Assembly (NCBI RefSeq): GCF_006345805.1 | Contig: NC_043003.1 | Span: 117,118,001-117,182,000 of the forward strand | From: Octopus sinensis | Taxonomy: Eukaryota | Direction: 5' to 3' | Length of the DNA: 64,000 nucleotides | Part shown: positions 1 to 64,000 of the stretch, piece after piece | Position numbering within the stretch: position 1 is the stretch's first letter | Layout of the letters: each line of letters opens with the position of its first letter | Translations under genes and position numbers: made by a program | Notes under the pieces: model-generated | Seen by the model: only the letters and a program-made list of their open reading frames with translations | What the model was told of the DNA's origin: nothing | The model's database searches: none

Positions 1-265
1 CCGTCAGCATAAGATGGATTCTTCGCCCACGGGCCTTCACTCCATTTTTCATGAATACAAGATTTTCTTGTCTCTAAGTTGACAGGAAGCTGAGCTTCTG
101 GATTGTTTAGGAAGGGACTGGAGCTTGGTCATGGATGTGAAGAGTAACGAACCGAATGCCTTCATTCTCGCAGAAGCTTAAACTACGACAGGAACAGGAG
201 AACCGGATTCTTTAAGGCGTCCAGAAGTTTCATTTCTTTTTCTTTTGTTTGACTTTTATTTTATA

Positions 266-658
266 CTAGCAGTATCGCCCGGCGTTGCTCGGGTTTGTTT
301 CGACCCTTTAGAATTGGAATATTTGAAAAGTAAAACTTTTGCATTATGTAGCTTGTTATTCTCTTTAAGTGAACATTTTTCTGGTTGAAATACACCGAAA
401 AATGGCGACACAGCAGTCAAAAAATCGTAAAAAATAGGGATTTTCATAGAAAAAATAGAACCTTTTTGATGTAAATAATTTTTGGTGTTAACATGGTCCG
501 ATTTGAATATTTTCTTCTACGGAAGGAAGAGCACGCCTTCTTCTATCATACTCTCAATTTTGGTCAATTTACGCTGCAGGGTCTCGGAGGAGATAGTGTT
601 AGTTGAAGGCTACCAAACCTGCCATACACAGACAACTTCAGCTTTATATATAGAGAGA
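266..658 (-). mobile_element. Non-autonomous Helitron (~390 bp)
   Basis: The minus strand begins A|TCTCTCTATATATAAAGC and ends CCCGAGCAACGCCGGG (hairpin) CGATACTGCTAG|T. This gives a 5' TC, a subterminal hairpin, a CTAG 3' end and an A/T target with no TSD. The same 3' ~30 bp recur at 39827. Confidence 0.8.
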
Positions 659-1129
659 TTTTTTGTTTTTGAAAAACCGCCATCTCTGTCACGTAGATTG
701 CTTCGTGCATTGTTTTGAGCATCTTGAAATGGAAACGTATCTCTTCTATAATAAAGACGCCCATACCGAACTTCCTTTTCAATCAACACCAAATAATATG
801 ATTGTTAATGAAGGCTGTTGTAAGTGGGAAAAAATAATAAAATCCGATTTCCTTACACACTGTTTGATTTTTGCTTATTCTTATTTCAGCTACTTTATAT
901 CAACTATTTTACAGTGTTTGGTATAATGCATAGGTTCTTAAGTAATTTATGTTCTAAACTGACACCTTCTGATGACTTATCCTGGCAGTTAACTGAGTTA
1001 TAAAGAGATTTAATGACGGAACTTTCTGACTGCAAATGTAACAAAAGCTGTTAAAAACAGTCGATGGATCACCGTAATGGTTATCACCTCAGGATTTCAA
1101 AGGAGCTTCACACACCTTCACGCAGAGAT

Positions 1130-1139
1130 ACAGGCATAG

Positions 1140-1221
<82 letters not shown>

Positions 1222-1245
1222 ATAGACAGACAGACAGATAGATAA

Positions 1246-1307
<62 letters not shown>

Positions 1308-1494
1308 GGATAGATAGATTGATAAATAGATAGATAGAGATAGAGAGAGAGGTAGGCAAGTAGAGGGATAGGTAGATGAAAAATATAGATAGATATATAA
1401 GGAGAAAGAGACAGGGAGAGAGAAAGAAAAGCAGACAGACAGGCAGACAGACAGATAAATAGAGAGAGAGAGAGAGAGAGATAGAGAGATAGAG

Positions 1495-1567
<73 letters not shown>

Positions 1568-1584
1568 TAGATAGACAGATAGAC

Positions 1585-1623
<39 letters not shown>

Positions 1624-1735
1624 GAGATAGAGAGAGAGAGAGAGATAGACAGATAGATAGATAGATAGATAGATAGATCGATAGATAGATAGTAGATAGA
1701 TAGTGATAGATAGATAGAGAGAGATAGAGAGAGAG

Positions 1736-1821
<86 letters not shown>

Positions 1822-1828
1822 ATAGATC
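1130..1828. repeat. (GATA)n/(GACA)n/(GA)n compound microsatellite
   Basis: Directly visible; it explains the YLSI-repeat ORFs. Confidence 0.97.
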
Positions 1829-2739
1829 GAAATATGCTCCTGCTTTCAAGCCTTTCTGGGATCTATACATCGGCCATCTCGTTTCTCTTCCCATATAGCA
1901 ATATCAAAACGTTCATCGGTGTGTGTGAGTGTGATTGTATTCATGTATATCGCTTATATTTAATTGACTGGCAACCTCTATCTATCCGTCCATGCGCATC
2001 AGGTTCGCCAATGTTTACTTGATTTATCGATCCCAACCGTTATGTATAAATATCGCAATACATAAGCTGACGTATTGATACATAGAATCTTTCATTCTCT
2101 GATCGATCCGAAATTATCAGCACACTCAATGAAACCATACAGCGACAAGCAAGAAGACCTAACACATCTCAAATACGCTTCTTCACAAAATCTACCATCC
2201 ATTTCAACGGTACCACTTCCACCATCATTATGAAGATCGCCATTGCGGCCAGAGTCACTACAACCATAACCACCATGTTGCTTCTTTGAGAAGATACTAT
2301 TTCACCTCCATGACTGAAGAGCAACAAACCAAAGTGGAACACACGCCGAAAGAGATGTACTCCTGTAGCTATCAACACAATGCAATTTGTCCCTTAACAA
2401 GTACCATCACATCACATCCTGACAACACCGTTAAGAGTAGGGACCATATTCAGAACACCATACGTATCTTGTCGGGCACGCAATTGCACCTCTTAGAGCT
2501 GATTGGTTATAACTTACTTGCAGGTAACCCCGAAGCGTCTAATGGTATCACTCAGCCTAATATCAGCAGCTTCCTAAATAACCGTGGATCTTCGCCGTAC
2601 AATCATAAAATTAGCTAAATTTATTGAACACATCATTCTTGTACATACTTTGAATAATGATGGGATGGTGACGGCAGAAAACTGGTCAGAGAAAGTTCTA
2701 ACAGAAATAACACAGATTTTGGATCAAGCTCAAAGTGAC

Positions 2740-2955
2740 ATTTTAGTGCAGGAGCCTGTCCTGATTTGATTAGACTTGAAGCTCCAAAATACTGGCGAGG
2801 CATAATATGTGTACAAATGGTTCTAATACCATGAAACGTGATTCTTAAGTATACTTAGGTATGGATTAATTAATTATGAGATAATCAACTTGCGTAAATA
2901 ATTAATTTGATTAGACTTTAAACTCCAGTAATGAATCACATTGAATATTACTCCA
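2740..2955. repeat. Dispersed repeat fragment, inverted copy of ~58968-59175
   Basis: CCTGATTTGATTAGACTTGAAGCTCCAAAATACTGG...TTGAATATTACTCC matches the reverse complement of 58968-59165 over ~210 bp. Confidence 0.85.
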
Positions 2956-2976
2956 TATGCACTACTATGTTAAATA

Positions 2977-4243
2977 CGAGGGTAAGTCAAAAATTATCTG
3001 CACTTTGGCCATAACATATCTTTATTATTGTTACACTGCTTTCTGCGCATGCGTGCTTATAGATGGTACTATTGTGTTCACGTGATCGAAGTTTGACCCT
3101 GATCGTGCCATTTTCTTTTTTCTTTCGGGCTTTACAGTATAAGCATAGCCATTCCACAAGCAACGTGCACCAAAGAACAAAGAGCAGTGATCCAGTTTCT
3201 CTGGTCAGAAGTTGTACCAGGTGCTGAAATTCATCGGAGGCTTTTAGCACAAAACGGGGACAGAGCGCTACCGCGTGGAAGTGTGTATGAGTAGATTGAG
3301 AAGTTTAAATGTGACCGGACAAGCTTGACGCAAAAAGACAGAACCGGGCGCCCGTCAGTCAACCTTCACCACTGACGAGAAGACTCAGCAAGACCGAGAC
3401 GGCAATGGTGAACCAGCGAGTTATCATGGTAGCTCGTTCTCTGCAGATTAGTCGTGGTTTTTGCCTATCAAATCATCCACGGCTTCCATAAAATCTGTGC
3501 AAGATGGATGCCAAGGGAGTGTACTGCAGAGCAAAAGCGCAAACGTCTTGAAGCCTGCCAACATTTACTTGATCGCTACAACAATGGGGTGAGGAATTTT
3601 TGAGCAGAATAGTCACAAGAGATGAAACGTGGGTCCGTGATTATGAGACAAAACACAGACTATGGAGTGGAAACATCCCAACTCGCCAGCGACGAAGTAT
3701 TTCAAGACTCAGTTTCCCTTTTTTTTTTGGACTCAAAAGGGCCTATACTGGAAGACTACCTTGAAAAGGGGTGTATGATCAACAGTGCAAGATACAGTGA
3801 TTTGCTGGCCAACAAACTGAAGCCAGCAATTCGCACCAAATGCCAAAGCCTATTGTCAAAGAAAGTGTTGTTGTTGCATTACAATGCACACCCATACACG
3901 GCCACCCAGACTGTTGAAACCATTAATCAATTGGGTTTTGAGGTGCTGGAATACCCTGCCTACAACCCAGATCTCGCCCCTTCCGACTATCATATCTTTC
4001 GACTGATGGAAGATGGTTTACAAGATCGTCGATTTCCTAGAGATGTGAAGGAAGTGGTACATAAATAGTTGCATGACCAACCAAAAACCTTCTTCTTGGA
4101 GGGGATATGCAAGCTTGTGGACCGCTTGACCAAGAGCATCAAAATAGGAGATTATAGAGAAAAATAGCGCATTTGTTTAACCCATGCTTTTGTGTAAATA
4201 CATTGAAAAAGCAAGAGTGCGTATAATTTATGACTCTCCTTCG
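2977..4243 (+). mobile_element. Full-length decayed mariner transposon
   Basis: Imperfect TIRs CGAGGGTAAGTCAAAAATTATCTGCAC / GTGCGTATAATTTATGACTCTCCTTCG, TA on both flanks, ~1.27 kb. Confidence 0.92.
3150..4168 (+). pseudogene. Mariner (DD34D) transposase pseudogene
   Basis: IVTRDETWV, LLHYNAHPY and YPAYNPDLAPSDYHIF motifs spread over several frames, with stops. Confidence 0.9.
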
Positions 4244-4638
4244 TACGAGCGCCCAGGCATGCCATTCTGTTCAACAGTCTCCGATTCTTCATGTCTAGAA
4301 GTTTCCAATTCCCAAATGAATACCCACAAAGACCTATTTTCTTCCTCGTTGCAACCTATACTACAAGATGATTCCATACCTCATCAAAACATAATTCCGG
4401 TCACCAGATCACACTATATCTTATTCAAATCATCATACCACTCCTCCGAGCCACTTTCACTTCTTTTTCAAAGCCAGACAATCACAGAAATCTGTTGCAG
4501 CAGCAACTGCAAAGTTTAGCTTTTCTGTTACTGTCACAGCACAAGTGAACATCCCTTGGAGTCACATTAAAAACCGAGCACAAAGGAAATGCTAAAAATA
4601 CTTGAAATTGCTTTTGTTACGATGAAGAGATTGTCACT

Positions 4639-5003
4639 AGGAGTGGCTGTGTGGTAAGTAGCTTGCTAACCAACCACATGGTTCCGGGTTCAGTCCCACT
4701 GCCTGGCATCTTGGGCAAGTGTCTTCTGCTATAGCCCCGGGCCGACCAATGCCTTGTGAGTGGATTTGGTAGATGGAAACTGAAAGAAGCCTGTCGTATA
4801 TATGTATATATATATATGTGTATGTGTGTGTGTTTGTCCCCCTAGCATTACGTCCCCGTCACTTAGAGGTTCGGCAAAAGACACCGATAGAATAAGTACT
4901 GGGCTTACAAAGAATAAGTCCCAGGGTCGATTTGCTCGACTAAAGGCGGTGCTTCAGCATGACCGCAATCAAATGACTGAAACAAGTAAAAGAGTAAAGA
5001 GTA
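4639..5003 (+). mobile_element. tRNA-derived SINE, family A
   Basis: Head GGAGTGGCTGTGTGGTAAG...GGTTCAGTCCC (A/B-box-like), internal TA/TG tract, tail ATGACTGAAACAAGTAAAAGAGTA; many copies in the window. Confidence 0.9.
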
Positions 5004-6368
5004 TGACCATTGTAAGGGCTCTTACTTGGTGACTTTGGTAGGTTTAATATTCAGCTCTGAGTAATTTAATTTGGAGTTTGCAGGAAAAGATCAACAAGTT
5101 GTAAGAGGGAATCTGAGTTAGGAATACAAATTAGTGCAGGCTTTCGGTTGAAAGCGCTTAATTAGTGAAAAGATTATGAGATCGACAACGATCAGCTTAA
5201 ATGTTCATAGACTGGCCAATACACACTCACGAAATGTGACCAAATGAGGTTTATTTTTCAGCACAGCCCCCACTTTGCGGACCACACACACCTTCCATCG
5301 GTATCATAGTACTTGGATCCCGTTGGTGAATAAGTTTTTTATCTTATTGGTCAAAAAACTCATCAATATCATAACTTCAATATGAAATTATAATCTGATA
5401 CCATCTCCACTAAACTAAAACTTTACTGTAGAGAAAGAATACAATTCCACTTTTACAGTGAAGCCAGCACATTTGACGACAACGTATACCTCCCCCCAAA
5501 ACCCCAAGTTATAACTAAATTCTGCTAACAAGAGTAAAACATCCACATAAGTCAACCGCAGTCACAGAATTTAATTTCGATGGCACAACAGTACTACAAG
5601 CTCAAACATCTTCCGCTGCTATGTTCGCCACCGTTGGGACATATAACCCACAGCTAGACTTCAACACGTAACCACAAACACCTAATATATCCACCACTAC
5701 AACCACCACCAGTGCTCCGGCACCACCAGACCTGCCATTTACGACAGCGCAGATAAAATTCCGTTGCACAGAAAATATTTGCAACTGTTTTCCATACATA
5801 TATTCTTTTATTTCTTGTTTTTTATTTACATTTTTTTTCTGGTTTTCTCTGCTGCTACTGCTGCTGCTGCTGTTGCTGCCAGAATGGTTGATGCGTACGG
5901 AATAGTTCCGGAAATACTGATTTCCAATGATGCATGTTGCCAAATCCTGTGACTTGCCACCCTATTAATGGTAAGGCATGCCTTGTTTAAATCACACACT
6001 CTATCGCCACTCGTTGCAAATAGCGACACACAATCAATCCGATTCTATGCAACATTAAGAATTGTGAAATGCTCGTAAATCACTGTTGATGATCACGACT
6101 CAGAGAAGTTAGTTTAATCGAAAAGCATTCGACTATTTCTGGCAGCGGATAGATTATCGTAGTTAGCTTGTCGTCGTCGTTGTTCGGTTTTTCCCCTTCC
6201 ATTATTTATATTTGATGCTTGTTTGTTTGCGATGTTCCTTGGAGATTTCAGTGTCCTAAACGGAAAACAACGGTAAATGCGTGTCTGCGAATGCCCCTGT
6301 GTGCGCGTGTGAGCGTGTATAAGTGTGCGTGCGTATTGTGTGAGTGTGTATCTGTCTGTGTGAGAGAG

Positions 6369-6437
<69 letters not shown>

Positions 6438-6625
6438 TGGCGTGTTGCTCTTTTTCCTGTTATCTCAATCATTGAACTAGTGTAGCATCGTCGGCCTTAT
6501 TGCCCTCACCGAAAACCCACACTATAAATATTTAACATTGGCACCAGTTGCACACAAGCATCTAATATTGTTGCACCAAACATGTCTTTGCTGCTAAAAC
6601 AGAATTTCACTCCATCAGTGACTTT

Positions 6626-7289
6626 AATACAGTTCTATATTTAAGAGATGAGGAATTATGTACATTATTTACATTATTTACATTTGACGGGCATATAGCG
6701 AAGTGGTTAAGAGTGTGGGCTACAAACCCCATAAGATAAGAAAAGAAGAAGAAGAAGAAGAAGAAGAAGAAGAAGAAGAAGAGGCGGAGGAAGAGGAGGA
6801 GGAAGAGGAGGAGGAAGAGGAGGAAGAGGAGGAGGAGGAGAAGAAGAAGAAGAAGAAGAAGAAGAAGAAGAAGAAGAAAAAAAGAAAAAGAAGAAGAAGA
6901 AGGAAAAGAAGACGAAGAAGAAGAAGAAAAGAAGAAGAAGAAAAAAGAAGAAGAAGAAGAAGAAGAGGCGGAGGAAGAGGAGGAGGAGGAGAGGAAGAGG
7001 AGGAGGAGGAGAGAGAAGAAGAAGAAAAGAAGAAGAAGAAGAAGAAGAAAAAAAGAAGAAGAAGAAGAAAAGAGGACGAAGAAGAAGAAGAAAAGAAGAA
7101 GAAGAAGAAGAAAAGAAGAAGAAGAAGAAGAAGAAGAAGAAGAAGAAGAAGAAGAAGAAGAAGAAGATCGAAAAATACCTTAAGAATGAAAACGCAGGTT
7201 CGAAATTTCCCCAAGATGAAGACTGGAGGGTATATCAGCCGAAACGTGATGAGGATAAATATCCGTCAAATGTAAATAATGTAAACAAT
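6626..7289. mobile_element. Extremely truncated Penelope-like insertion: minus-strand 3' end plus an inverted pLTR with a tRNA-like head and (GAA)n
   Basis: The left end TACAGTTCTATATTTAAGAGATGAGGAATTATG and right end GAGGATAAATATCCGTCAAATGTAAATAATGTAAA match the two ends of the PLE at 41479-43578. A 12-bp duplication ATCAGTGACTTT lies at 6614-6625 and 7290-7301. Confidence 0.8.
6740..7167 (+). repeat. (GAA/GAG)n polypurine tract
   Basis: Directly visible; it explains the poly-E/K/R ORF. Confidence 0.97.
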
Positions 7290-7514
7290 ATCAGTGACTT
7301 TGTCTAAGCGCACACATTTCTTCATACAAATGATGCTTCACTTCCCCAATAACCCTCAAAGTACCGAAAGTCCTAAAATCCACGTAAGCATTATTAGAGT
7401 CTCATTAATGTTCTTCAAATTAATCAACGCAATGCATCTTATCTAATTTTGTTAATGATTGTTTTATACATTTCCTTACAAAAAAAACTGACACACAAAC
7501 CTTTTTATCAACGA

Positions 7515-8270
7515 AAATATGACATATAATGCAAATATCATATCATATATACTAATATGACATATCATAATGCAAATATATCATATATGCAAATATGACT
7601 TGTCATAATGCAAATATCATATCATATATACAAATATGACATATAATGCAAATATCATATCATATATACTAATATGATATATCATAATGCAAATATATCA
7701 TATATACGAATATGACATATCATAATGCAAATATTACATCATATATACAAATATGACATCATAATGCAAATATCATATATACAAATATGCCACATCATAA
7801 TGCAAATATCATATTATATATACAAATATGACATATCATAATGCAAATATCATATATACAAATATGCCACATCATAATGCAAATATCATATCATATATAC
7901 AAATATGACATCATAATGCAAATATCATATATACAAATATGACATATCATAATGCAAATATCATATATACAAATATGACATATCATAATGCAAATATCAT
8001 ATATACAAATATGACACATCATTATGCAAATATCATATCATATATACAAATATGACATCATAATGCAAATATCATATATACAAATATGACACTATGACTT
8101 ATCATAAGGCAAATATCATATCATATATACAAATATGACATATCCTAATGCAAATATATCATATATACGAATATAACACATCATAATGCAAATATTACAT
8201 CTTTTATACAAATATGACAGCATAATGCAAATATCATATCATATATACAGATATGAGATATCCTTATACG
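7515..8270. repeat. AT-rich minisatellite, ~36-41 bp unit, about 19 copies
   Basis: The unit ATATGACATATCATAATGCAAATATCATATCATATATACAA is repeated with small indels. Confidence 0.93.
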
Positions 8271-8339
8271 AATAAAGACACCGCTTACTGATTGCAAAAT
8301 TCTCTCAACTCACCATCATTTAAATACTTAAGGTTTTTT

Positions 8340-8728
8340 TTTATCTCTTATTTGTTTCGGTCATTACTTTTTTTATTATTTCTAAGCCAGGTACTTATTC
8401 GATCGGTCTATTTTGTCGAACCGCTAGCTTGCAGGGACGTAAACACACCAATACTTGTTGTTAGGCAGTGGTGCTGGACAAACACGCACACGAAAGACAC
8501 ACACACATAGATATATACACATAAACAATAGACACAGACATACACACATATATATGTATATACACATTTGTATATACATATATAATAGGCTTCTTTTAGT
8601 TTCCCTCTACCAGATCTACCCACAACGCTATAGCAGAATTCACTTGCCCAAAACGCCACGCAGTGGGGCTGAACCCGGAATCATGGGGTTAGAAAGCAAG
8701 ATTCTCACCACACAGCCACGCCTGCACT
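8340..8728 (-). mobile_element. SINE family A, diverged
   Basis: Reverse-complement similarity to 4639-5003 and 50092-50487. Confidence 0.85.
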
Positions 8729-9302
8729 TATAAATATTCACACAATACAATATATAATTTATCTACCATTTGCTTCAGAATGATTTTTTTGTCTTTTATG
8801 ATCGAAACCATTTGATAGGTATCGATTTCAGCAGACGTGTTTAGAGCGAGCTTCATGTGTTTACTACGATAAGTGGAAAGGTCGGGAGACATATTGTTAA
8901 GCAATGGCCATATTTAAAAGGACTAAATATGGGGCGTTTTCACTTATATAACATAATAAAGAGGTTGTTTTATTTTCCGTCGATGATTGAGAGGTTCGAG
9001 GAAGCGTGAAGAAAAAAAGGAAATCAAAGGGAGAGCAAGTCATAAGAGACATAAACAATCAGGAAATATGTGAGCATTGAAGAACCAAGTTACGCTATAC
9101 CTGAATATATGAGACAATATATTCCTGTAGATTTATCCGAGATAGTGACCCATAATCTCATGCTTATTTCTCACAGTTAAAGAGCGTAGGCTCGAAACGT
9201 TAAAGAGTTTTCCCTTTTCCCCGAGCGTCAAACCAACACACTTGTTCATACTCCTGTCTTCGTCATTTGCTTTACCACAAATTTCAGCTATATATATATA
9301 TA

Positions 9303-9595
9303 TCACGTGATCACGTGACCGACCAGACCATCAGATGTTACTACATATCGCTGGTTGCTACATATCACGATTCGTTCGCATTGTTTTAGCATTCGAATGA
9401 CGCCACCCCGCTGGCTAAGCGAGCAGGCCAACAGCAGAAAGAGTGCGAGAAAGAGTGCAGCAGGGATCACCACCCCCTGCCGGAGCGTCGTGGAGCTTTT
9501 AGGTGTTTTCGCTCTATAAACACACACAACAATCGAAAGTGCGATCCTAAGACCGCGAGTCCGCTGCCCTAACCACTGGGCCATTGCGCCTACAC
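9303..9595 (-). mobile_element. tRNA-derived SINE family C, tail type 1
   Basis: Head GGCGCAATGGCCCAGTGGTTAGGGCAGCGGACTCGCGGTC; tail ...CTGATGGTCTGGTCGGTCACGTGAT; homologous to 22341-22641. Confidence 0.9.
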
Positions 9596-9621
9596 ATATA
9601 CATACATATACATATATATAT

Positions 9622-9703
<82 letters not shown>

Positions 9704-10204
9704 CACCACACACACACACACCACACACACATATATATATATATATATTATATATATATATATGAACTTGTTACCGTTTCGAATAGGCTTGAGACATATT
9801 CGAACCCGTAAGACGGGCACTCATAATGTTTTATCAAAGGAAACATTCTCGCTGACGGCAAATAAGTGTAAATACACCAAATCAATTCTAAGTGTTCCCT
9901 ACCAAAACTGATAGCAGCATGTATTGAGGAATTCTTTCCTTCTGTAAACCATCAAATACCAGAAAGAGAGCTGCTCCGAGCTCAGAAGAGACCAAGTCTT
10001 TTTTATTAAGTCTTAGTCAAACTACCGTCGCTGGTTGTGCTAATCGGCGATTTACCTGCAATAAAGTATGGATAAGGAACACTAAGCAGCGATCGGTACA
10101 ATTACACACCTGCTATTAGTCAAAATATGTTTCACAAAATACCCTGAGTGGCTTTGTTATGAGCATATTTGAACAGGTAACACGTTTATACATGCATTCA
10201 TACA

Positions 10205-10762
10205 TACATGGTGGCTGCCCCCTCGTTATCGAGTATGGCCATTGCACGAAGCTTAATCAATGTTGTTATCGTGCAATGCCTGTGCAAGAAGAATTTTTTT
10301 TAAGTGAGCAAAGGCTGTGCACTGAGTCAATCCCACTCACTAAGCAACAGCAGCCATAATCCGAAAAGAAGAACAAGTCAACATCATCGGTAACCACTGA
10401 GCCGCAGGTATTATGTCGGAGTTATCCCAGTTACCTAAGTTACCTTCTCCAAGAAGGATGCCCTAACAAAGTCTAGGAATCCTTCACTCCCAATGGTTTA
10501 ACCGCACGATCGGGTATTCAGTCCGATTATTTCTATGTCCCCGCGCATGATACAGCCTTAAGACATATATTGGATGGCAGTTGACTCTCAAGAGTTCCTC
10601 CGCCCTTTGACAGGTTTTGTTTTTCATCCCGCAGGGTGTCCAATAAGCACCCTCCTCACCAAGAAAGCTTGGTGGGGTTGCCAGTTTAGTCGCCGACGAC
10701 CCGACCATGCAACAGGTTGTACTGGGTTACATGTTACCAGTAGCACTCGAAAGTGACCTGAC
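10205..10762 (-). mobile_element. Unclassified ~550 bp insertion in a (CATA)n tract, possibly a non-autonomous RTE derivative
   Basis: A GC-richer block bounded on both sides by CATA repeats, with no credible ORF. The class is inferred only. Confidence 0.4.
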
Positions 10763-10807
10763 ATACATACATACATACATACATTCATACATAATATATA
10801 TATTTAT

Positions 10808-11140
10808 GTCGTTGCACTCCATCGGTTACGACGACGAGTGACTGAGCACTCCACGGACACGCGTACCCTTAACATAGTTCTTGGAGAAGATTCAGCGTTA
10901 CACAGAGTGTGACAAGGCTGGCCCTTTCAAATACAGGTACAAAAGAAACAAGAAGAAAGGGTGAGAGAAAGTTGCGGTGAAAGAGTACAGTAGGGTTAGC
11001 CACCAGCCCCTGCCGGGGCCTCATTGAGCTTTAGGTGTTTTTGCTTAATAAACACTCTCAACACCCGGCCTGGGAATCGAAGCCGCGACCCTACGACTGC
11101 AAGTCCGCTGCCCTAACCACTGGGCTACTCTGCCTCCACA
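10808..11140 (-). mobile_element. SINE family C, tail type 2
   Basis: Same head as 9303 and 22341; tail GTCGTCGTAACCGATGGAGTGCAAC as in 19611-19920. Confidence 0.88.
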
Positions 11141-11154
11141 TACATGTATGTATA

Positions 11155-12012
11155 TAAAGAAACCGGAATTTTGCAATATTACTTTAATCACTTTTACATC
11201 CTTACACTTTTATCGCCTTCAAAATATTCTCCATTTGAAGCAATGCATCAATCCAGACAGGTTTTCCACTGTTTAAAACCGTACTGTAACTCTTGTGAAG
11301 TGATGCTTTTAACCCCCTCCTTCGTTTTTTCCTTTACTTCTTTCACATCTGCAAAATTTCGTAGCACCAGCTTTTGTCATCCGTGATGGCCTTCGAAACT
11401 AAAGGTAAGGATCAAATTCCAAATATTCTTTCAGTTCACGACTACCATTCAGTCGTGACTACTTTTGATCTTCTCTGAACAAGCAAGGAAGGCACAAATT
11501 TTGCTGCAACTCTTTTCATTCGCAATTCCTCTCTCAAAATTTCTTGGCAGGAGTTCCAAGATACACCAGTCATATTAACAAGTTCGCCAATTGTTCAGTG
11601 ATGGTCCTCCAAGATCAGTTCATGAAGTCTCATGATGTTTTCATTCGTTCGAGAGGTTAACATTCGCCTTGAATGAGGTCCGTCTTCAAGCGACAAGTGA
11701 CCATTCCTAAAGCGTGAAAGCCACTCGTAAACTTGTGTTTTGCTCATGGCAACGTCTTTGTAAGCTGTTTGAACCATAAACACAGTTTTGATCGCCGTTT
11801 TCCCTAGAAGAAAACAGAATTTCACGGAAGCAGCTGTTCTTTCGTTGTAGCCATCGCAAAAAGGAGGAACAGAGGAGAAGCACGGTTAAACAAAAACGCA
11901 CCACGTGACAGTACGACCTCACTGGACGTGGCCGACCGACAGACTGGAGCCTGAGAATCGCATCAAGTAGCTTCTAACGGCGCAGAAGTGGAAACTACAC
12001 TGGTTTGTTTCC
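11155..12012 (-). mobile_element. Internally deleted mariner with a transposase remnant
   Basis: KFCFLLGKTA...VYEWLSRFRNGHLSLEDGPHS (N-terminal HTH), RVAAKFVP and ITDDKSWCYE join directly to the C-terminal ...CIASNGEYFEGD; the central catalytic region is missing. Confidence 0.85.
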
Positions 12013-12013
12013 G

Positions 12014-12162
<149 letters not shown>

Positions 12163-12289
12163 AAAGTAAAAAGGAATACCTAAGACTAGAATTGGTAGCA
12201 TACTATAACAATACTACCGGCTATTTTGGAATTCTAAGTGTGAACGAGCTCTATTTGTACTCTTATACGTTCTTAACATAACACACCTC

Positions 12290-12362
<73 letters not shown>

Positions 12363-12384
12363 TACATACATAGACACACATACA

Positions 12385-12875
12385 TACGAGAAACTGTGTA
12401 CAGTTGTGGAAACCAGCTGTTCAGTGTCGGTTAACAGGAAGCTAAAGATTAGTGAAAAAAAAAGCACTTAACTCTACTGTTGAGAAAACTACAGTTACTC
12501 TATCCAGATTACAAGTTCAGGTTTATACCTGTAATTATTGGGGCACTGAGATATGTAGCACACTGCCTAAATGGAAATCCTAAGAAATTAGGCTCCAGAA
12601 AACCAGAAAGGAGTAACCTGATTCGAAGACTACAGATCCAAGTCATCAGTGGAACTGTTAAAATCTGTAAAGCTTTCAGTAGTTAATAATTTAAATATAT
12701 ACATTAAACAAGACGTACAAATCTGCACATATACATACGTATATACATACATGAAAAAATACCCTGTTGCCAATGTTGATATCCCATTGAAGGAGCCTTG
12801 GATCTAGGTTAGAAACCGGTTCGTTCTCTGTTGGCAAGAAATCTTGAAATAAAACAGAATAATGACATACATACA
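12385..12875 (+). mobile_element. 3' fragment of a restriction-like-endonuclease (RLE) non-LTR retrotransposon
   Basis: LQLLYPDYKFRFIPVIIGALRYV resembles the RLE C-terminal P(V/I)(V/I)(I/V)GALG motif, followed by a UTR-like tail. Confidence 0.65.
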
Positions 12876-12894
12876 CCGACAGATAAAGAATAGT

Positions 12895-12935
12895 TCGACA
12901 GACAGAAAAAAAGATAGATAGATAAATAGATAGAT

Positions 12936-12994
<59 letters not shown>

Positions 12995-13015
12995 TAGAAA
13001 GATATATAGAAGGAT

Positions 13016-13098
<83 letters not shown>

Positions 13099-13111
13099 AA
13101 AAAGATACATG

Positions 13112-13178
<67 letters not shown>
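12895..13178. repeat. (GATA)n/(GA)n/(GACA)n microsatellite
   Basis: Directly visible. Confidence 0.95.
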
Positions 13179-13602
13179 TGATAGTCAAGTCGTTGTTCGA
13201 GTGTATAATTAATAAGTTACACAACGATTTGATATCAATCATAAAAGGTGAACTTCAAAGATCTGGACTCATTAATTTTCGCTTCCATTCATACTTGGCG
13301 ATGAGAAAACTTGGGTCAAGACCAGCATTCTTTGAGAGGTCAGCCAAACTTTCCTTAAGATAAATAGCAAGTGTTGCTAGGGTGTATCGGTGTATATTCG
13401 TTTATGCACTCTTATCCGAATAGTATTTATGCATTTAGAGCTGTCACTGTAGGTTTCCACGCTCAAGAGTACATACACACACACACACAAACGTACAAAT
13501 ACATGCATATATACACCCACACACACTCACGCACGCACACACACACACACACATATGTATATATATATACCCCTACATATACATATATCTATATACATAT
13601 GC

Positions 13603-13646
<44 letters not shown>

Positions 13647-13741
13647 ACACACACATACTTTCAATATATATTTGCAATTTATCAGTGAACTAAAATTTTT
13701 AAGCGTATCTTTTCATACGTATATATGTATATATGCATATA

Positions 13742-13845
<104 letters not shown>

Positions 13846-13983
13846 ATATATATACACATACAATACATATACATTTATGGACATATGTACATGTTAAATA
13901 TTACATATACATACACACACACATATATATGTAGCTGAAATTTACAGAAAACAATGGACGACATACAGGGTATAAACAAAAGC

Positions 13984-14036
<53 letters not shown>

Positions 14037-14179
14037 CTGTAGTGTATATGCATACGCACACATATGCACACACACATACAGAGACACACAGACACACACA
14101 TACATATATATATATATAACATACATATATATGCGTGTACGTATTTACACACACACACACAAACACACACATAAATATA

Positions 14180-15436
14180 CAGAGGTTGGACAAAACAATG
14201 GAAACACCTATCATCATAGCATCATAATTTTGAAATATCTATTAAACCACCAAAAGGTTGTTCATTATTTGTTTAGTATTTGTGTTGCTTAATACGTTTT
14301 GCTAAAATTTCTCTTTCTTTTCAGATATTATCAGAAAAAGGTAATTAAAATTCATTAAAATGACTGATCTATCGGACTTTCAGAGAGGTCAAATTTTTGG
14401 TGATCGTATGCCAGGCGCTAGCGTAACAAAACAGTCGAAGTGTTTGGTGTATCAAGAAGTACTCTCTCGAAAGTAATGACAGTCTTTGAGAAAGAGGGAA
14501 AAACCTCCTCGTCGAAAGAAAACTCCAGAAGAAAACTAAAAATTTCAGAATAGTGATCGTCGGAGTCTTACGTGAATTGTTAGAATGGATCACAAAATTA
14601 AAGCACCCAAAATTACTGCAAAGCCTAATGACCACCTCGAGAACGCAGTTTCCACAAAAACTGTTCTCCGGGAGCTGCACAAAGCCGAATCTCACGGAAG
14701 GGCTGTAATCAGAAAACCGCTACTTTCATAAACAAACGTTTCAAAGCGTTTAGAGTAGAGTAAAAACCTACAGAATTGGTCCCTTGAGCAGTGGAAGAAT
14801 GTTATTTTCTCGGACGAGTCATCCTTTACCTTATTTCCGACCACCGGCTGAGTATACGTGTGGAGACAGCCAAAAGACCCAGACTGCCATATTCCAACTA
14901 TTAAACATGGAGGAGGATCTGTGATGGTCTGCGGGGTGCTACATCTTGGACATCCGCCGGTCCAATGATTTCTCTTCATGGCAGAATTAATAGTCACGAC
15001 TATTTAAGCATTTTATCAGATCAAATTCATCCTATGATTGCGGAACTGTTTCCGGAGGGAAACGCAATCTTTCAGGATGATAATGGACCAATTCACACAG
15101 CTAAAGTTGTTACTGAATGGCATAAGGAACATTCTAATGAAGTTGAACATCTTATCTGGCCACCACAGTCCCCAGATCTCAATATTATAGAATATGTAAG
15201 GTGCATTTTAGAAAAACATGTAAGGAGTCGATATCCTCCACCATCATCACCACAAGAACTGGAGACTCTTTTAGCTGAAGAATGGACAAATATTCCTTTG
15301 GAAACAATTTAAACTTTGTACGAGATCATACCTCGTAGAATTCAAGTTGTAATTACTGCCAAAGGCGGTCCTACCCCATATTTAGATAAATTTGTTTGGA
15401 ATATTAAGGTGTTTCCATTATTTTGTCCAACCCCCA
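14180..15436 (+). mobile_element. Full-length decayed Tc1-like transposon
   Basis: TIRs CAGAGGTTGGACAAAACAATGGAAACACC / GGTGTTTCCATTATTTTGTCCAACCCCCA, with TA flanks. Confidence 0.93.
14360..15385 (+). pseudogene. Tc1 (DD34E) transposase pseudogene
   Basis: MTDLSDFQRGQI, WKNVIFSDESSF, IFQDDNGPIHTAK, WPPQSPDLNIIE and AKGGPTPY, with frameshifts and stops. Confidence 0.92.
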
Positions 15437-15684
15437 TATATATAATTGTGTTTCTTAGCAAGTCTTTGTGGATGTCTAACAAGATCCTTCCAATTAAGAA
15501 GCTGATCAAAGACAACTTCAATGAATATAATTTACCCGCAGTCTTACCGTTCTAAGTCTCTGTGACGACGGCTTTGACCGACTACTACCTCCACTGCATA
15601 TTTCTTACTCCATGGTTTCTCTGGACACTCATGATCCGAACGCGTTATCATACACTTTATATATATATACATATAACTATATAG

Positions 15685-15737
<53 letters not shown>

Positions 15738-15985
15738 ATATATATATATATTATATAATTAATCAATATAGGGTGGCAAAAAAAAAATTTTGTAGAATTC
15801 TTTTTGCCACCAGCGGCCTAGTGGGAAAAAATTAAATAGTCATAGACCATTTTTAAGTTCAACATCAACAATCAAGGAAGGCCATAATAGGCCATTCACC
15901 CACTATAAATAACAGCCAAAGCTCAACCGCAAATAAAGATTAATTCCGTAAACAGGAGAAAATTTAAAAAACATTTACCCTGTAA

Positions 15986-16084
15986 TTCTTGTACGATGCA
16001 CCGTTTCATCTGTGTTAATGGTAAACTAACCTGATTAAATTAAATCAAGCCATCTTCCATAGGCCCTCAGATTCTTCAGCAGAA
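15986..16084 (-). ncRNA. Type I hammerhead ribozyme motif
   Basis: Minus strand: TTCTG-CTGAAGA-ATCTG...CAGAT-GAAA-CGGTGCATCG-TA-CAAGAA. The core is complete, helix II closes with 5 bp, and helix III is near-palindromic. Confidence 0.75.
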
Positions 16085-16518
16085 ATAGCCAAGTCGGAAC
16101 AGATATTTTCACGAGCCAAGGTAATTTGACCTAAAATTTTCAGGGTAAATGTTTTTTAAATTTTCTCTGTTTACGGAATTAATCTTATTGCGGTTGAAGC
16201 TTTGGCTGTTATTTCTAGTGGTGAATGGCCTATTATGGCCGTTCCTTGATTGTTGATGTTGAACTTAAAAATGGTCTATGACTATTTAATTTTTTTCCCA
16301 CTAGGCCGCTGGTGGCAAAAAGAATTCTACAAAATTTTTTTTGCCACCCTATATGATTAATTATGAATTTTCTGGTTAATTCCGTAATGGAATCGACGGC
16401 TTATATTTATTTGCTGCCGATAAATTTGGCGCGAGTGCGACGATTTGAAAATTTTAGGTCAGATATTACTTGGCAGGGTCTGAAATGCCTCGTGAAAATA
16501 TCTGTTCCGACTTGGCTA

Positions 16519-16621
16519 TTTTGCTGAAGAATCTGAGGGCCTATGGAAGATTGGCTTGATTTAATTTACTCCGGTTAGTTTACCATTAAACAGCAGGATG
16601 AAACGGTGCATCGTACAAGAA
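16519..16621 (+). ncRNA. Type I hammerhead ribozyme motif (second copy)
   Basis: TTTTG-CTGAAGA-ATC...GAT-GAAA-CGGTGCATCG-TA-CAAGA. Confidence 0.7.
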
Positions 16622-16799
16622 ATTACAGGGTACATGTTTTGTTAAATTTTCTCTGTTTACGGAATTAATCTTTATTTGCGGTTGAAGCTTTGGCTGTTAT
16701 TTCTAGTGGGTGAATGGCCTATTATGGCCGTTCCTTGATTGGATATATCATATATATATTATATATATATATAATATAGATATCTATATTATATATATA

Positions 16800-17008
16800 C
16801 TTTATTTAAAGCAACAGAAAATTCAAAAACCTGTTACTCTGAGTTTCCCATTTCCGTTCGTCGGACAGTTTTTGCTAGACGAACGGCAAGGGAACTCAGA
16901 GTAAAGGTTTTGTTGAATTTTTGCTCCTTAAATAAAGCATATTACTCTACCACTGGTATTTGAGTACTCTTTTTCCACCTTGTTTCACATTTATGTGTTT
17001 ACTCCGAT
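16800..17008. mobile_element. Short inverted-repeat element with a degenerate hammerhead motif, in (TA)n
   Basis: 16801-16868 is inverted relative to ~16877-16936. The minus strand reads CTGT-CCGACGA-ACGGAAATGG-GAAA-CTCAGAG-TA-ACAG. Confidence 0.55.
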
Positions 17009-17091
17009 ATATATACTCTTTTAATCTTTTACTTGTTTCAGTCATTTGACTGCGGCCATGCTGGAGCACCGCCTTTTTTCATTTAACATTT

Positions 17092-17157
<66 letters not shown>

Positions 17158-17908
17158 TACATGTCTATATATCGTACATAAATACACGTGGGCTCTGTGC
17201 ATGGCTAAATGCTTTTGTCTTCCAGTTTGCTGATATTTGAAAATATACATTATATACACACGAAAATACGCACATACACTCGAAGAGAGAAAAAGAGAAT
17301 GATCTAAGCACATAGGTATATATGCTTAAGCATATATGTATTTGTGTGTATGTGTACGCACAAGCACACACATGTACATATGCGTGTGTGTATGTATGTA
17401 TGTCAATATGTGCCTCTTTGTATATTGTATGTATATATATGCATGTTTGTGTACAGAAGACTATGTGTGTCACATTTGACGTAAGCATCTTCCTCCAGGA
17501 CACGTAAATCGTGCATCTGTTACCATGGCATTATAACATTCTCCGAATATCTAACGCATCGCGCAAGTGAACATCGCAGCAAACTTACGCTTCGTGACAC
17601 AAGAGATAAAATTTATTTTCTACAAGACTTGCAGCGAATATATTCCTTTCGTTTCCCTTTTAAATTTAATAAAATTTCCATCTTATCAGAGCACAATATT
17701 ATATTTTGATATGATCAAATCCGAAGACTACTCTTTTTAATATGTTTTTCTGTTGTGGTTTGTACGTCTTGTAAGAGCACGCGCGCATGTTGTAATCGAA
17801 AACAAGTCTTAGTACAAATCTTCTACTAAAAGAGGCAGTTGACAAAACGATTGAATCGATTCTATATACATACACACAGGCACACACATACACACATGCA
17901 TAAATGTA

Positions 17909-17972
<64 letters not shown>

Positions 17973-18267
17973 GGAATATTATTCCAAACTTACAGGGAAA
18001 AATTCAATTTAGAAATACTAAATTAATTTCACAAATATAATATATATATATATATACAAATTAGAAAAAAAACACCTTTTATCAATTCAATAATGAAAAA
18101 CTAAATTAATCCATATACTAGCCATCTCAATATAGCTAATCACTAAGGGTGGGTGTTACTGTAGCTTTTAGCCCCAGGAGATCATCGTCTCCAGCTGGCT
18201 TTAGGCACACTTTCTGTGCGCTTATGGTATTTGCAAAGGGAGGTCATCCCTCTCTCGTAAACCTAAG

Positions 18268-18325
18268 CGATACGCACGGACTGCAGTTTCGAGGTAATTT
18301 GCCTCTTGTCAACGTACAGTAATCG
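18268..18325 (-). ncRNA. Type I hammerhead ribozyme motif with U3-A8 core
   Basis: Minus strand: CGATTACTGTACG-TTGACAA-GAGG(CAAATTA)CCTC-GAAA-CTGCAG-TC-CGTGCGTATCG. Helix I is GTACG/CGTGC plus distal CGAT/ATCG; helix III is the palindrome ACTGCAGT; the cleavage triplet is GUC. Confidence 0.75.
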
Positions 18326-19610
18326 TGTGTGTGTGTGTATTGAAATTAGAAATAAGGGCATCTAAGAGATATTTCATTGATGAAGGCAACGTATCTTTAA
18401 GCAGAGCCAGAAACCCAGGGCCTTGAATTGTCCAATTTTTACTAGTGTATTTATCTATTTGTCTTTTCACCTTTTCCTGTATTGAATGCATAATGTGGTA
18501 TTAGAGTCAAGTTTTGACTGCTAGTTCACGCATGGTGGTATCGCTTAGATACCCTTATTTTAAATTTTAATAAGAATTATAACCTATAAGGATTTTTCTT
18601 CCCATGCTGCCACTTGATTTAATCGGTATTTAAATAAGGGTCTTATCCTTATTTATACATATGTATATCTTAAGTTCTGTTAGAATTTTTCCAGAGAAAC
18701 ACTCAGTTCGAACACTGGGCTATCAACACCGTCCGGCTCCAAACCAATGTCGGAAATTCTTCAACCGTAGAAAATCCTGATTTCACAACAGTCACGGCAT
18801 AATGTGAGTTTGGCGACGAGTAAATTATAATTCAAATATTAATAAAACAAAGAAATTCTTTAACACGCCTTTAATGGCTTGTTACAAGTATTTCTGTACC
18901 AACTCTTGGATTATATGTGTGTGCGTGTATGTGTGCGTATGTGTGTATGTGACTGTGTGCGTGTGTATGCGTGTGTATGTGTGTATGTGACTGTGTGTGT
19001 GTGTGTGTACATACATACATACATTAATATATAATATATATATTTACATATAATATATGTGTGTGTGTTCAACTTTACTCATTATGGTAGGTGTGTATGT
19101 GTGTGTGTATTTCATAAAAGACAAGATCCAGCATTATCTATTTTATTACAGACTTTCTATACTTTGGTGTCAATTATTTTGGCAATTATTTCGGCAATTA
19201 TTTAAGAACAGCAATGTTCTTAAATAAGCATTCATATTTCCTACATTTTTACGGTCTCTTTTAATAAAAAAAAAACTGGAATAGTTTTGTCGTCTGCTCT
19301 GCTCTGAAATTCTGTTCGTATTTTTGTAGACTTCCCGCTATGTCTGCCTCAACTTTTTCATAGTCTTCGGCTTTCACATCAGCGGTCAGGAGTTAATTCT
19401 GGTGATAACGATTCTGCCAGCTCGGGCAATAATCTTTATTTATTAGATACACTCAGAAATTACAAGCGTCAACAACATGACTCCTAAGTTGGCCCCTATC
19501 ATGCCCATAATGTTTTGAAAAAGGAAGGCCCTATTGATAAAATATTTTTCGATGCAATAGCATAGGAAGAAATAACTTATACTATCATATATGCACACAA
19601 CTACTAGTAT

Positions 19611-19920
19611 GTGTGGAGGTGCAATGGCCCAGTGGCTAGGGCAGCGGACTCGCGGTCGTGGGATCGCAGTTTCGATTCCCAGACCGGGCATTGTGTTTAA
19701 GGAAGGGAAACACCTAAAGTTCCTGTTTCTGTTGTACCTGTATTTTAAAGGGCCAGCCTTGTCACACATTGTGTCACGCTGAATCTCCCCGAGAACTACG
19801 TTAAGGGTACACGTATTCTCTGGAGTGCTCAGCCACTTACAGGATAATTTCGCGGGCAGGCTGTTCCGTTGACTGGGTCAACTGGAACGCTTGTCGTCGT
19901 AGCCGACGGAGTGCCACCAC
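19611..19920 (+). mobile_element. SINE family C, tail type 2
   Basis: A box TGGCCCAGTGG and B box GTTTCGATTCC; homologous to 10808-11140. Confidence 0.9.
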
Positions 19921-21585
19921 GACTAGCATGTATGTGCGAGTTTCAGAACTCTGTATGTGTGCATGTTTGTCGTTTTTATATATATATATACACATAGGTA
20001 TATAAATATACCTGATTGGACACATGCAATATAATGCAAGCATGACTGCTACACACATAACTACATGTATTTCAAGAAATGCTATTTATTCTCTACAAAA
20101 GTGAAAATGTGATACATTTAACTAAACCTCACAATACACATGCACACCCACGATTACATATTGTAATCTCTCTCAATTTTTCGTCCCTCTCTCTCTCTCT
20201 CTTTCTTTTTCTCTCTCTCCATCCATCCCTCTACTGCCACTTACTCTCCCTGGGACCGTGATAATACCGCTACATCAGGTCCTTCTATCCTACTCGCCGG
20301 CTTCACTCATACATTAGACCTGCTACGTAAACAGATTTCTTACTTTCAATATCGTGCATTTTTCTTATCCTTTTGCCACTCTTCATATTTTTACTCCTCT
20401 TTGATAAAGGGCATGTCCAGAAAAAAGTACGTTCAGTTCCACTCCTGCTTTTGGCGTATTTGCACACTTGTTTGATTCTTTTTTTTTTACTTAATATTTG
20501 TATTTTTTTTCAGTCCCATGTTTACGATTATCTGGTTCGATATATTATTTGTTTTTCTCGTTTTTAGCTCATCACCTTAACCACGGTATTTAAGTAATTT
20601 ATCTATGTACATGTACATACTTCAGCATGCATACGAATATGTGTGCGTACGCATGTGTGTGTATGCAGGGGTGTGTGTATATGTGTGCATATCTGTGTGT
20701 GCACATCAACTTGAAAGTTTACCATATTTGGTTGTTATTGGCAGATAGATGCTTGACGCTTCGTACACAGTCTTTCTTCGGGGAGACACAGAAAAATGCT
20801 CTTTCTTTTGCTGTATTTGTCTTTTGGCGAACTGGTAAGTTTGAGGCAATAAATAAACCCTACTGCTTGTCTAGTGGGGAAAGACAGGGATTTGAAGAGG
20901 ATTAGCAGTCGTGCATAAGACTCTATGAAGTGATCTAAGAAATGACGGTTAGGAGAAAAGAAGATAAGGGTTACTGATAAGAGCGGAGTGGATATAAAAA
21001 AATAGAGTCTGGAGAGAATTGGATACAGAAAAGATCATTAGTTTAAGGAAAGGAGGTGCGTCTTAGCTAATTCAGCAACATGAATCATATCAATAGGAAT
21101 TTGTATACCAGTATGTATAAGAGCACACCCAGGAATAGTAGCAGAATAGGCACAACACACATATACACATAGAAAATGAAAGCCAGGAGATTTACATTGA
21201 CACACACACACACACATACACACACACACACAAACATACATATATATACACACGCATATACACTCATACACTTATACATAGTGATATTAAAATAGGATAA
21301 AAATGAAATACGTTGGTTTAATGTAATGAGTTGGTTCATATACATGTTTGTATATCTACATATACACCCGTAGATATATATTCGTTTATAAAGAGAAAGG
21401 GAAAAGGAGAGTGATATTTACACATATATAGGCACATATATAAGCGTATACATGCGTGTGTATATAAAGAGAGACCGAGATACTGAGAGACAGAGAGAAG
21501 GAGAGAGACTTATCTGTCATGAATAAAATTTAAAAAAACTTCGTTATTTATTGATAATTTATATTTACTATTTACTTTAACTTTA

Positions 21586-21685
21586 NNNNNNNNNNNNNNN
21601 NNNNNNNNNNNNNNNNNNNNNNNNNNNNNNNNNNNNNNNNNNNNNNNNNNNNNNNNNNNNNNNNNNNNNNNNNNNNNNNNNNNNN
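21586..21685. other. Assembly gap (100 N)
   Basis: Run of N. Confidence 1.
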
Positions 21686-21869
21686 CATGTTATTTATATG
21701 TTAATATTGCTGTTCGAAACCATTGTATGAATGTATTAAAATTCCTTTCAAATTTTAACATCTTCTCTTCTCCATCTTTTACAGTTCGTTGAGTTTCTAT
21801 GGGATACCATTCCACAAATTCTCATCACACACCATATATATATATAACTTAACTTAACTATGTGTATGT

Positions 21870-22332
<463 letters not shown>

Positions 22333-22340
22333 CACACATA

Positions 22341-22641
22341 TGTGGAGGCGCAATGGCCGAGTGGTTAGGGCAGCGGACTCGCGGTCGTAGGATCGCGGCT
22401 TCGATTCCTAGACCGGGCGTTGTGAGTGTTTATTGAGCGAAAACACCTAAAAAGCTCCACGAGGCTCCGGCAGGTGGTGGTGATCCCTGCTGTACTCTTT
22501 CACTACACTTTCTCTCACTCTTTCTTCTGTTGGTCTGCTCGCTTAGCCAGCGGGGTGGCGTCATTCGAAGGCTAAAACAATGCGAACGCGTTGTGACCAG
22601 CGATGTGTAACAACATCTGATGGTCTGGTCGGTCACGTGAT
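22341..22641 (+). mobile_element. SINE family C, tail type 1
   Basis: tRNA-like head with A box TGGCCGAGTGG and B box GGCTTCGATTCC; tail GGTCACGTGAT(AT)n. Confidence 0.92.
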
Positions 22642-22916
22642 ATATATATATATATATTTGATAAAGAATACGGTTGGTAAAGTATATATATTTTTTTATT
22701 CTTTACGTAAGACCTAATTCAGAAACGCGCGTCTATGGATGATCGGATATCGATTGATTTTCGTTTGATTTACCCTCTGCCTGTGTGTTTACACTTCAAG
22801 TATTTTGAGTTCTCTGGAAGACCCTTTTAAAGTAGAAGAAATGGCTAAGATTTTGGCTGCTATTTCTGAACTTCGGTATGCGGCGATGCAATTCTCTTGC
22901 CGAACCCTTTTTATTA

Positions 22917-22946
<30 letters not shown>

Positions 22947-22952
<6 letters not shown>

Positions 22953-23777
22953 CAATATAGGGTAGCAAAAAAATTCAAGAAAAAAGTCAAGAAAAATTTT
23001 CTGCAACCAGCGGTCAAGTGAGAAAATAGAAATAGTCACAGACTATATAATATATTCAACAAAATATTAAGGAAAGACCCTTACGGGTCGTTCAACTCAC
23101 TTGAAAAGAGCAGCCAAAACTCAAACCGCAAAAATAGTAGTAATTCTGAAAGCTAAAGGAGAAATAAAAACATTATCCTTTTATTTCTCCTTTAGCTTTC
23201 AGAATTACTACTATTTTTGCGGTTTGAGTTTTGGCTGCTCTTTTCAAGTGAGTTGAAAGACCTGTAAGGGTCTTTCCTTAATATTTTGTTGAATATATTA
23301 TATAGTCTGTGACTATTTCTATTTTCTCACTTGACCGCTGGTTGCAGAAAATTTTTCTTGAATTTTTTCTTGAATTTTTTGCTACCCTATATTGATAAAT
23401 TAATAATTTTTGACTAATTCTGAAATTGTATCATCAGTTTATATTTGCTGCTGAGTAGTTGGCGCGGTTACGTTGGATTTCGAAAAATTAGGATATATAT
23501 ACTACTCGGGCTTCAGTGGTATCGCCTCGTGTGTATATGTTCGCGTTTTCTTTGGGGGACTTTGCTGATGAAACAACCAATCGTAAACGGATTTAATTTA
23601 ATTCAATTAAGTTCGATTGCGTAAAAATGTTGAAACCTTGCAGGGTACAAGTTGAAAAGGATAAATGTTTTTATTTCTCCTTTAGCTTTCAGAATTACTA
23701 CTATTTTTGCGGTTTGAGTTTTGGCTGCTCTTTTCAAGTGAGTTGAACGACCTGTAAGGGTCTTTCCATAATATTTG

Positions 23778-23778
<1 letters not shown>
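22947..23778. mobile_element. Candidate retrozyme B: non-coding ~490 bp unit, inverted arm plus ~1.2 tandem units, in (TA)n
   Basis: 22947-23170 is a near-perfect inverted copy of 23180-23400. TTATTTCTCCTTTAGC recurs at 23181 and 23671. It shows patchy homology to element A. Confidence 0.78.
23558..23653 (+). ncRNA. Type I hammerhead ribozyme motif
   Basis: GACTTTG-CTGATGA-AACA...TGTT-GAAA-CCTTGCAGGG-TA-CAAGTT. The core is canonical, helix II is AACA/TGTT, helix III is near-palindromic, and the triplet is GUA. Confidence 0.78.
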
Positions 23779-23837
<59 letters not shown>

Positions 23838-24227
23838 GACTAACTTCTTTCAGCTTTCATTAACCAAATCTACCCCCAACTGTTTCGCCGGGCAGAAGCT
23901 ATACTTGAGACACTTCCCCTAAGTGCCACGCGTGGAACTGAATCTGAAACATCATCTCATATTAAAAGATAGAATTTTACCTATGAAATATATGGTCGTT
24001 CTTTCTTCTAGCATGTCAAGAGACCACTTACCACCTTATTCATTCGCTAGCTTGTTTTTCCCCGCCAGTAATAGTTCAGATGTTACTGAATTGCTGGTAG
24101 GAATTAAGTAAATGATTCTACTACTGTAAATTCAGATCAGATGTCGACCATAGGAGTCTGACTTTATTGGCTTACGTATCATCATTTACTTTGAGTGTCA
24201 CGCAGCAACACAAGATCATTTTATATA

Positions 24228-24368
24228 TAAGGTTGTCCCAAAAGTTAGTAGAAAGTCTTGGAAAATAATGGTCTTTATTTTGAGGAATAATTTTTGTTAT
24301 TTTTGTTAGTACTTGGCGAGTAAAAATTCAATTTTCGCAAGTGTTTACGAACTTTTGGGACAACCTAA
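24228..24368. mobile_element. Tc1/mariner-type MITE (~140 bp)
   Basis: TIR AGGTTGTCCCAAAAGTT / AACTTTTGGGACAACCT, with TA flanks. Confidence 0.85.
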
Positions 24369-25119
24369 TATTTCTTCCTAGAATACGGGAGGGCTATTTG
24401 ATGCGCAACAATGTACATCGACAAAATTTCCATTCTACTTAATGAATCAAAGAAGTAGTTTCTACTTGAAGAGTCACTACAGTCTTTAAGAGTCTTACTA
24501 CTTCAAGAGTCTGCTAATGGAACCCAGGTGAGTAGTCTGCGTGTACACGTAGTACAGAAGACTCTACATGATTTTTTTTGTTTGACCGTTTTACTTGATT
24601 GAAACAATCATGACAAAGTGTTTCTACGGCAATATATGGCAGGCTCTTCGATTCAAAATATTGTCATAATTTTCCATTACGCTTCAACTCATGTAAAGAA
24701 GTCTGCGCAGACTACAGAATCACGTGTCCAGTGTATTTGCAACATTCATGTTATTGATTTCCGAAAATGAATTTTGAATTCTAAATCCCCCGTTTGATGC
24801 CCTAAAATCTTGAAATATTTTCTTTTGACATCGCGTGTTTTACAAGATAAAAATGTCTTTGCCAGCTTCATAAATACACGTCTGTTGATACGATGCCATG
24901 TGTAGTGATCTGTAAATGATACGGTGTATATGTAATGATTTGAAGATTTCTTATATTGATACAAACCTTAATATTTTTGCATGATATATAGAAAACAGTA
25001 TCAGGACATGGTTTATACTATTCCAGTTATCTTAGGCCTATATTGTTCTCAGATAGACCAGAATCTCGCGTTACACATTTACTTACCCATCAAAATAGAA
25101 ATAATCAAGAAATAGAAAC

Positions 25120-25748
25120 AGTTGCAACTGTGTGGTAAGAAATCTGCTTCCCAACCACATGGCTCCGAGTTCAGTTCCATTGTGTGGCACTTTGAGCAAG
25201 TGTCATCTACTACAGCCTAAGTCGGACCAAAGCCTTGCAAGTGGAATTGGTGGTTGTAAACTGAAAGAAGCCAGTGGTGTGTGTGTGTGTGTGAGTGTTT
25301 GTCCTTCACCGCCTCTTGGTAACCGGTATTGTTATGTTTAAGGCGGCGAGCTGGCAGAAACGTTAGCACGCCGGGCGAAATGCGTAGCCGTATCTCGTCT
25401 GCCGCTACGTTCTGAGTTCCAATTCCGCCAAGGTCGACTTTGCCTTTCATCATTTCGGGGTCGATAAATTAAGTACCAGTTACGCACTGGGGTCGATATA
25501 ATCGACTTAATCCGTTTGTCTGTCCTGTTTGTCCTCTCTGTGTTTAGCCCCTTGTGGGTAGTAAAGAAATAGGTATTGTTATGTTTACATCCCTGTAACG
25601 TTGCTATTCACTAAAGAGAACTTAGAATAAGTACCAAGCTTTAAAAAGTTTGTAATAGTGTTCCAGTTGTTCGAGTAAAACGTTTTCAAGGCGATGCCCC
25701 AGCTTCGCCGCACTCGAATGAATGAAACACGTAAAAGAATAAAAGAAT
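25120..25748 (+). mobile_element. SINE family A (old), interrupted by a family B SINE
   Basis: The head, body and tail of family A lie on either side of 25341-25571. Confidence 0.82.
25341..25571 (+). mobile_element. tRNA-derived SINE family B (central domain resembles the MetaSINE domain)
   Basis: GGCGGCGAGCTGGCAGAAACGTTAGCACG...GCCTTTCATCATTTCGGGGTCGATAAATTAAGTACCAG. A 16-bp TSD GGTATTGTTATGTTTA lies at 25325-25340 and 25572-25587. Confidence 0.92.
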
Positions 25749-26313
25749 AATGCGCCAACAAATGATATCCCGGGGGTCAGAAATGGTAAAATCCGTTTGG
25801 AAGTGAATTTCACTGCTATAAGTTATCGGTTGATTTGACTGACATTCATCCTTATGGAGCCACCAAGAAACATACCAGTAATACACTCAGTCAATATAAC
25901 TCGCTGTTCTCTCGGCCAATGTTAGAAATCAATTAGCTGAAAGTAATTGTTACCAAACTGAATCCCAGAGGAAATAAGTTCCAGTTTTTAGTGTTATTTT
26001 GGAATTTCTAGCATCAAACCCCGCTGAGTTTGCAGTAAATATTAAAATGCGGACGTCCCGTTTATAGTTCTGCATATCATATTTGTAAAGACGATCATAC
26101 CCAAAATCTACGGACGAATTACGTAAGTAAAATGACGTAACTGTCGATAGTGAAACATGTTTATGGCTAATCTATATTTTTGTTACTTTTCATTTGTCAT
26201 CCTCGCTTACGTTCTGGTGTTTACTGAATTTTCTTGAGAAAATTTCTTAGTGGTAAGACCATAGCGGATCTACATCTAGCATAAGGGTTGTCCACATAGT
26301 GGTCATCCCTCTC

Positions 26314-26399
<86 letters not shown>

Positions 26400-26601
26400 A
26401 TAGATAGATAGATGATAAATATAGATATATAATACTCGATTTATTCGTGTTCAGAGGCGTTCGTAAACTTAGGTACTACTATATATATATATGTATATAT
26501 ATATGTGTGTGTGTGTGTGTGCATGTATAATTGTTAAAGAGGACAACAAACATTAAGGCAAGGAACACATCTCAAGTCGTATACAATATTTTCATAGGAA
26601 A

Positions 26602-26657
26602 ATCTTACAGCTGTTTCTGTGATATCCTTGAGTATGGGATATTCTGTCATCAGAGAC
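26602..26657 (-). ncRNA. Type I hammerhead motif with a partly mismatched helix II
   Basis: Minus strand: GTCT-CTGATGA-CAGAATATCC(CATACTCAA)GGATATCACA-GAAA-CAGCTG-TA-AGAT; palindrome ACAGCTGT. Confidence 0.62.
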
Positions 26658-27143
26658 AAATAGGGGAAAATAGGGAAAATGAGAATTGTATATATTAATA
26701 CCCATCCGTTACATTACTTACCCCGCGTACCCAATTGTTTGGATCATCTTTGAACTAAATTTTCATACTTTGTGTCTATATATATATATATAATATATAT
26801 ATATATCCAAAGAGATGTTTCAGGAATTCAATCACTAATACCATCCACAACGGGGCATTTTCGGGGCAGCTGATCATTCAACATACTACTGTCATGGCTC
26901 TCCCACAATCTTCTTCTTTTTCTTCTTCTTCTTCTTCTTCTTCTTCTTCTTCTTCTTCTTCTTCTTTTCTCTTCTTCTTCCCTACCAAGAATTCATAACA
27001 ACCTCGAATCCACAAGTGTAAACAAGACAGACAGAGTCAGGCAGAAACGAGGAAAATGTCACTTGTATTTGAACATTAGGCAAATCTTCTTTTAAAGAAA
27101 TTTTCTTTTAATTTTTCCAAAATTTTATTGTTTTCCATGCTTA

Positions 27144-27179
27144 TAGTTGAAAAAGTTTCAATGACTGAAACCGGTACTA
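27144..27179 (+). ncRNA. Minimal hammerhead motif with U3-A8 core
   Basis: TAG-TTGAAAA-AGTT(TCAAT)GACT-GAAA-CCGG-TA-CTA; palindrome ACCGGT. Confidence 0.55.
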
Positions 27180-27222
27180 AATTGTTTTTTATAAAATCAC
27201 TTTAGCATTTCCTATCTTGACT

Positions 27223-27254
<32 letters not shown>

Positions 27255-27740
27255 GATATATATATATATATATATAAATTAAATAATGAGGGAGATAAAT
27301 TGAATATTAATTTAATTAATATAAATTTAAAACCAGTAGCCTGGCATACAAAATAATGAAGAATCAGAGAAAATTCTAATACATTCCGGACTTTAGCGCG
27401 CCAGAACTCAGACATTTGAAATTAACTCCAATGTAATCGGTGAAACTAAGCACGTGTCTGTTTTTATACGGAAAACTGGTGGTTAGTTTTACAAATTATA
27501 TTACCTGTGGAACGATCGTACTACAGATGAGAGATTGCGTAAGTGTTTCATTCGTTAATAGGCGAAACCGCCGGTCTGTGAGTAATTCTGATTTTTTATA
27601 TAATTTTCATGTCTTGCCCGCATATTGTTCTGGTGTCCGCTGAATTTTTCTCTAGAGAACATTCTTTTCTTTGTAGTTTGACCGCAGGTGATCTACTTCT
27701 AGCATATGGCTGACCACATAGTGGTTCTTTAGCCCTTTAA

Positions 27741-27812
<72 letters not shown>

Positions 27813-28239
27813 CTAGTTCTTCGAACCGAGGAAGTAGGTCAAAGTGGAGTCGATTGGGGTTTTAAGAATTGTTACAGAAAAAGAGAAAACGCGGATAAAG
27901 ACTGAGTTCTGAAGAGGTTAAGTTATTTATTTTGTGTGGAATTACCAAGACAACACATAAAACGTGAGGAAGTAAGACAAGAGTTAGGATTTGTAATGAG
28001 TTGTACGTATTCAATAGGAAGCTTGCTTTAGTCTCGGCAGCAGAACGAAATGAAGGGTGATTCTTATTGAGACATTGATCATCATAAATACTGTAATTCA
28101 TATGCAGCTTAAAATATACAGATATCTTTATTAGTATATGCAAGATATAGATTGTGAGCGACAGAGAGAGAGAGAGAGTGGGGGTAGGAGAGAGTGAAGA
28201 AAGGTTTCAAGATGTGACATTTTGTTTAACAGTTTGTTA

Positions 28240-28650
28240 CGAACTGGCAGAAACGTTAGCGCACCGGGCGAAAGTCTTAGCGGTATTTCGTCTGCCGTTA
28301 CGTGCTGAGTTCAAATCCCGCCGAGGTTGACTCTGCCTTTCATCCTTTCGGGGTCGATTGAATAAGTACCAGTTACGCACTGGGGTCGATGTAATCGATT
28401 TAGTCTCTTTGTCTGTCCTTGTTTGTCCCCTCTATGTTTCACCCCTTGTGGGTAATAAAGAAACGGGCATTTCGTCTGCCGTTACGTTCTGAGTTCAAAT
28501 TCCGCCGAGGTTGACTTTGCCTTTCATCCTTTTGGGGTCGATTGAATAAGTACCAGTTACGCACTGGGGTCGATGTAATCGATTTAGTCCCTTTGTCTGT
28601 CCTTGTTTGTTCCCTCTATGTTTAGGCCGTTGTGGGCAATAAAGAAATAA
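28240..28650 (+). mobile_element. SINE family B with a tandemly duplicated body
   Basis: ATTTCGTCTGCCGTTACG...AATAAAGAAA occurs twice, with a period of ~183 bp. Confidence 0.9.
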
Positions 28651-29379
28651 GTATGTTACAAATGTGGACTACTTGAGATATTAAGTGTTTTGACACTTGA
28701 TTTCGTACCTTTTGGATATCTGCAGAAAAAGAAAGCGTTTCCCATTTGCAGAAACTCGAACACTTTGTCATGGTTTTTCACTAATCTTTTAAACTAAGTA
28801 GGTGTCACGCATTTCATCTTTGATTATAGTTATATCACAAATGTTGAACCCAAACTCCGAAAGAGAATTAGGACGATCAGCTTAATCACAAAATACCATA
28901 CAAATGTTTTTTGCTACACTTTACGCTTGGTAACTGGTTATTTACCATTATTTTGTAACTGGGGATTGCAATAGATCGAGAAATATTCCCTATTTCTCTA
29001 TGTAATTGAGGAAAATATGAGTTGATTGTTTTCTCACAAGTTAAGTGTTGCAGCATTTGAATATAGACAATTGAACTCATTCGAGTGCATTCGATCATTT
29101 TAGGGATGTACGAAGGATAAAAATTAATGTTGGAATACAAAAGCTTAACGACCAAGTATAGATTAAATGGCTTAAAGTAATAGAGTACTTATATATATTA
29201 TTAATTTTCTGTTTTTTGTGGTTGTTTTTTGTCAACGAGACTTCAGTAAGACGTGTCTAATACAGCAGTTCAAGGAAGCAGCTCATATCTCCCTGTTCTG
29301 TTCCAGTATTCAAACCAATAATCTCCAATCATGGTCAATGGAACACGAACACTATAAGTATCGAAAAAAAACAATAAAG

Positions 29380-29429
29380 GTAATAACAATAATAATAATA
29401 ATAATGATAATAATAATAATGATAATAAC

Positions 29430-29483
<54 letters not shown>
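29380..29483. repeat. (AAT)n microsatellite
   Basis: Directly visible. Confidence 0.95.
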
Positions 29484-29967
29484 TCAAAGAAAAACTAATG
29501 AGAATTAAAAAGAGAATATTTGCTACTATCATCTATAAAAAAAATGCCGTTATTTAGATTAATTCCATTTCTAAGACTAATCACTCCCGTGATAATTTTC
29601 TTATATTAAATCAAACATCAATAACGATACATCGGGGAAATAACGACCACATTAGTCGCCTGTTAAATTTCGGTAATACGGAGACGATGAATTCTTTAGC
29701 AAGAAATGTTTAATCAGACTATTATATTCAAATTGTCAGCTGTTCTAATTATGTTTCCTTTACAAAATAGTTCTTTCGGGAAGGCCTTCTATTCACCATT
29801 CTTAGTTCACTATTTAGAAGATGATGTTTATTATAAGACACAGAAGAAGTGACAAAACAAAAAAGGCTAGCGAATATTTGCACTGTCAGAAATACGCTTA
29901 AACACGCACACAGACATATAAATGTATGCATAATGCATACATTCATGCATACATACATATATATATG

Positions 29968-30030
<63 letters not shown>

Positions 30031-30077
30031 ATATACATATACATATACTATATATATATATTATATCTATATATGTA

Positions 30078-30147
<70 letters not shown>

Positions 30148-30279
30148 TATATACATATATACATAATATATATATATTATTATATAGATATATATATATA
30201 TATATATGTATATACATATATATATATATAGATATATATATATATATATATATATATAATACATATATATATATATAGG

Positions 30280-30316
<37 letters not shown>

Positions 30317-30340
30317 TATATACATATATATATACATATA

Positions 30341-30398
<58 letters not shown>

Positions 30399-30531
30399 AT
30401 ATATATATTTGCGTGTGTGTTTGTGCGTGTATACATATGTTTTTTTTATTTGTTTCAATTGTTATTTATTGATTAAATTTGACAGGCAAGATGGAAAATC
30501 ACAATCGCACTCATACACACAGTCTCACACA

Positions 30532-30571
<40 letters not shown>

Positions 30572-30607
30572 CACATATATTTATATATATCTATATATAT
30601 CTATATA

Positions 30608-30656
<49 letters not shown>

Positions 30657-30659
<3 letters not shown>

Positions 30660-31028
30660 TGAGAAAATTGGTGTGTGAAAACACGTGGTGGGATATATAG
30701 GAAATAGAAAAGAGTGAAAAAACTACAGAAGGCTTGTTTTATAAGGTTAAAGAATATATTTAAGTTATGTTAGAAATATGTTATAAAATTTTGCATATAG
30801 TAACATTGTTTTTGGAGAAATTACCGGTTTCGTGTTAACTTTTCAAATTTCTCAAATGTATTTACCTACATCGTGTCATGTCTTCGTTATGCAGTGCAAA
30901 GAAAAGTTCCAGGCAGGGGGAGGTAATAAGCGATTTCTTCCGGTATAAGGGAGATAATCGCTCTATATTTCTTTTCCCCTTTTTTAATGAGATAAAACAA
31001 GCATTTTTTCACTCTTTTCTATTTTATA
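30657..31028. mobile_element. Short AT-rich element with partial inverted ends and a hammerhead motif, between (TA)n tracts
   Basis: AAATAGAAAAGAGTGAAAAA...GCTTGTTTT (~30702-30740) is inverted at ~30995-31025. Confidence 0.55.
30815..30853 (-). ncRNA. Minimal hammerhead motif with U3-A8 core
   Basis: Minus strand: GAGAAAT-TTGAAAA-GT(TAAC)AC-GAAA-CCGG-TA-ATTTCTC. Helix I is a perfect 7 bp; helix III is the palindrome ACCGGT. Confidence 0.65.
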
Positions 31029-31052
31029 TTATATAATATATATATATACATA

Positions 31053-31087
<35 letters not shown>

Positions 31088-31949
31088 ATATAATATATAT
31101 ATAATATATATATATACATATATATATATACATAGATATATATACATACATATATACATGCACACGCATATACTCACGCATATATACGACACATATATAC
31201 TGACATATAATATGTATATTTGGTTGAACAAGCATCGGACAGCGTTTTGATTTATACATAACTTCACTTTCTTTTTCCACATTGCCAAAGTGGGCTTTCC
31301 TGTATCAAGATACCGGCGAGTGACTCTGTCGGCTCCATCTAACCAATCAAATGACTGAGATGTCATTCTATCGTTGATTCGAGAGACACTTGCATCTCTT
31401 TGTGTATTCTCTGATCAGTTGTCATAGTAGAAAACTATGAAGGAAGACCTTCCAGTCGTGGCATTCACATCCTTTTGTATATCAGATACAGTTTTTATTA
31501 TCTGTATAGATTCTATAAATAGAGTATAAAATAATCTGTAATGTACGGGGTTTCTATTCTCAGCAGGTCGTAAGATGGTCTTAGATGCGGTGTATTGAAG
31601 AATCCAAACAAAAAAAGAAATATTTAAAATTTATCTAAAAAATAAAACAAATATTTTGAAAACTCATTTTAATTTGCAGACTTTGCTGCGATTCTGCAAA
31701 AGGAATCGAATTTTAATGACAATAAATAAGTTTCTGGAATTAAGGACTCGAGAAGAGGATGTTTTCTGTCACATGAACATATCTTCGCACAATAAGCATT
31801 ATAATAAATAGACAAACTTATGTGAGCCCATAAGTGCAAAAGATGAGGGAGAAAATAATAGAGATACCAAAATTATATGAGAAAAAAAGAAAACGAATGG
31901 GGAATATAATAATAATTCTAGAAGAGAGATGGCGAGCAAGAAAGAAACA

Positions 31950-32480
31950 TTCCTGTTACGAAAAAAAACGGACATTTTAATGTGGTGTGAAAGAAAGTTG
32001 TGAATCTAGTCGAATTTGCGGTTCCTCATGAAGATAACATGGACGCTGCTCGAACTCAAAAGATTGACCGTTATGTACACTTCCTCGAGAAATGTGAAGA
32101 CGCAGGATGGAAATCGGAGCATTTTCCAATCGAAGTTGGATGTAGAGTGGTTGTTGGACACAGTGTGAGACGACTGTTGTTATTGTTAGGCCTAACTCAT
32201 CGTAAAGTCAATACCACCATGACCGATATCCAATCTACAGTGGAGAAGGCTAGCCACTGGATTTGGTTAAAAAGAGACGATGAGCAATGGCTAGAAGAAT
32301 ATTGAGCTTTATTTGATAACCAGTTGATCTAGCAAGTGAGGCCTCGTATCAGTGAGGAGTCTCGGTGCGCACCGATGCCGTCGAGATGTAGGCCTCGAAA
32401 TGGCGCGCATTCTCTCCTGATGACCCCATATATTTGCTTGCTTCCGATATGCAGAGTTATCAACCGATAGCACTTGCATG
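31950..32480 (+). mobile_element. 3' fragment of a HERO/NeSL-like RLE non-LTR retrotransposon
   Basis: ORF 32000-32305, LVEFAVPHEDNMDAARTQKIDRY...GWKSEHFPIEVGCR...VEKASHWIWLKR, is a typical RLE C-terminus. Confidence 0.8.
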
Positions 32481-32978
32481 GTGCCAGTTGTTTGCAAAAT
32501 GTCATTCTAGAATGGAGATGGAGCGCAAGAAAGAAACATAATGGTTACATTATAAAAATAAACTTCATGCTTCGTTTATATAAATTAAAGCGGGAACGAA
32601 TGGTTAAGAGCAAATAGTGTAATACGGATATTGATATCAATAAAACATGTATAAATGAGAAAGAATATTGAATAAGGTAAATTAGATAGACATAATGTAA
32701 GGCAAGAAGACAGAGGCTTAGGGAAGGATTTCTAGAAAAAAAAAAGACTTCTTAATATATTGTTTTGTTGTGTTTATATTATTGATTTTAGTCTTTAATT
32801 CTTCAGGAGAGATTTTTGCCTGAAGATCGCAGTTGTGTGAGACGTGATCCAGAGACAAACATTCAGCATCAGTTTTAATAAAATCCACATCCTCTACAAA
32901 TCTGTAACTTTTATTCAGCAATTCCGTTGACATTAAGCAAGTGTTTGTATGTATATGTGTGTATGTGTATAGACATGC

Positions 32979-33024
<46 letters not shown>

Positions 33025-33029
33025 ATGTG

Positions 33030-33065
<36 letters not shown>

Positions 33066-33204
33066 TAATATATTATATATATATATATTATATATATGTA
33101 TGTATATGTGTATATAATATATATATATATTATATATATATATATATATTATATATATATATATATATATTTATATGTGTATATATATATGTATATATAT
33201 ATAT

Positions 33205-33241
<37 letters not shown>

Positions 33242-33298
33242 TGTATTGTGTGTGTATGTTAGGTTGCTAATTCATTCCTATTTTCATTCGGCGTTTCG

Positions 33299-33512
33299 AA
33301 GGCGGCAAGCTGGCTGGATCTTTAGCAAGTCGGGCGAAATGCTTAGCTGTATTTCATCTGTTTTTATGTCCTCACCTCAAATTCCACCGAGGTCGACTTT
33401 GCCTTTCATCTTATCGGGGTCGATAAATTAAGTACCAGTTGCGTACTGAGGTCGATCTAATCGACAGGCTCCGTCCCTCGAAATTTCAGGCCTTGTGCCT
33501 CTAGTAGAAAGG
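33299..33512 (+). mobile_element. SINE family B variant
   Basis: GGCGGCAAGCTGG head and GTCGACTTTGCCTTTCATC...AAGTACCAG core. Confidence 0.85.
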
Positions 33513-33775
33513 CTCGGGTCATTCAAATACGTAAAGCGTGACTGTGCTGCATCAGAAATGACATAAGATGGTTTTCCATTAATCGCCTCATCAAGAGTGT
33601 TCTGTCGGAAATACTGTTTAAAGAACTTGGAGTAATACTACCAAAATATCGGACTTTGCGCCATGAAGGGTCAACTAATCTACTCATACGTACATACAGA
33701 CACACAGACAGAAATAATATATATTTATACAAACAAACATGTTGCTATACATGTACGCGTGTGTGTTTATACGTG

Positions 33776-33849
<74 letters not shown>

Positions 33850-33854
33850 GTATG

Positions 33855-33887
<33 letters not shown>

Positions 33888-34492
33888 GCATATATATAAT
33901 TTGACAGTGAGAGTGCTTCCTCATAACAACCGTGGACTTTCATAATAATTTCAGTTTTATTGCAATATCGCGTTTGGTTAAACATTTTGAAGAAATAAAC
34001 TTGAACTTGACTCGAAGAAGAAAGAATTTGGCTGACAAAGAACTTTTCTAAAACTACAATGTGTGAATCCATGTGGAACGAATTCAACAATATCCATTGA
34101 TACCGAGTTTCTACATCGAAGTGTTACGAGGATTTTTACATATTGTTCATTATACAAAAATCGTAGACGATAGCAGCTCTAAAATATCGAAAAAATATAA
34201 TTGAAGAAATAAATGAGTTTATCCGAGCTGAAATATTATTCAATGGGTATTTTGAATGCTTTTCAAAAATTCGAATATTATGTAGAATGCCTGATCGAAG
34301 AGGGAAGCTTGAGTGAACACTTAATGCAACGTTCGTTTCAAACCTATTCTTGAAGCTTTAATAGTATTTTATTTTTTAGTAGAGAATTTAATTATTGTGT
34401 GTGTGGGAAATTGTAATCACGTTAGTACCCTATATATATATATGTATGTATGTATATGTATATATATACATGTATGTATGCATCTTTATGTA

Positions 34493-34537
<45 letters not shown>

Positions 34538-34588
34538 GATGCATATATATATATTATATACATATATATACATGTATGTATGTATGCA

Positions 34589-34634
<46 letters not shown>

Positions 34635-34734
34635 CATTATAATATATATATGTATGTATGTATATAAATATGTATATATATATGTATATATATATATGTA
34701 TATGCATATATATATGTATGTATGCATGTATATG

Positions 34735-34765
<31 letters not shown>

Positions 34766-35489
34766 TATATATATACATGTATGTATGTACATATGAATGG
34801 ATGTGTGTGCATGTACTTGCACATGCCTGCACACATATATTACGTATGCATGTCTAAACCATCATAATCACACATATAAATACACCCCATACACACATAT
34901 GCATGCGTATATGTGTGTGCGTGTTCGAATGGAAACTTTAGTTGCGATATCTGACATTACGGGGTATTATAAAATGGCCGCTCACGGTGTATAACACAAT
35001 ATTTTAGATAATTAACAATTCTTTTGGCATACTACATTTTAACTTAATTATCCTACTTCCTAACATCGGTTCGTTCCAGTCATTTTTTCTCGACTCATTA
35101 CATTTTAAATCACAGGTATCAACCCGGGCAAAAGTGTTCGACAGATGGGTTTTTGACATTTTTATGTCACCATATATATTAACTAACCTGTCATCTTGTT
35201 TAGGAAACGTTATAGTAAAAATAACTAACTGAATCATCTCCATAGTCTGCAAATAAGCGTTGGATTATAATTCTAGATTAAGCTCTGATTTCTTCAATTT
35301 CCACCCGACCCCCTTGTTTGAGTACAATAGTTACTGCTTGTCTCCAAATAAGAGAGATTTCAATTATGGATTTTTGCGTGTGTGTTACAATGAATAGTTG
35401 CCCTTTTTAATCAATTCATGCTATTGGCCCGTCTAAGTTTATCTCCCTTTGTTTAATTTTAAAAGATATTCCCACATAGATGTCGGTGT

Positions 35490-36312
35490 AGGCGCAGGTG
35501 CGGTTGTATGGTAAGTAGCTTGTTTACCAACAACATGGTTCCGGGTTCAGTCCCACTGTGTGGCGTCTTCTACTATATACATATATATTTCTTTATCGCC
35601 CACAGGGGGCTAAACACAGATTAAGTCGATTACGTCGACTGCAGTGCGTAACTGGTACCTATTTAATCGACCCTGAAAGGATAAAAGGCAAAGTCGACCT
35701 CGGCGGAATTTGAACTCAGAACGTAACGGCAGACGAAATACCGCTAAACATTTCGCCCAGCGTGCTAACGTTTCTTATTTCTTTATTGCCCACAAGGGGC
35801 TACACGGAGGGGAGAAACTGATTAAGTCGATTATATCGACTCCAGAGTGCAACTGGTACTTTTTTAATCGACCCCGAAAAGATGAAAGGCAAAGTCGACC
35901 TCGGTGGAATTTGAAATCAGAACGTAGCGGCAGACGAAATACCGCTTAGCATTTCGCCCGGTGTGCTAACGTTTCTGCCAGCTCGCCGCCTTACTATATA
36001 ACCTCAGGTCAACCAACGCCTTGTGAGTGGATTTGTTAGACGGAAACTGAAAGAAGCCCGTCGTGTATATATATATACGTGTGAGAGTGTGTGTGGGTAT
36101 GTTTGTGTGTCTGTGTTTGCCCCCTACCATCGCTTGACAACCGATGTTGGTGTTTTTACGTCCCCCGTGACTTAACGGTTCGACAAAAGAAACCGATAAG
36201 GTAAGTACTAGGATTACAAAGAATAAGTCCTGGGGGCGATTTGTCCCACTAAAGTCAGAGCTCCAGCATGGCCGCAATCAAATGACTGAAACGAATACAA
36301 GAATAAACGAAT
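35490..36312 (+). mobile_element. SINE family A with a nested dimeric family B SINE (35580-35991, minus)
   Basis: The family A head at 35490 resumes at 35992. TACTATATA is duplicated at 35571-35579 and 35992-36000. Confidence 0.85.
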
Positions 36313-36589
36313 AGGTTTTCGTGCATTAGTGTTTTCTTTTATTTTATGCTACTTTTCTATGTTAAGATTGACTTCTACGACCGATTACAAAATCCGGAAA
36401 TGCTATTGTTCCATACCAGTTGCTTTGGTCCGTTGCTTTCTGTGGAAACCGGCTTCGTCTCTGGCATCCGCTGAATATAAACAGTCGGCATTCATTTCGC
36501 TCTCAGACTGGCAGATTTCAGGAAACGAAAGCTGTCGATGTTGTTTTTGTTATTCTTCCTAACCTTTAGCGAGTAGAACTACACAACAT

Positions 36590-36780
36590 GGCATGGCTGT
36601 GTGGTATAGTTTCGCTCCCGACCACGTGATTCCTGGTTCGCTACCACTGGATGGAACCTTGAGCAAATGATGTCATCTACAATGGCCTCGAGTCGACCTC
36701 ATGAGTGCATCTAAAAGCAGAAACTGAAAGACGCCCATGTGTTTGTGTATTTGTGTGTGGGCCTGTGTGTGTATGTGCCT

Positions 36781-36820
<40 letters not shown>

Positions 36821-36980
36821 CTGTGTCTTTCCACCGCACCCCCGCACCGCTTGACAACCTAGTGATTAGAAAGCATAAGTACCAGGCCTTAAAAGAATAA
36901 GTACTGAATTCCGCTCGTTCGACTAAAATTACTCCAGCCTGGCCACAACCTGATGACTGACACAAGAAGATAAAAGACAC
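36590..36980 (+). mobile_element. SINE family A, highly diverged
   Basis: GGCTGTGTGGTA head, GAAACTGAAAGACGCCC body and ATGACTGACACAAG tail. Confidence 0.72.
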
Positions 36981-37393
36981 ACGCACAAACATATAATAAG
37001 AGCGTTGTAGTTCGCTTGCAGCATTGTAATATCTAAGAATGTAAAAAGAGAGAAAAGCGACAACTTCTGATAATGCAGTAAGTTTAATAAAACCATTATA
37101 TTTCAGGCACAAAAGAACGTGTCGAACAGTGCAATCCCTGTCCATTGGATAGATTAACGGGTCCTAAATAACTGGATTTTTCTTAGACTGCTCTTTCCTT
37201 TTGAAGATAGGCATTTGTACCTGAAATATATAGGTTTTATTAAACTTATTGCATTGTCGGAAGCCCTCTATCTTCTCTCCTTTTACATACTTCGATATGT
37301 AACATTCGCCATGCTACACTGCTGAAATCTACAAGGCTTTTTTTTCATTCTCTCTCGCTCCCTCTCTCTCCCTCTCTCTCCCTCTCTCTCTTT

Positions 37394-37426
<33 letters not shown>

Positions 37427-37608
37427 CCCCCTCTCTCTCTCTCTTTCTCTCCCCCCTCTCTCTCTCTCTCTCTGTTTCTTTCCTCAAAACGTAAAAGACT
37501 TTTTCATTTCCCCTGTCTTCGTCTTTTGTTTTTCTATAAAATTCAACTACATATATATATATATACACACACTCACACACATACACACATACACACATAC
37601 ACACACAT

Positions 37609-37654
<46 letters not shown>

Positions 37655-39826
37655 TTATTTAATAAATAATATATGCATACATACATACATATATGTACGT
37701 ACCTACATCTACATGTATATATACATGCATATATAAATATATATACGTGAGTACAGGACACCACAAATAGACGTAGAACTCAACGAGAAGCAAAAACGTA
37801 AAAACAAACATGGAAACGGACCTTTTTTAACAACGAAAAAACAGAGTACAAGACAAACAACACAAGGAAAATTCCCCTTCATCAGCTGTCCCTAGTTCGA
37901 CTCATGCGTGTTTCGAAGGTAAGGACATGTATATGTGTTTATAGTAAAATCTATCCATTGTGTCCGTATTATAAGAGACATATTTGTATTTCTCGTATCT
38001 TGCGTCCCCCATATAGGTTTTCCTGGTCGGTCTTAATGAAGATTTTCGTTAAAATCTTGATGTTGATTGTGACATTTCTGTAGTTGTTTCTGTTGCTGTT
38101 CTGTAACTATAATAGCTTACGTACATCACTACTTCGATATTTCCCAGCCGTGACCATCTTATCCTAGATAATTTGTCGAGGGAGAATAGATTACCTAATG
38201 TATATTTCTTATTCTTGTGAAACATGAGTTGATTGGATGAGGATGTAGCTGCTGTTTCTAGAATGTCGAGTGATCATGAAGGAGCTACTTCATTTATCAC
38301 TGGTGCGTTTTGATGGAAAAACGTACGAGACACACCTAAACGGTTTGGCCCCGTCGGGGACCCCTCAACATTCTTTGTTTCATGGTTACTTTAGGCTTCA
38401 TTGTGTAGAGAGCAGATTCCTTATTTAAATTAATAGGATGATTTTAAGGTAGATTTGGCTGTTATGTCTAGCATATTCAGCGAGTGCTGTGTCGTAGAGA
38501 CGCCATTGGTTGTTCTTGTTACTGTTGATGATGTTGCAATTATTTAATGATTGAACCTGTCCTTATCCTATTTTGTTCCCATATACACGAAGCGAGCCCA
38601 AGGCCATTTCCAAGATGGCAGGGTGTGATTTGAGGAATAATTGGCTGTTATTTCTGGCACATCAAATGACTGCAAAGAAGCTTTCTCATTAGCTTCTATG
38701 AAGATAGTAACAGGTTGTGGTGTTAATGGTATGACGAGCGAAGTGATGATTTTCCTTGACGTTGCGCTGTTGACTTTTTTTCGACATCACTGATGTCAGA
38801 TTTTATTAGACGTGGCCATGTTTGTGCTAGTCGTTGAGGAAGACCTACTAATTGCAATTAAACTATACATTATTATTACAAAATAACACTATTAATTCTA
38901 ATTAAGCTCTTTCCTCCTTCTTCATTTTCTTTTCATCTATTTTATGTTAAATTTATCGCAATATTTTTGTTATATGTTTCTTTCGTTCTCATCGTTCCAA
39001 CCGTTTCTTCTTTCCACGTAAATTTGTTCGGTATTTTTCACGCTTGACTTATCAAAGCTTTTCACCTTTTATCAGCGCTAACTTTCATTAATTTTGTCAA
39101 TAATGTAACATTTAATGAACTTTCTATTGCTTTGTGTGTGACTAAAGAATTTAATCGTAGTACTATGTTGTTGTTGCATAATTGCAGTTGGTGTGTGATA
39201 TTTATTGACTAAATCAGGCGTGTACACGCGTGTATATCTACGTTCGTGGTTTTAGCGTCTGTTTATAACGGATAGTGTATATATGACTGCATGAGAAAAC
39301 ATTTGTATTTTTACAGGGTTTTTTTTTATCGTTTCTTCTCCAATAAATATCGATCTCCATGTGTGTATATGTACGTGTTCTTCTGCTTGCCGTAGATATC
39401 TACATTGTCTCTCAGTATTCCAAAATCGATAAAATTGATCTAGGTAATATACTTTCATTGATTCGCAAGCTTTCCTGCAAGATTTTTTTTTTCATTCTAT
39501 AGATAGTCAGAGGAAATTGATGTTCACTCCACTTCTAAAAGGTAGGATCAAAATTTTAACACGTTTTGCTTCCCTATTAACTATTTCTGTGTTTAACAAA
39601 TCATTATTTACAATCTCCCGTAAGCTGGTGAGCTCTCCGAGAATTGATTTCTTTTTCCGATATTCCTTTGTAGCGCACGTGTATTTGAAATATAAACATA
39701 CATTATTTATACCATTCGCTTCAGTTATGGAATTGTAAAAGTGTGACTACACAAGGAAAAATTTAATAATTTACGTATATTTTTGTAACACTTCATTACA
39801 GGCCTTTAGAGTAATTTTAGAATTTA

Positions 39827-40227
39827 CTAGCAGTATCGCCCGGCGTTGCTCGGGTTTGTAAGGGAAATAACTATATAAGAATTTTTAGAGAGTTATAGCC
39901 AAAAAATAGCAAAAAAATGCATTAAAAATAGAAAAAAAATGATGGTAATTTTTTTTTTAAATCGTTGACTCATCGTAGACATTTTTAGAGAGTTACTTCC
40001 CTTATATAATAGCAAAAAATGCATTAAAATGGAAAAAAAATTATGGTAATTTTTTTTTTAAATCGTAGACTCATCGTAGACGCACGCTAATACACAGAAG
40101 GGCTCGATATGAATCACGACTATAAGATACCCGAATTTGGTTAAACTGCCCCGCAAAATGTGGGAGTAGTTAGGAATCTAAATCGTAGGAGACAGACAGC
40201 ACACAACCTCGCTTTTATATATAAAGA
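39827..40227 (-). mobile_element. Non-autonomous Helitron with an internal ~100 bp duplication
   Basis: The minus strand starts A|TCTTTATATATAAAAGC and has the same hairpin and CTAG|T 3' end as 266-658. Confidence 0.82.
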
Positions 40228-40693
40228 TTTGCAACGAGACAATTGAAAAGTGAGGCGGATTCCAACGCCTGAGCAAACGCCTGATCAAATATGGGCTGAC
40301 GGCTGAGTATATCTACTCATAAACTGAATGGTGCAGTGGTTGGTTAGGAAGCAGGATAACTTCTGGTCTTTATTATATCATACATCTTGACCATAGCAAT
40401 TTCATTGTATTAGTCATTTGCGACCTCAGATCAGATCCAGTCACTATTTTCCCAGCAGAGGGTGCTGTTATTCTCTAATTCTATATCGGGGCCCGTCATT
40501 ATGCAATGAGCCATCATATTATGAAATAGGATGGTGTGAAAGAAATTTGATGAAGGAATTTATTAACTTACATATAAATTCCAAGAGTAAATAGTAATGA
40601 GTTTAAAAAAGAACTCATCTCAAATTCTAACTAAAGCACACAAGGGGTGGGGAGAAATAGAAGAAACGCTCGTGGACGTACGGAATGCATGTA

Positions 40694-40724
<31 letters not shown>

Positions 40725-41579
40725 CATTTTCCTCATTCCTTTAGGCCCGCTTTCCTTGCCGACAAGTATTGGACCGTTCGACAGGTCGCGTGAACTGACT
40801 ATTGACAGGATTTCTACGGTGCTGACCCCTATGACCAACTGCTTTAAAGAGAAACTAGCTTTAAAGAGTTGCTAAGACCAAAGGGGGGGGGGTAACTCGC
40901 TTGCAGCACTCTAGTCTCACTAGTTTCACCATTTCGTCCCATCTGTTCCAGGCACATTTTTATGACATTCCGATTCCTTGGGTTCCCCTACCAACCCACT
41001 CCTTTCTTCTGCATAGTAGAAAGAGTTCATCCAACACACAGCGTTTGTTTCGTGTCATTTCGGGTCATTCATATGGCATCACTCATTAAACTCCGATTAC
41101 ACATCAAGCATACTTGTTTTTTGAGTCTTTTGAGTCTTTACAAATCTTCAACATTCAAGATTTGTTACTCACCGCCATCTGGCATCGCACTCTACAAATT
41201 CTTCTTTAATCTGCGTGAGAAGACAGAGAGTTTCTTGTGGAGATTATTGTTCCCTGAACTGTTCCAATCTATTATTATTTTGGCTACTATATTTTCAGGG
41301 CAACTTCCTGATTAATTAATCAGGTAATAGAACTATTACCTGATTATTAATAGAAACTACTGAATGCTTCTGAAGGGCGATTAGTTTCTTGAGAAAGTGT
41401 ATTTCCCAGTACACCTGTCAGTTTCGGTACACCTGTCAGTTTCTGTACATCTGTCATATATGTAATGCTACCTCTAGTACATTTCTAGATTTAAGAGATG
41501 AGGAATTATGAACAGTATTTATATTTGTCCGCATCTTATTTGTTGTCACTCTTATTATTATTGCTGTTGTTGTTGTTCA

Positions 41580-41651
41580 GGTCACTGCCTGAAATCGAAC
41601 TCGGAATCTTGGGGTTAGTAGCCCGCGCTCTTAACCACTACGCTATATGCC
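41580..41651 (-). promoter_or_regulatory. tRNA-derived Pol III promoter-like segment in the Penelope terminal repeat (not a functional tRNA)
   Basis: GGCATATAGCGTAGTGGTTAAGAGCGCGGGCTACTAACCCCAAGATTCCGAGTTCGATTTCAGG has an A box, an anticodon-like hairpin and a B-box-like GAGTTCGATT. The acceptor and T stems pair poorly. Confidence 0.6.
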
Positions 41652-41689
41652 GGTGGGCAGGGCTTATAAATCTAATATTTTCCTATCCT

Positions 41690-43495
41690 TCCTTAATACC
41701 GGTTCCCATATGCTATTCATATCTGCACTCTGCTGAGGAGGTTGTTGTGTCCTAGCATATGTGCTGCTTCTTTTAGTTTTCGTATTTTCCAGTGGTGTTC
41801 TCTGTCTATTATTTTGATTTCATCCCACAGGGGGAGATGCTCTCCATTTTTTTCCCATATATGATCAGCTAAACCCGATTTATCAATATCTCCCCGTGTC
41901 ACAGCTTTGCGATGTTCGTCTACTCTTATTTTGAGGGGACAGCATGTTTCGCCTTTATATAACATACCACAACTGCATGGGATGGAGTACACGCGGTTTT
42001 TGTCATATTCTCTTCGGTTTTACCCGAAGGAGATATTTGCGAAGTGTTGTATTATTCTTGAATAATGCCCTGATGTCATATGGGGCGCATATCTTTTTTA
42101 TCTTTTCGAAGAGGCCTTTCACATAGGGTAGGCAGACTGTGGACAGTTTATTGCTTTCATCTTCTCTTTTCTTCATAATTAGAATGGATAGTATATTTTA
42201 AGGGGGTAGTTGTTGCTTAATAGAATGTTACTGAGCTTGATGATTTCTGCGTGGTGTGTTTCACGATCGCTACTTATATTCTTTGCACGATGTTTTAGGC
42301 ACTGAGCAGTCCCGCTCTTTACACAGTATGGATGGTGGGGATTGAAGTTGCGGCATCGTCCAGTAAAGGTCGGTTTGCGGTATACGGATGTCTTGAATCC
42401 ATTCTTGGTGCATGTTTTTAATACCTCCAGGAATGCTAGCTGATTGTCTTTTTTTCCTTTTCCATTGTGAATTTTATGGATGGCTTTATTGAGTTCACAT
42501 GATCAACAGACTTGGACATCTTCCGGGTGGGGCCAGAATATGAAGGTGCCATCAACATATCGCAGCCATTGGCTTACTTTTAGTGGTGTTGATCCTAAAG
42601 CCAAATTCGCAAAGTATTCCACGTATATATTGGATATTGTCGGTGATAATGGCGAACCCATAACTAAACCCTCTTCTTGTCGATATATATCAGTGTCCAT
42701 GTTGTAATAAGTAGTTTCTACACACAAGGTCAACATTTCCATCAAGTTTCTTATTGGTTTACTAGTGCGTTCTTTTAGATGGGCGTCTGTCACTAGTTTC
42801 TCTTGAATCACCGATTGTGCTTCACCAGTTGGGATTTTGGTGAACACACTTATCACATCTAGATTCACCATCTGTTGGATCCAATTGAGGTATCCTTGAC
42901 CAATTCTGTGAAGTGAATGGAATTCTTCACGAACGAGGCTGACTTTCCTGCTAATGGACTGATTATATCCACAAGGAAGCGTCTCAGTGGATACCATGCT
43001 GAACCTCTTCAGGTCACTATTGGTCTTAAAGGAATACCATCCTTGTGAATCTTAGGGAGACCGTGTGTGGTAGTGTTGAGTCAGTTGTTTGTACTTCATT
43101 GGTGTAAAGTGATCCTTGTTCTTAATCAAGATCTGTGACAACTTCTTGTCTGTTTTCAAAGTAGGGTCTTTCTTTTCTTTACTGTAGCTACCATCACTTA
43201 TAAGACTTGCCAATTTTTCCGAGTAGACAGACTTGTTCATCCCCACTGTAGAATTTCCCTTGTCTGCCAGAAGTATTATTATGGAATTGTCACTCTGTAG
43301 TCTTTTGATAGCGAACTTTTCTTCCTTAGTGATGTTTGGTTTTTTCGAAGTTTCGCTTTTTCTAGTACCTGCCTCACTGTCCACCTTAGTTCATCTCCCT
43401 AAGCTTTTGGTATCTTTACAGCTATCTCGTCAATAGGGGCTAATATGTCCAAGTATGGAATGCGCTTGATGGTTGTCGCAAAGTTGAGACCTTTC
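41690..43495 (-). pseudogene. Penelope RT + GIY-YIG endonuclease pseudogene
   Basis: ILLADKGNSTV, VNLDVISVFTKIP, YRQEEGLVMGSPLSPTISNIYVE, WLRYVDGTF and VYSIPCSCGMLYKGETCCPLKIRVDEHRKA; frameshifted. Confidence 0.92.
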
Positions 43496-43590
43496 TTTAT
43501 ATTTATCAGCCGAAACTATGTGTTAACAACAAACAAGATGAGGACAAATATCCGTCGAATGTAAATAATGTAAATAAAGCTACCTCTAGT

Positions 43591-44310
43591 TTTGCCTGTC
43601 GCGTATTACAAATACGCCACTTGTCTGTACCTCTTTAAACTGGGCACATTCTGTAGTAATTCTATAGACTTCTTATCCATATTCCGAGCACTGTCTATCT
43701 CTTGGTTGTAGCAGGCACCCTGTTTCCTCGTTATTTAGTATAAGTTTTGTCTTGGTTGCTTTTTACTCTAAAGCTCTTCAAATATTCTACAATTTAATTC
43801 TTCTCCAATTCTGCTACAAATTCTGCTATGAGAAAATGGTCGCCAATATATAGGAGTTCCCACAGACATCCAGGCTTAACACATTACCTTTGAGGCACGG
43901 AGGACTTCATTAAATAGATGAGTTTTTAGGAGGAATCCCTTACGGACCCCTTCGAGAATCGAATTCTTCGCGGGATTATTAGATCAGTTAACGATTGTTA
44001 GGTTATTTTTGAAATCGGTAATTTTGCCATAACGATCTGGAGAGTTTAACTGGCGATATAATATCTTGTGGCAGACGTTTGTACAGTCCCCACTCACTGT
44101 CTCATTTAACGCTATTTCATCGTAGTCGTTTGTGTGTCCATTCTAGATCCAATCCAAAATGACATTCAATAAACTCACAGGTGAGATCTTTAAGACTTCT
44201 TTCATATTGTGATATACTGCTTGTGGCTTTAGTACAAAATTATTATTGGAGCTTTTAAGTTCTATTAATTTCTTGCACTAGAATTTCCTCACCTTGTACT
44301 CGCAGTTCGT
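43591..44310 (-). mobile_element. Old RTE-like reverse transcriptase remnant, host of the Penelope insertion
   Basis: Minus-strand peptides GVRKGFLLKTHLF, GCLWELLYIGDHFLIAE and RVKATKTKL resemble GV.QGS.LSP.LF, WELLYADDL.L.AE and L.VN..KTK. Confidence 0.55.
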
Positions 44311-44322
44311 GTTTATAGATAA

Positions 44323-44725
44323 CTAGCAGCTAAGCCCGGTTTCACCCAGTCTGTTTGGATAATGTTGCTGTGATCGTTTTCGGTTAGTCATAATCTATAA
44401 CAGCGTTTGTTAATCTTATCATTTCGGGTCCCCTGTTTCAATTGGAGCCTCCAGCTATGTGAAAATTTCCTGACCCCACCCCGTCAGAAAACAGCTTCTA
44501 AGCAACTGGCTGTTTTAATGACAGAGGGAAATTCCATTAGAAACAGTTTTAATCAATTTTCTCGGTAAGTATGGGGGTTATGAAAAAAATACAAACTGCA
44601 TTCCAATCTATACATCTGTCTCCACATGTGTGCCACATTTTATGCGAATCCACCCAGTCGTTTGGCTGTGAACCTCAAGACAAGAAAGAATACAACGATC
44701 GCCCATGTCCAATTTATATTATAGA
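44323..44725 (-). mobile_element. Non-autonomous Helitron (third family)
   Basis: The minus strand reads A|TCTATAATATAAA ... CTGGGTGAAACCGGG CTTAGCTGCTAG|T; the hairpin is imperfect. Confidence 0.68.
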
Positions 44726-45067
44726 TTAGTTCATACGTCATCGTCGTATTACACCACTTCCCGTAGGCATTAAACAATCTAACATGAAGTCAGAAATCAG
44801 GGTTGGGGAAATTTTTATTCGCTTTGCACTTGATGACATTCCCTAATTTCCAAAATATTTTGTTTTCACTGTGCTCTTAGTTGTTTATATAATTCATTTA
44901 TCTATATTTATTCATGAGCAATCACCATTCGGTGATGTAATGGTGACACGATCGTGATATTGTCCTTTAGGTCGCATCCACTGCAGTTCTTGATGTTTAA
45001 AGACATTTATCTGCTCTGATTTTAACTTGATGTGAGATTTTGAGGGTTAGTGAAATCCAAAATAACC

Positions 45068-45300
45068 GACAACTGGCAGAAACGTTAGCACGCCGGGCGA
45101 AATGCATATCCGTATTTCGTCTGTCGTTACGTTCTGAGTTCAAATTCCGCCGAGGTCGACTTTGCCTTTCATCCTTTTGGGGTCGATAAATTAAGTACCA
45201 GTTACACACTTGGATCGATATAATGGACTTAATCCGTTTGTCTGTCTTTGTTTGTCCCCTCTGTGTTTAGCCCCTTGTGGGCAATAAAGAAATAAGAAAT
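45068..45300 (+). mobile_element. SINE family B
   Basis: Nearly identical to 25341-25571. Confidence 0.92.
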
Positions 45301-46247
45301 AATCATACACGCACATACATGCATAGGTGCACACACGCGCATGCACAAGCACACATGCGCATGCGCAAGCACACACACACACATACATACATATAGATAA
45401 ATTAATAGTTAAATAGACAGATTGGTAGATGGCTAGGTAGATAGATCAAGATGAAGCTAGTTATATAAATGTGTGTGTGTGTGTATGCGTGTGTGTGTTT
45501 GTGTCTGTGTCTGAAACATTTCAAACATTGTAAATAATGCATCTTATAGATAGGATTCCGAAGATGGATAAATATTTAGTAGAATAAGAATTACAATTTC
45601 GAAAACAAAGCAGTATAGGTGATATGTAGTCTGCAGAACGAAAAGTTTGGTAAAAATACAAATGCTTTTTCTTTTTCGAATGAATTTTCGATCGAGTTAA
45701 TAGAGTTATATAAATATGAGAACATATAAAATTGGAGAAAATAGTAGTTAAGGAAAATATTTATTCTTTCATCACATCGAACACTAGAAAAACTCTCAAA
45801 TGAAATTAAATGAAGTCTTCCTAGAATTGGCTGAAGTTTGCTTTCAAACAGGAGATTTAATGAAAATATTTCTAAATGGTACGTCAGGATAATGGATCAA
45901 TAAAACAAACAAAGCTTCAAACAAGTTTTAATAAAATTACCATTATAAAAGGAAAGTAATAATAAGCAACGCTTATTTTAAATAAGAAAAATGCATCTTT
46001 TATCAAAAATGCAAAAGCAAACACTCTATGCTAAATATATTTCTTAAATATTTCTTAAATAAATCGAATAACTAATAATAAGAAAGTTTGAAATATAATA
46101 AAGTAAATTAAATAAACATTTATGCACATAAATGAATCTTTCATTATTAATAATGATTTGATTTAAAAAGTTAGACGTCAGGAAGTAAATAATAAATAAA
46201 CAGCTCTGTTTACTGAGACATACGACCACACACACACACACACACAC

Positions 46248-46280
<33 letters not shown>

Positions 46281-46329
46281 CCAACAGACACATAATCCGC
46301 TTCATATATGCATACATATATATATGTGC

Positions 46330-46365
<36 letters not shown>

Positions 46366-46421
46366 CATACACGAATATATATATATTATATATATATATA
46401 AACATATATATAGATAGACAG

Positions 46422-46456
<35 letters not shown>

Positions 46457-46485
46457 GTGTGTGTGTGTGTGTATGTATATATATA

Positions 46486-46523
<38 letters not shown>

Positions 46524-47067
46524 GCACATACACATTACACACCACATATATGTATATATTCTGTGTGTGTGTGTGTGTGTGAATGTATCCATAACATCTA
46601 ACCAAAGAAATTATCGTCAATGGAAAGTAATAATGAAGTTAATACAAAAAAAAACAGGACGCAATAAGTTCGCTGCAACAAAACATAGAGAATTAATATT
46701 AAATTCAGCAAAACATGAGAAAAAACACAGAAAGAGAAAAGAACCGGTGATAGTAATTCTATTACTAATGTGTGTTATGATTTAGTAAATAATGTTTTAT
46801 AATGAATTCATTGTAAAAATTGTCGGAAACGATGTAAACAGTCTGTGAGGTGATTCTTCTTCAGCAGGTGCAGCTGATGGTGGCAGAAGTGTGCACCGAG
46901 TATTGGAATTATTGCATAAGAAAGAAATAGAAAGAGAGAACAGAGAGAGAGAGCGGTGGGGGGGGAAGAGAAACGGTGAAGGACAAAGAAAGAGGAAGAG
47001 ATGTCGTCACTTGTAAATTACTATTTTAAAATGGAACATATGGTTCCCAGCCAATGTTGAAATTCGA

Positions 47068-47250
47068 CACCAAATTGGTAGAATCGTTAGCACACCGAGT
47101 AAAATGCTTAGCAGCATTTCGTCCGTCTTTACGTTTAAATTTCAAATTCTCTCCAAGATCGACGATTCCTTTTGTCCTTTCAGGGGTCGATAAAATAAGG
47201 ACCAGTTGAACCCTGGGGTTGATGAAATCGACTTAATCCCTTTCCCCCGA
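47068..47250 (+). mobile_element. SINE family B, diverged
   Basis: AGAATCGTTAGCACACCG and GGGGTCGATAAAATAAGGACCAG. Confidence 0.75.
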
Positions 47251-47254
47251 ATTT

Positions 47255-47680
47255 AAGTTAATAGTTAAGTTAATCTTTTGGCTCAAAAAGCAAAAAGCAA
47301 GGCCATGTAGGGGGACATGGAGTTAACTACAGGGTGGTGTTCATGCAAAGAGTTCAGGCCATTTCTGGTCAAGAGAGACTTTGAACCGAGCGGTCGTCGG
47401 CATCTTCACTATCTCGTCTGGCAGCTTATTCCACGGATCCGCAACCTGGACGGAGAAAGCCCCTCTCCTTCGATTGAGATGAAATCGTCGCAGATAGAGC
47501 TTTTCGGAGTGACTCCGCAGCCGACGCTTTGGAGCAGGAGTGAAGAACAGCTCTTTCGAGAGGTTACACTTTCCGCTTATGATGTTCTGAGCAAGAATGA
47601 GATCACCACGTTTTTTCTAGAGAATAAAGGTCGAGCGTCTTCAGCCTTTCTTCATAAGACAAATGCTTGAGACCAAGAAC
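47255..47680 (-). mobile_element. 3' end of a CR1-like LINE
   Basis: The minus strand encodes HLSYEERLKTLDLYSLE and FSVQVADPWNKLPDEIVKMPTTARFKVSLDQKW, followed by a TTAAC-like tail. Confidence 0.78.
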
Positions 47681-47989
47681 CATTTGTTGGCTTTGTGCCA
47701 AAATTTAAAGCCAATATTCGCAGAAGTAAATTTCAATAGCGGTTCCAAGGGCTGTAATTGTGTTTTATGAAATATTGGAAATTAAAAGTAACATCTTATG
47801 AATATTTCCTTGCTGAAGGCTCTGAAGCTGCTTTGCCAATTCCGTTCCCCTTCGGACACGTGAGCAAGATGGTATAATGTGGATTTAATTATCGGCCCGC
47901 TATAAGCACAGATAATATTTTTTAATGGAATAAAATGCTGAATGGTGTAATATCATTCCCTTCAGGCATTAAATTTGAGTGCTGTGATT

Positions 47990-48295
47990 TCGCTTATGAG
48001 AGCTCAAAATCTCTCGTGGAAGCGTCATCCAACCAAAGTACAAATATATGGGAAATTACCACCTGTATCATCTCTTGTGAAAGGTGGAAGAGTCCAGTTT
48101 GCTGGACATTGTTGTAGAGCTGAAAACGAGGTAATTTCTATTCTTCTCATCTGGAAGCCATCTGCTCGCGATACCAGAGGGCGCACACTCTCCTACCCTG
48201 ATGTAATCTCCAGGGATACAGGCATCCAGCAACAGGTCCTCCGTAACGCTATGATGGACCTTGAAGTCTGGCGTAACATAGTCAATTCCACGGTC
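47990..48295 (+). mobile_element. 3' fragment of an RTE-like LINE
   Basis: NLSWKRHPTKVQIYGKLP...VQFAGHCCR...LIWKPS...RGRTLSYPDVISRDTG...AMMDLEVWR. Confidence 0.75.
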
Positions 48296-50091
48296 GGTCG
48301 GTGATTTCGCTACGTTTGTTACTATGGTGACATGGTGATAATATTGGATGTTATTCTGACAGACTTGATTTCAGTCAGTCATCATCACGTCGTGTCAGCG
48401 GTGCGACATTGAGTAGTGCAATGGTGTCATCGAAGATTGGAGTGAATTATGTTGAGACGGGGGGAATACTGACGCACGTTATCAGAATCACAGCTGTGGG
48501 TACGGGGAGTCACATTAACATTATGGCACTTGTGACTTCAATGGCTTATATTTGTCTTATTTTAATGTTTGTTACTTCATAATGATATATTTGTTTCTGC
48601 ACCATTTATGTACACAACATAATTAATTTTCAATGTTTCGTGATTGGCATTTTAAAAAATATATATATATTTGGAGAAATGATTCGCTGTTAAACTTTAG
48701 AACCGTTGATACAGCTGTCAAATCCTTATTTCACACATTAATTCACAAACCTATAAATTTTATTTATTCTAGTTTTTATTCGACTGCGAAGTAAATTGAA
48801 GAAACGGTCTGACTGTTATTGATGTCTGGGACTCGATGGAACATTAATAATGAGTTTAATTTTACCAAATGGAAGAAAAATTTGGACAACTGATATGATC
48901 GCGCTTAATTGAATGTGTTCCACTACATTTAGTTAAAAGGAAACTTGGTCTTCTAGAAACAGTATCCAAATTCCCTTTAACTCACACCCTACCGTCTTGA
49001 AAAATGGATACATTAGGTGCATAGATACCCGGTTTGATACAAGAATTCCAAAGAGGGGCAGATGGGTTTTGCCTTTCTGATCCGACTTATTAACATCAAA
49101 ACGACGGAACCTCTATATCTTCCCTTGGCTTACCACACAAAAGCAACCACGGTCTTATAAATGAACACAATGTATAATATAGCCCTGAGCTCTCTAGACA
49201 AAGAAGATGAGATGGTCAAATTTAGAACGCTCTAGATGATGGATCTTCTGGAGGGGCGCTGACGAGGACTAACCTACAAAAACAACATTCCTTTATTTTC
49301 TCGATTCTACAATAGGGAAAACAATGTCAAGTTCAACAATATTTAATCCCAGAACTTAAATAGTGGACATAAAATCAGAAGGAACTTTGACCAGGCATAT
49401 ACACCGATTTTTGCATTTCTTGGAAAGAATTGATGATTTCTAAGTTTGGCAGAATCTCAGACAAATGTAAGAAATGATCTATCAAACTAACAGCAATAAA
49501 AAAAATGCCACCAGTATGTCACTGGTATTTATTTTATTGACCTGTGAACGATGAAAGGCAACATACCATGGTACATTTATGCCACATTTTACGCTGCTCT
49601 AAAAAAGGCATTAATAATTTCAATAATTAAATCTATTTAAATTTCGTTATAATCATAAGCAACTGAATGCATAAAAATATGTGTTGGAACCATCTAAACT
49701 AGATATTTCTGAATTTCTATGTATTTTTGTGATCTCTCTGTTTTAACTGATGAGAAAATTCATTTGGTTACAATGGGAAAAAAAATGTTCATATTATGAG
49801 AAATCAACAAAGAGAATGTGATGAGGTGGTCAGTGCAGGAATAGCACTGAGGTCAGAGTTTCTCCCTCGGTGGTATCAGTAGCAAGGTGTAGTCACACGA
49901 CTTTCGGCTGTCAATCAATTGTGAGTCTCAGAGCTTTCACCAGGAAATCCAAGCACCATTGAGACAAACTCCTTCACTCAGACACAAGTGATATTTTCAC
50001 AACCATTTAGATACGTAGACACAAAAGCGTGCGTGCGTGCGTGCGTGCGAGTGTATGTTTATATGGGTACATGTGTAGGGATTGTTTGTTT

Positions 50092-50487
50092 AGGAGTGGC
50101 TGTGTGGTAAGTAGCTTGCTTACCAACAACATGGTTCCGGGTTCAGCCCCACTGTGTGGCACCTTGGACAAGTGTCTTTTACTATAGCCTCGGGGCGACC
50201 AAAACCTTGTGAGTGGATTTGTTAGACGGAAACTGAAAGAAGCCTGTCGTATATATGTATATATATATATATATGTTTGTGTTTGTTCCCCCAACATCGC
50301 CTGACAACCGATGCTGGTGTGTTTACGTCCCCGTAACTTAGCGGTTCGGCCAGAAAGACCGATAGAATAAGTACTAGGCTTACAAAGAATAAGTCCTGGG
50401 GTCGATTTGCTCGACTCAAGGCGGTGCTCCAACATGGCCGCAGTCAAATGACTGAAACAAGTAAAAGAGTATAAAGAGTAGAGAGTA
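50092..50487 (+). mobile_element. SINE family A, well conserved
   Basis: Complete head, body and GTAAAAGAGTA tail. Confidence 0.93.
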
Positions 50488-50887
50488 TGTATGTATGTAT
50501 ATATGTCGGTGTATAGTCATAGCATATGCGCGCGCACACATGCTTGGGAGCCGCTCCACTTGGTTCTCCAAAGGATTCTATTCTCTGCTTTCGCTATTTA
50601 TACAAACGCAAATTGTGTTAGAGTCTGTCTCACACAGAAATTCTTTGTTCCATGATATAAACGGCCTTCGAAACGGTTACGTCATTGTTTACAATCAGAC
50701 GCGAATCTCGAGTGGTTTCTCTCTATTTTTGTTCGGTAAACTTCCATTCGCCTTTGAAGTGAACGAATAATTACGTATGAAAGAAAAATATTTAAAAAAA
50801 ATTCACTTGTTAGTGTTACTTTTCCGACATATTACATTGCCAATCAGTGCGTTTGCATACAAGTACAACAGTGCTTTCATATATGTA

Positions 50888-51043
<156 letters not shown>

Positions 51044-51045
51044 TA

Positions 51046-51084
<39 letters not shown>

Positions 51085-51106
51085 TATATATATATATACA
51101 TATATA

Positions 51107-51137
<31 letters not shown>

Positions 51138-51218
51138 TTATAATATACATTTATATAATATATATATTATATATATAATATATATATGTAATATATATAT
51201 ATAGATTATATATATGTG

Positions 51219-51252
<34 letters not shown>

Positions 51253-52446
51253 ATATATATTATATATATATTGCATATATATATAATATATCAAAGTATC
51301 AAAGTATCAAAGTATATATATTAATATATATATATATATATATATTATATAATATATATATATATATACTATAATATGTATCATACATATATATGTATGT
51401 ATGTTTACGAGTTTACGTGTACCATATATATGTATTATATATGAGTGTGTGTGCATATATCAGCATATATTAGCGTCTGTGTGTTTGTGTGTGTGCGTGT
51501 GTGTTATGTATAGCGTTATAAATTTATATACACATGTGTATGTCAACATACGTATGAATATGTTTGTATATGCCTGTAAGGGCTGTGGGTGGTTGTGTGC
51601 GTGTATACGCATATGTAGATGCCTTCATATTTCTATATATTTATTTCATTGTTCTTCTATTTCTCTCAAGGCGTATATTTCAATTTTATTCGATCTGTTT
51701 TCGTAATGTTTCTGTCTATTTTCTCTAGTTTACTCTTTTACTCTTTTACTTGTTTCAGTCATTTGACTGCGACCATGCTGGAGCACCACCTTTAGTCGAG
51801 CAAATCGACCCCGGGACTTATTCATTGTAAGCCCAGTACTTATTCTATCGGTCTCTTTTGCCGAACCGCTGTGAAACTGGGACGTAAACACACCAGCATC
51901 GGTTGTCAAGCAATGCTAGGGGAACAAATACAGACACACAAACACACACACACATACACACACATATATATATACATATATACGACAGGCTTCTTTCAGT
52001 TTCCGTCTACCAAATCCACTCACAAGGCATTGGTCGGCCCGGGGCTATAGCAGAAGACACTTGCCCAAGATGCCACGCAGTTGGAGTGAACCCAGAACCA
52101 TGTGGTTGGTTAGCAAGCTACTTTATTTCAAAACATTTGCCATAAAGGCAGTACACAGATTAAGTTAGCTTTGCGGGCTGGACGAGGACATTAATGAAGT
52201 GAATGATAATGAAAGACAGATGATAAGGATGGGAGAAGACAAAAAGCGCCCGCCGACTTTCGCTTCTCTAAAACATTGTTCTTTTTAAAGATAAACACAA
52301 AACGAGGTATTAAACCTCTTACAATTTTTCCAATTTTTGGACTTAGCAGTCCATTATTAATAAAAATGCAAAACGAGGTATTAACCTCTTTCAATTTTCC
52401 AATTTTTGGACTTAGCAGTCCATTATTAATACTAACAGTTCAATAA

Positions 52447-53688
52447 TTACATATCGTCCTCGAAATAGCTTGTGCCCGCGCCCTCCACCATCAACCACGC
52501 CTCCCTCAGAACGTAATCAAGTTCCGAGTTCGCGTCACCCGGGACCAAGCTATAATCTTCATTGAGCTCCTTTAGCCCAAGCGTCACGTCGAACGCCACG
52601 GCCTCCACAGCTATCTGCGGAGGCCATTCGGGGTCCTGTGTGAAGGCTAAAGGAGCTACCTTGTGGTACTCTTCCATCATTTTTTTTTCAATTTCTCCTC
52701 CTCTATAGAAGAGGACCAATACGTTCAGTTCTTTCGTTGGCGGCACAGTTCCCGCCAACGTCTGCGGCTCATGGGTATCAGCCGCCCGACCTTTCTTTCT
52801 TTTTCTCCTCCTTCTTTTGGGGGAGACTGCTGACCCAGGGGACTCCGTCACCAGACACGGGGGATCGCAATCCCCCTCCGCCACCTGAGCGTTCTTTGGC
52901 GAGCAGCCATTGTTGCTCGCCTGTCTCTTTCTTTTCGTGGAGGCAACCTCCTCCACGACTTCCACCGTCTCCCCCTCAAATGAGGGGGCGGCGGGCGCCT
53001 TTTCCCCTTCATGCTCTGGGGCACCACCACGGCCCCCGGGACAATTCCTCTTGATATGTCCGGGCTTCAGGCACAGGTGACACTTGGGGGGGCGTCCCTC
53101 GAGTATCACCGAGTACCTGTGCCCAGCCATTCTCAGGAAGTCCGGGAATTTCATTTCTCCCACGGCCACCGGTGTCCACAGGGTCAAAGTTGCCTTTGAC
53201 CCCTCCCAGGCGACCGCGGGAGCCATTTTCACACTCAGTAGCCTGGGTCCGCTACCCCCCAGGCCTCGCCGGATGGTCTTCTCGATCCATTCCGCCTCCG
53301 TGCCCGGGGGCAGCCCACAAACCCAGGATCTTTTTACTTTTCTGCCACAATACGAGGGGAGGAACAAAATTTCCTCTCCCTCCAGTGGCTCGCTAGCAAA
53401 TCTGCTAGCTTCCTCGGGGGTACCAAACAGCAACCACACCGTTGCAAATTTAGTCCCCCGAGAAATAAACTTTATCGTTGGTAGGTGGTCCCCCAACTCT
53501 TTCTCTATGGTGCTCCTGTCGAAGAGGGCGATAGCTCCACGCGACCTAGAATAGGTTCGTAGGACCACCGTCCTCTTCTCAAGACTTTCAATCCACTGCT
53601 TGGGTGGGACAACCTCCCATTCCAAAGCAGTGGTTTCTTTTGTTGCCATGCTTTTGAAAAAAAGTTCAACTAAAAGTTCAAAGTCCAA
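52447..53688 (-). CDS. Intact LINE ORF1/gag-like nucleic-acid-binding protein with a CCHC zinc knuckle (first ATG at 53650)
   Basis: An uninterrupted 413-codon GC-rich ORF with EGRPPKCHLCLKPGHIKRNCP (CX2CX4HX4C) and a basic KRRRRKRKK tract; the layout is L1/Tx1-like. Confidence 0.85.
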   Translation of the reverse strand: MDFELLVELFFKSMATKETTALEWEVVPPKQWIESLEKRTVVLRTYSRSRGAIALFDRSTIEKELGDHLPTIKFISRGTKFATVWLLFGTPEEASRFASEPLEGEEILFLPSYCGRKVKRSWVCGLPPGTEAEWIEKTIRRGLGGSGPRLLSVKMAPAVAWEGSKATLTLWTPVAVGEMKFPDFLRMAGHRYSVILEGRPPKCHLCLKPGHIKRNCPGGRGGAPEHEGEKAPAAPSFEGETVEVVEEVASTKRKRQASNNGCSPKNAQVAEGDCDPPCLVTESPGSAVSPKRRRRKRKKGRAADTHEPQTLAGTVPPTKELNVLVLFYRGGEIEKKMMEEYHKVAPLAFTQDPEWPPQIAVEAVAFDVTLGLKELNEDYSLVPGDANSELDYVLREAWLMVEGAGTSYFEDDM

Positions 53689-53811
53689 TAAAAAAAAAAC
53701 ACAATGACAGAACAGAAAGACAGAACAGAGAAAAGGACGAAGGAAGACAGTTCAAATAATGGCAACACAGTTCTGCAACTGGTAATCCTCACGAAACAGG
53801 GTACTCCTAGT

Positions 53812-53935
53812 TGCAGCACACTTGGTTCTCCGTGGTAAATCCAAGCACAATTGGTTCTCCGTGGTAAATCCAAGCACAATTGGTTCTCCGTGGTAAATCC
53901 AAGCACAATTGGCTCTCCGTGGTAAATCCAAGCGA
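53812..53935. repeat. 29-bp tandem repeat (~4 copies) in the element's 5' UTR
   Basis: TTGGTTCTCCGTGGTAAATCCAAGCACAA repeated. Confidence 0.95.
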
Positions 53936-54549
53936 ACAAATTAATTTTTGAGGAGGGGCTATGCCTCTTCAAAATACACAATTCTCACTAAAAGGTGAGA
54001 CAATAAATACGCCAACAGGCAGAACAAATGCATCCGAAGCAAAGTGAAGCTTATTGCGCGCAGAAAAGTGTTAACACTAATTAACATTAATGCCAAAAAA
54101 GTATCAACGGCAAGCAATAAACCTCACTATGCTTCCAAAAATATCCAAAATGTCCTACCTGTTGCCGTAAAATGTTCAATAATTCACGTTAACACGTGAC
54201 ATTTGCCGGAGCAAAAAACAGCACGTCTGTCTGGTAAGAAGCTACTTACCACACAGCCACTCCTGCGCCTATTCATTTTTCAAATCATTTTAATCTTCCG
54301 ATTCCTTTGCCAAATATAGCCGTGTACTTCGATATGCACCAACAACTTCCTGTCAAAGGGGCGCAATCAAATCTACTTTCGATGAGATGTATTAAATTAG
54401 AGACGTATATTTAGAATGAAAAGCATTCTTATGCGATCGTGTTTATTTTACTTTCGCTTTTCTCTATTAACTTTCCTTTTCTCGTAAGAGAAGGCTCGGG
54501 AGAAAATATCCAAAGAGAGGCATGAAAGACAAGTTATAAGAGTGTGCTT

Positions 54550-54650
<101 letters not shown>

Positions 54651-54734
54651 TATATATGCATAAATACGTATAAATACATACAAGTAAGTATGTATGGATG
54701 GATGAATGCGCATATATATATATATATGTGTGTG

Positions 54735-54805
<71 letters not shown>

Positions 54806-55879
54806 AATCTATGTACATGTAATATATTGGTATATTTATGTGTATGTGCATTTAGAAAGGTATTTCGTTATATACATATCGGATTGAACTCTTAAGAGTA
54901 TACATATATATTCATGTGTGTGCGCATGTGTTTCTCTGTGTGTGTGTGTGCATCTCAGTGCACAAATATATCTGTTTCATTTAGTAACTAGATTCTGATT
55001 TTTGTCTTCATTTCTCAAATAAAAGTATTTGGGATGTTCCCTTTTGCTGGTAATCACGTGACTAGCGTTGATATATCACTTGAGCAGTTTCCTTTTTAAT
55101 GAGAATTTTTCTCATTCCACAATGATTTACTTGAAATTTTCAGGTATTTTAAATTAAATAATTATGCAAAATGTACTCAGAAATACATAAATAAGGCAAA
55201 GAGGTATTGCACACATAGTCCCACAGAACATAAGTGTACAGGGCTCACCAGGTACAAAATCGTAAGCCACGAAACACGCGTTCAACTAGATTCGGCTACG
55301 AAACTAAAACATTCACCACCCAAATAGCAATCCGTTGTAACCATAGAAATGACCATATACCAAGACCATTTGCCCTAAGCCTTGCAGGTTGGGGCAACTA
55401 CATCTTAGAAGCACCAAATCTCCTGAGTTTGCTGGTGATGTGTTATTCTTGTCTTGTATCTGTTGTTCTTGTTGATGACACTTGAGATAATCGATGTTAC
55501 TACTCAACACCGAGCCACATCCGCCCTTTGTGGTTTTCCTTACGGACACACTGGATCTCCTTGATTAATCCGACTACTCTAACAACATCTGGAAGCTGAG
55601 AATGCTTCTTTTTTTCTTCATCATAGACGACACGTTCGTCCCAGGGATCGCTTATTTTCCCAGCACTGAATACGACGGGCTCACCCAAGTTCATGAAACG
55701 AGGTGGTGGGAAACACATGATTCCAACAACCTCACTTTTTGAGCAGTACTTTATTTTATCGGCCCCGAAAAAGTAAGAGGTAAAGTTGATCTTGCAGGGG
55801 TTTTTAATCAAAACAAAAAACAAAAGCCGGAGCTAATTAGTCGAAACATTTTTACCAAACTCTCTTATGATGACGATAA

Positions 55880-56890
55880 TAATATCCAAGCCCAACAGCA
55901 TAATAGAAGTAGGGCAATTCTTGTTGCAAAGAAGGTGAAAACAATGCACTGGCACCGAAAAATAGCACACGACCAATTGGCTGATAGGTGAGAACAAAAA
56001 CCTCTGCAGGGCAAAAGATCCAGTTGATATAGACCAGTGCCTATCGGTAGAGAATGAAGGCTTCATCGTAGCTGCCTAAGAACAAAGCTTATTGTCCCGG
56101 AACTACCAAGCCAATGTGATGAAAAATTGAGTAGACTCCAAAGTGCTAGTTCTGTAACGATGAGATTGAAACAGTGGACCACCGAATCTCTGGGTGTATG
56201 GTTTTAGCACCAGTAGAATATAAATCAAGACATGACAGATTTGACCAACATCTACACTGGGTAATATGTCGGCATTATCAAATCAAAACGGTTGAGAAAT
56301 GGTACAATCACCACCCTGAGGCTGTAATGGAGGGAGAAAATGTAACTATTCTTTGAGACTTCTCAATATGCACATACCGGACCATCAAGGCAAATAAAAT
56401 AGATATTGATTTGAAAGAAAAAAGCAATGAAGTCTATTTATTGATTGACATGAGCAAACCTTGTGATGATAATATCTCGGCAAAAGAATTTGATAAACTC
56501 AGAAAATATAAGGATTTCCTAATCGAAATCGATTGAAAAATGTGGCATCTCAAGACGGTTACAATAACAGTGATTGTAGGAGCACTTGAAATGAACAAAA
56601 AAAATAGGGATCTGAAAATTATTTGAGAATGATCCCTGGCTTACCATCGATGCAAGAAATGCAAAACATTGTTTTAACTTGTAGAAGAACATTGTCAATG
56701 TGAATTTGTTTTCGTTTTTCGTTTTTCTTTTCTCTTATTTTTTTAGTTTTTCTTTTTTTCTTTTTTCTTTCTTCCTTCCCTTTTTATTCCACCACATAAC
56801 TTGACTTTGTAAATGAACAATCTGGCCTACCAATGTATACAGTGAGTTTGTGAGTTTATTTTCCCTCGGCAAGAAATAAAAACAAAATAG
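55880..56890 (+). mobile_element. 3' part of an R4/Dong-like RLE retrotransposon ending in (AAT)n
   Basis: EGFIVAA.EQSL, ETVDHRISGC (CCHC), YKSRHDR, RTIKANKIDI, LLIDMSKP, KLRKYKD and VIVGAL, followed by (AAT)n. Confidence 0.85.
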
Positions 56891-56906
56891 TAATAATAAT
56901 AATAAC

Positions 56907-56955
<49 letters not shown>

Positions 56956-56993
56956 GTAATAATAATAATAGTAATAATAATAATAATAATAAT

Positions 56994-57057
<64 letters not shown>

Positions 57058-57116
57058 GTAATAATAATAAAATAGTAATAATAATAATAATAATAATGTT
57101 AATAATAATAATAATA

Positions 57117-57174
<58 letters not shown>

Positions 57175-57236
57175 GTAATAATAATAATAGTAATAATAAT
57201 AATAATAATATAATAATAGTAATAATAATAATAATA

Positions 57237-57277
<41 letters not shown>

Positions 57278-57325
57278 TATAATAATAATAATAATAATGT
57301 TAATAATGTTAATAATGTTAATAAG
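56890..57325. repeat. (AAT)n microsatellite
   Basis: Directly visible. Confidence 0.97.
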
Positions 57326-57910
57326 CTACACTCCAAAAGCGATACTGACAGACTGTATGTGGCTAGAAACCTGGGTGGAAGGGGTGTTATAGGATGCAAG
57401 ATCTGTGTTGTCAACGAAAAGAGTCTGGTACATCAAACAGCAGAGTGAATCCTTCCTTGGTGCTGTTAGAAATAGCAATATGATACCCACCGAGAATCCT
57501 ATGTACCTACAAATATTCATGAAGCAAGATTCAGAAAAGAGAGGAAACAACTGCAAAATGAAACCACAGCGAGTGAAATACCTCAAAGAAATCGAAGGAA
57601 AAGAGAAGATGAACACTTGGAGATGGTTAAGAAAAAAGGTGATCTGAAATAATACCCTGAGGCATTGAAATGCAGCGCCCAAGAACCAGCTCTGAGAACT
57701 AATCACATCCAGTTCCAAATAGATATGAGTAGTGAACAGTCCTTTTGTATGATGTGTGGTAGCAGAAACGAAACAATCTCACATATTGTGAGTGAGTGTA
57801 GCAAAGTTGGTCCCCTGGAGGCTATGTGAAAAGTACGTCTTGAACCGAGCACGGAAATGGTACGAACGTGAACCAAAAGGAGTTACCGAGAACAAGACTG
57901 AACATTCTAA
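57326..57910 (+). mobile_element. Second R4/Dong-like fragment
   Basis: LHSKSDTDRLYVARNLGGRG, TWRWLRK, SAQEPALRTN and CMMCGSRNETISHIVSECSK. Confidence 0.8.
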
Positions 57911-57973
57911 GCAGTAAAGCAACAACAACAACAATACTACTACTAGTACTACTACTACTACTACTACTACTAC

Positions 57974-58024
<51 letters not shown>

Positions 58025-58759
58025 CCATGTATTTTAATTCAACTTTAAAAAAAATGAACGAACTAGTGAGTTTATTTTAATGGCCTACCAATGTATACTA
58101 TGAGTTTCTTTGCCCTAGGAGTGGGGAAGACACTCGGCAAGAAATGGAAGCAAATTTGAAAGAAGAAAAAAAAAAATAATAATAATAATAACTATAAAAT
58201 AAAATCTATAAAAGCTAATAAATCGGATATTATTATAAAAGATCAGACAAAAAAGATGTGTTTATTAATTGACGTTTTGGATGGATCGCCATTTCTGCTC
58301 TGAGCGGACGTAGCAGTCCACTTTCAGCGCTCTCTTTAGACTTTCTACTGTGGATAACACACAGTGTAATGAGCGATTACTTACAACGGGGGGCTGACTG
58401 GGCACAGGTACATCCGCAGTTTCCGATAGGGACCCGCCAATATTCAATACTGAATCGGGTGGGATTATGTGGGGATCGGTTTGAGAGGTGATGAGATTAG
58501 GGGAATATGAAGGTTGCCCAGGATCGCCAGGTGAGAAATGGTCCTCCATGATAATTTATTTTTGATGCCCCCTTACTGAATATGTTGACTAGCGGAAGAC
58601 GAATATCAGGCGTGTTCTTATTCTTGTGATCTGAATGCGAATGAAAATGAATAAAGAATTGAATAAAGCGTTACAAAACGTGATAAACTGTCAAAACACG
58701 TTTTGGGTCTAAGACACGTTCCGTATATTTCTCCTTAATTAGTGTATAGTGATTAGTAG

Positions 58760-59178
58760 AAAATGCTTCTTAAATTATAAATCCATACCTAAAATGGTTC
58801 TTAAGTGATATGAATAGATTCAGTTGGGTTTTGTGAACAATTCTACGAAGTAATTGACACTGGAGCGTCATATTAATTCCTAATTAAGTGTCTAATTAAA
58901 ACTTCTTAATTTGTTATTCTATACCCGTTTTTTCTTAAGTTTTCATTTAAGTATCACTTGTGTCTAAGGAGTAATATTCAATAAGATTCATTACTGGAGC
59001 TTAAAGTCGAATTAGATTAGTTATTTATGCAAGTTGATTATCTCATAATTGATTAATCCATACCTAAGCATACTTAAGAATCACGTTTCATGGTATTAGG
59101 ACCATTTGTACACATATTGTGCCTTACCAGTATTTTGGAGCTTCAAGTCTAATCAAATCAGGACTGGTTCTCAGACTA
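58760..59178. repeat. Dispersed AT-rich repeat (longer copy of 2740-2955, opposite strand)
   Basis: The right part matches 2740-2955 in inverted orientation; the left boundary is uncertain. Confidence 0.7.
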
Positions 59179-59179
59179 C

Positions 59180-59450
59180 ATGGGTGGTAGAATCATTTCG
59201 GTATGGATCTGGAATCTTAAACTGGCAAAAGAAAGAAGTGATGAGCATGGCTACAAAGGAAAAGAAAATATTGACAGTATACGGAGCATTCCATCCAAGA
59301 GTGATACTGGTAGGTTGTACTTGTCCAGAAGAGAGAGTGAGAAAGTTCTGATCAGCTGGTAGGATTGTGTAGAGGCAGAGGAAAACAGCTTAGATTCAAC
59401 CTTTGTTGAAGAATGTACACAAGTCCGGTATCACAAAAATTGACAACTGT
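59180..59450 (+). mobile_element. Third R4/Dong-like fragment
   Basis: FRYGSGILNWQKKE...KILTVYGAFHP, then (frameshift) SDTGRLYLSR. Confidence 0.72.
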
Positions 59451-60888
59451 GTAAAATTTCCCGAGAACGATCTCATTTGTTTCGTGTATTAGTCCTTTAT
59501 GATAGATTACCATGTAACTGACATCCATCGCATTGCTAACTATTAAAATGTAATGGAGTGTCTAAACATAATGCAGACGCTGTGAGGATCAAGCTCGGTC
59601 TTTACTTGGAGGACAGCAGCTACATAAATAAGAAGAGCAGAGAATAGTCATACTTTATGAACGGACAGCCCATCCAGTCACTGTTCACGAATCAGTGCGT
59701 ATGCCACTGCGTCTGACACCGTCAGCGCATCAGCATCCATGACAGATCGAGTCTCACTCAATCAGTGCAACAAGTGCTTTCAACATGAAACGGAAGAGCT
59801 GGCATTCTAATGGCTCGGTGGAAACTAGAGATGGAAATGATTGCCACGTGATGAACCGATATCTACTGTTGATCCTTCAATCATTCTTAGAATGGTAGTT
59901 GCAAAATTACTAGAGCCGTATATAATTCTACCCATTTACGTTCATCTGTTCAATTCATTCTTACTTCATATTCGATTTCCGCTCCATTCTTTCAGAGTAA
60001 AGAAGTAAAATTCCAATTAAATCCTGAAATATGTTCCACAAATTATTCCTCTCTATAAAACGTGTGGCTTTGTAAATTCTCGCTGATATTTGGGTTATAT
60101 TTCTCTAAAATATTACAGGAAAGTAGATCTTTATCGAGAATCGAAAGTGGATCGCAGATTAGTATCTTCGCAAAAAAAGGCGTTGTTTTAACTGCATTCT
60201 CTTTACTAATACACGCTTCTCACCAACCCTTGAACCGCATTCTGTTACATTCCATTTACGAATATTCCTTGATAGATTAATATATATTTATAGGTTCGGT
60301 CAATCTCATAAACGAGAGAGTAAGGAGAAAAATACTTCAGTTATTAAATTTGCCGTTAGAGTGAGAAGCACGAAAAGTAAAAGACGTTTTCAGCCATAAA
60401 GTTCTTTCTTTTAACCACGCATGCTCACTCGCATCTATACATTCACACACACACTAGCACACTCTTAGACATTTACGCATACATTTTTTTTTCTCTTATT
60501 CCCTTCGGTATCTTTCTTTTAATAGCTATTCTAATTCCCACTGTTCGGGCACACACGAATACGAATACCTTTACACATACACACACACATACGCACAAAC
60601 TCATTTATATATTTATATATAAATATATATTGATGTGTGTGTAAAGCGTCGCGTGCATATGGGTGAATATGTAAAGTGTATATTTCTGCTTGTATACGTA
60701 TAAATATACACAAATGCATACATTTATGTGTATATGTAAGTGTTTTTTCAAGACCATTTGAATATATATATATATATATATATATGCATACATATATATA
60801 TACATAAATATATATATATATATATATATATATGCATACATACATACATACATATATATATGTATATATATATATACATACATATATA

Positions 60889-61021
<133 letters not shown>

Positions 61022-61219
61022 ATATATTGACGTACATGGACCTACGTCTTCAGAAGATACGTTAAGAGAAATAAGAGGTTTTTTCTTGATATACAGAAAC
61101 ATAATCATAAACACGCGCACACCCCCGCACGCACACACCCGCACGCACACACACACACAAGTACAAACACGCCTATCTGCGGATGTGTGTGTCTCTGTCA
61201 TTTCTTGTATCTGCGCAAA

Positions 61220-61258
<39 letters not shown>

Positions 61259-61394
61259 TATATTTATATATATGTGCTTGTGTGTACGCGTGTATACATG
61301 CACATACATGTATGTGTAAATGTATATATATATATATAGGTGTGTGTGTGTGTGTATATGTATGTATATATATATATATATATAATATATATAT

Positions 61395-61436
<42 letters not shown>

Positions 61437-62039
61437 CATGTATATATATATCTTATCTATATCTACATATATTATCGTCGTGTGTCCTTTTGGGTGCCAT
61501 TCTTAGAAGTGGTAATCTATCTCTATTATACACGAGACAGAAAGTTCTTAACAAGAAATCAGGCAATTCCTTCATCCATTTTCTACTGCCTCTCTAATTG
61601 TGTCAGTTTTGGTAATGGTATATTTGGAATTACGTTATGAGTTATGCTGACAGTTGTTCCAATCTATCCAAGTTCGTTGTCTCAAAGGCAGTTAGAACAA
61701 TAAAATTGAGTCTCTGAAATACTTTGTGAAATTACCAGTCCGTTCACGATATCGATTTTTCCAATGTCTCAAGTTCATAATTTATATGGGAAATAGTAAA
61801 AGAGTTTGAGGTATATCTAAGAATATAACTGGTACTATATTCTTCAAATACATAAGGCGGGAAATGGTAAATAATTTGAAATAAAAACAACGAAAAAAGA
61901 AACTAAATGCTGGAAGCCAATTCAAAGAATATACACCAGATTCTGCTCTTTTGCTCTGAATAATTTTGAAGTGATATTTGGATCTAAAGTCCATTCATAC
62001 TTCTACTAAGAGATCCCAATAAAAGAAAAACAGGAAAGG

Positions 62040-62420
62040 ACACCGTCAAAATTGACAGAATGCTTATTGTATTCTACGAAAAAGGGTTGAGAAGGATTGT
62101 GAGAACCTACCAGTAGCTCATTCAAGCAATGTAAACATTTTAAAGAAGACCAACACAAGGTCACTTAGCGAAATCCTCACGGGACGAAACTGAAAACTAC
62201 TCGATCACATATTCCGGCTGGCCAAACGACGCGAATTTAAAATAGCTTTCGAAAGGAGACCACTGGGTGGAGGGGGGAGAAAACGGAAAACTACACGGCG
62301 CAAAACATTCGTGAGCTACATGAGATCGGTCAATAGCACATGGCTTGATGCAGATAAAACCGCAGCCAACAGACATAAGTAGCGTCAAATTCCTGCCAAA
62401 TATGCTCGAAAGCGCAGAAA
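62040..62420 (+). mobile_element. Highly decayed RTE-like 3' fragment
   Basis: KLLDHIFRLAKRREFKIAFERRPLGGGGRKRKTTRRKTF resembles RTE C-terminal motifs. Confidence 0.45.
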
Positions 62421-62834
62421 GAACTAATAAATATAAAGTACGTCTTTGGAGCAAAATGGAATTTCGTTGCTAGCAAGATTTTAATGGTTGAGATTAAAAG
62501 AGGGCAACGGAGGACTGTTATGGCTTTTAATCTGACAATTTCCCAATTCAGTTTTTCTCCCAGTTCATTCCGTTTATATTATTGTAGCTGGAAATGTCAT
62601 AAATTCCTACATATCATAAATTCACCACATATCAACCGGACATTCGTCTTTCCTGCGAAGGCTAAACACGTGGAGTAGCTAGACTTCGTTATGTGTGTTA
62701 GATTATCACTGGAAGCTCTGAACACATGCGTCTTCGTGTTCAGTCTAATCTATTACACGTAATAATTCATGGAAGAATAATAGAGGGATAAAGGTACAAA
62801 TGGGCTCCTTGCAACAAACTCATCTTTTATATTA

Positions 62835-63045
62835 GTTTCAAATTTTGGCACAAGGCCAGCAATATGGGGGGAAGGGAATAAGTCGTGTACATCAACCCCA
62901 GTACTCAACTGGTAGTTATTTTATCGGCCGAACTGGATGAAGACCAAAGTCAACTTCAATAAAATTTGAGCTCAGAACGTAAATACGGACGAAATGCTGC
63001 CAAGTATTTTGTTCGGCACTGTAACGATTCAGTCAATTTGCCGCC
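62835..63045 (-). mobile_element. SINE family B, diverged
   Basis: Reverse-complement similarity to 33299-33512. Confidence 0.72.
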
Positions 63046-63434
63046 CTCAATTCTCTCTTTTATATTGGAGTTTAGTATTTCCAAATATTTATCAATGATA
63101 AGGCGTGTGGAAGTAGAAGTCGTGTTCTTTTGTTTAAATGAACGAAAGGATGAAGCAATGGGCATGTTTTTTGTGTACTGCTCCGTTCGCACGCGAGTTT
63201 GTGTGTGTGTATGTGTGTGTGTGTGCGCGCGTGTGTGTATGTATGTGTTTATATACTGATCATAAAGATAAGTGGTTCTCAGGTAGATGCGCTGCGCTAA
63301 CTGTTAATATAAATTGCTAATATGAAACATTTGTTTTTTTCTTTCCTTATATATTTAGTCATTCTTCTTCCCATCCACCCCACAATATTCGGCGGTTCAA
63401 ACACTACAGGTTACGATTGCTATGTATAATACCA

Positions 63435-63850
63435 ATTTCTTTATTACCCACAAGGGGTTAAACACAGAGAGGACAAACAAAGACAGACAACCGGATTAAG
63501 TCGATTACATCGACCCCAGTGCGTAACTGGTACTTATTTAATCGACCCCGAAAGGATGAAAGGCAAAGTCGACCTCGGCGGAATTTGAACTCAGAACGTA
63601 GCGGCAGACGAAATACCTATTTCTTTACTACCCACAAGGGGTTAAACACAGAGGGGACAAACAAGGACAGACAACCGGATTACGTCGATTATATCGACCC
63701 CAGTGTGTAACTGGTACTTAATTAATCGACCCCGAAAGGATGAAAGGCAAAGTCGACCTCGGCGGAATTTGAACTCAGAACGTAGCGGCAGACGAAATAC
63801 AGCTAAGCATTTCGTCCGACGTGCTAACGATTCCGCCAGCTCGCCGCCTT
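63435..63850 (-). mobile_element. SINE family B with a tandemly duplicated body
   Basis: Two ~183 bp body copies followed by the head GCTCGCCGCC. Confidence 0.92.
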
Positions 63851-64000
63851 CTATGCTGTGCATAATACCAAACAGCACGAAGGTAGGGAAACATACTTGA
63901 AAACTTACACTCTGAACTGTAAAATTATGCATCACTATTATTGAAGATAAAAGAAAAGGGATCAAAGGTCCGTCCCTTTAATCTCATAAAAACGGTTTCC

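Follow-up and report, generated by a model that had tools for sequence, protein, structure and literature searches.

Outer ends are programmed and the inversion point is mostly scattered in a non-autonomous retrozyme family of Octopus sinensis

Insertions of Penelope-like elements have been described as partial tandems with an inverted, 5′-truncated copy and, often at one end, a tail of 30 to 40 bp, and the origin of such tandem and inverted insertions is named there as an open question (PMC8557442, in the sections drawn on here). In the corresponding biochemistry, the tail lies between two internal reverse transcriptase (RT) start sites, each of the two strands is cut and then extended, and a protein dimer is predicted; ribozyme cleavage was dispensable for insertion in vitro (PMC11167929, in part). 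Dimer-dependent hammerheads have been described as a means of cutting multimers while sparing circles (PMC4209133, in part). Metazoan non-LTR retrozymes are short, low-GC tandem repeats with one type I hammerhead per unit, and their mobilisation by Penelope-like elements via circular RNA has been proposed (PMC7229834; bioRxiv 10.64898/2026.07.22.740005; both in part). The enzyme that moves animal retrozymes has so far been argued from co-occurrence and pLTR likeness. The case in the relevant sections of bioRxiv 10.64898/2026.07.22.740005 is likewise built from co-occurrence and pLTR similarity, not from insertion anatomy, and the word 'inverted' is absent from PMC7229834.

The present study describes a non-autonomous retrozyme family whose outer ends are programmed and whose inversion point mostly is not. 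The window, i.e., the whole stretch of 64,000 nucleotides analysed from O. sinensis (GCF_006345805.1, contig NC_043003.1, 117,118,001 to 117,182,000), holds two insertions, A (15755-16741) and B (22947-23778). Each consists of an inverted arm and a forward arm flanked by (TA)n. They belong to related families with units of ~487 nt (period 485 nt in A, 490 nt in B); the forward arms span ~1.2 copies each and are 67% identical between A and B. Unit coordinates are numbered from the first base 3′ of the predicted cut. The features are as follows.

15658..15757, unstranded: (TA)n target, left flank of A
15755..16141, minus: A inverted arm, from unit ~316 (inner end, past a complete hammerhead) to site T at unit 234 (outer, 3′ end)
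15985..16087, minus: A hammerhead copy in the inverted arm; core CTGAAGA 16079-16073, helix II ATCTG/CAGAT, helix I ATTTCTG/CAAGAAT
16135..16741, plus: A forward arm; 1.24 units of period 485, from unit 5-11 to its outer end at site H (unit 122-127)
16190..16348, plus: A predicted multibranch RNA domain; long-range helices P1 and P2 around site H, hairpin P4 just 5′ of site T, z -6.45
16516..16623, plus: A type I hammerhead; CTGAAGA 16524, long helix II, GAAAC 16600, palindromic helix III CGGTGCATCG, predicted cut after GTA 16615
16743..16799, unstranded: (TA)n target, right flank of A
22918..22952, unstranded: (TA)n target, left flank of B
22947..23182, minus: B inverted arm, from unit ~8 (inner end) to site T at unit 243 (outer end)
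23179..23778, plus: B forward arm; ~1.23 units, period 490, start at unit 22, outer end at site H
23219..23386, plus: B predicted multibranch domain, as in A; compensatory changes relative to A in P2, z -5.95
23557..23652, plus: B type I hammerhead; CTGATGA 23565, GAAAC 23632, palindromic helix III CCTTGCAGGG, predicted cut after GTA 23647
23779..23836, unstranded: (TA)n target, right flank of B

The motif ATCAATATAGGGT lies at 15762 in A and 22951 in B, and the inverted arms start 4-7 nt before it, at 15755 and 22947. Hairpins stand at 16716 (A) and 23749 (B), with the 3′ ends next to them at ~16741 and ~23778. An earlier, sequence-only reading of this DNA had described these motifs, hairpins and coordinates, all of which were found. 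It had also held that the breakpoints of A and B coincide with each other and with the predicted cleavage site. This is true of the forward arms, which start at 16135-16141 (unit 5-11) in A and at 23179 (unit 22) in B, and of both arms of B (unit 8 and 22), the only one of the two elements in which both end near the cut. The inverted arm of A, however, crosses the ribozyme and carries the whole hammerhead, with a ~14-nt deletion, up to unit ~316.

Both families are dispersed in the 2.7-Gb genome (1183 first-look candidates for A and 1876 for B). The short frames of A and B, compared by eye, have no coding content in common, and a tblastn search with three in-genome Penelope-like proteins gave matches in flanking elements and none in the A/B units. 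The 487-nt unit has no RT or GIY-YIG ORF, and A/B are therefore not classed as autonomous Penelope-like elements. With the metazoan non-LTR retrozymes they share, besides the traits named above, a palindromic helix III suited to dimers; they also appear to resemble them in lacking an LTR and, with the A/B frames judged by eye, a conserved ORF. They differ from these retrozymes, as described in the sections cited, in the ~487-nt unit, in a helix II domain of ~70 nt, in mostly two-armed insertions and in two fixed ends in (TA)n.

Each unit carries one type I hammerhead with CTGAAGA or CTGATGA, a long helix II, GAAAC, a palindromic helix III and GTA. Across 77 loci, pair 1.1-2.1 is C-G in 46 and U-A in 31 with no mismatch, and one helix II pair is G-C in 68 and A-U in 9 without exception; each compensatory pair is probably one evolutionary event. 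The helix III palindromes differ between A and B, and both form 10-bp dimers. Judging from the sequence patterns, the ribozyme fold appears to be kept by selection, and cleavage is predicted. An Rfam scan of the window returned no family at gathering score, hammerheads included, and the hammerhead regions alone are weakly above shuffles (z -2.17 and -0.96). The region around H and T takes the same predicted multibranch fold in A and B (z -6.45 and -5.95). Its helix P2 is CTAGTGGG/CCCACTAG in 70 and CAAGTGAG/CTCACTTG in 27 of the 100 loci matched, which amounts to two compensatory changes. Locus tallies for P3 and helix III were left unused, being confounded by hairpin self-complementarity and with family B mostly missed. 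Public contigs of two runs, guessed to be RNA, cover the unit in 27 and 26 of 29 bins; being contigs, they make no ends or circles visible. Another hammerhead family, with a very long helix II and a sequence unrelated to A/B, was seen at L247:3015-3130 and in L170.

The family-A sample comprised 99 loci. Thirty-nine were best matches, the window included, drawn from 40 scored of 1183 candidates; 40 were found by an exact H end and 20 by a T end without a listed H partner, drawn from the first 100 entries in lists of 470 and 537 pattern matches, respectively. The arms stop at either H (unit ~122-129) or T (~231-238), and their transition into (TA)n is through AT microhomology. Eighty-two loci are two-armed with one H and one T end (75 by script, six with a short-stub second arm, and L113 on inspection), none is H-H or T-T, 16 are single-armed and one (L119) is unclear. 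Thus, the Penelope-type insertion signature, a partial tandem with an adjacent inverted 5′-truncated copy, was found in 82/99 A loci. A second H occurred in 0/32 H-anchored pairs (P = 5e-10 under free choice) and a second T in 0/20 T-anchored pairs (P = 2e-6 under free choice). Genome-wide, exact junctions of A with (TA)n numbered 470 at H and 537 at T, an end ratio near 1:1, against 0 and 0 for reversed-pattern controls. H and T are ~107 nt apart, and this extra stretch, or tail, is present at one end only in all 82 pairs. Target-site duplications are unreadable within (TA)n.

Family B agrees with A, but is older and less clean. Among 40 loci, 17 were H-T by script, four had one end elsewhere, one was apparently H-H and 18 were single-armed. 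One of those scored by script as having an end elsewhere (L100) ends at T by eye, and the apparent H-H locus (L101) is interrupted by a 240-nt microsatellite block and probably records two events. The fixed sites H and T, their strict one-H-one-T pairing and the (TA)n target are direct observations. The outer junctions are accordingly programmed, as the sequence-only reading had proposed. Its further idea, that cDNA synthesis departs from a fixed signal, needs amendment: synthesis likely starts at fixed sites, but the signals are two, one per arm, and not a single one.

The inner ends, where the arms meet, behave differently: when the breakpoints of genomic copies are mapped on the unit, the outer ends are fixed, whereas the inner ends are spread, with a minor pile-up at unit 5-9. 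The end-anchored set comprised 65 A loci, 64 of them with countable arms, and 114 arm starts; dropped before the count were L122, whose array runs beyond the stretch, the short piece of L118 and arms with their outer end at neither site. In this set the inner ends are dispersed over the whole unit. Ten of the 114 arms (7/64 loci) start at unit 1-26, where 6.9 are expected (P = 0.16), and 6/114 at unit 1-10, where 2.6 are expected (P = 0.047). At least one cut site is crossed by 83/116 arms, and 32 arms cross two or more. In the best-match set, 14/61 arms lie at unit 5-9 and none at 461-485; the query of that set began at unit 11, which inflates the unit 5-9 class without explaining its sharpness. 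Near-symmetric fold-backs number 19 at the cut site (16 loci) genome-wide versus 7 at an AAGCTT control palindrome, and the AATT palindrome at unit 5-8 may contribute to those at the cut site. A stop hot spot at unit 58-67 (11 arms, 3.1 expected) is left unclaimed, as it was picked from about 475 windows.

These counts bear on the mechanism first suggested for this locus, in which synthesis of a single cDNA begins at a fixed 3′ signal and proceeds as far as the 5′ end left by the ribozyme, where the inversion arises. The forward-arm starts of A and B (unit 5-11 and 22), the pile-up at unit 5-9, the excess of cut-site fold-backs over the control and a locus whose arms span 6-127 and 6-234 (L144), the expectation from a linear monomer, all agree with it. 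However, the near-cut class in the end-anchored set hardly exceeds expectation, most arms, including A's own inverted arm, pass through the cut site, and the 19 fold-backs stand against at least ~500 insertions. Moreover, a fold-back cannot yield two distinct fixed outer ends with either arm longer. Among 71 clean pairs, the further-reaching arm is the H arm in 35, the T arm in 25 and neither in 11; since either arm may be the longer, neither is a fold-back copy of the other. The junctions of these pairs have 1-12 nt of overlap in 33 and 1-20 nt of filler in 26. A second primed cDNA is thus a better reading of the inverted arm than a fold-back of the first cDNA. As a general rule the single-cDNA model is contradicted, and we regard it as quite improbable; it survives as a minor pathway at roughly 5-10% of loci, with run-off at the cleaved 5′ end likely real but minor. 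The inversion point is mostly scattered and is not programmed by the ribozyme. The near-cut start shared by A and B is largely a coincidence, since such starts form a minority class (7/64 end-anchored loci). One locus (L041:2051-3868) has three forward pieces, each beginning from unit 6 after a short fold-back, and two of them end at T; the pattern is one of recurrent run-off at the cut followed by a new start at T.

Palindromic arrangements of this kind might also arise as long-read or assembly chimeras. Differences between units amount to 3-5% and are mostly small indels, as is typical for noisy long reads, and the junction of A in the window (16117-16128) is unbridged by contigs of four runs, which give no cover there and are neutral either way. 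Chimeras would be symmetric, however, without two distinct fixed end sites. In addition, the left and right flanks are unrelated in 48/50 two-armed loci, the other two sharing only repeats at 67-78%, and contigs of runs X5 and X7, from one study, hold a different fold-back junction of this family. An artefactual origin therefore appears extremely improbable.

The two arms of an insertion share a haplotype. In an analysis of 441 unit pieces from 98 loci, substitutions amounted to 0.5-0.7% within an insertion versus 2.5% between loci, and the arms were concordant at 845/851 polymorphic-site calls, where 562 are expected; 21 haplotypes occur among 55 fully typed loci. Of 123 alleles private to one locus and lying at doubly covered sites, 15 were present in both arms, and at L065 one such allele is carried by 7/7 units across both arms. 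The other 108 were confined to one arm, and 104 of these to one unit only, as expected from subsequent mutation or error. Assembly polishing, gene conversion or the activity of one dominant source at a time could exaggerate the similarity of the arms. Six alleles are common to one unit per arm but not to all units, two of the six in register; such partly shared alleles are not predicted by a single-monomer circle and lean to a linear multimer. Homogeneous arrays extend to nine or more units and indicate a bottleneck at the monomer stage, likely in the form of a circle; a homogeneous linear multimer also fits them.

Arms of one haplotype that end at two different sites are probably the work of a borrowed Penelope-like RT/GIY-YIG enzyme, which on a single RNA extends each of the two cut DNA ends, one from H and the other from T. 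A competing possibility is that both strands prime at T and the endonuclease trims one arm to H at resolution, or that the enzyme holds two RNAs of one source asymmetrically. Priming and trimming look alike in genomic ends, and the tail has been ascribed to endonuclease-mediated resolution (PMC8557442, in the sections cited). Nevertheless, H ends meet (TA)n directly via AT microhomology just as T ends do, and both tail boundaries are RT start sites in vitro (PMC11167929, in part). Two RNAs from one source locus would likewise match in haplotype, and the partly shared alleles fit a linear multimer; two independent RNAs should have given more than 6/851 discordant calls in view of the 21 haplotypes among 55 loci, unless sources are active one at a time. 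Taken together, trimming or paired RNAs seem unlikely, though less so than the single cDNA. Against double priming by such an enzyme itself stands the ~107-nt H-T spacing of A, which exceeds the 30-40 nt tail of described elements.

The best reading of A/B would thus be a non-LTR retrozyme that a Penelope-like enzyme mobilises by double priming at two sites, likely on circular RNA. Tandem transcripts would self-cleave via dimeric hammerheads and likely circularise. A protein, possibly a dimer, would bind the folded domain around H and T. Both (TA)n strands would then be cut, and their 3′ ends would anneal to short AU-rich stretches, one of them at H and the other at T. Each cDNA would be of variable length, on a circle up to nine or more units, and the two cDNA 3′ ends would be joined by microhomology or short filler. 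A linear cleaved template would give the minor class that stops at unit 5-9.

In L1 twin priming, cDNA on one RNA is primed by each of the two target strands, and the cDNAs join by microhomology to leave an inversion; the internal position of the second primer varies, and there is no overlap between the arms. In A/B, by contrast, the two starts are fixed at a distance of ~107 nt and the arms are copies of one and the same sequence, and therefore strand displacement or a circle is needed. The strict H/T asymmetry is unexplained by the published biochemistry, since the start sites of the anole enzyme did not differ between the strands in vitro (PMC11167929, in part). A bolder proposition, on which we are evenly balanced, is that Penelope-like elements in general undergo obligate asymmetric double priming, with a protein dimer on one folded RNA domain assigning one fixed start to each double-strand break end in (TA)n, and hammerhead-made circles serving as rolling templates. 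If this were true, a single phenomenon would account for both the tail and the inverted copy, and two-ended insertion would have a portable signal in the ~160-nt domain. Our literature search found no paper stating a one-H-one-T rule or twin priming in Penelope-like elements or retrozymes, subscription papers and supplements being outside its scope. A short, abundant family with strict one-H-one-T ends and same-haplotype arms joins the question of Penelope-like insertion with that of the retrozyme enzyme, and the pairing rule gives a precise in vitro prediction.

Penelope-like ORFs are numerous in this genome (candidate lists of 5029 and 8010). They include a young, autonomous Neptune-type family with an RT, a CxxxxCxxC linker and, at the C terminus, a GIY-YIG domain, the clade label being taken from motifs given in PMC8557442 (in part). 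At L198:1674-5374, L202 and L205 this family has a period of 4730 nt and two overlapping frames, one of 479 aa without a confident Pfam match, then one of 781 aa with RT and GIY-YIG; its hammerhead-like core reads TTGATAA in place of CTGANGA. It is not homologous to A or B. The family ends in (TA)n at two sites ~40 nt apart, 3′ of the variant hammerhead-like motif. Among 20 T-anchored loci, ten have an outward-facing opposite end, which is H in 10/10, nine have none and one has two inward T ends; L213 provides an eleventh H-T pair. The two inward-facing T ends lie at L231:4952-5072 over a 12-nt TA stretch.

A/B therefore have the same H-T pairing as the Neptune family of their own genome. With Neptune-type elements as described (PMC8557442; PMC11167929; PMC4209133; in the parts cited) they also share the partial tandem, the inverted 5′-truncated copy, the one-end tail, a hammerhead 5′ of two fixed ends and a microsatellite target. 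A/B differ from them in having no RT or endonuclease, in whole-unit repeats, in a tail of ~107 versus 30-40 nt and in a full canonical hammerhead core.

No autonomous partner of A/B was found in 80 Penelope-like protein loci (30 GIY-YIG, 20 long-ORF and 30 Hydra-like endonuclease), a small part of the 5029 and 8010 candidates. The matches to A/B in those loci were weak AT-rich stretches or other small palindromic repeats only, and none was pLTR homology to an autonomous family. Pieces of Penelope-like ORFs adjoin A or B copies at L102, L141, L159 and L160, probably because both inserted into the same TA tracts; at its 3′ end the L160 element is unlike A and B.

The window contains further repeats. 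A minisatellite with a 41-nt repeat in ~19 copies occupies 7515-8262, and a 100-N assembly gap lies between A and B (21587-21686). To the left of A (~14180-15435) is a decayed copy with inverted ends, which we take, by eye, to be of a Tc1/mariner-like transposase. Directly right of A, at 16799-17008, stands a third small element, unrelated to A and B and of the same two-armed plan in (TA)n, with a short end, a long end ~72 nt beyond and a fold-back junction. Its copies in L186 and L197 have one short and one long end in 2/2 cases, and the latter carries a minimal hammerhead-like motif over the junction region.

What the first reader, a model, noticed from the sequence alone, without database searches (positions are those of the whole stretch)
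18268..18325. Well-formed hammerhead with a compensatory U3-A8 core
Seen: GTACG-UUGACAA-GAGG/CCUC-GAAA-CUGCAG-UC-CGUGC, with all helices intact. Established: positions 3 and 8 form a Watson-Crick pair in the active fold, and U3-A8 can substitute for C3-G8. Searches restricted to CUGANGA would miss it. Inference: an active natural core variant that probably cleaves as a dimer through the palindrome ACUGCAGU.
Basis: partly seen in the sequence, partly recalled or inferred. Interest (0 to 1): 0.75.

Follow-up and report, generated by a model that had tools for sequence, protein, structure and literature searches.

The report
Core-swapped hammerhead in jumping RNA
This is a cut-down copy of a small protein-free jumping element whose predicted self-cutting RNA carries a swapped core base pair (U-A instead of C-G) that is already in print for other elements; this family is useful because older copies show the swap likely arose once and then spread.

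Summary
The motif is real, on the minus strand: a type I hammerhead with U3 at 18312, A8 at 18307 and a predicted cut at 18279/18278. It lies in a 211-base, 5'-truncated, solitary copy (18114-18324) of a ~356-base non-coding repeat that forms head-to-tail tandems. Of 442 exact genome matches, 159 are U3-A8, 270 C3-G8, 8 scattered mismatches and 5 unlisted. On trees, U3-A8 is the youngest branch, so this is probably one event, not 159. It came with a second paired change (C10.1·A11.1 to G-C). An older subfamily has a different palindrome (ACCCGGGU), which supports dimer pairing. Copies end at two fixed sites; 23 of 30 back-to-back insertions use one of each and none uses the same site twice, matching Penelope-type reverse transcription. 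Best reading: a non-autonomous Penelope-driven retrozyme with a likely active core; cleavage is untested. This copy has no partner and is predicted to misfold as a monomer, so it is probably a fossil. Natural U3-A8 cores were published in 2011 and 2014. The scan noted similar U3-A8 retrozymes on other DNA, in this genome and others.

The parts
18114..18324 (-). 5'-truncated, one-armed copy (211 bases) of a ~356-base hammerhead retrozyme; its 3' end is at the family's 'short' end
   Evidence: About 92-98% identity to U3-A8 copies, with homology stopping at both ends; 3' end class
18269..18324 (-). Type I hammerhead motif, including what remains of the outer part of helix I
18306..18312 (-). Core UUGACAA: U3 = 18312, A8 = 18307
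   Evidence: sequence; genome counts
18291..18305 (-). Helix II (G10.1-C11.1 closing pair) with loop CAAAUUA, a one-U insertion variant of the commoner CAAAUA
   Evidence: CAAAUA is the Schistosoma loop 2 in PMC2632901
18280..18287 (-). Helix III palindrome ACUGCAGU: 2 bp as a monomer, 8 bp as a dimer
18278..18279 (-). Predicted cleavage site, after C17 (GUC)
   Evidence: hammerhead numbering; weak RNA hint from another copy
18318..18318 (-). C-to-T change at a CpG site, predicted to favour a competing monomer fold; shared by 3 of 37 aligned U3-A8 copies
   Evidence: that this base causes the misfold is inference
18325..18338 (.). (GT/AC)n microsatellite at the 5' junction; no target-site duplication seen
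   Evidence: sequence

Best explanation
The motif is the hammerhead of a truncated copy of a ~356-base protein-free repeat that is likely a Penelope-driven retrozyme, and its U3-A8 core is a likely functional swap shared by 159 genome matches. Shown: the repeat encodes no long frame, occurs as head-to-tail tandems and circularly permuted copies, ends at two fixed sites about 47 bases apart, and forms back-to-back pairs using one end of each kind. Inferred: tandem copies are transcribed; two hammerheads pair through the palindrome and cut each other after GUC; the monomer is circularised by a host ligase; and a Penelope-type reverse transcriptase/GIY-YIG enzyme nicks TA-rich DNA and primes from two internal sites on the RNA. 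Inferred history: an older C3-G8, C10.1·A11.1 lineage gave rise once to U3-A8, probably first on the C·A background. G10.1-C11.1 was then gained, and that form amplified. This window copy is probably an inert fossil.
For: Counts: 159 U3-A8, 270 C3-G8, 3 U3-nonA, 5 C3-nonG, 5 unlisted, of 442. Tandems at 353-358 bases at four distinct places. 3' ends: 36 of 70 copies at +195-212 and 23 of 70 at +245-258; TATA at 25 of 59 such ends against 9.6% background. Head-to-head pairs in 30 of 63 loci: 23 long+short, 0 same-end, 7 with one arm ending elsewhere. PMC11167929 shows two internal initiation sites, extension of both strands and AT-rich targets for a Penelope protein. An intact 780-codon RT + GIY-YIG element is in the genome with two 3' ends and (TA)n flanks. 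Covariation on 49 distinct rows: 11 of 21 pairs change on both sides, including 18 rows at each of the two inner palindrome pairs; slid controls give 2-4 pairs. On a tree without the core columns, rooted on the older subfamily, all 29 U3-A8 rows lie in a terminal 31-row clade (99/96), and single origin is not rejected (AU p 0.48). U3-A8 is reported as active in vitro (PMC3088659, citing a paper I could not open). Weak hint: one contig in run X11 has a template-switch-type adapter joined 1-2 bases from the predicted cut.
Against: No cleavage or circular RNA was shown. The covariation is inherited: about one event per pair, not one per copy. U3-A8 monophyly is unresolved when the core is left out: 3 changes on the 3'-flank tree (AU p 0.28), and 2 C3-G8 rows sit inside the terminal clade. 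No sequence link to a Penelope terminal repeat was found in 30 of 147 scored GIY-YIG loci, apart from an older retrozyme copy lying in L095, so the helper element is not identified. In PMC11167929, hammerhead mutants did not affect insertion in vitro, and the ribozyme needed protein. Several contigs of run X2 bridge the cut site. The adapter-bearing contig does not cover the core and matched none of my fetched copies exactly. Seven of 70 copies (five ending before +195, besides tandem run-throughs) and 7 of 30 pairs do not fit the two-end rule cleanly.
Confidence: 0.78

Rival explanations
1. U3-A8 is a weak or dead core that spread as a passenger. Either cutting is not needed for insertion, or C3-G8 partners that share the palindrome cut the U3-A8 RNA in mixed dimers.
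For: Mixed loci exist: L132 has a U3-A8 unit followed 353 bases later by a C3-G8 unit, and L012 and L137 have opposite arms with different cores. In the modelled double hammerhead each core faces the partner's cut site. Hammerhead mutants still inserted in vitro (PMC11167929). Minimal Penelope hammerheads cut poorly (PMC4209133).
Against: The four changes at 3, 8, 10.1 and 11.1 form two Watson-Crick pairs, and only 1 of 8 majority differences from the nearest C3-G8 copies lies downstream of the ribozyme (the group labels fix those four columns, and the near copies were picked as nearest). No single-mismatch subfamily amplified. Pure U3-A8 tandems exist (L015).
Confidence: 0.13
2. The ribozyme is active mainly as a monomer, helped by loop 1-loop 2 contacts, and the palindrome is secondary. 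This concerns the mode of cutting and is compatible with the retrozyme reading.
For: Coral (about 0.8/min) and mussel (about 0.1/min) retrozyme monomers cut during transcription (PMC7229834). The U after helix I and the 3' A of loop 2 are each kept in at least 90% of rows, as in the contact described in PMC2632901.
Against: The innermost palindrome positions covary (GC 27, CG 16, UG 2, other 4 of 49), although adjacent bases cannot pair within one strand. Monomer helix III probability was 0.00 in all 10 copies folded, and dimers were 6.7 and 9.7 kcal/mol more stable than two monomers.
Confidence: 0.25
3. The unit is only the terminal repeat (pLTR) of an autonomous Penelope-like element, and this copy is a stub of it.
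For: U3-A8 was described in pLTRs (PMC4209133). Ends and inversions are Penelope-like. A 2026 preprint derives retrozymes from pLTRs.
Against: Upstream of the hammerhead the copies run into their own 3' end, head to tail, not into a coding frame. The commonest autonomous family sampled has an unrelated hammerhead. Only 30 GIY-YIG loci were examined.
Confidence: 0.07
4. This copy has been adopted as a regulatory ribozyme in a host transcript.
For: The core is intact.
Against: It is about 95% identical to the subfamily majority, like other copies. No partner lies in the window and the monomer is predicted to misfold. The two Pfam hits among the seven window frames tested are transposon domains. 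An intronic position was not excluded.
Confidence: 0.02

Closest known systems
Metazoan non-LTR retrozymes (coral, mussel, axolotl; PMC7229834, passages and discussion read; bioRxiv 10.64898/2026.07.22.740005, part 1 of 5 and passages read)
   Same: Non-coding tandem unit in the mussel size range (350-390 bases), one type I hammerhead per unit, short palindromic helix III, co-occurrence with Penelope-like elements.
   Different: U3-A8 core, and a C10.1·A11.1 mismatch in older subfamilies. Mostly dispersed one- or two-armed insertions rather than long arrays. Circular RNA not shown here. 'Octopus' does not occur in the main text of either paper; supplements not seen.
U3-A8 minimal hammerheads of Schistosoma Cercyon elements (PMC4209133, parts 1-2 of 4 read; about 1,300 hits reported)
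   Same: Same core covariation, same blind spot of CUGANGA descriptors, Penelope link, close pairs on opposite strands.
   Different: Here the ribozyme has the canonical shape (6-bp helix I, 4-bp helix II, CAAAUA-type loop) and sits in a non-autonomous unit, with the C3-G8 ancestor still present.
Natural U3-A8 hammerheads of Perreault et al. 2011 (PMC3088659, section 8 and passages read)
   Same: C3-G8 to U3-A8 covariation in nature; palindromic weak helix III; tolerated mismatch at 10.1-11.1 (U-U there).
   Different: That section reports scattered examples; it does not trace a swap within one family.
Penelope/Poseidon element PAc of Anolis (PMC11167929, main text read)
   Same: Two initiation sites giving an optional tail, both strands extended, AT-rich targets, hammerhead with a 3-8 pair.
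   Different: PAc is autonomous; its tail is 30-40 bases against about 47 here.

Membership tests
Type I hammerhead ribozyme | Core N3-UGA-N-N8-A and GAA with a Watson-Crick 3-8 pair, A15.1-U16.1 and an NUH site | tested here: met
   U3-A8, GUC site; 429 of 442 matches paired at 3-8
Type I hammerhead ribozyme | Three helices supported by covariation | tested here: met
   89.6% of cells paired; 11 of 21 pairs change on both sides; slid controls 23-51% paired; relatedness inflates the counts
Type I hammerhead ribozyme | Loop 1 U / loop 2 3'-A tertiary contact | tested here: inconclusive
   Both bases at least 90% conserved and match PMC2632901; the contact itself cannot be tested here
Type I hammerhead ribozyme | Match to an Rfam hammerhead model | tested here: not met
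   No hammerhead family at gathering score or E<=10; no canonical-core relative was run as a control
Type I hammerhead ribozyme | Site-specific self-cleavage | not testable with these tools
   Only a one-contig hint
Non-LTR retrozyme | Short non-coding unit in head-to-tail tandems, each with a hammerhead | tested here: met
   353-358-base spacing at L015, L126, L131, L132; the window copy itself is a partial monomer
Non-LTR retrozyme | Accumulates as monomer or circular RNA | tested here: inconclusive
   Head-to-tail joints appear in all 8 runs laid, whatever their kind, so they do not show circles
Penelope-mobilised insertion | Two fixed 3' ends (tail), inverted 5' arm, AT-rich target | tested here: met
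   59 of 70 ends at two sites; 23 of 30 pairs long+short, none same-end
Autonomous Penelope-like element | RT plus GIY-YIG frame between terminal repeats | tested here: not met
   No such frame joined to the unit in the loci read (outputs of 15 and 19 partly cut)

The most novel reading that the evidence does not exclude
The family preserves a stepwise natural path through a ribozyme's active site. C3-G8 with a C10.1·A11.1 mismatch became U3-A8 with C·A (3 copies, 2 with ancestral-type flanks), then U3-A8 with G10.1-C11.1 (the amplified form). Restoring the helix II closing pair would compensate the weaker U-A core pair, and pairing with C3-G8 partners in mixed dimers would have sheltered the single-mismatch step. 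That would show catalysis under selection in a Penelope-driven retrozyme, and complementation between ribozyme alleles as a route across a fitness valley.
Probability: 0.25. Interest if true: 0.65.

Novelty: new member of a known kind. Interest (0 to 1): 0.38.

Why it matters
The core swap and the element class are both published, so the motif alone is no surprise. The value lies in the family. It supplies natural ancestor, intermediate and derived ribozymes for a direct test of coupling between the 3-8 and 10.1-11.1 pairs. It gives covariation evidence for dimer pairing. Its insertion ends tie an animal retrozyme to Penelope-type priming, a link the 2020 paper proposed without showing it. It also shows that searches fixed on CUGANGA miss about a third of the matches in this family.

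Tried and rejected
Rfam: nothing. A first idea of a ~100-base tandem or a MITE from the 34-base inverted repeat at 18338-18572 was rejected: that stretch belongs to a separate older repeat. Sequencing runs: no RNA holder listed; all runs are contigs, so depth, strand and ends were not used as evidence. Head-to-tail joints were rejected as evidence of circles. Assigning the X11 contig to a genomic copy failed: no fetched copy had all 5 listed differences without others. Its letters at two diagnostic places match 6 U3-A8, 1 C3-G8 and 2 uncalled copies among 31 rows from L031-L060. The tree includes the label's own columns, and the tree had two mislabelled rows; both were redone without the core (4 of 81 and 40 of 93 rows dropped for short cover, the window copy among the 40). 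The five U3-A8 copies with G10.1·A11.1 are not counted as intermediates: the three placed are scattered on the tree and may be recombinants. A relaxed scan gave one more window hit at 27147, judged chance. Three primary papers were not held, so no rates for U3-A8 are quoted. An earlier-findings search by sequence returned nothing.

Full report
Observation. U3 is 18312, A8 18307, G12 18290 and C17 18279; the predicted cut is 18279/18278. It is the only strict type I hit in the window, against 0.05 U3-A8 hits per shuffled window (20 shuffles). Rfam reports no hammerhead. The genome is a 2.7-Gb animal assembly. Earlier scan notes call it octopus-like; I did not test that.

The element. A DNA search gave 43 matches from 40 scored candidates of 1,047. 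Homology covers 18114-18324. Longer copies run upstream into their own 3' end, and hammerheads recur at 353-358 bases at four places, so the unit is a ~356-base head-to-tail monomer. I saw no coding frame of its own (output partly cut). The window copy begins 12 bases before U3 beside an (AC)n run and has lost most of the long arm that extends helix I in full copies.

The 3-8 pair. An exact pattern with positions 3, 7 and 8 free has 442 matches and the control 0: 159 U3-A8, 270 C3-G8, 3 U3 without A8, one of them a deletion, 5 C3 without G8, and 5 unlisted by subtraction. These are lower bounds. The mismatches are all different single copies, as decay after insertion would give.

History. An older subfamily turned up at L095. 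A pattern excluding the young palindrome gave 188 matches, mostly CCCGGG among those listed. Of 29 older-type rows, 22 have C3-G8, 1 C3-A8 and 6 no core called; 20 of the 23 called have C10.1·A11.1. On a tree built without the core and rooted on these rows (an assumption based on their greater divergence), C3-G8 subfamilies form a ladder. All 29 U3-A8 rows fall in the last clade with 2 C3-G8 rows (99/96; single origin not rejected, AU p 0.48; 53 of 93 rows kept). The 3' flank alone resolves less (3 changes, AU p 0.28). U3-A8 copies are 3.5% from their majority and C3-G8 copies 6.5% (the first sample was chosen by similarity and the second pools subfamilies). Between U3-A8 and its five nearest C3-G8 copies, 8 of 162 columns differ, 7 of them in the ribozyme: positions 3, 7, 8, 10.1, 11.1, loop 1 and loop 2 (four are fixed by the labels). 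Nine matches combine U3-A8 with A11.1. Three keep C10.1·A11.1; two of these have the ancestral upstream flank, and the two placed on the tree sit at the base of the clade. Five have G·A and may be recombinants, and one is aberrant. The order 'core first, helix II second' is therefore suggested, not shown.

Dimer. On 49 distinct rows, 11 of 21 pairs change on both sides, against 2-4 in slid controls. The two inner palindrome pairs switch together between ACUGCAGU and ACCCGGGU (18 rows each). Those bases cannot pair within one strand, so the pattern points to pairing between two molecules; this is one inherited event. Folded as dimers, the window copy and L052 give double hammerheads, 6.7 and 9.7 kcal/mol below two monomers. 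Against an obligate dimer, coral and mussel monomers cut during transcription (PMC7229834).

This copy. No second family hammerhead lies in the window. A C-to-T change at 18318 lets the 5' arm pair with the palindrome: helix I probability is 0.04 or less, against 0.99 in five other U3-A8 copies. One C3-G8 copy, L058, also misfolds. The copy is most likely inert unless it pairs in trans.

Mobility. Of 70 copies, 36 end at +195-212 and 23 at +245-258 from position 3; 25 of these 59 ends carry TATA, against 9.6% background. Prompted by an earlier scan note, I scored back-to-back arms: 30 of 63 loci have them, 23 pair a long with a short end, none pairs like ends, and 7 have one arm ending elsewhere. 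PMC11167929 reports two internal initiation sites, extension of both strands and AT-rich cutting for a Penelope protein. PMC8557442 describes the tail and the inverted arm (passages). The genome holds intact RT + GIY-YIG elements with two 3' ends and (TA)n flanks. No sequence match to the retrozyme was found in the 30 loci fetched, apart from the older copy in L095, so the helper is inferred.

RNA. All runs are contigs and none is on record as RNA. In X11, 1 of 9 laid records has a 27-letter loose end at L026:1548, where the predicted cut follows 1546. Its first 25 letters occur in 40 papers that also mention template switching (listing only). This fits a cDNA end at the cut, but it is one contig in one run and does not cover the core, and X2 contigs bridge the site. 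It is a hint only.

Prior art. Natural U3-A8 covariation was reported in 2011 and called active in vitro (PMC3088659), and about 1,300 hits were reported in Schistosoma Penelope elements in 2014 (PMC4209133). Retrozymes and their proposed Penelope helpers date from 2020 and 2026. Six searches listed no title on a cephalopod retrozyme; a squid genome paper only counts 235 hammerheads. Supplements were not read and could hold such entries. PMC3884650 and PMC2920678 were seen as passages; the first confirms the C3-G8 pair.

Verdict. A real motif in a new member of a known class, with a known core variant. The retrozyme reading is about 0.8 likely, an active U3-A8 core in the family about 0.8, and activity of this copy in place under 0.15 (my estimates). 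Interest 0.38, mainly for the natural series of intermediates.

Noticed in passing
L073, L075, L076, L085, L088-L098 (3' of the GIY-YIG frame); L138:6662: The commonest autonomous Penelope-like family sampled carries its own unrelated U3-A8 minimal hammerhead (UUGAUAA, palindrome ACAUGU, weak helix I) in 15 of 18 loci, so the swap occurs at least twice in this genome.
   Followed up: partly
L132, L012, L137: U3-A8 and C3-G8 units occur in one insertion, in direct tandem (L132, 353 bases apart) or as opposite arms, which suggests template switching between subfamily RNAs.
   Followed up: partly
L139 / L015 (G000:C8, about 14.416-14.418 Mb): A 986-base fragment with a zf-RVT domain is inserted in the tandem array just upstream of a hammerhead, with a 13-base duplication. 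Earlier notes describe retrozymes as landing sites of a second retrotransposon.
   Followed up: partly
window 18338-18572: Piece of an older repeat (1,278 candidates, about 72-87% identity, often in opposite-strand pairs) with a 34-base inverted arm at 18338-18371 next to the retrozyme.
   Followed up: partly
older subfamilies, L031-L059 and L099-L128: Nearly all C3-G8 copies have a C10.1·A11.1 mismatch at what is usually the most conserved helix II pair, kept through several amplification waves.
   Followed up: partly
window 42503-43390 (-): Broken reverse transcriptase fragment (RVT_1 hit), 27% identical to the L076 Penelope-like protein.
   Followed up: partly
window 52447-53751 (-), 14905-15312 (+), 3613-4068 (+): A 434-codon frame resembling a LINE ORF1 (recalled likeness, no Pfam hit), a DDE_3 transposase piece, and a mariner-like piece (recalled likeness, no Pfam hit).
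   Followed up: no
window 28285-28647 and 63428-63800: Two 184-base tandem dimers of what looks like one SINE-like repeat, in opposite orientations.
   Followed up: no

Follow-up and report, generated by a model that had tools for sequence, protein, structure and literature searches.

An ORF1-only non-LTR element family at one base of a SINE head in Octopus sinensis and its likely helper LINE

Known ORF1-only elements and targeted Tx1 LINEs

HAL1 elements end in a poly(A) tail and insert in a dispersed manner, and their ORF1 protein is derived from the L1 clade, with a coiled coil, an RRM and a CTD. They are non-autonomous, carry ORF1 alone and depend on an autonomous LINE (PMC5753468, PMC5786205). 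LINE derivatives that carry no more than an ORF1 have been described in the L1, Jockey and CR1 clades (PMC5786205, PMC5753468); the passage of PMC5786205 that deals with them gives HeT-A, HAL1 and Ag-Sponge as cases and no Tx1-derived one. At Drosophila telomeres, HeT-A forms mixed head-to-tail arrays with TART and TAHRE (PMC5537684). Tx1 LINEs that target other transposons are described for crocodilian Tx1-Mar, accompanied by SINEU-3, and for Tx1L in Tx1D, and the Tx1 families Keno and Kibi target U2 and (TC)n, respectively (PMC4494074). In O. vulgaris, 13 recently active L1-Tx1 families are reported (PMC13282606).

The element described here lies in a 64-kb stretch of Octopus sinensis DNA (the window) and is neither a HAL1 nor a HeT-A element but works like both; it is likely Tx1-derived and inserts site-specifically. 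It resembles HAL1 as a multicopy family with an ORF1 and no ORF2, in its likely reliance on an autonomous LINE and in the likely more than one origin of such lineages. It differs in an ORF1 of the RRM-RRM-CCHC type, in lacking poly(A), in its base-exact target and in its arrays, and the nearest ORF1s are those of local APE/RT LINEs. With no L1-type ORF1 Pfam match, no poly(A) tail and no dispersed insertion, it is not a member of HAL1, with which the first-pass annotation had compared it. With HeT-A it shares ORF1-only units in same-direction head-to-tail arrays mixed with an RT-bearing partner (PMC5537684). HeT-A, however, is a Jockey-clade element of chromosome ends with poly(A), whereas the octopus element occupies interstitial SINE sites, has duplications between its units and has a partner with an L1-like ORF2. 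Ag-Sponge is likewise a non-autonomous member of a bipartite LINE system that bears an ORF1, but it is derived from the CR1 clade (PMC5786205). The likeness to Tx1-Mar and SINEU-3 is that a LINE of the Tx1 clade (in the octopus a likely one) and a non-autonomous passenger have a transposon target in common and that tandem insertions sandwich the duplication; there, however, the target is a DNA transposon (Mariner), the preference is partial or directed at two regions, and the passenger is a non-coding snRNA-derived SINE (PMC4494074). In the octopus the target is a SINE head, and the passenger, which has no Rfam snRNA match, encodes an ORF1 under selection and is more numerous than its likely helper. 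Sister LINEs of the octopus partner recall Keno and Kibi in lying at the 5' end of U2 (L169; a likeness at the level of the U2 gene) and in (TC)n (L161, L166), while the partner LINE itself targets the SINE head.

In the papers searched, we found no description of a protein-coding, ORF1-only element that rides on a likely Tx1 LINE into a base-exact SINE-head target, and the repeat library of PMC13282606 may contain these families. What appears to be new is the combination; ORF1-only parasitism and Tx1 target specificity are each already known.

The window copy and its target base

The window carries one full-length ORF1-only non-LTR element on its minus strand, without RT (Table 1). AAGCTACTT (plus strand) stands at both borders; the left flank is SINE body, reaching from 52123 to about 51730, and the right flank is the 31-nt 5' head of the SINE, so that the 9-bp target duplication within a SINE given in the first-pass annotation holds. 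Such short duplications characterize the window subfamily, related subfamilies having duplications of ~15 bp, and the element 5' end CTTACCA together with the duplication yields nearly the same sequence as the original target. The remaining anatomy also agrees with that annotation: a 589-nt 5' UTR with its tandem repeat, a single ORF running from the ATG at 53649 to the stop at 52447, with a CX2CX4HX4C motif, and a repeat-bearing 3' UTR. Its statement that RT and endonuclease are absent is borne out by tblastn with the partner LINE ORF2 as query, which found no ORF2 homology anywhere in the 64-kb window. The window contains 23 stop-to-stop frames of at least 150 aa, mostly simple-repeat frames, and two of four other frames scanned are short transposase or RT fragments; as the annotation had held, no long coding ORF other than the element ORF1 was seen intact there. 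At gathering level, Rfam gave no ribozyme, tRNA or snRNA in the element (49900-54400 scanned) or in the partner LINE L151.

Table 1. Features of the ORF1-only element and its host SINE, in window coordinates
Feature	Position	Strand	Basis
Full-length ORF1-only non-LTR element (2,115 bp)	52124..54238	-	Full-length matches; 3' end identical in 30/30 loci
Host SINE 5' head, separated from body by insertion; A-box-like TGGCTGTGTGG at 54259-54249	54239..54269	-	Aligns to genomic tRNAs
Target duplication, 5' copy AAGTAGCTT	54239..54247	-	Sequence
Element-borne target-like 5' end CTTACCA	54232..54238	-	32/37 ends of this 5' type
5' UTR, exchangeable among subfamilies	53650..54238	-	Copy comparison
29-bp x 4.1 tandem repeat within 5' UTR	53815..53933	-	Repeat search
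ORF1, 400 aa, intact	52447..53649	-	ORF; 5/30 close copies also intact
Two predicted RRM-fold domains, aa 16-102 and 103-187	53089..53604	-	AlphaFold2, Foldseek
CCHC zinc knuckle, aa 190-203	53041..53082	-	Motif; invariant residues
C-terminal ~85-aa alpha/beta domain (predicted), conserved in ORF1-only subfamilies	52489..52740	-	Alignment, model
3' UTR, 323 nt, 69-bp x 1.9 repeat at 52298-52431, no poly(A) tail	52124..52446	-	Sequence
3' hairpin TGCC-n5-GGCA, also in autonomous LINE	52138..52150	-	Covariation
AATAAA spanning element/target junction; sole AATAAA on minus strand in 52000-54300	52122..52127	-	Sequence
Target duplication, 3' copy AAGTAGCTT	52115..52123	-	Sequence
Host SINE body; B-box-like GGTTC near start; end CAGTC-AAAT-GACTG then AAAGAGT repeats	51730..52123	-	Sequence

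The SINE is the fixed target of the whole lineage and not a chance landing place. In each of 30 fetched loci, the element 3' end is followed by AAGTAGCTT (with one mismatch in two of them) and then by the body of one SINE, whose first 31 nt are found upstream of the element. A 25-letter pattern taken from the element end alone has 156 matches in the genome; 146 of these exact 3' ends run into AAGTAGCT with no added A, and the first 100 are all at the same SINE site (94 exact, six one-base variants). The same holds for 30/30 3' ends picked by position, nine of which overlap with the 30 best copies. A pattern across the element/SINE junction has 1,071 matches against one control match, though such junction patterns are biased toward on-target copies by construction; the element-only patterns are unbiased. 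Insertions lie on many contigs, interstitially, inside the SINE, and at least 66,340 exact empty SINE sites are present. When compared with the top 30 tRNA loci (Lys, Thr, Ala, Phe, Arg, Cys), the SINE head aligns to genomic tRNAs, best to tRNA-Lys(TTT) with z ~5; ARAGORN reported no tRNA in the window. The insertion point is just 3' of the A-box-like motif, which is thereby split from the B-box-like motif. The idea that element and host SINE have their tail in common was rejected for this SINE, whose tail is different. A second SINE family is also present in the window.

ORF1 lineages and the partner LINE

A search for further 2.1-kb copies, suggested in the first-pass annotation, returned at least 20 single-piece full-length matches in the same genome, including the window copy, at 93-100% identity (40 scored of 3,062 candidates). 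That annotation had also considered that all other copies might continue into an ORF2; instead, none of the 30 fetched copies has one, and their 3' ends are all the same. Because this is a multicopy family with identical ends, the window copy is not a chance occurrence. Pairwise divergence of the element is 1.9% in a set of 28 close copies, and the closest pair is 0.64% apart, a distance that does not demonstrate current activity; the description of a young, multicopy, ORF1-only family stands. An intact ORF is kept in 5/30 close copies. A census of 60 consecutive junctions, biased in the same way as the junction pattern above, comprised 46 of the ORF1-only type, ten of the autonomous type and four unassigned. 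The 5' UTR, the N-terminal part of ORF1, and the C-terminal part of ORF1 with the 3' UTR are modules that have been swapped between subfamilies, and the window copy is itself a mosaic type of this origin. Three short copies (L200, L208, L226) were considered as a separate short family and rejected, since their sequence is that of ORF1-only 3' UTRs, and we interpret them as copies truncated at a shared microhomology.

In a tree of 34 N-terminal ORF1 parts, the 18 window-type ORF1-only sequences form a clade with 100/100 support, at least four subfamilies and a long branch, and three sequences of a second ORF1-only type, of 1.5 kb, are placed among the autonomous ORF1s. Two origins of ORF1-only lineages are likely on this tree, in which long branches meet. 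The suggested dN/dS comparison gave 0.11-0.23 in 10/10 pairs of five subfamily representatives, with dS of 0.58-2.09, near saturation, and these ratios indicate that the subfamilies diverged under purifying selection on ORF1. In 10/10 pairs of young intact copies dN/dS is 0.9-1.6, i.e., ~1, and copies thus appear to decay neutrally after insertion. These patterns mark the ORF1-only lineage as old and selected.

A database search with the 400-aa ORF1 found one relative, an Octopus protein, and a profile search found 2,184 relatives. No L1-type ORF1 Pfam family matches it; the sole Pfam match is zf-CCHC, at E 0.0095 and below the curated cut-off, and C190, C193, H198 and C203 are invariant across 20 ORF1s. 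AlphaFold2 places two RRM folds before the knuckle with pLDDT ~80-95, the predicted fold matches tandem-RRM structures (Foldseek E 1.4e-4), and a predicted RRM aligns with the La RRM at Z 9.1 and rmsd 2.8 over 83 aligned residues. In the predicted layout, two RRM folds and the knuckle are followed by a basic linker that is disordered and by a small alpha/beta domain at the C-terminus. This last domain is conserved in 16 diverse ORF1-only copies and was not detected in the partner LINE ORF1 or ORF2. One of five models of it is confident, and it gave no Pfam match below E 0.28 and no fold match above Z 4.8 or Foldseek E 1, though missing fold matches do not make the predicted domain a new fold. 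The ORF1-only proteins start 40-50 aa nearer the knuckle than autonomous ORF1s.

By following ORF2 tails at junction loci, we arrived at a 5.4-kb LINE with endonuclease and RT, which is the LINE with a common 3' end that the first-pass annotation had proposed looking for. One copy, L151, has an intact ORF1 of 467 aa (CCHC) and an ORF2 of 1130 aa with an N-terminal APE endonuclease (Exo_endo_phos), RVT_1 and a C-terminal zf-RVT; the closest solved structure to the partner ORF2 is L1 ORF2p (E 3e-65). The LINE shows a preference for a multicopy sequence, the SINE: it has 81 exact 3' ends, and 30/30 inspected are at the SINE site (29 in register, one with an extra T). Partner RT copies are up to 97-99% alike, so that the partner was active over the same period as the ORF1-only elements. 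The sequence that the two have in common is limited to the last ~37 nt, which contain TGCC-n5-GGCA. When scored across 70 distinct ends, this hairpin has 93.9% of its cells paired and 22 double changes, and 0/500 shuffles reached this level, a test that is inflated by the relatedness of the sequences and concerns a hairpin of only four pairs. From the shared site, the shared tail and the overlapping age we infer trans-mobilization, with the 5.4-kb LINE as the likely helper supplying the enzyme.

Sister LINEs with RT 75-78% identical to that of the partner were at the SINE site in 0/12 cases examined; two sisters lie in (TC)n and one at the 5' end of a U2 gene. As these are the target types of Kibi and Keno, the partner LINE likely belongs to the Tx1 clade. 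Among the 120 ORF2 matches listed there is no named Tx1 reference, and one named relative comes from Argonauta. None of the 20, 30 and 60 loci examined contained an autonomous LINE with the window-type ORF1, and the best 150 matches are close relatives; the partner ORF1 is only ~28% identical to the window-type ORF1, and a direct autonomous ancestor was thus not found. Another helper at the SINE site (older subfamilies L119, L133, L211) may have acted instead.

Proposed mobilization, alternatives and significance

We consider it very probable that this is an ORF1-only non-autonomous family at a fixed SINE-head base, moved by target-primed reverse transcription with the endonuclease and RT of a likely Tx1-clade LINE acting in trans. 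The single site, the independent insertions, the intact partner, the shared hairpin tail, the purifying selection, the mixed arrays and the module swapping are all shown by the sequences. In the mechanism that we propose, the partner endonuclease would nick the bottom strand at 5'-AAGCTACTT/ACC, and the partner RT would recognize the 3' hairpin of the ORF1-only RNA. This RNA would read through into the SINE, and its target-derived tail would pair with the nicked DNA to give tail-less, base-exact 3' junctions. In the window the sole AATAAA is composed of element AATA and target AA, so that the transcript likely has its end within the SINE; pairing with the nicked strand is reported for R1Bm (PMC7265360). 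The top strand would be cut ~15 nt downstream, and in some subfamilies the target-like hexamer at the RNA start would replace the recipient hexamer. Each insertion would leave a usable site on which later copies could stack. ORF1 may be kept since its protein packages its own RNA and competes for partner ORF2p, and co-assembly of the HeT-A type has been proposed as a reason to keep ORF1 (PMC5786205). A bolder extension, which we offer tentatively and regard as doubtful, is that of an RNA-steered, self-enforcing hyperparasite. Its RNA would be polyadenylated only at the SINE site, and target tags at the 3' and in some cases the 5' end of the RNA would set the insertion base. A re-engineered ORF1, with its N-terminus shortened by 40-50 aa and its new C-terminal domain, would out-compete the helper for ORF2p, and the joint action of helper and parasite would inactivate SINE promoters and give rise to arrays of the HeT-A/TART kind at interstitial sites in their thousands.

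Neighbouring units lie head-to-tail, separated by a single copy of the target, in arrays of at least three units (L092), three units (L093) and, on contig C7, at least 14 ORF1 units over ~29 kb; helper and ORF1-only units are mixed in L151, L153, L156 and L157. Granted that site-specific insertion is real, these arrays might nonetheless grow mainly by DNA duplication or by retrotransposition of multi-unit read-through RNAs, not by single units, an account that we hold to be unlikely. Two subfamilies recur in the same order in L091, L092, L093, L094 and L098, which would be compatible with block transfer or DNA duplication; the duplication at L100 takes in part of the SINE; and unit order does not track age, no direction being found in 13 arrays when order was set against nearest-neighbour distance. 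However, the units within arrays come from different subfamilies with one target copy between each pair, and the 5' ends of downstream units differ among loci that have the same order.

Specificity could also come mostly from the pairing of target tags at the RNA ends with DNA, the endonuclease being loosely specific; we judge this improbable to a similar degree. In its favor, the elements lack a poly(A) tail, none of 95 long units has an AATAAA wholly within its last 60 nt, one subfamily bears its own target-like 5' end, and accurate priming in R1Bm needs downstream target sequence (PMC7265360). Yet the placement of the sister LINEs at other targets, (TC)n and U2, is what endonuclease divergence would be expected to produce, and Tx1 target choice is ascribed mainly to the endonuclease (PMC4494074).

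It is highly improbable that a composite SINE with an ORF1 cassette was amplified as a unit, its fixed position going back to a single ancestral insertion. Such an account would fit the SINE head upstream and body downstream in every copy examined and the nearly uniform 5' junction of the window subfamily. Against it, the host SINE bodies differ by 9.7% pairwise, five times more than the element, in the same 28 copies, and a Mantel test gave no significant correlation between element and SINE distances (r 0.21, p 0.11). The SINE varies at target nt 10-15 (GCTAAC, GCTTAC, GTTTAC, GTCTAC), and these variants do not track the element. Of 105 catalogued units, 37 that have the window 5' end were treated separately and 19 that carry non-standard variants were excluded; in the 49 compared, the 5' and 3' copies of target nt 10-15 agree in 43, where 24.7 are expected, and disagree in six, so most subfamilies duplicate ~15 bp of the recipient. 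In the window 5' type, by comparison, 32/37 ends read CTTACCA irrespective of the SINE variant downstream. An extra T at target nt 10 occurs in 11/105 junctions. Copies truncated at the 5' end to 51-916 bp (L124, L127, L129, L131, L135; L189, L194, L196, L200, L208, L229) retain the SINE head directly in front of them, as target-primed reverse transcription predicts, and unrelated ORF1 types and the 5.4-kb LINE occupy the same base. The insertions are independent of each other. Finally, a one-off internal LINE deletion or a domesticated ORF1 gene, to which the intactness of the window copy might point, is scarcely credible, given that interspersed copies number in the hundreds and have the same ends, and that all ten young pairs show neutral decay.

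Insertion at a fixed SINE base with a LINE as likely helper unites two separately known strategies, the ORF1-only parasitism of HAL1 and HeT-A and the target specificity of Tx1. Selected subfamilies, a likely helper that is intact and a target defined to 15 bp make the reason for ORF1 retention directly testable in trans. Targeted gene insertion could also profit from a base-exact integrase system that has a cis signal of ~40 nt and harmless sites in the tens of thousands. For the octopus genome, our findings describe a three-tier nest in which a SINE serves as safe harbour, a LINE targets the SINE and a protein-coding parasite likely exploits the LINE. Each insertion parts the A box of the SINE from its B box and may thereby curb the SINE.

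Sister LINEs and the second SINE family

The relatives of the helper LINE, which share 75-78% identity with it in the RT and, in the 12 examined, lie away from the host-SINE site, are found in several distinct settings. At one locus (L169:7590-7783 and 214-396) a U2 snRNA gene stands immediately behind a Tx1-like sister LINE, with the start of U2 duplicated over a short stretch, and a sister family at two further loci (L161, L166) is bordered on either side by (TC)n, resembling in these flanks the known Tx1 family Kibi. Full-length sister units also form tandem arrays of their own (L159, L163, L167, L170). The second SINE family of the window terminates in AATAAAGAAA(TA), as the sister LINEs do, and its tail has ~30 nt in common with the 3' UTR of the helper LINE. 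Its tandem dimers look like the product of SINE insertion into its own copies.

Features of the window and loci of the second ORF1-only type
Feature	Location	Detail
Transposase fragment, mariner-type	window 3613-4068	Transposase_1, E 0.0016
RT fragment	window 42503-43051	RVT_1, E 7e-7
Host SINE head, empty copies	window 4640, 8722, 35497, 50093	
Second SINE family, tandem dimer	window 28285-28647	184-bp period
Second SINE family, tandem dimer	window 63428-63800	184-bp period
Second ORF1-only type	L093:6508-7731	1.5-kb type
Second ORF1-only type	L153:7707-8930	1.5-kb type
Second ORF1-only type	L095:3013-3921	1.5-kb type

Truncated and duplicated copies

In three elements of different subfamilies (L200, L208, L226) the 5' truncation falls at one common place. 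It lies ~145-160 nt before the element's 3' end, at a stretch of the 3' UTR that is microhomologous to the target. At L100, where 3.9 kb separate two element copies and the SINE is partly duplicated, the arrangement is a duplication at the DNA level. The variant target copy AAGTAGCTC occurs at seven junctions of a single array (contig C7; L095, L233), and its recurrence is consistent with a duplication inherited along the array. Just upstream of the SINE head at L234, which lies upstream of the head of this array, are more divergent sequences of ORF2 (52-62%) and of ORF1 (45% against the 1.5-kb type); together these are perhaps another stack.

A second ORF1-only type

The 1.5-kb ORF1-only type carries a long N-terminal extension and is inserted at the same host-SINE site, and it is likely to have arisen separately.
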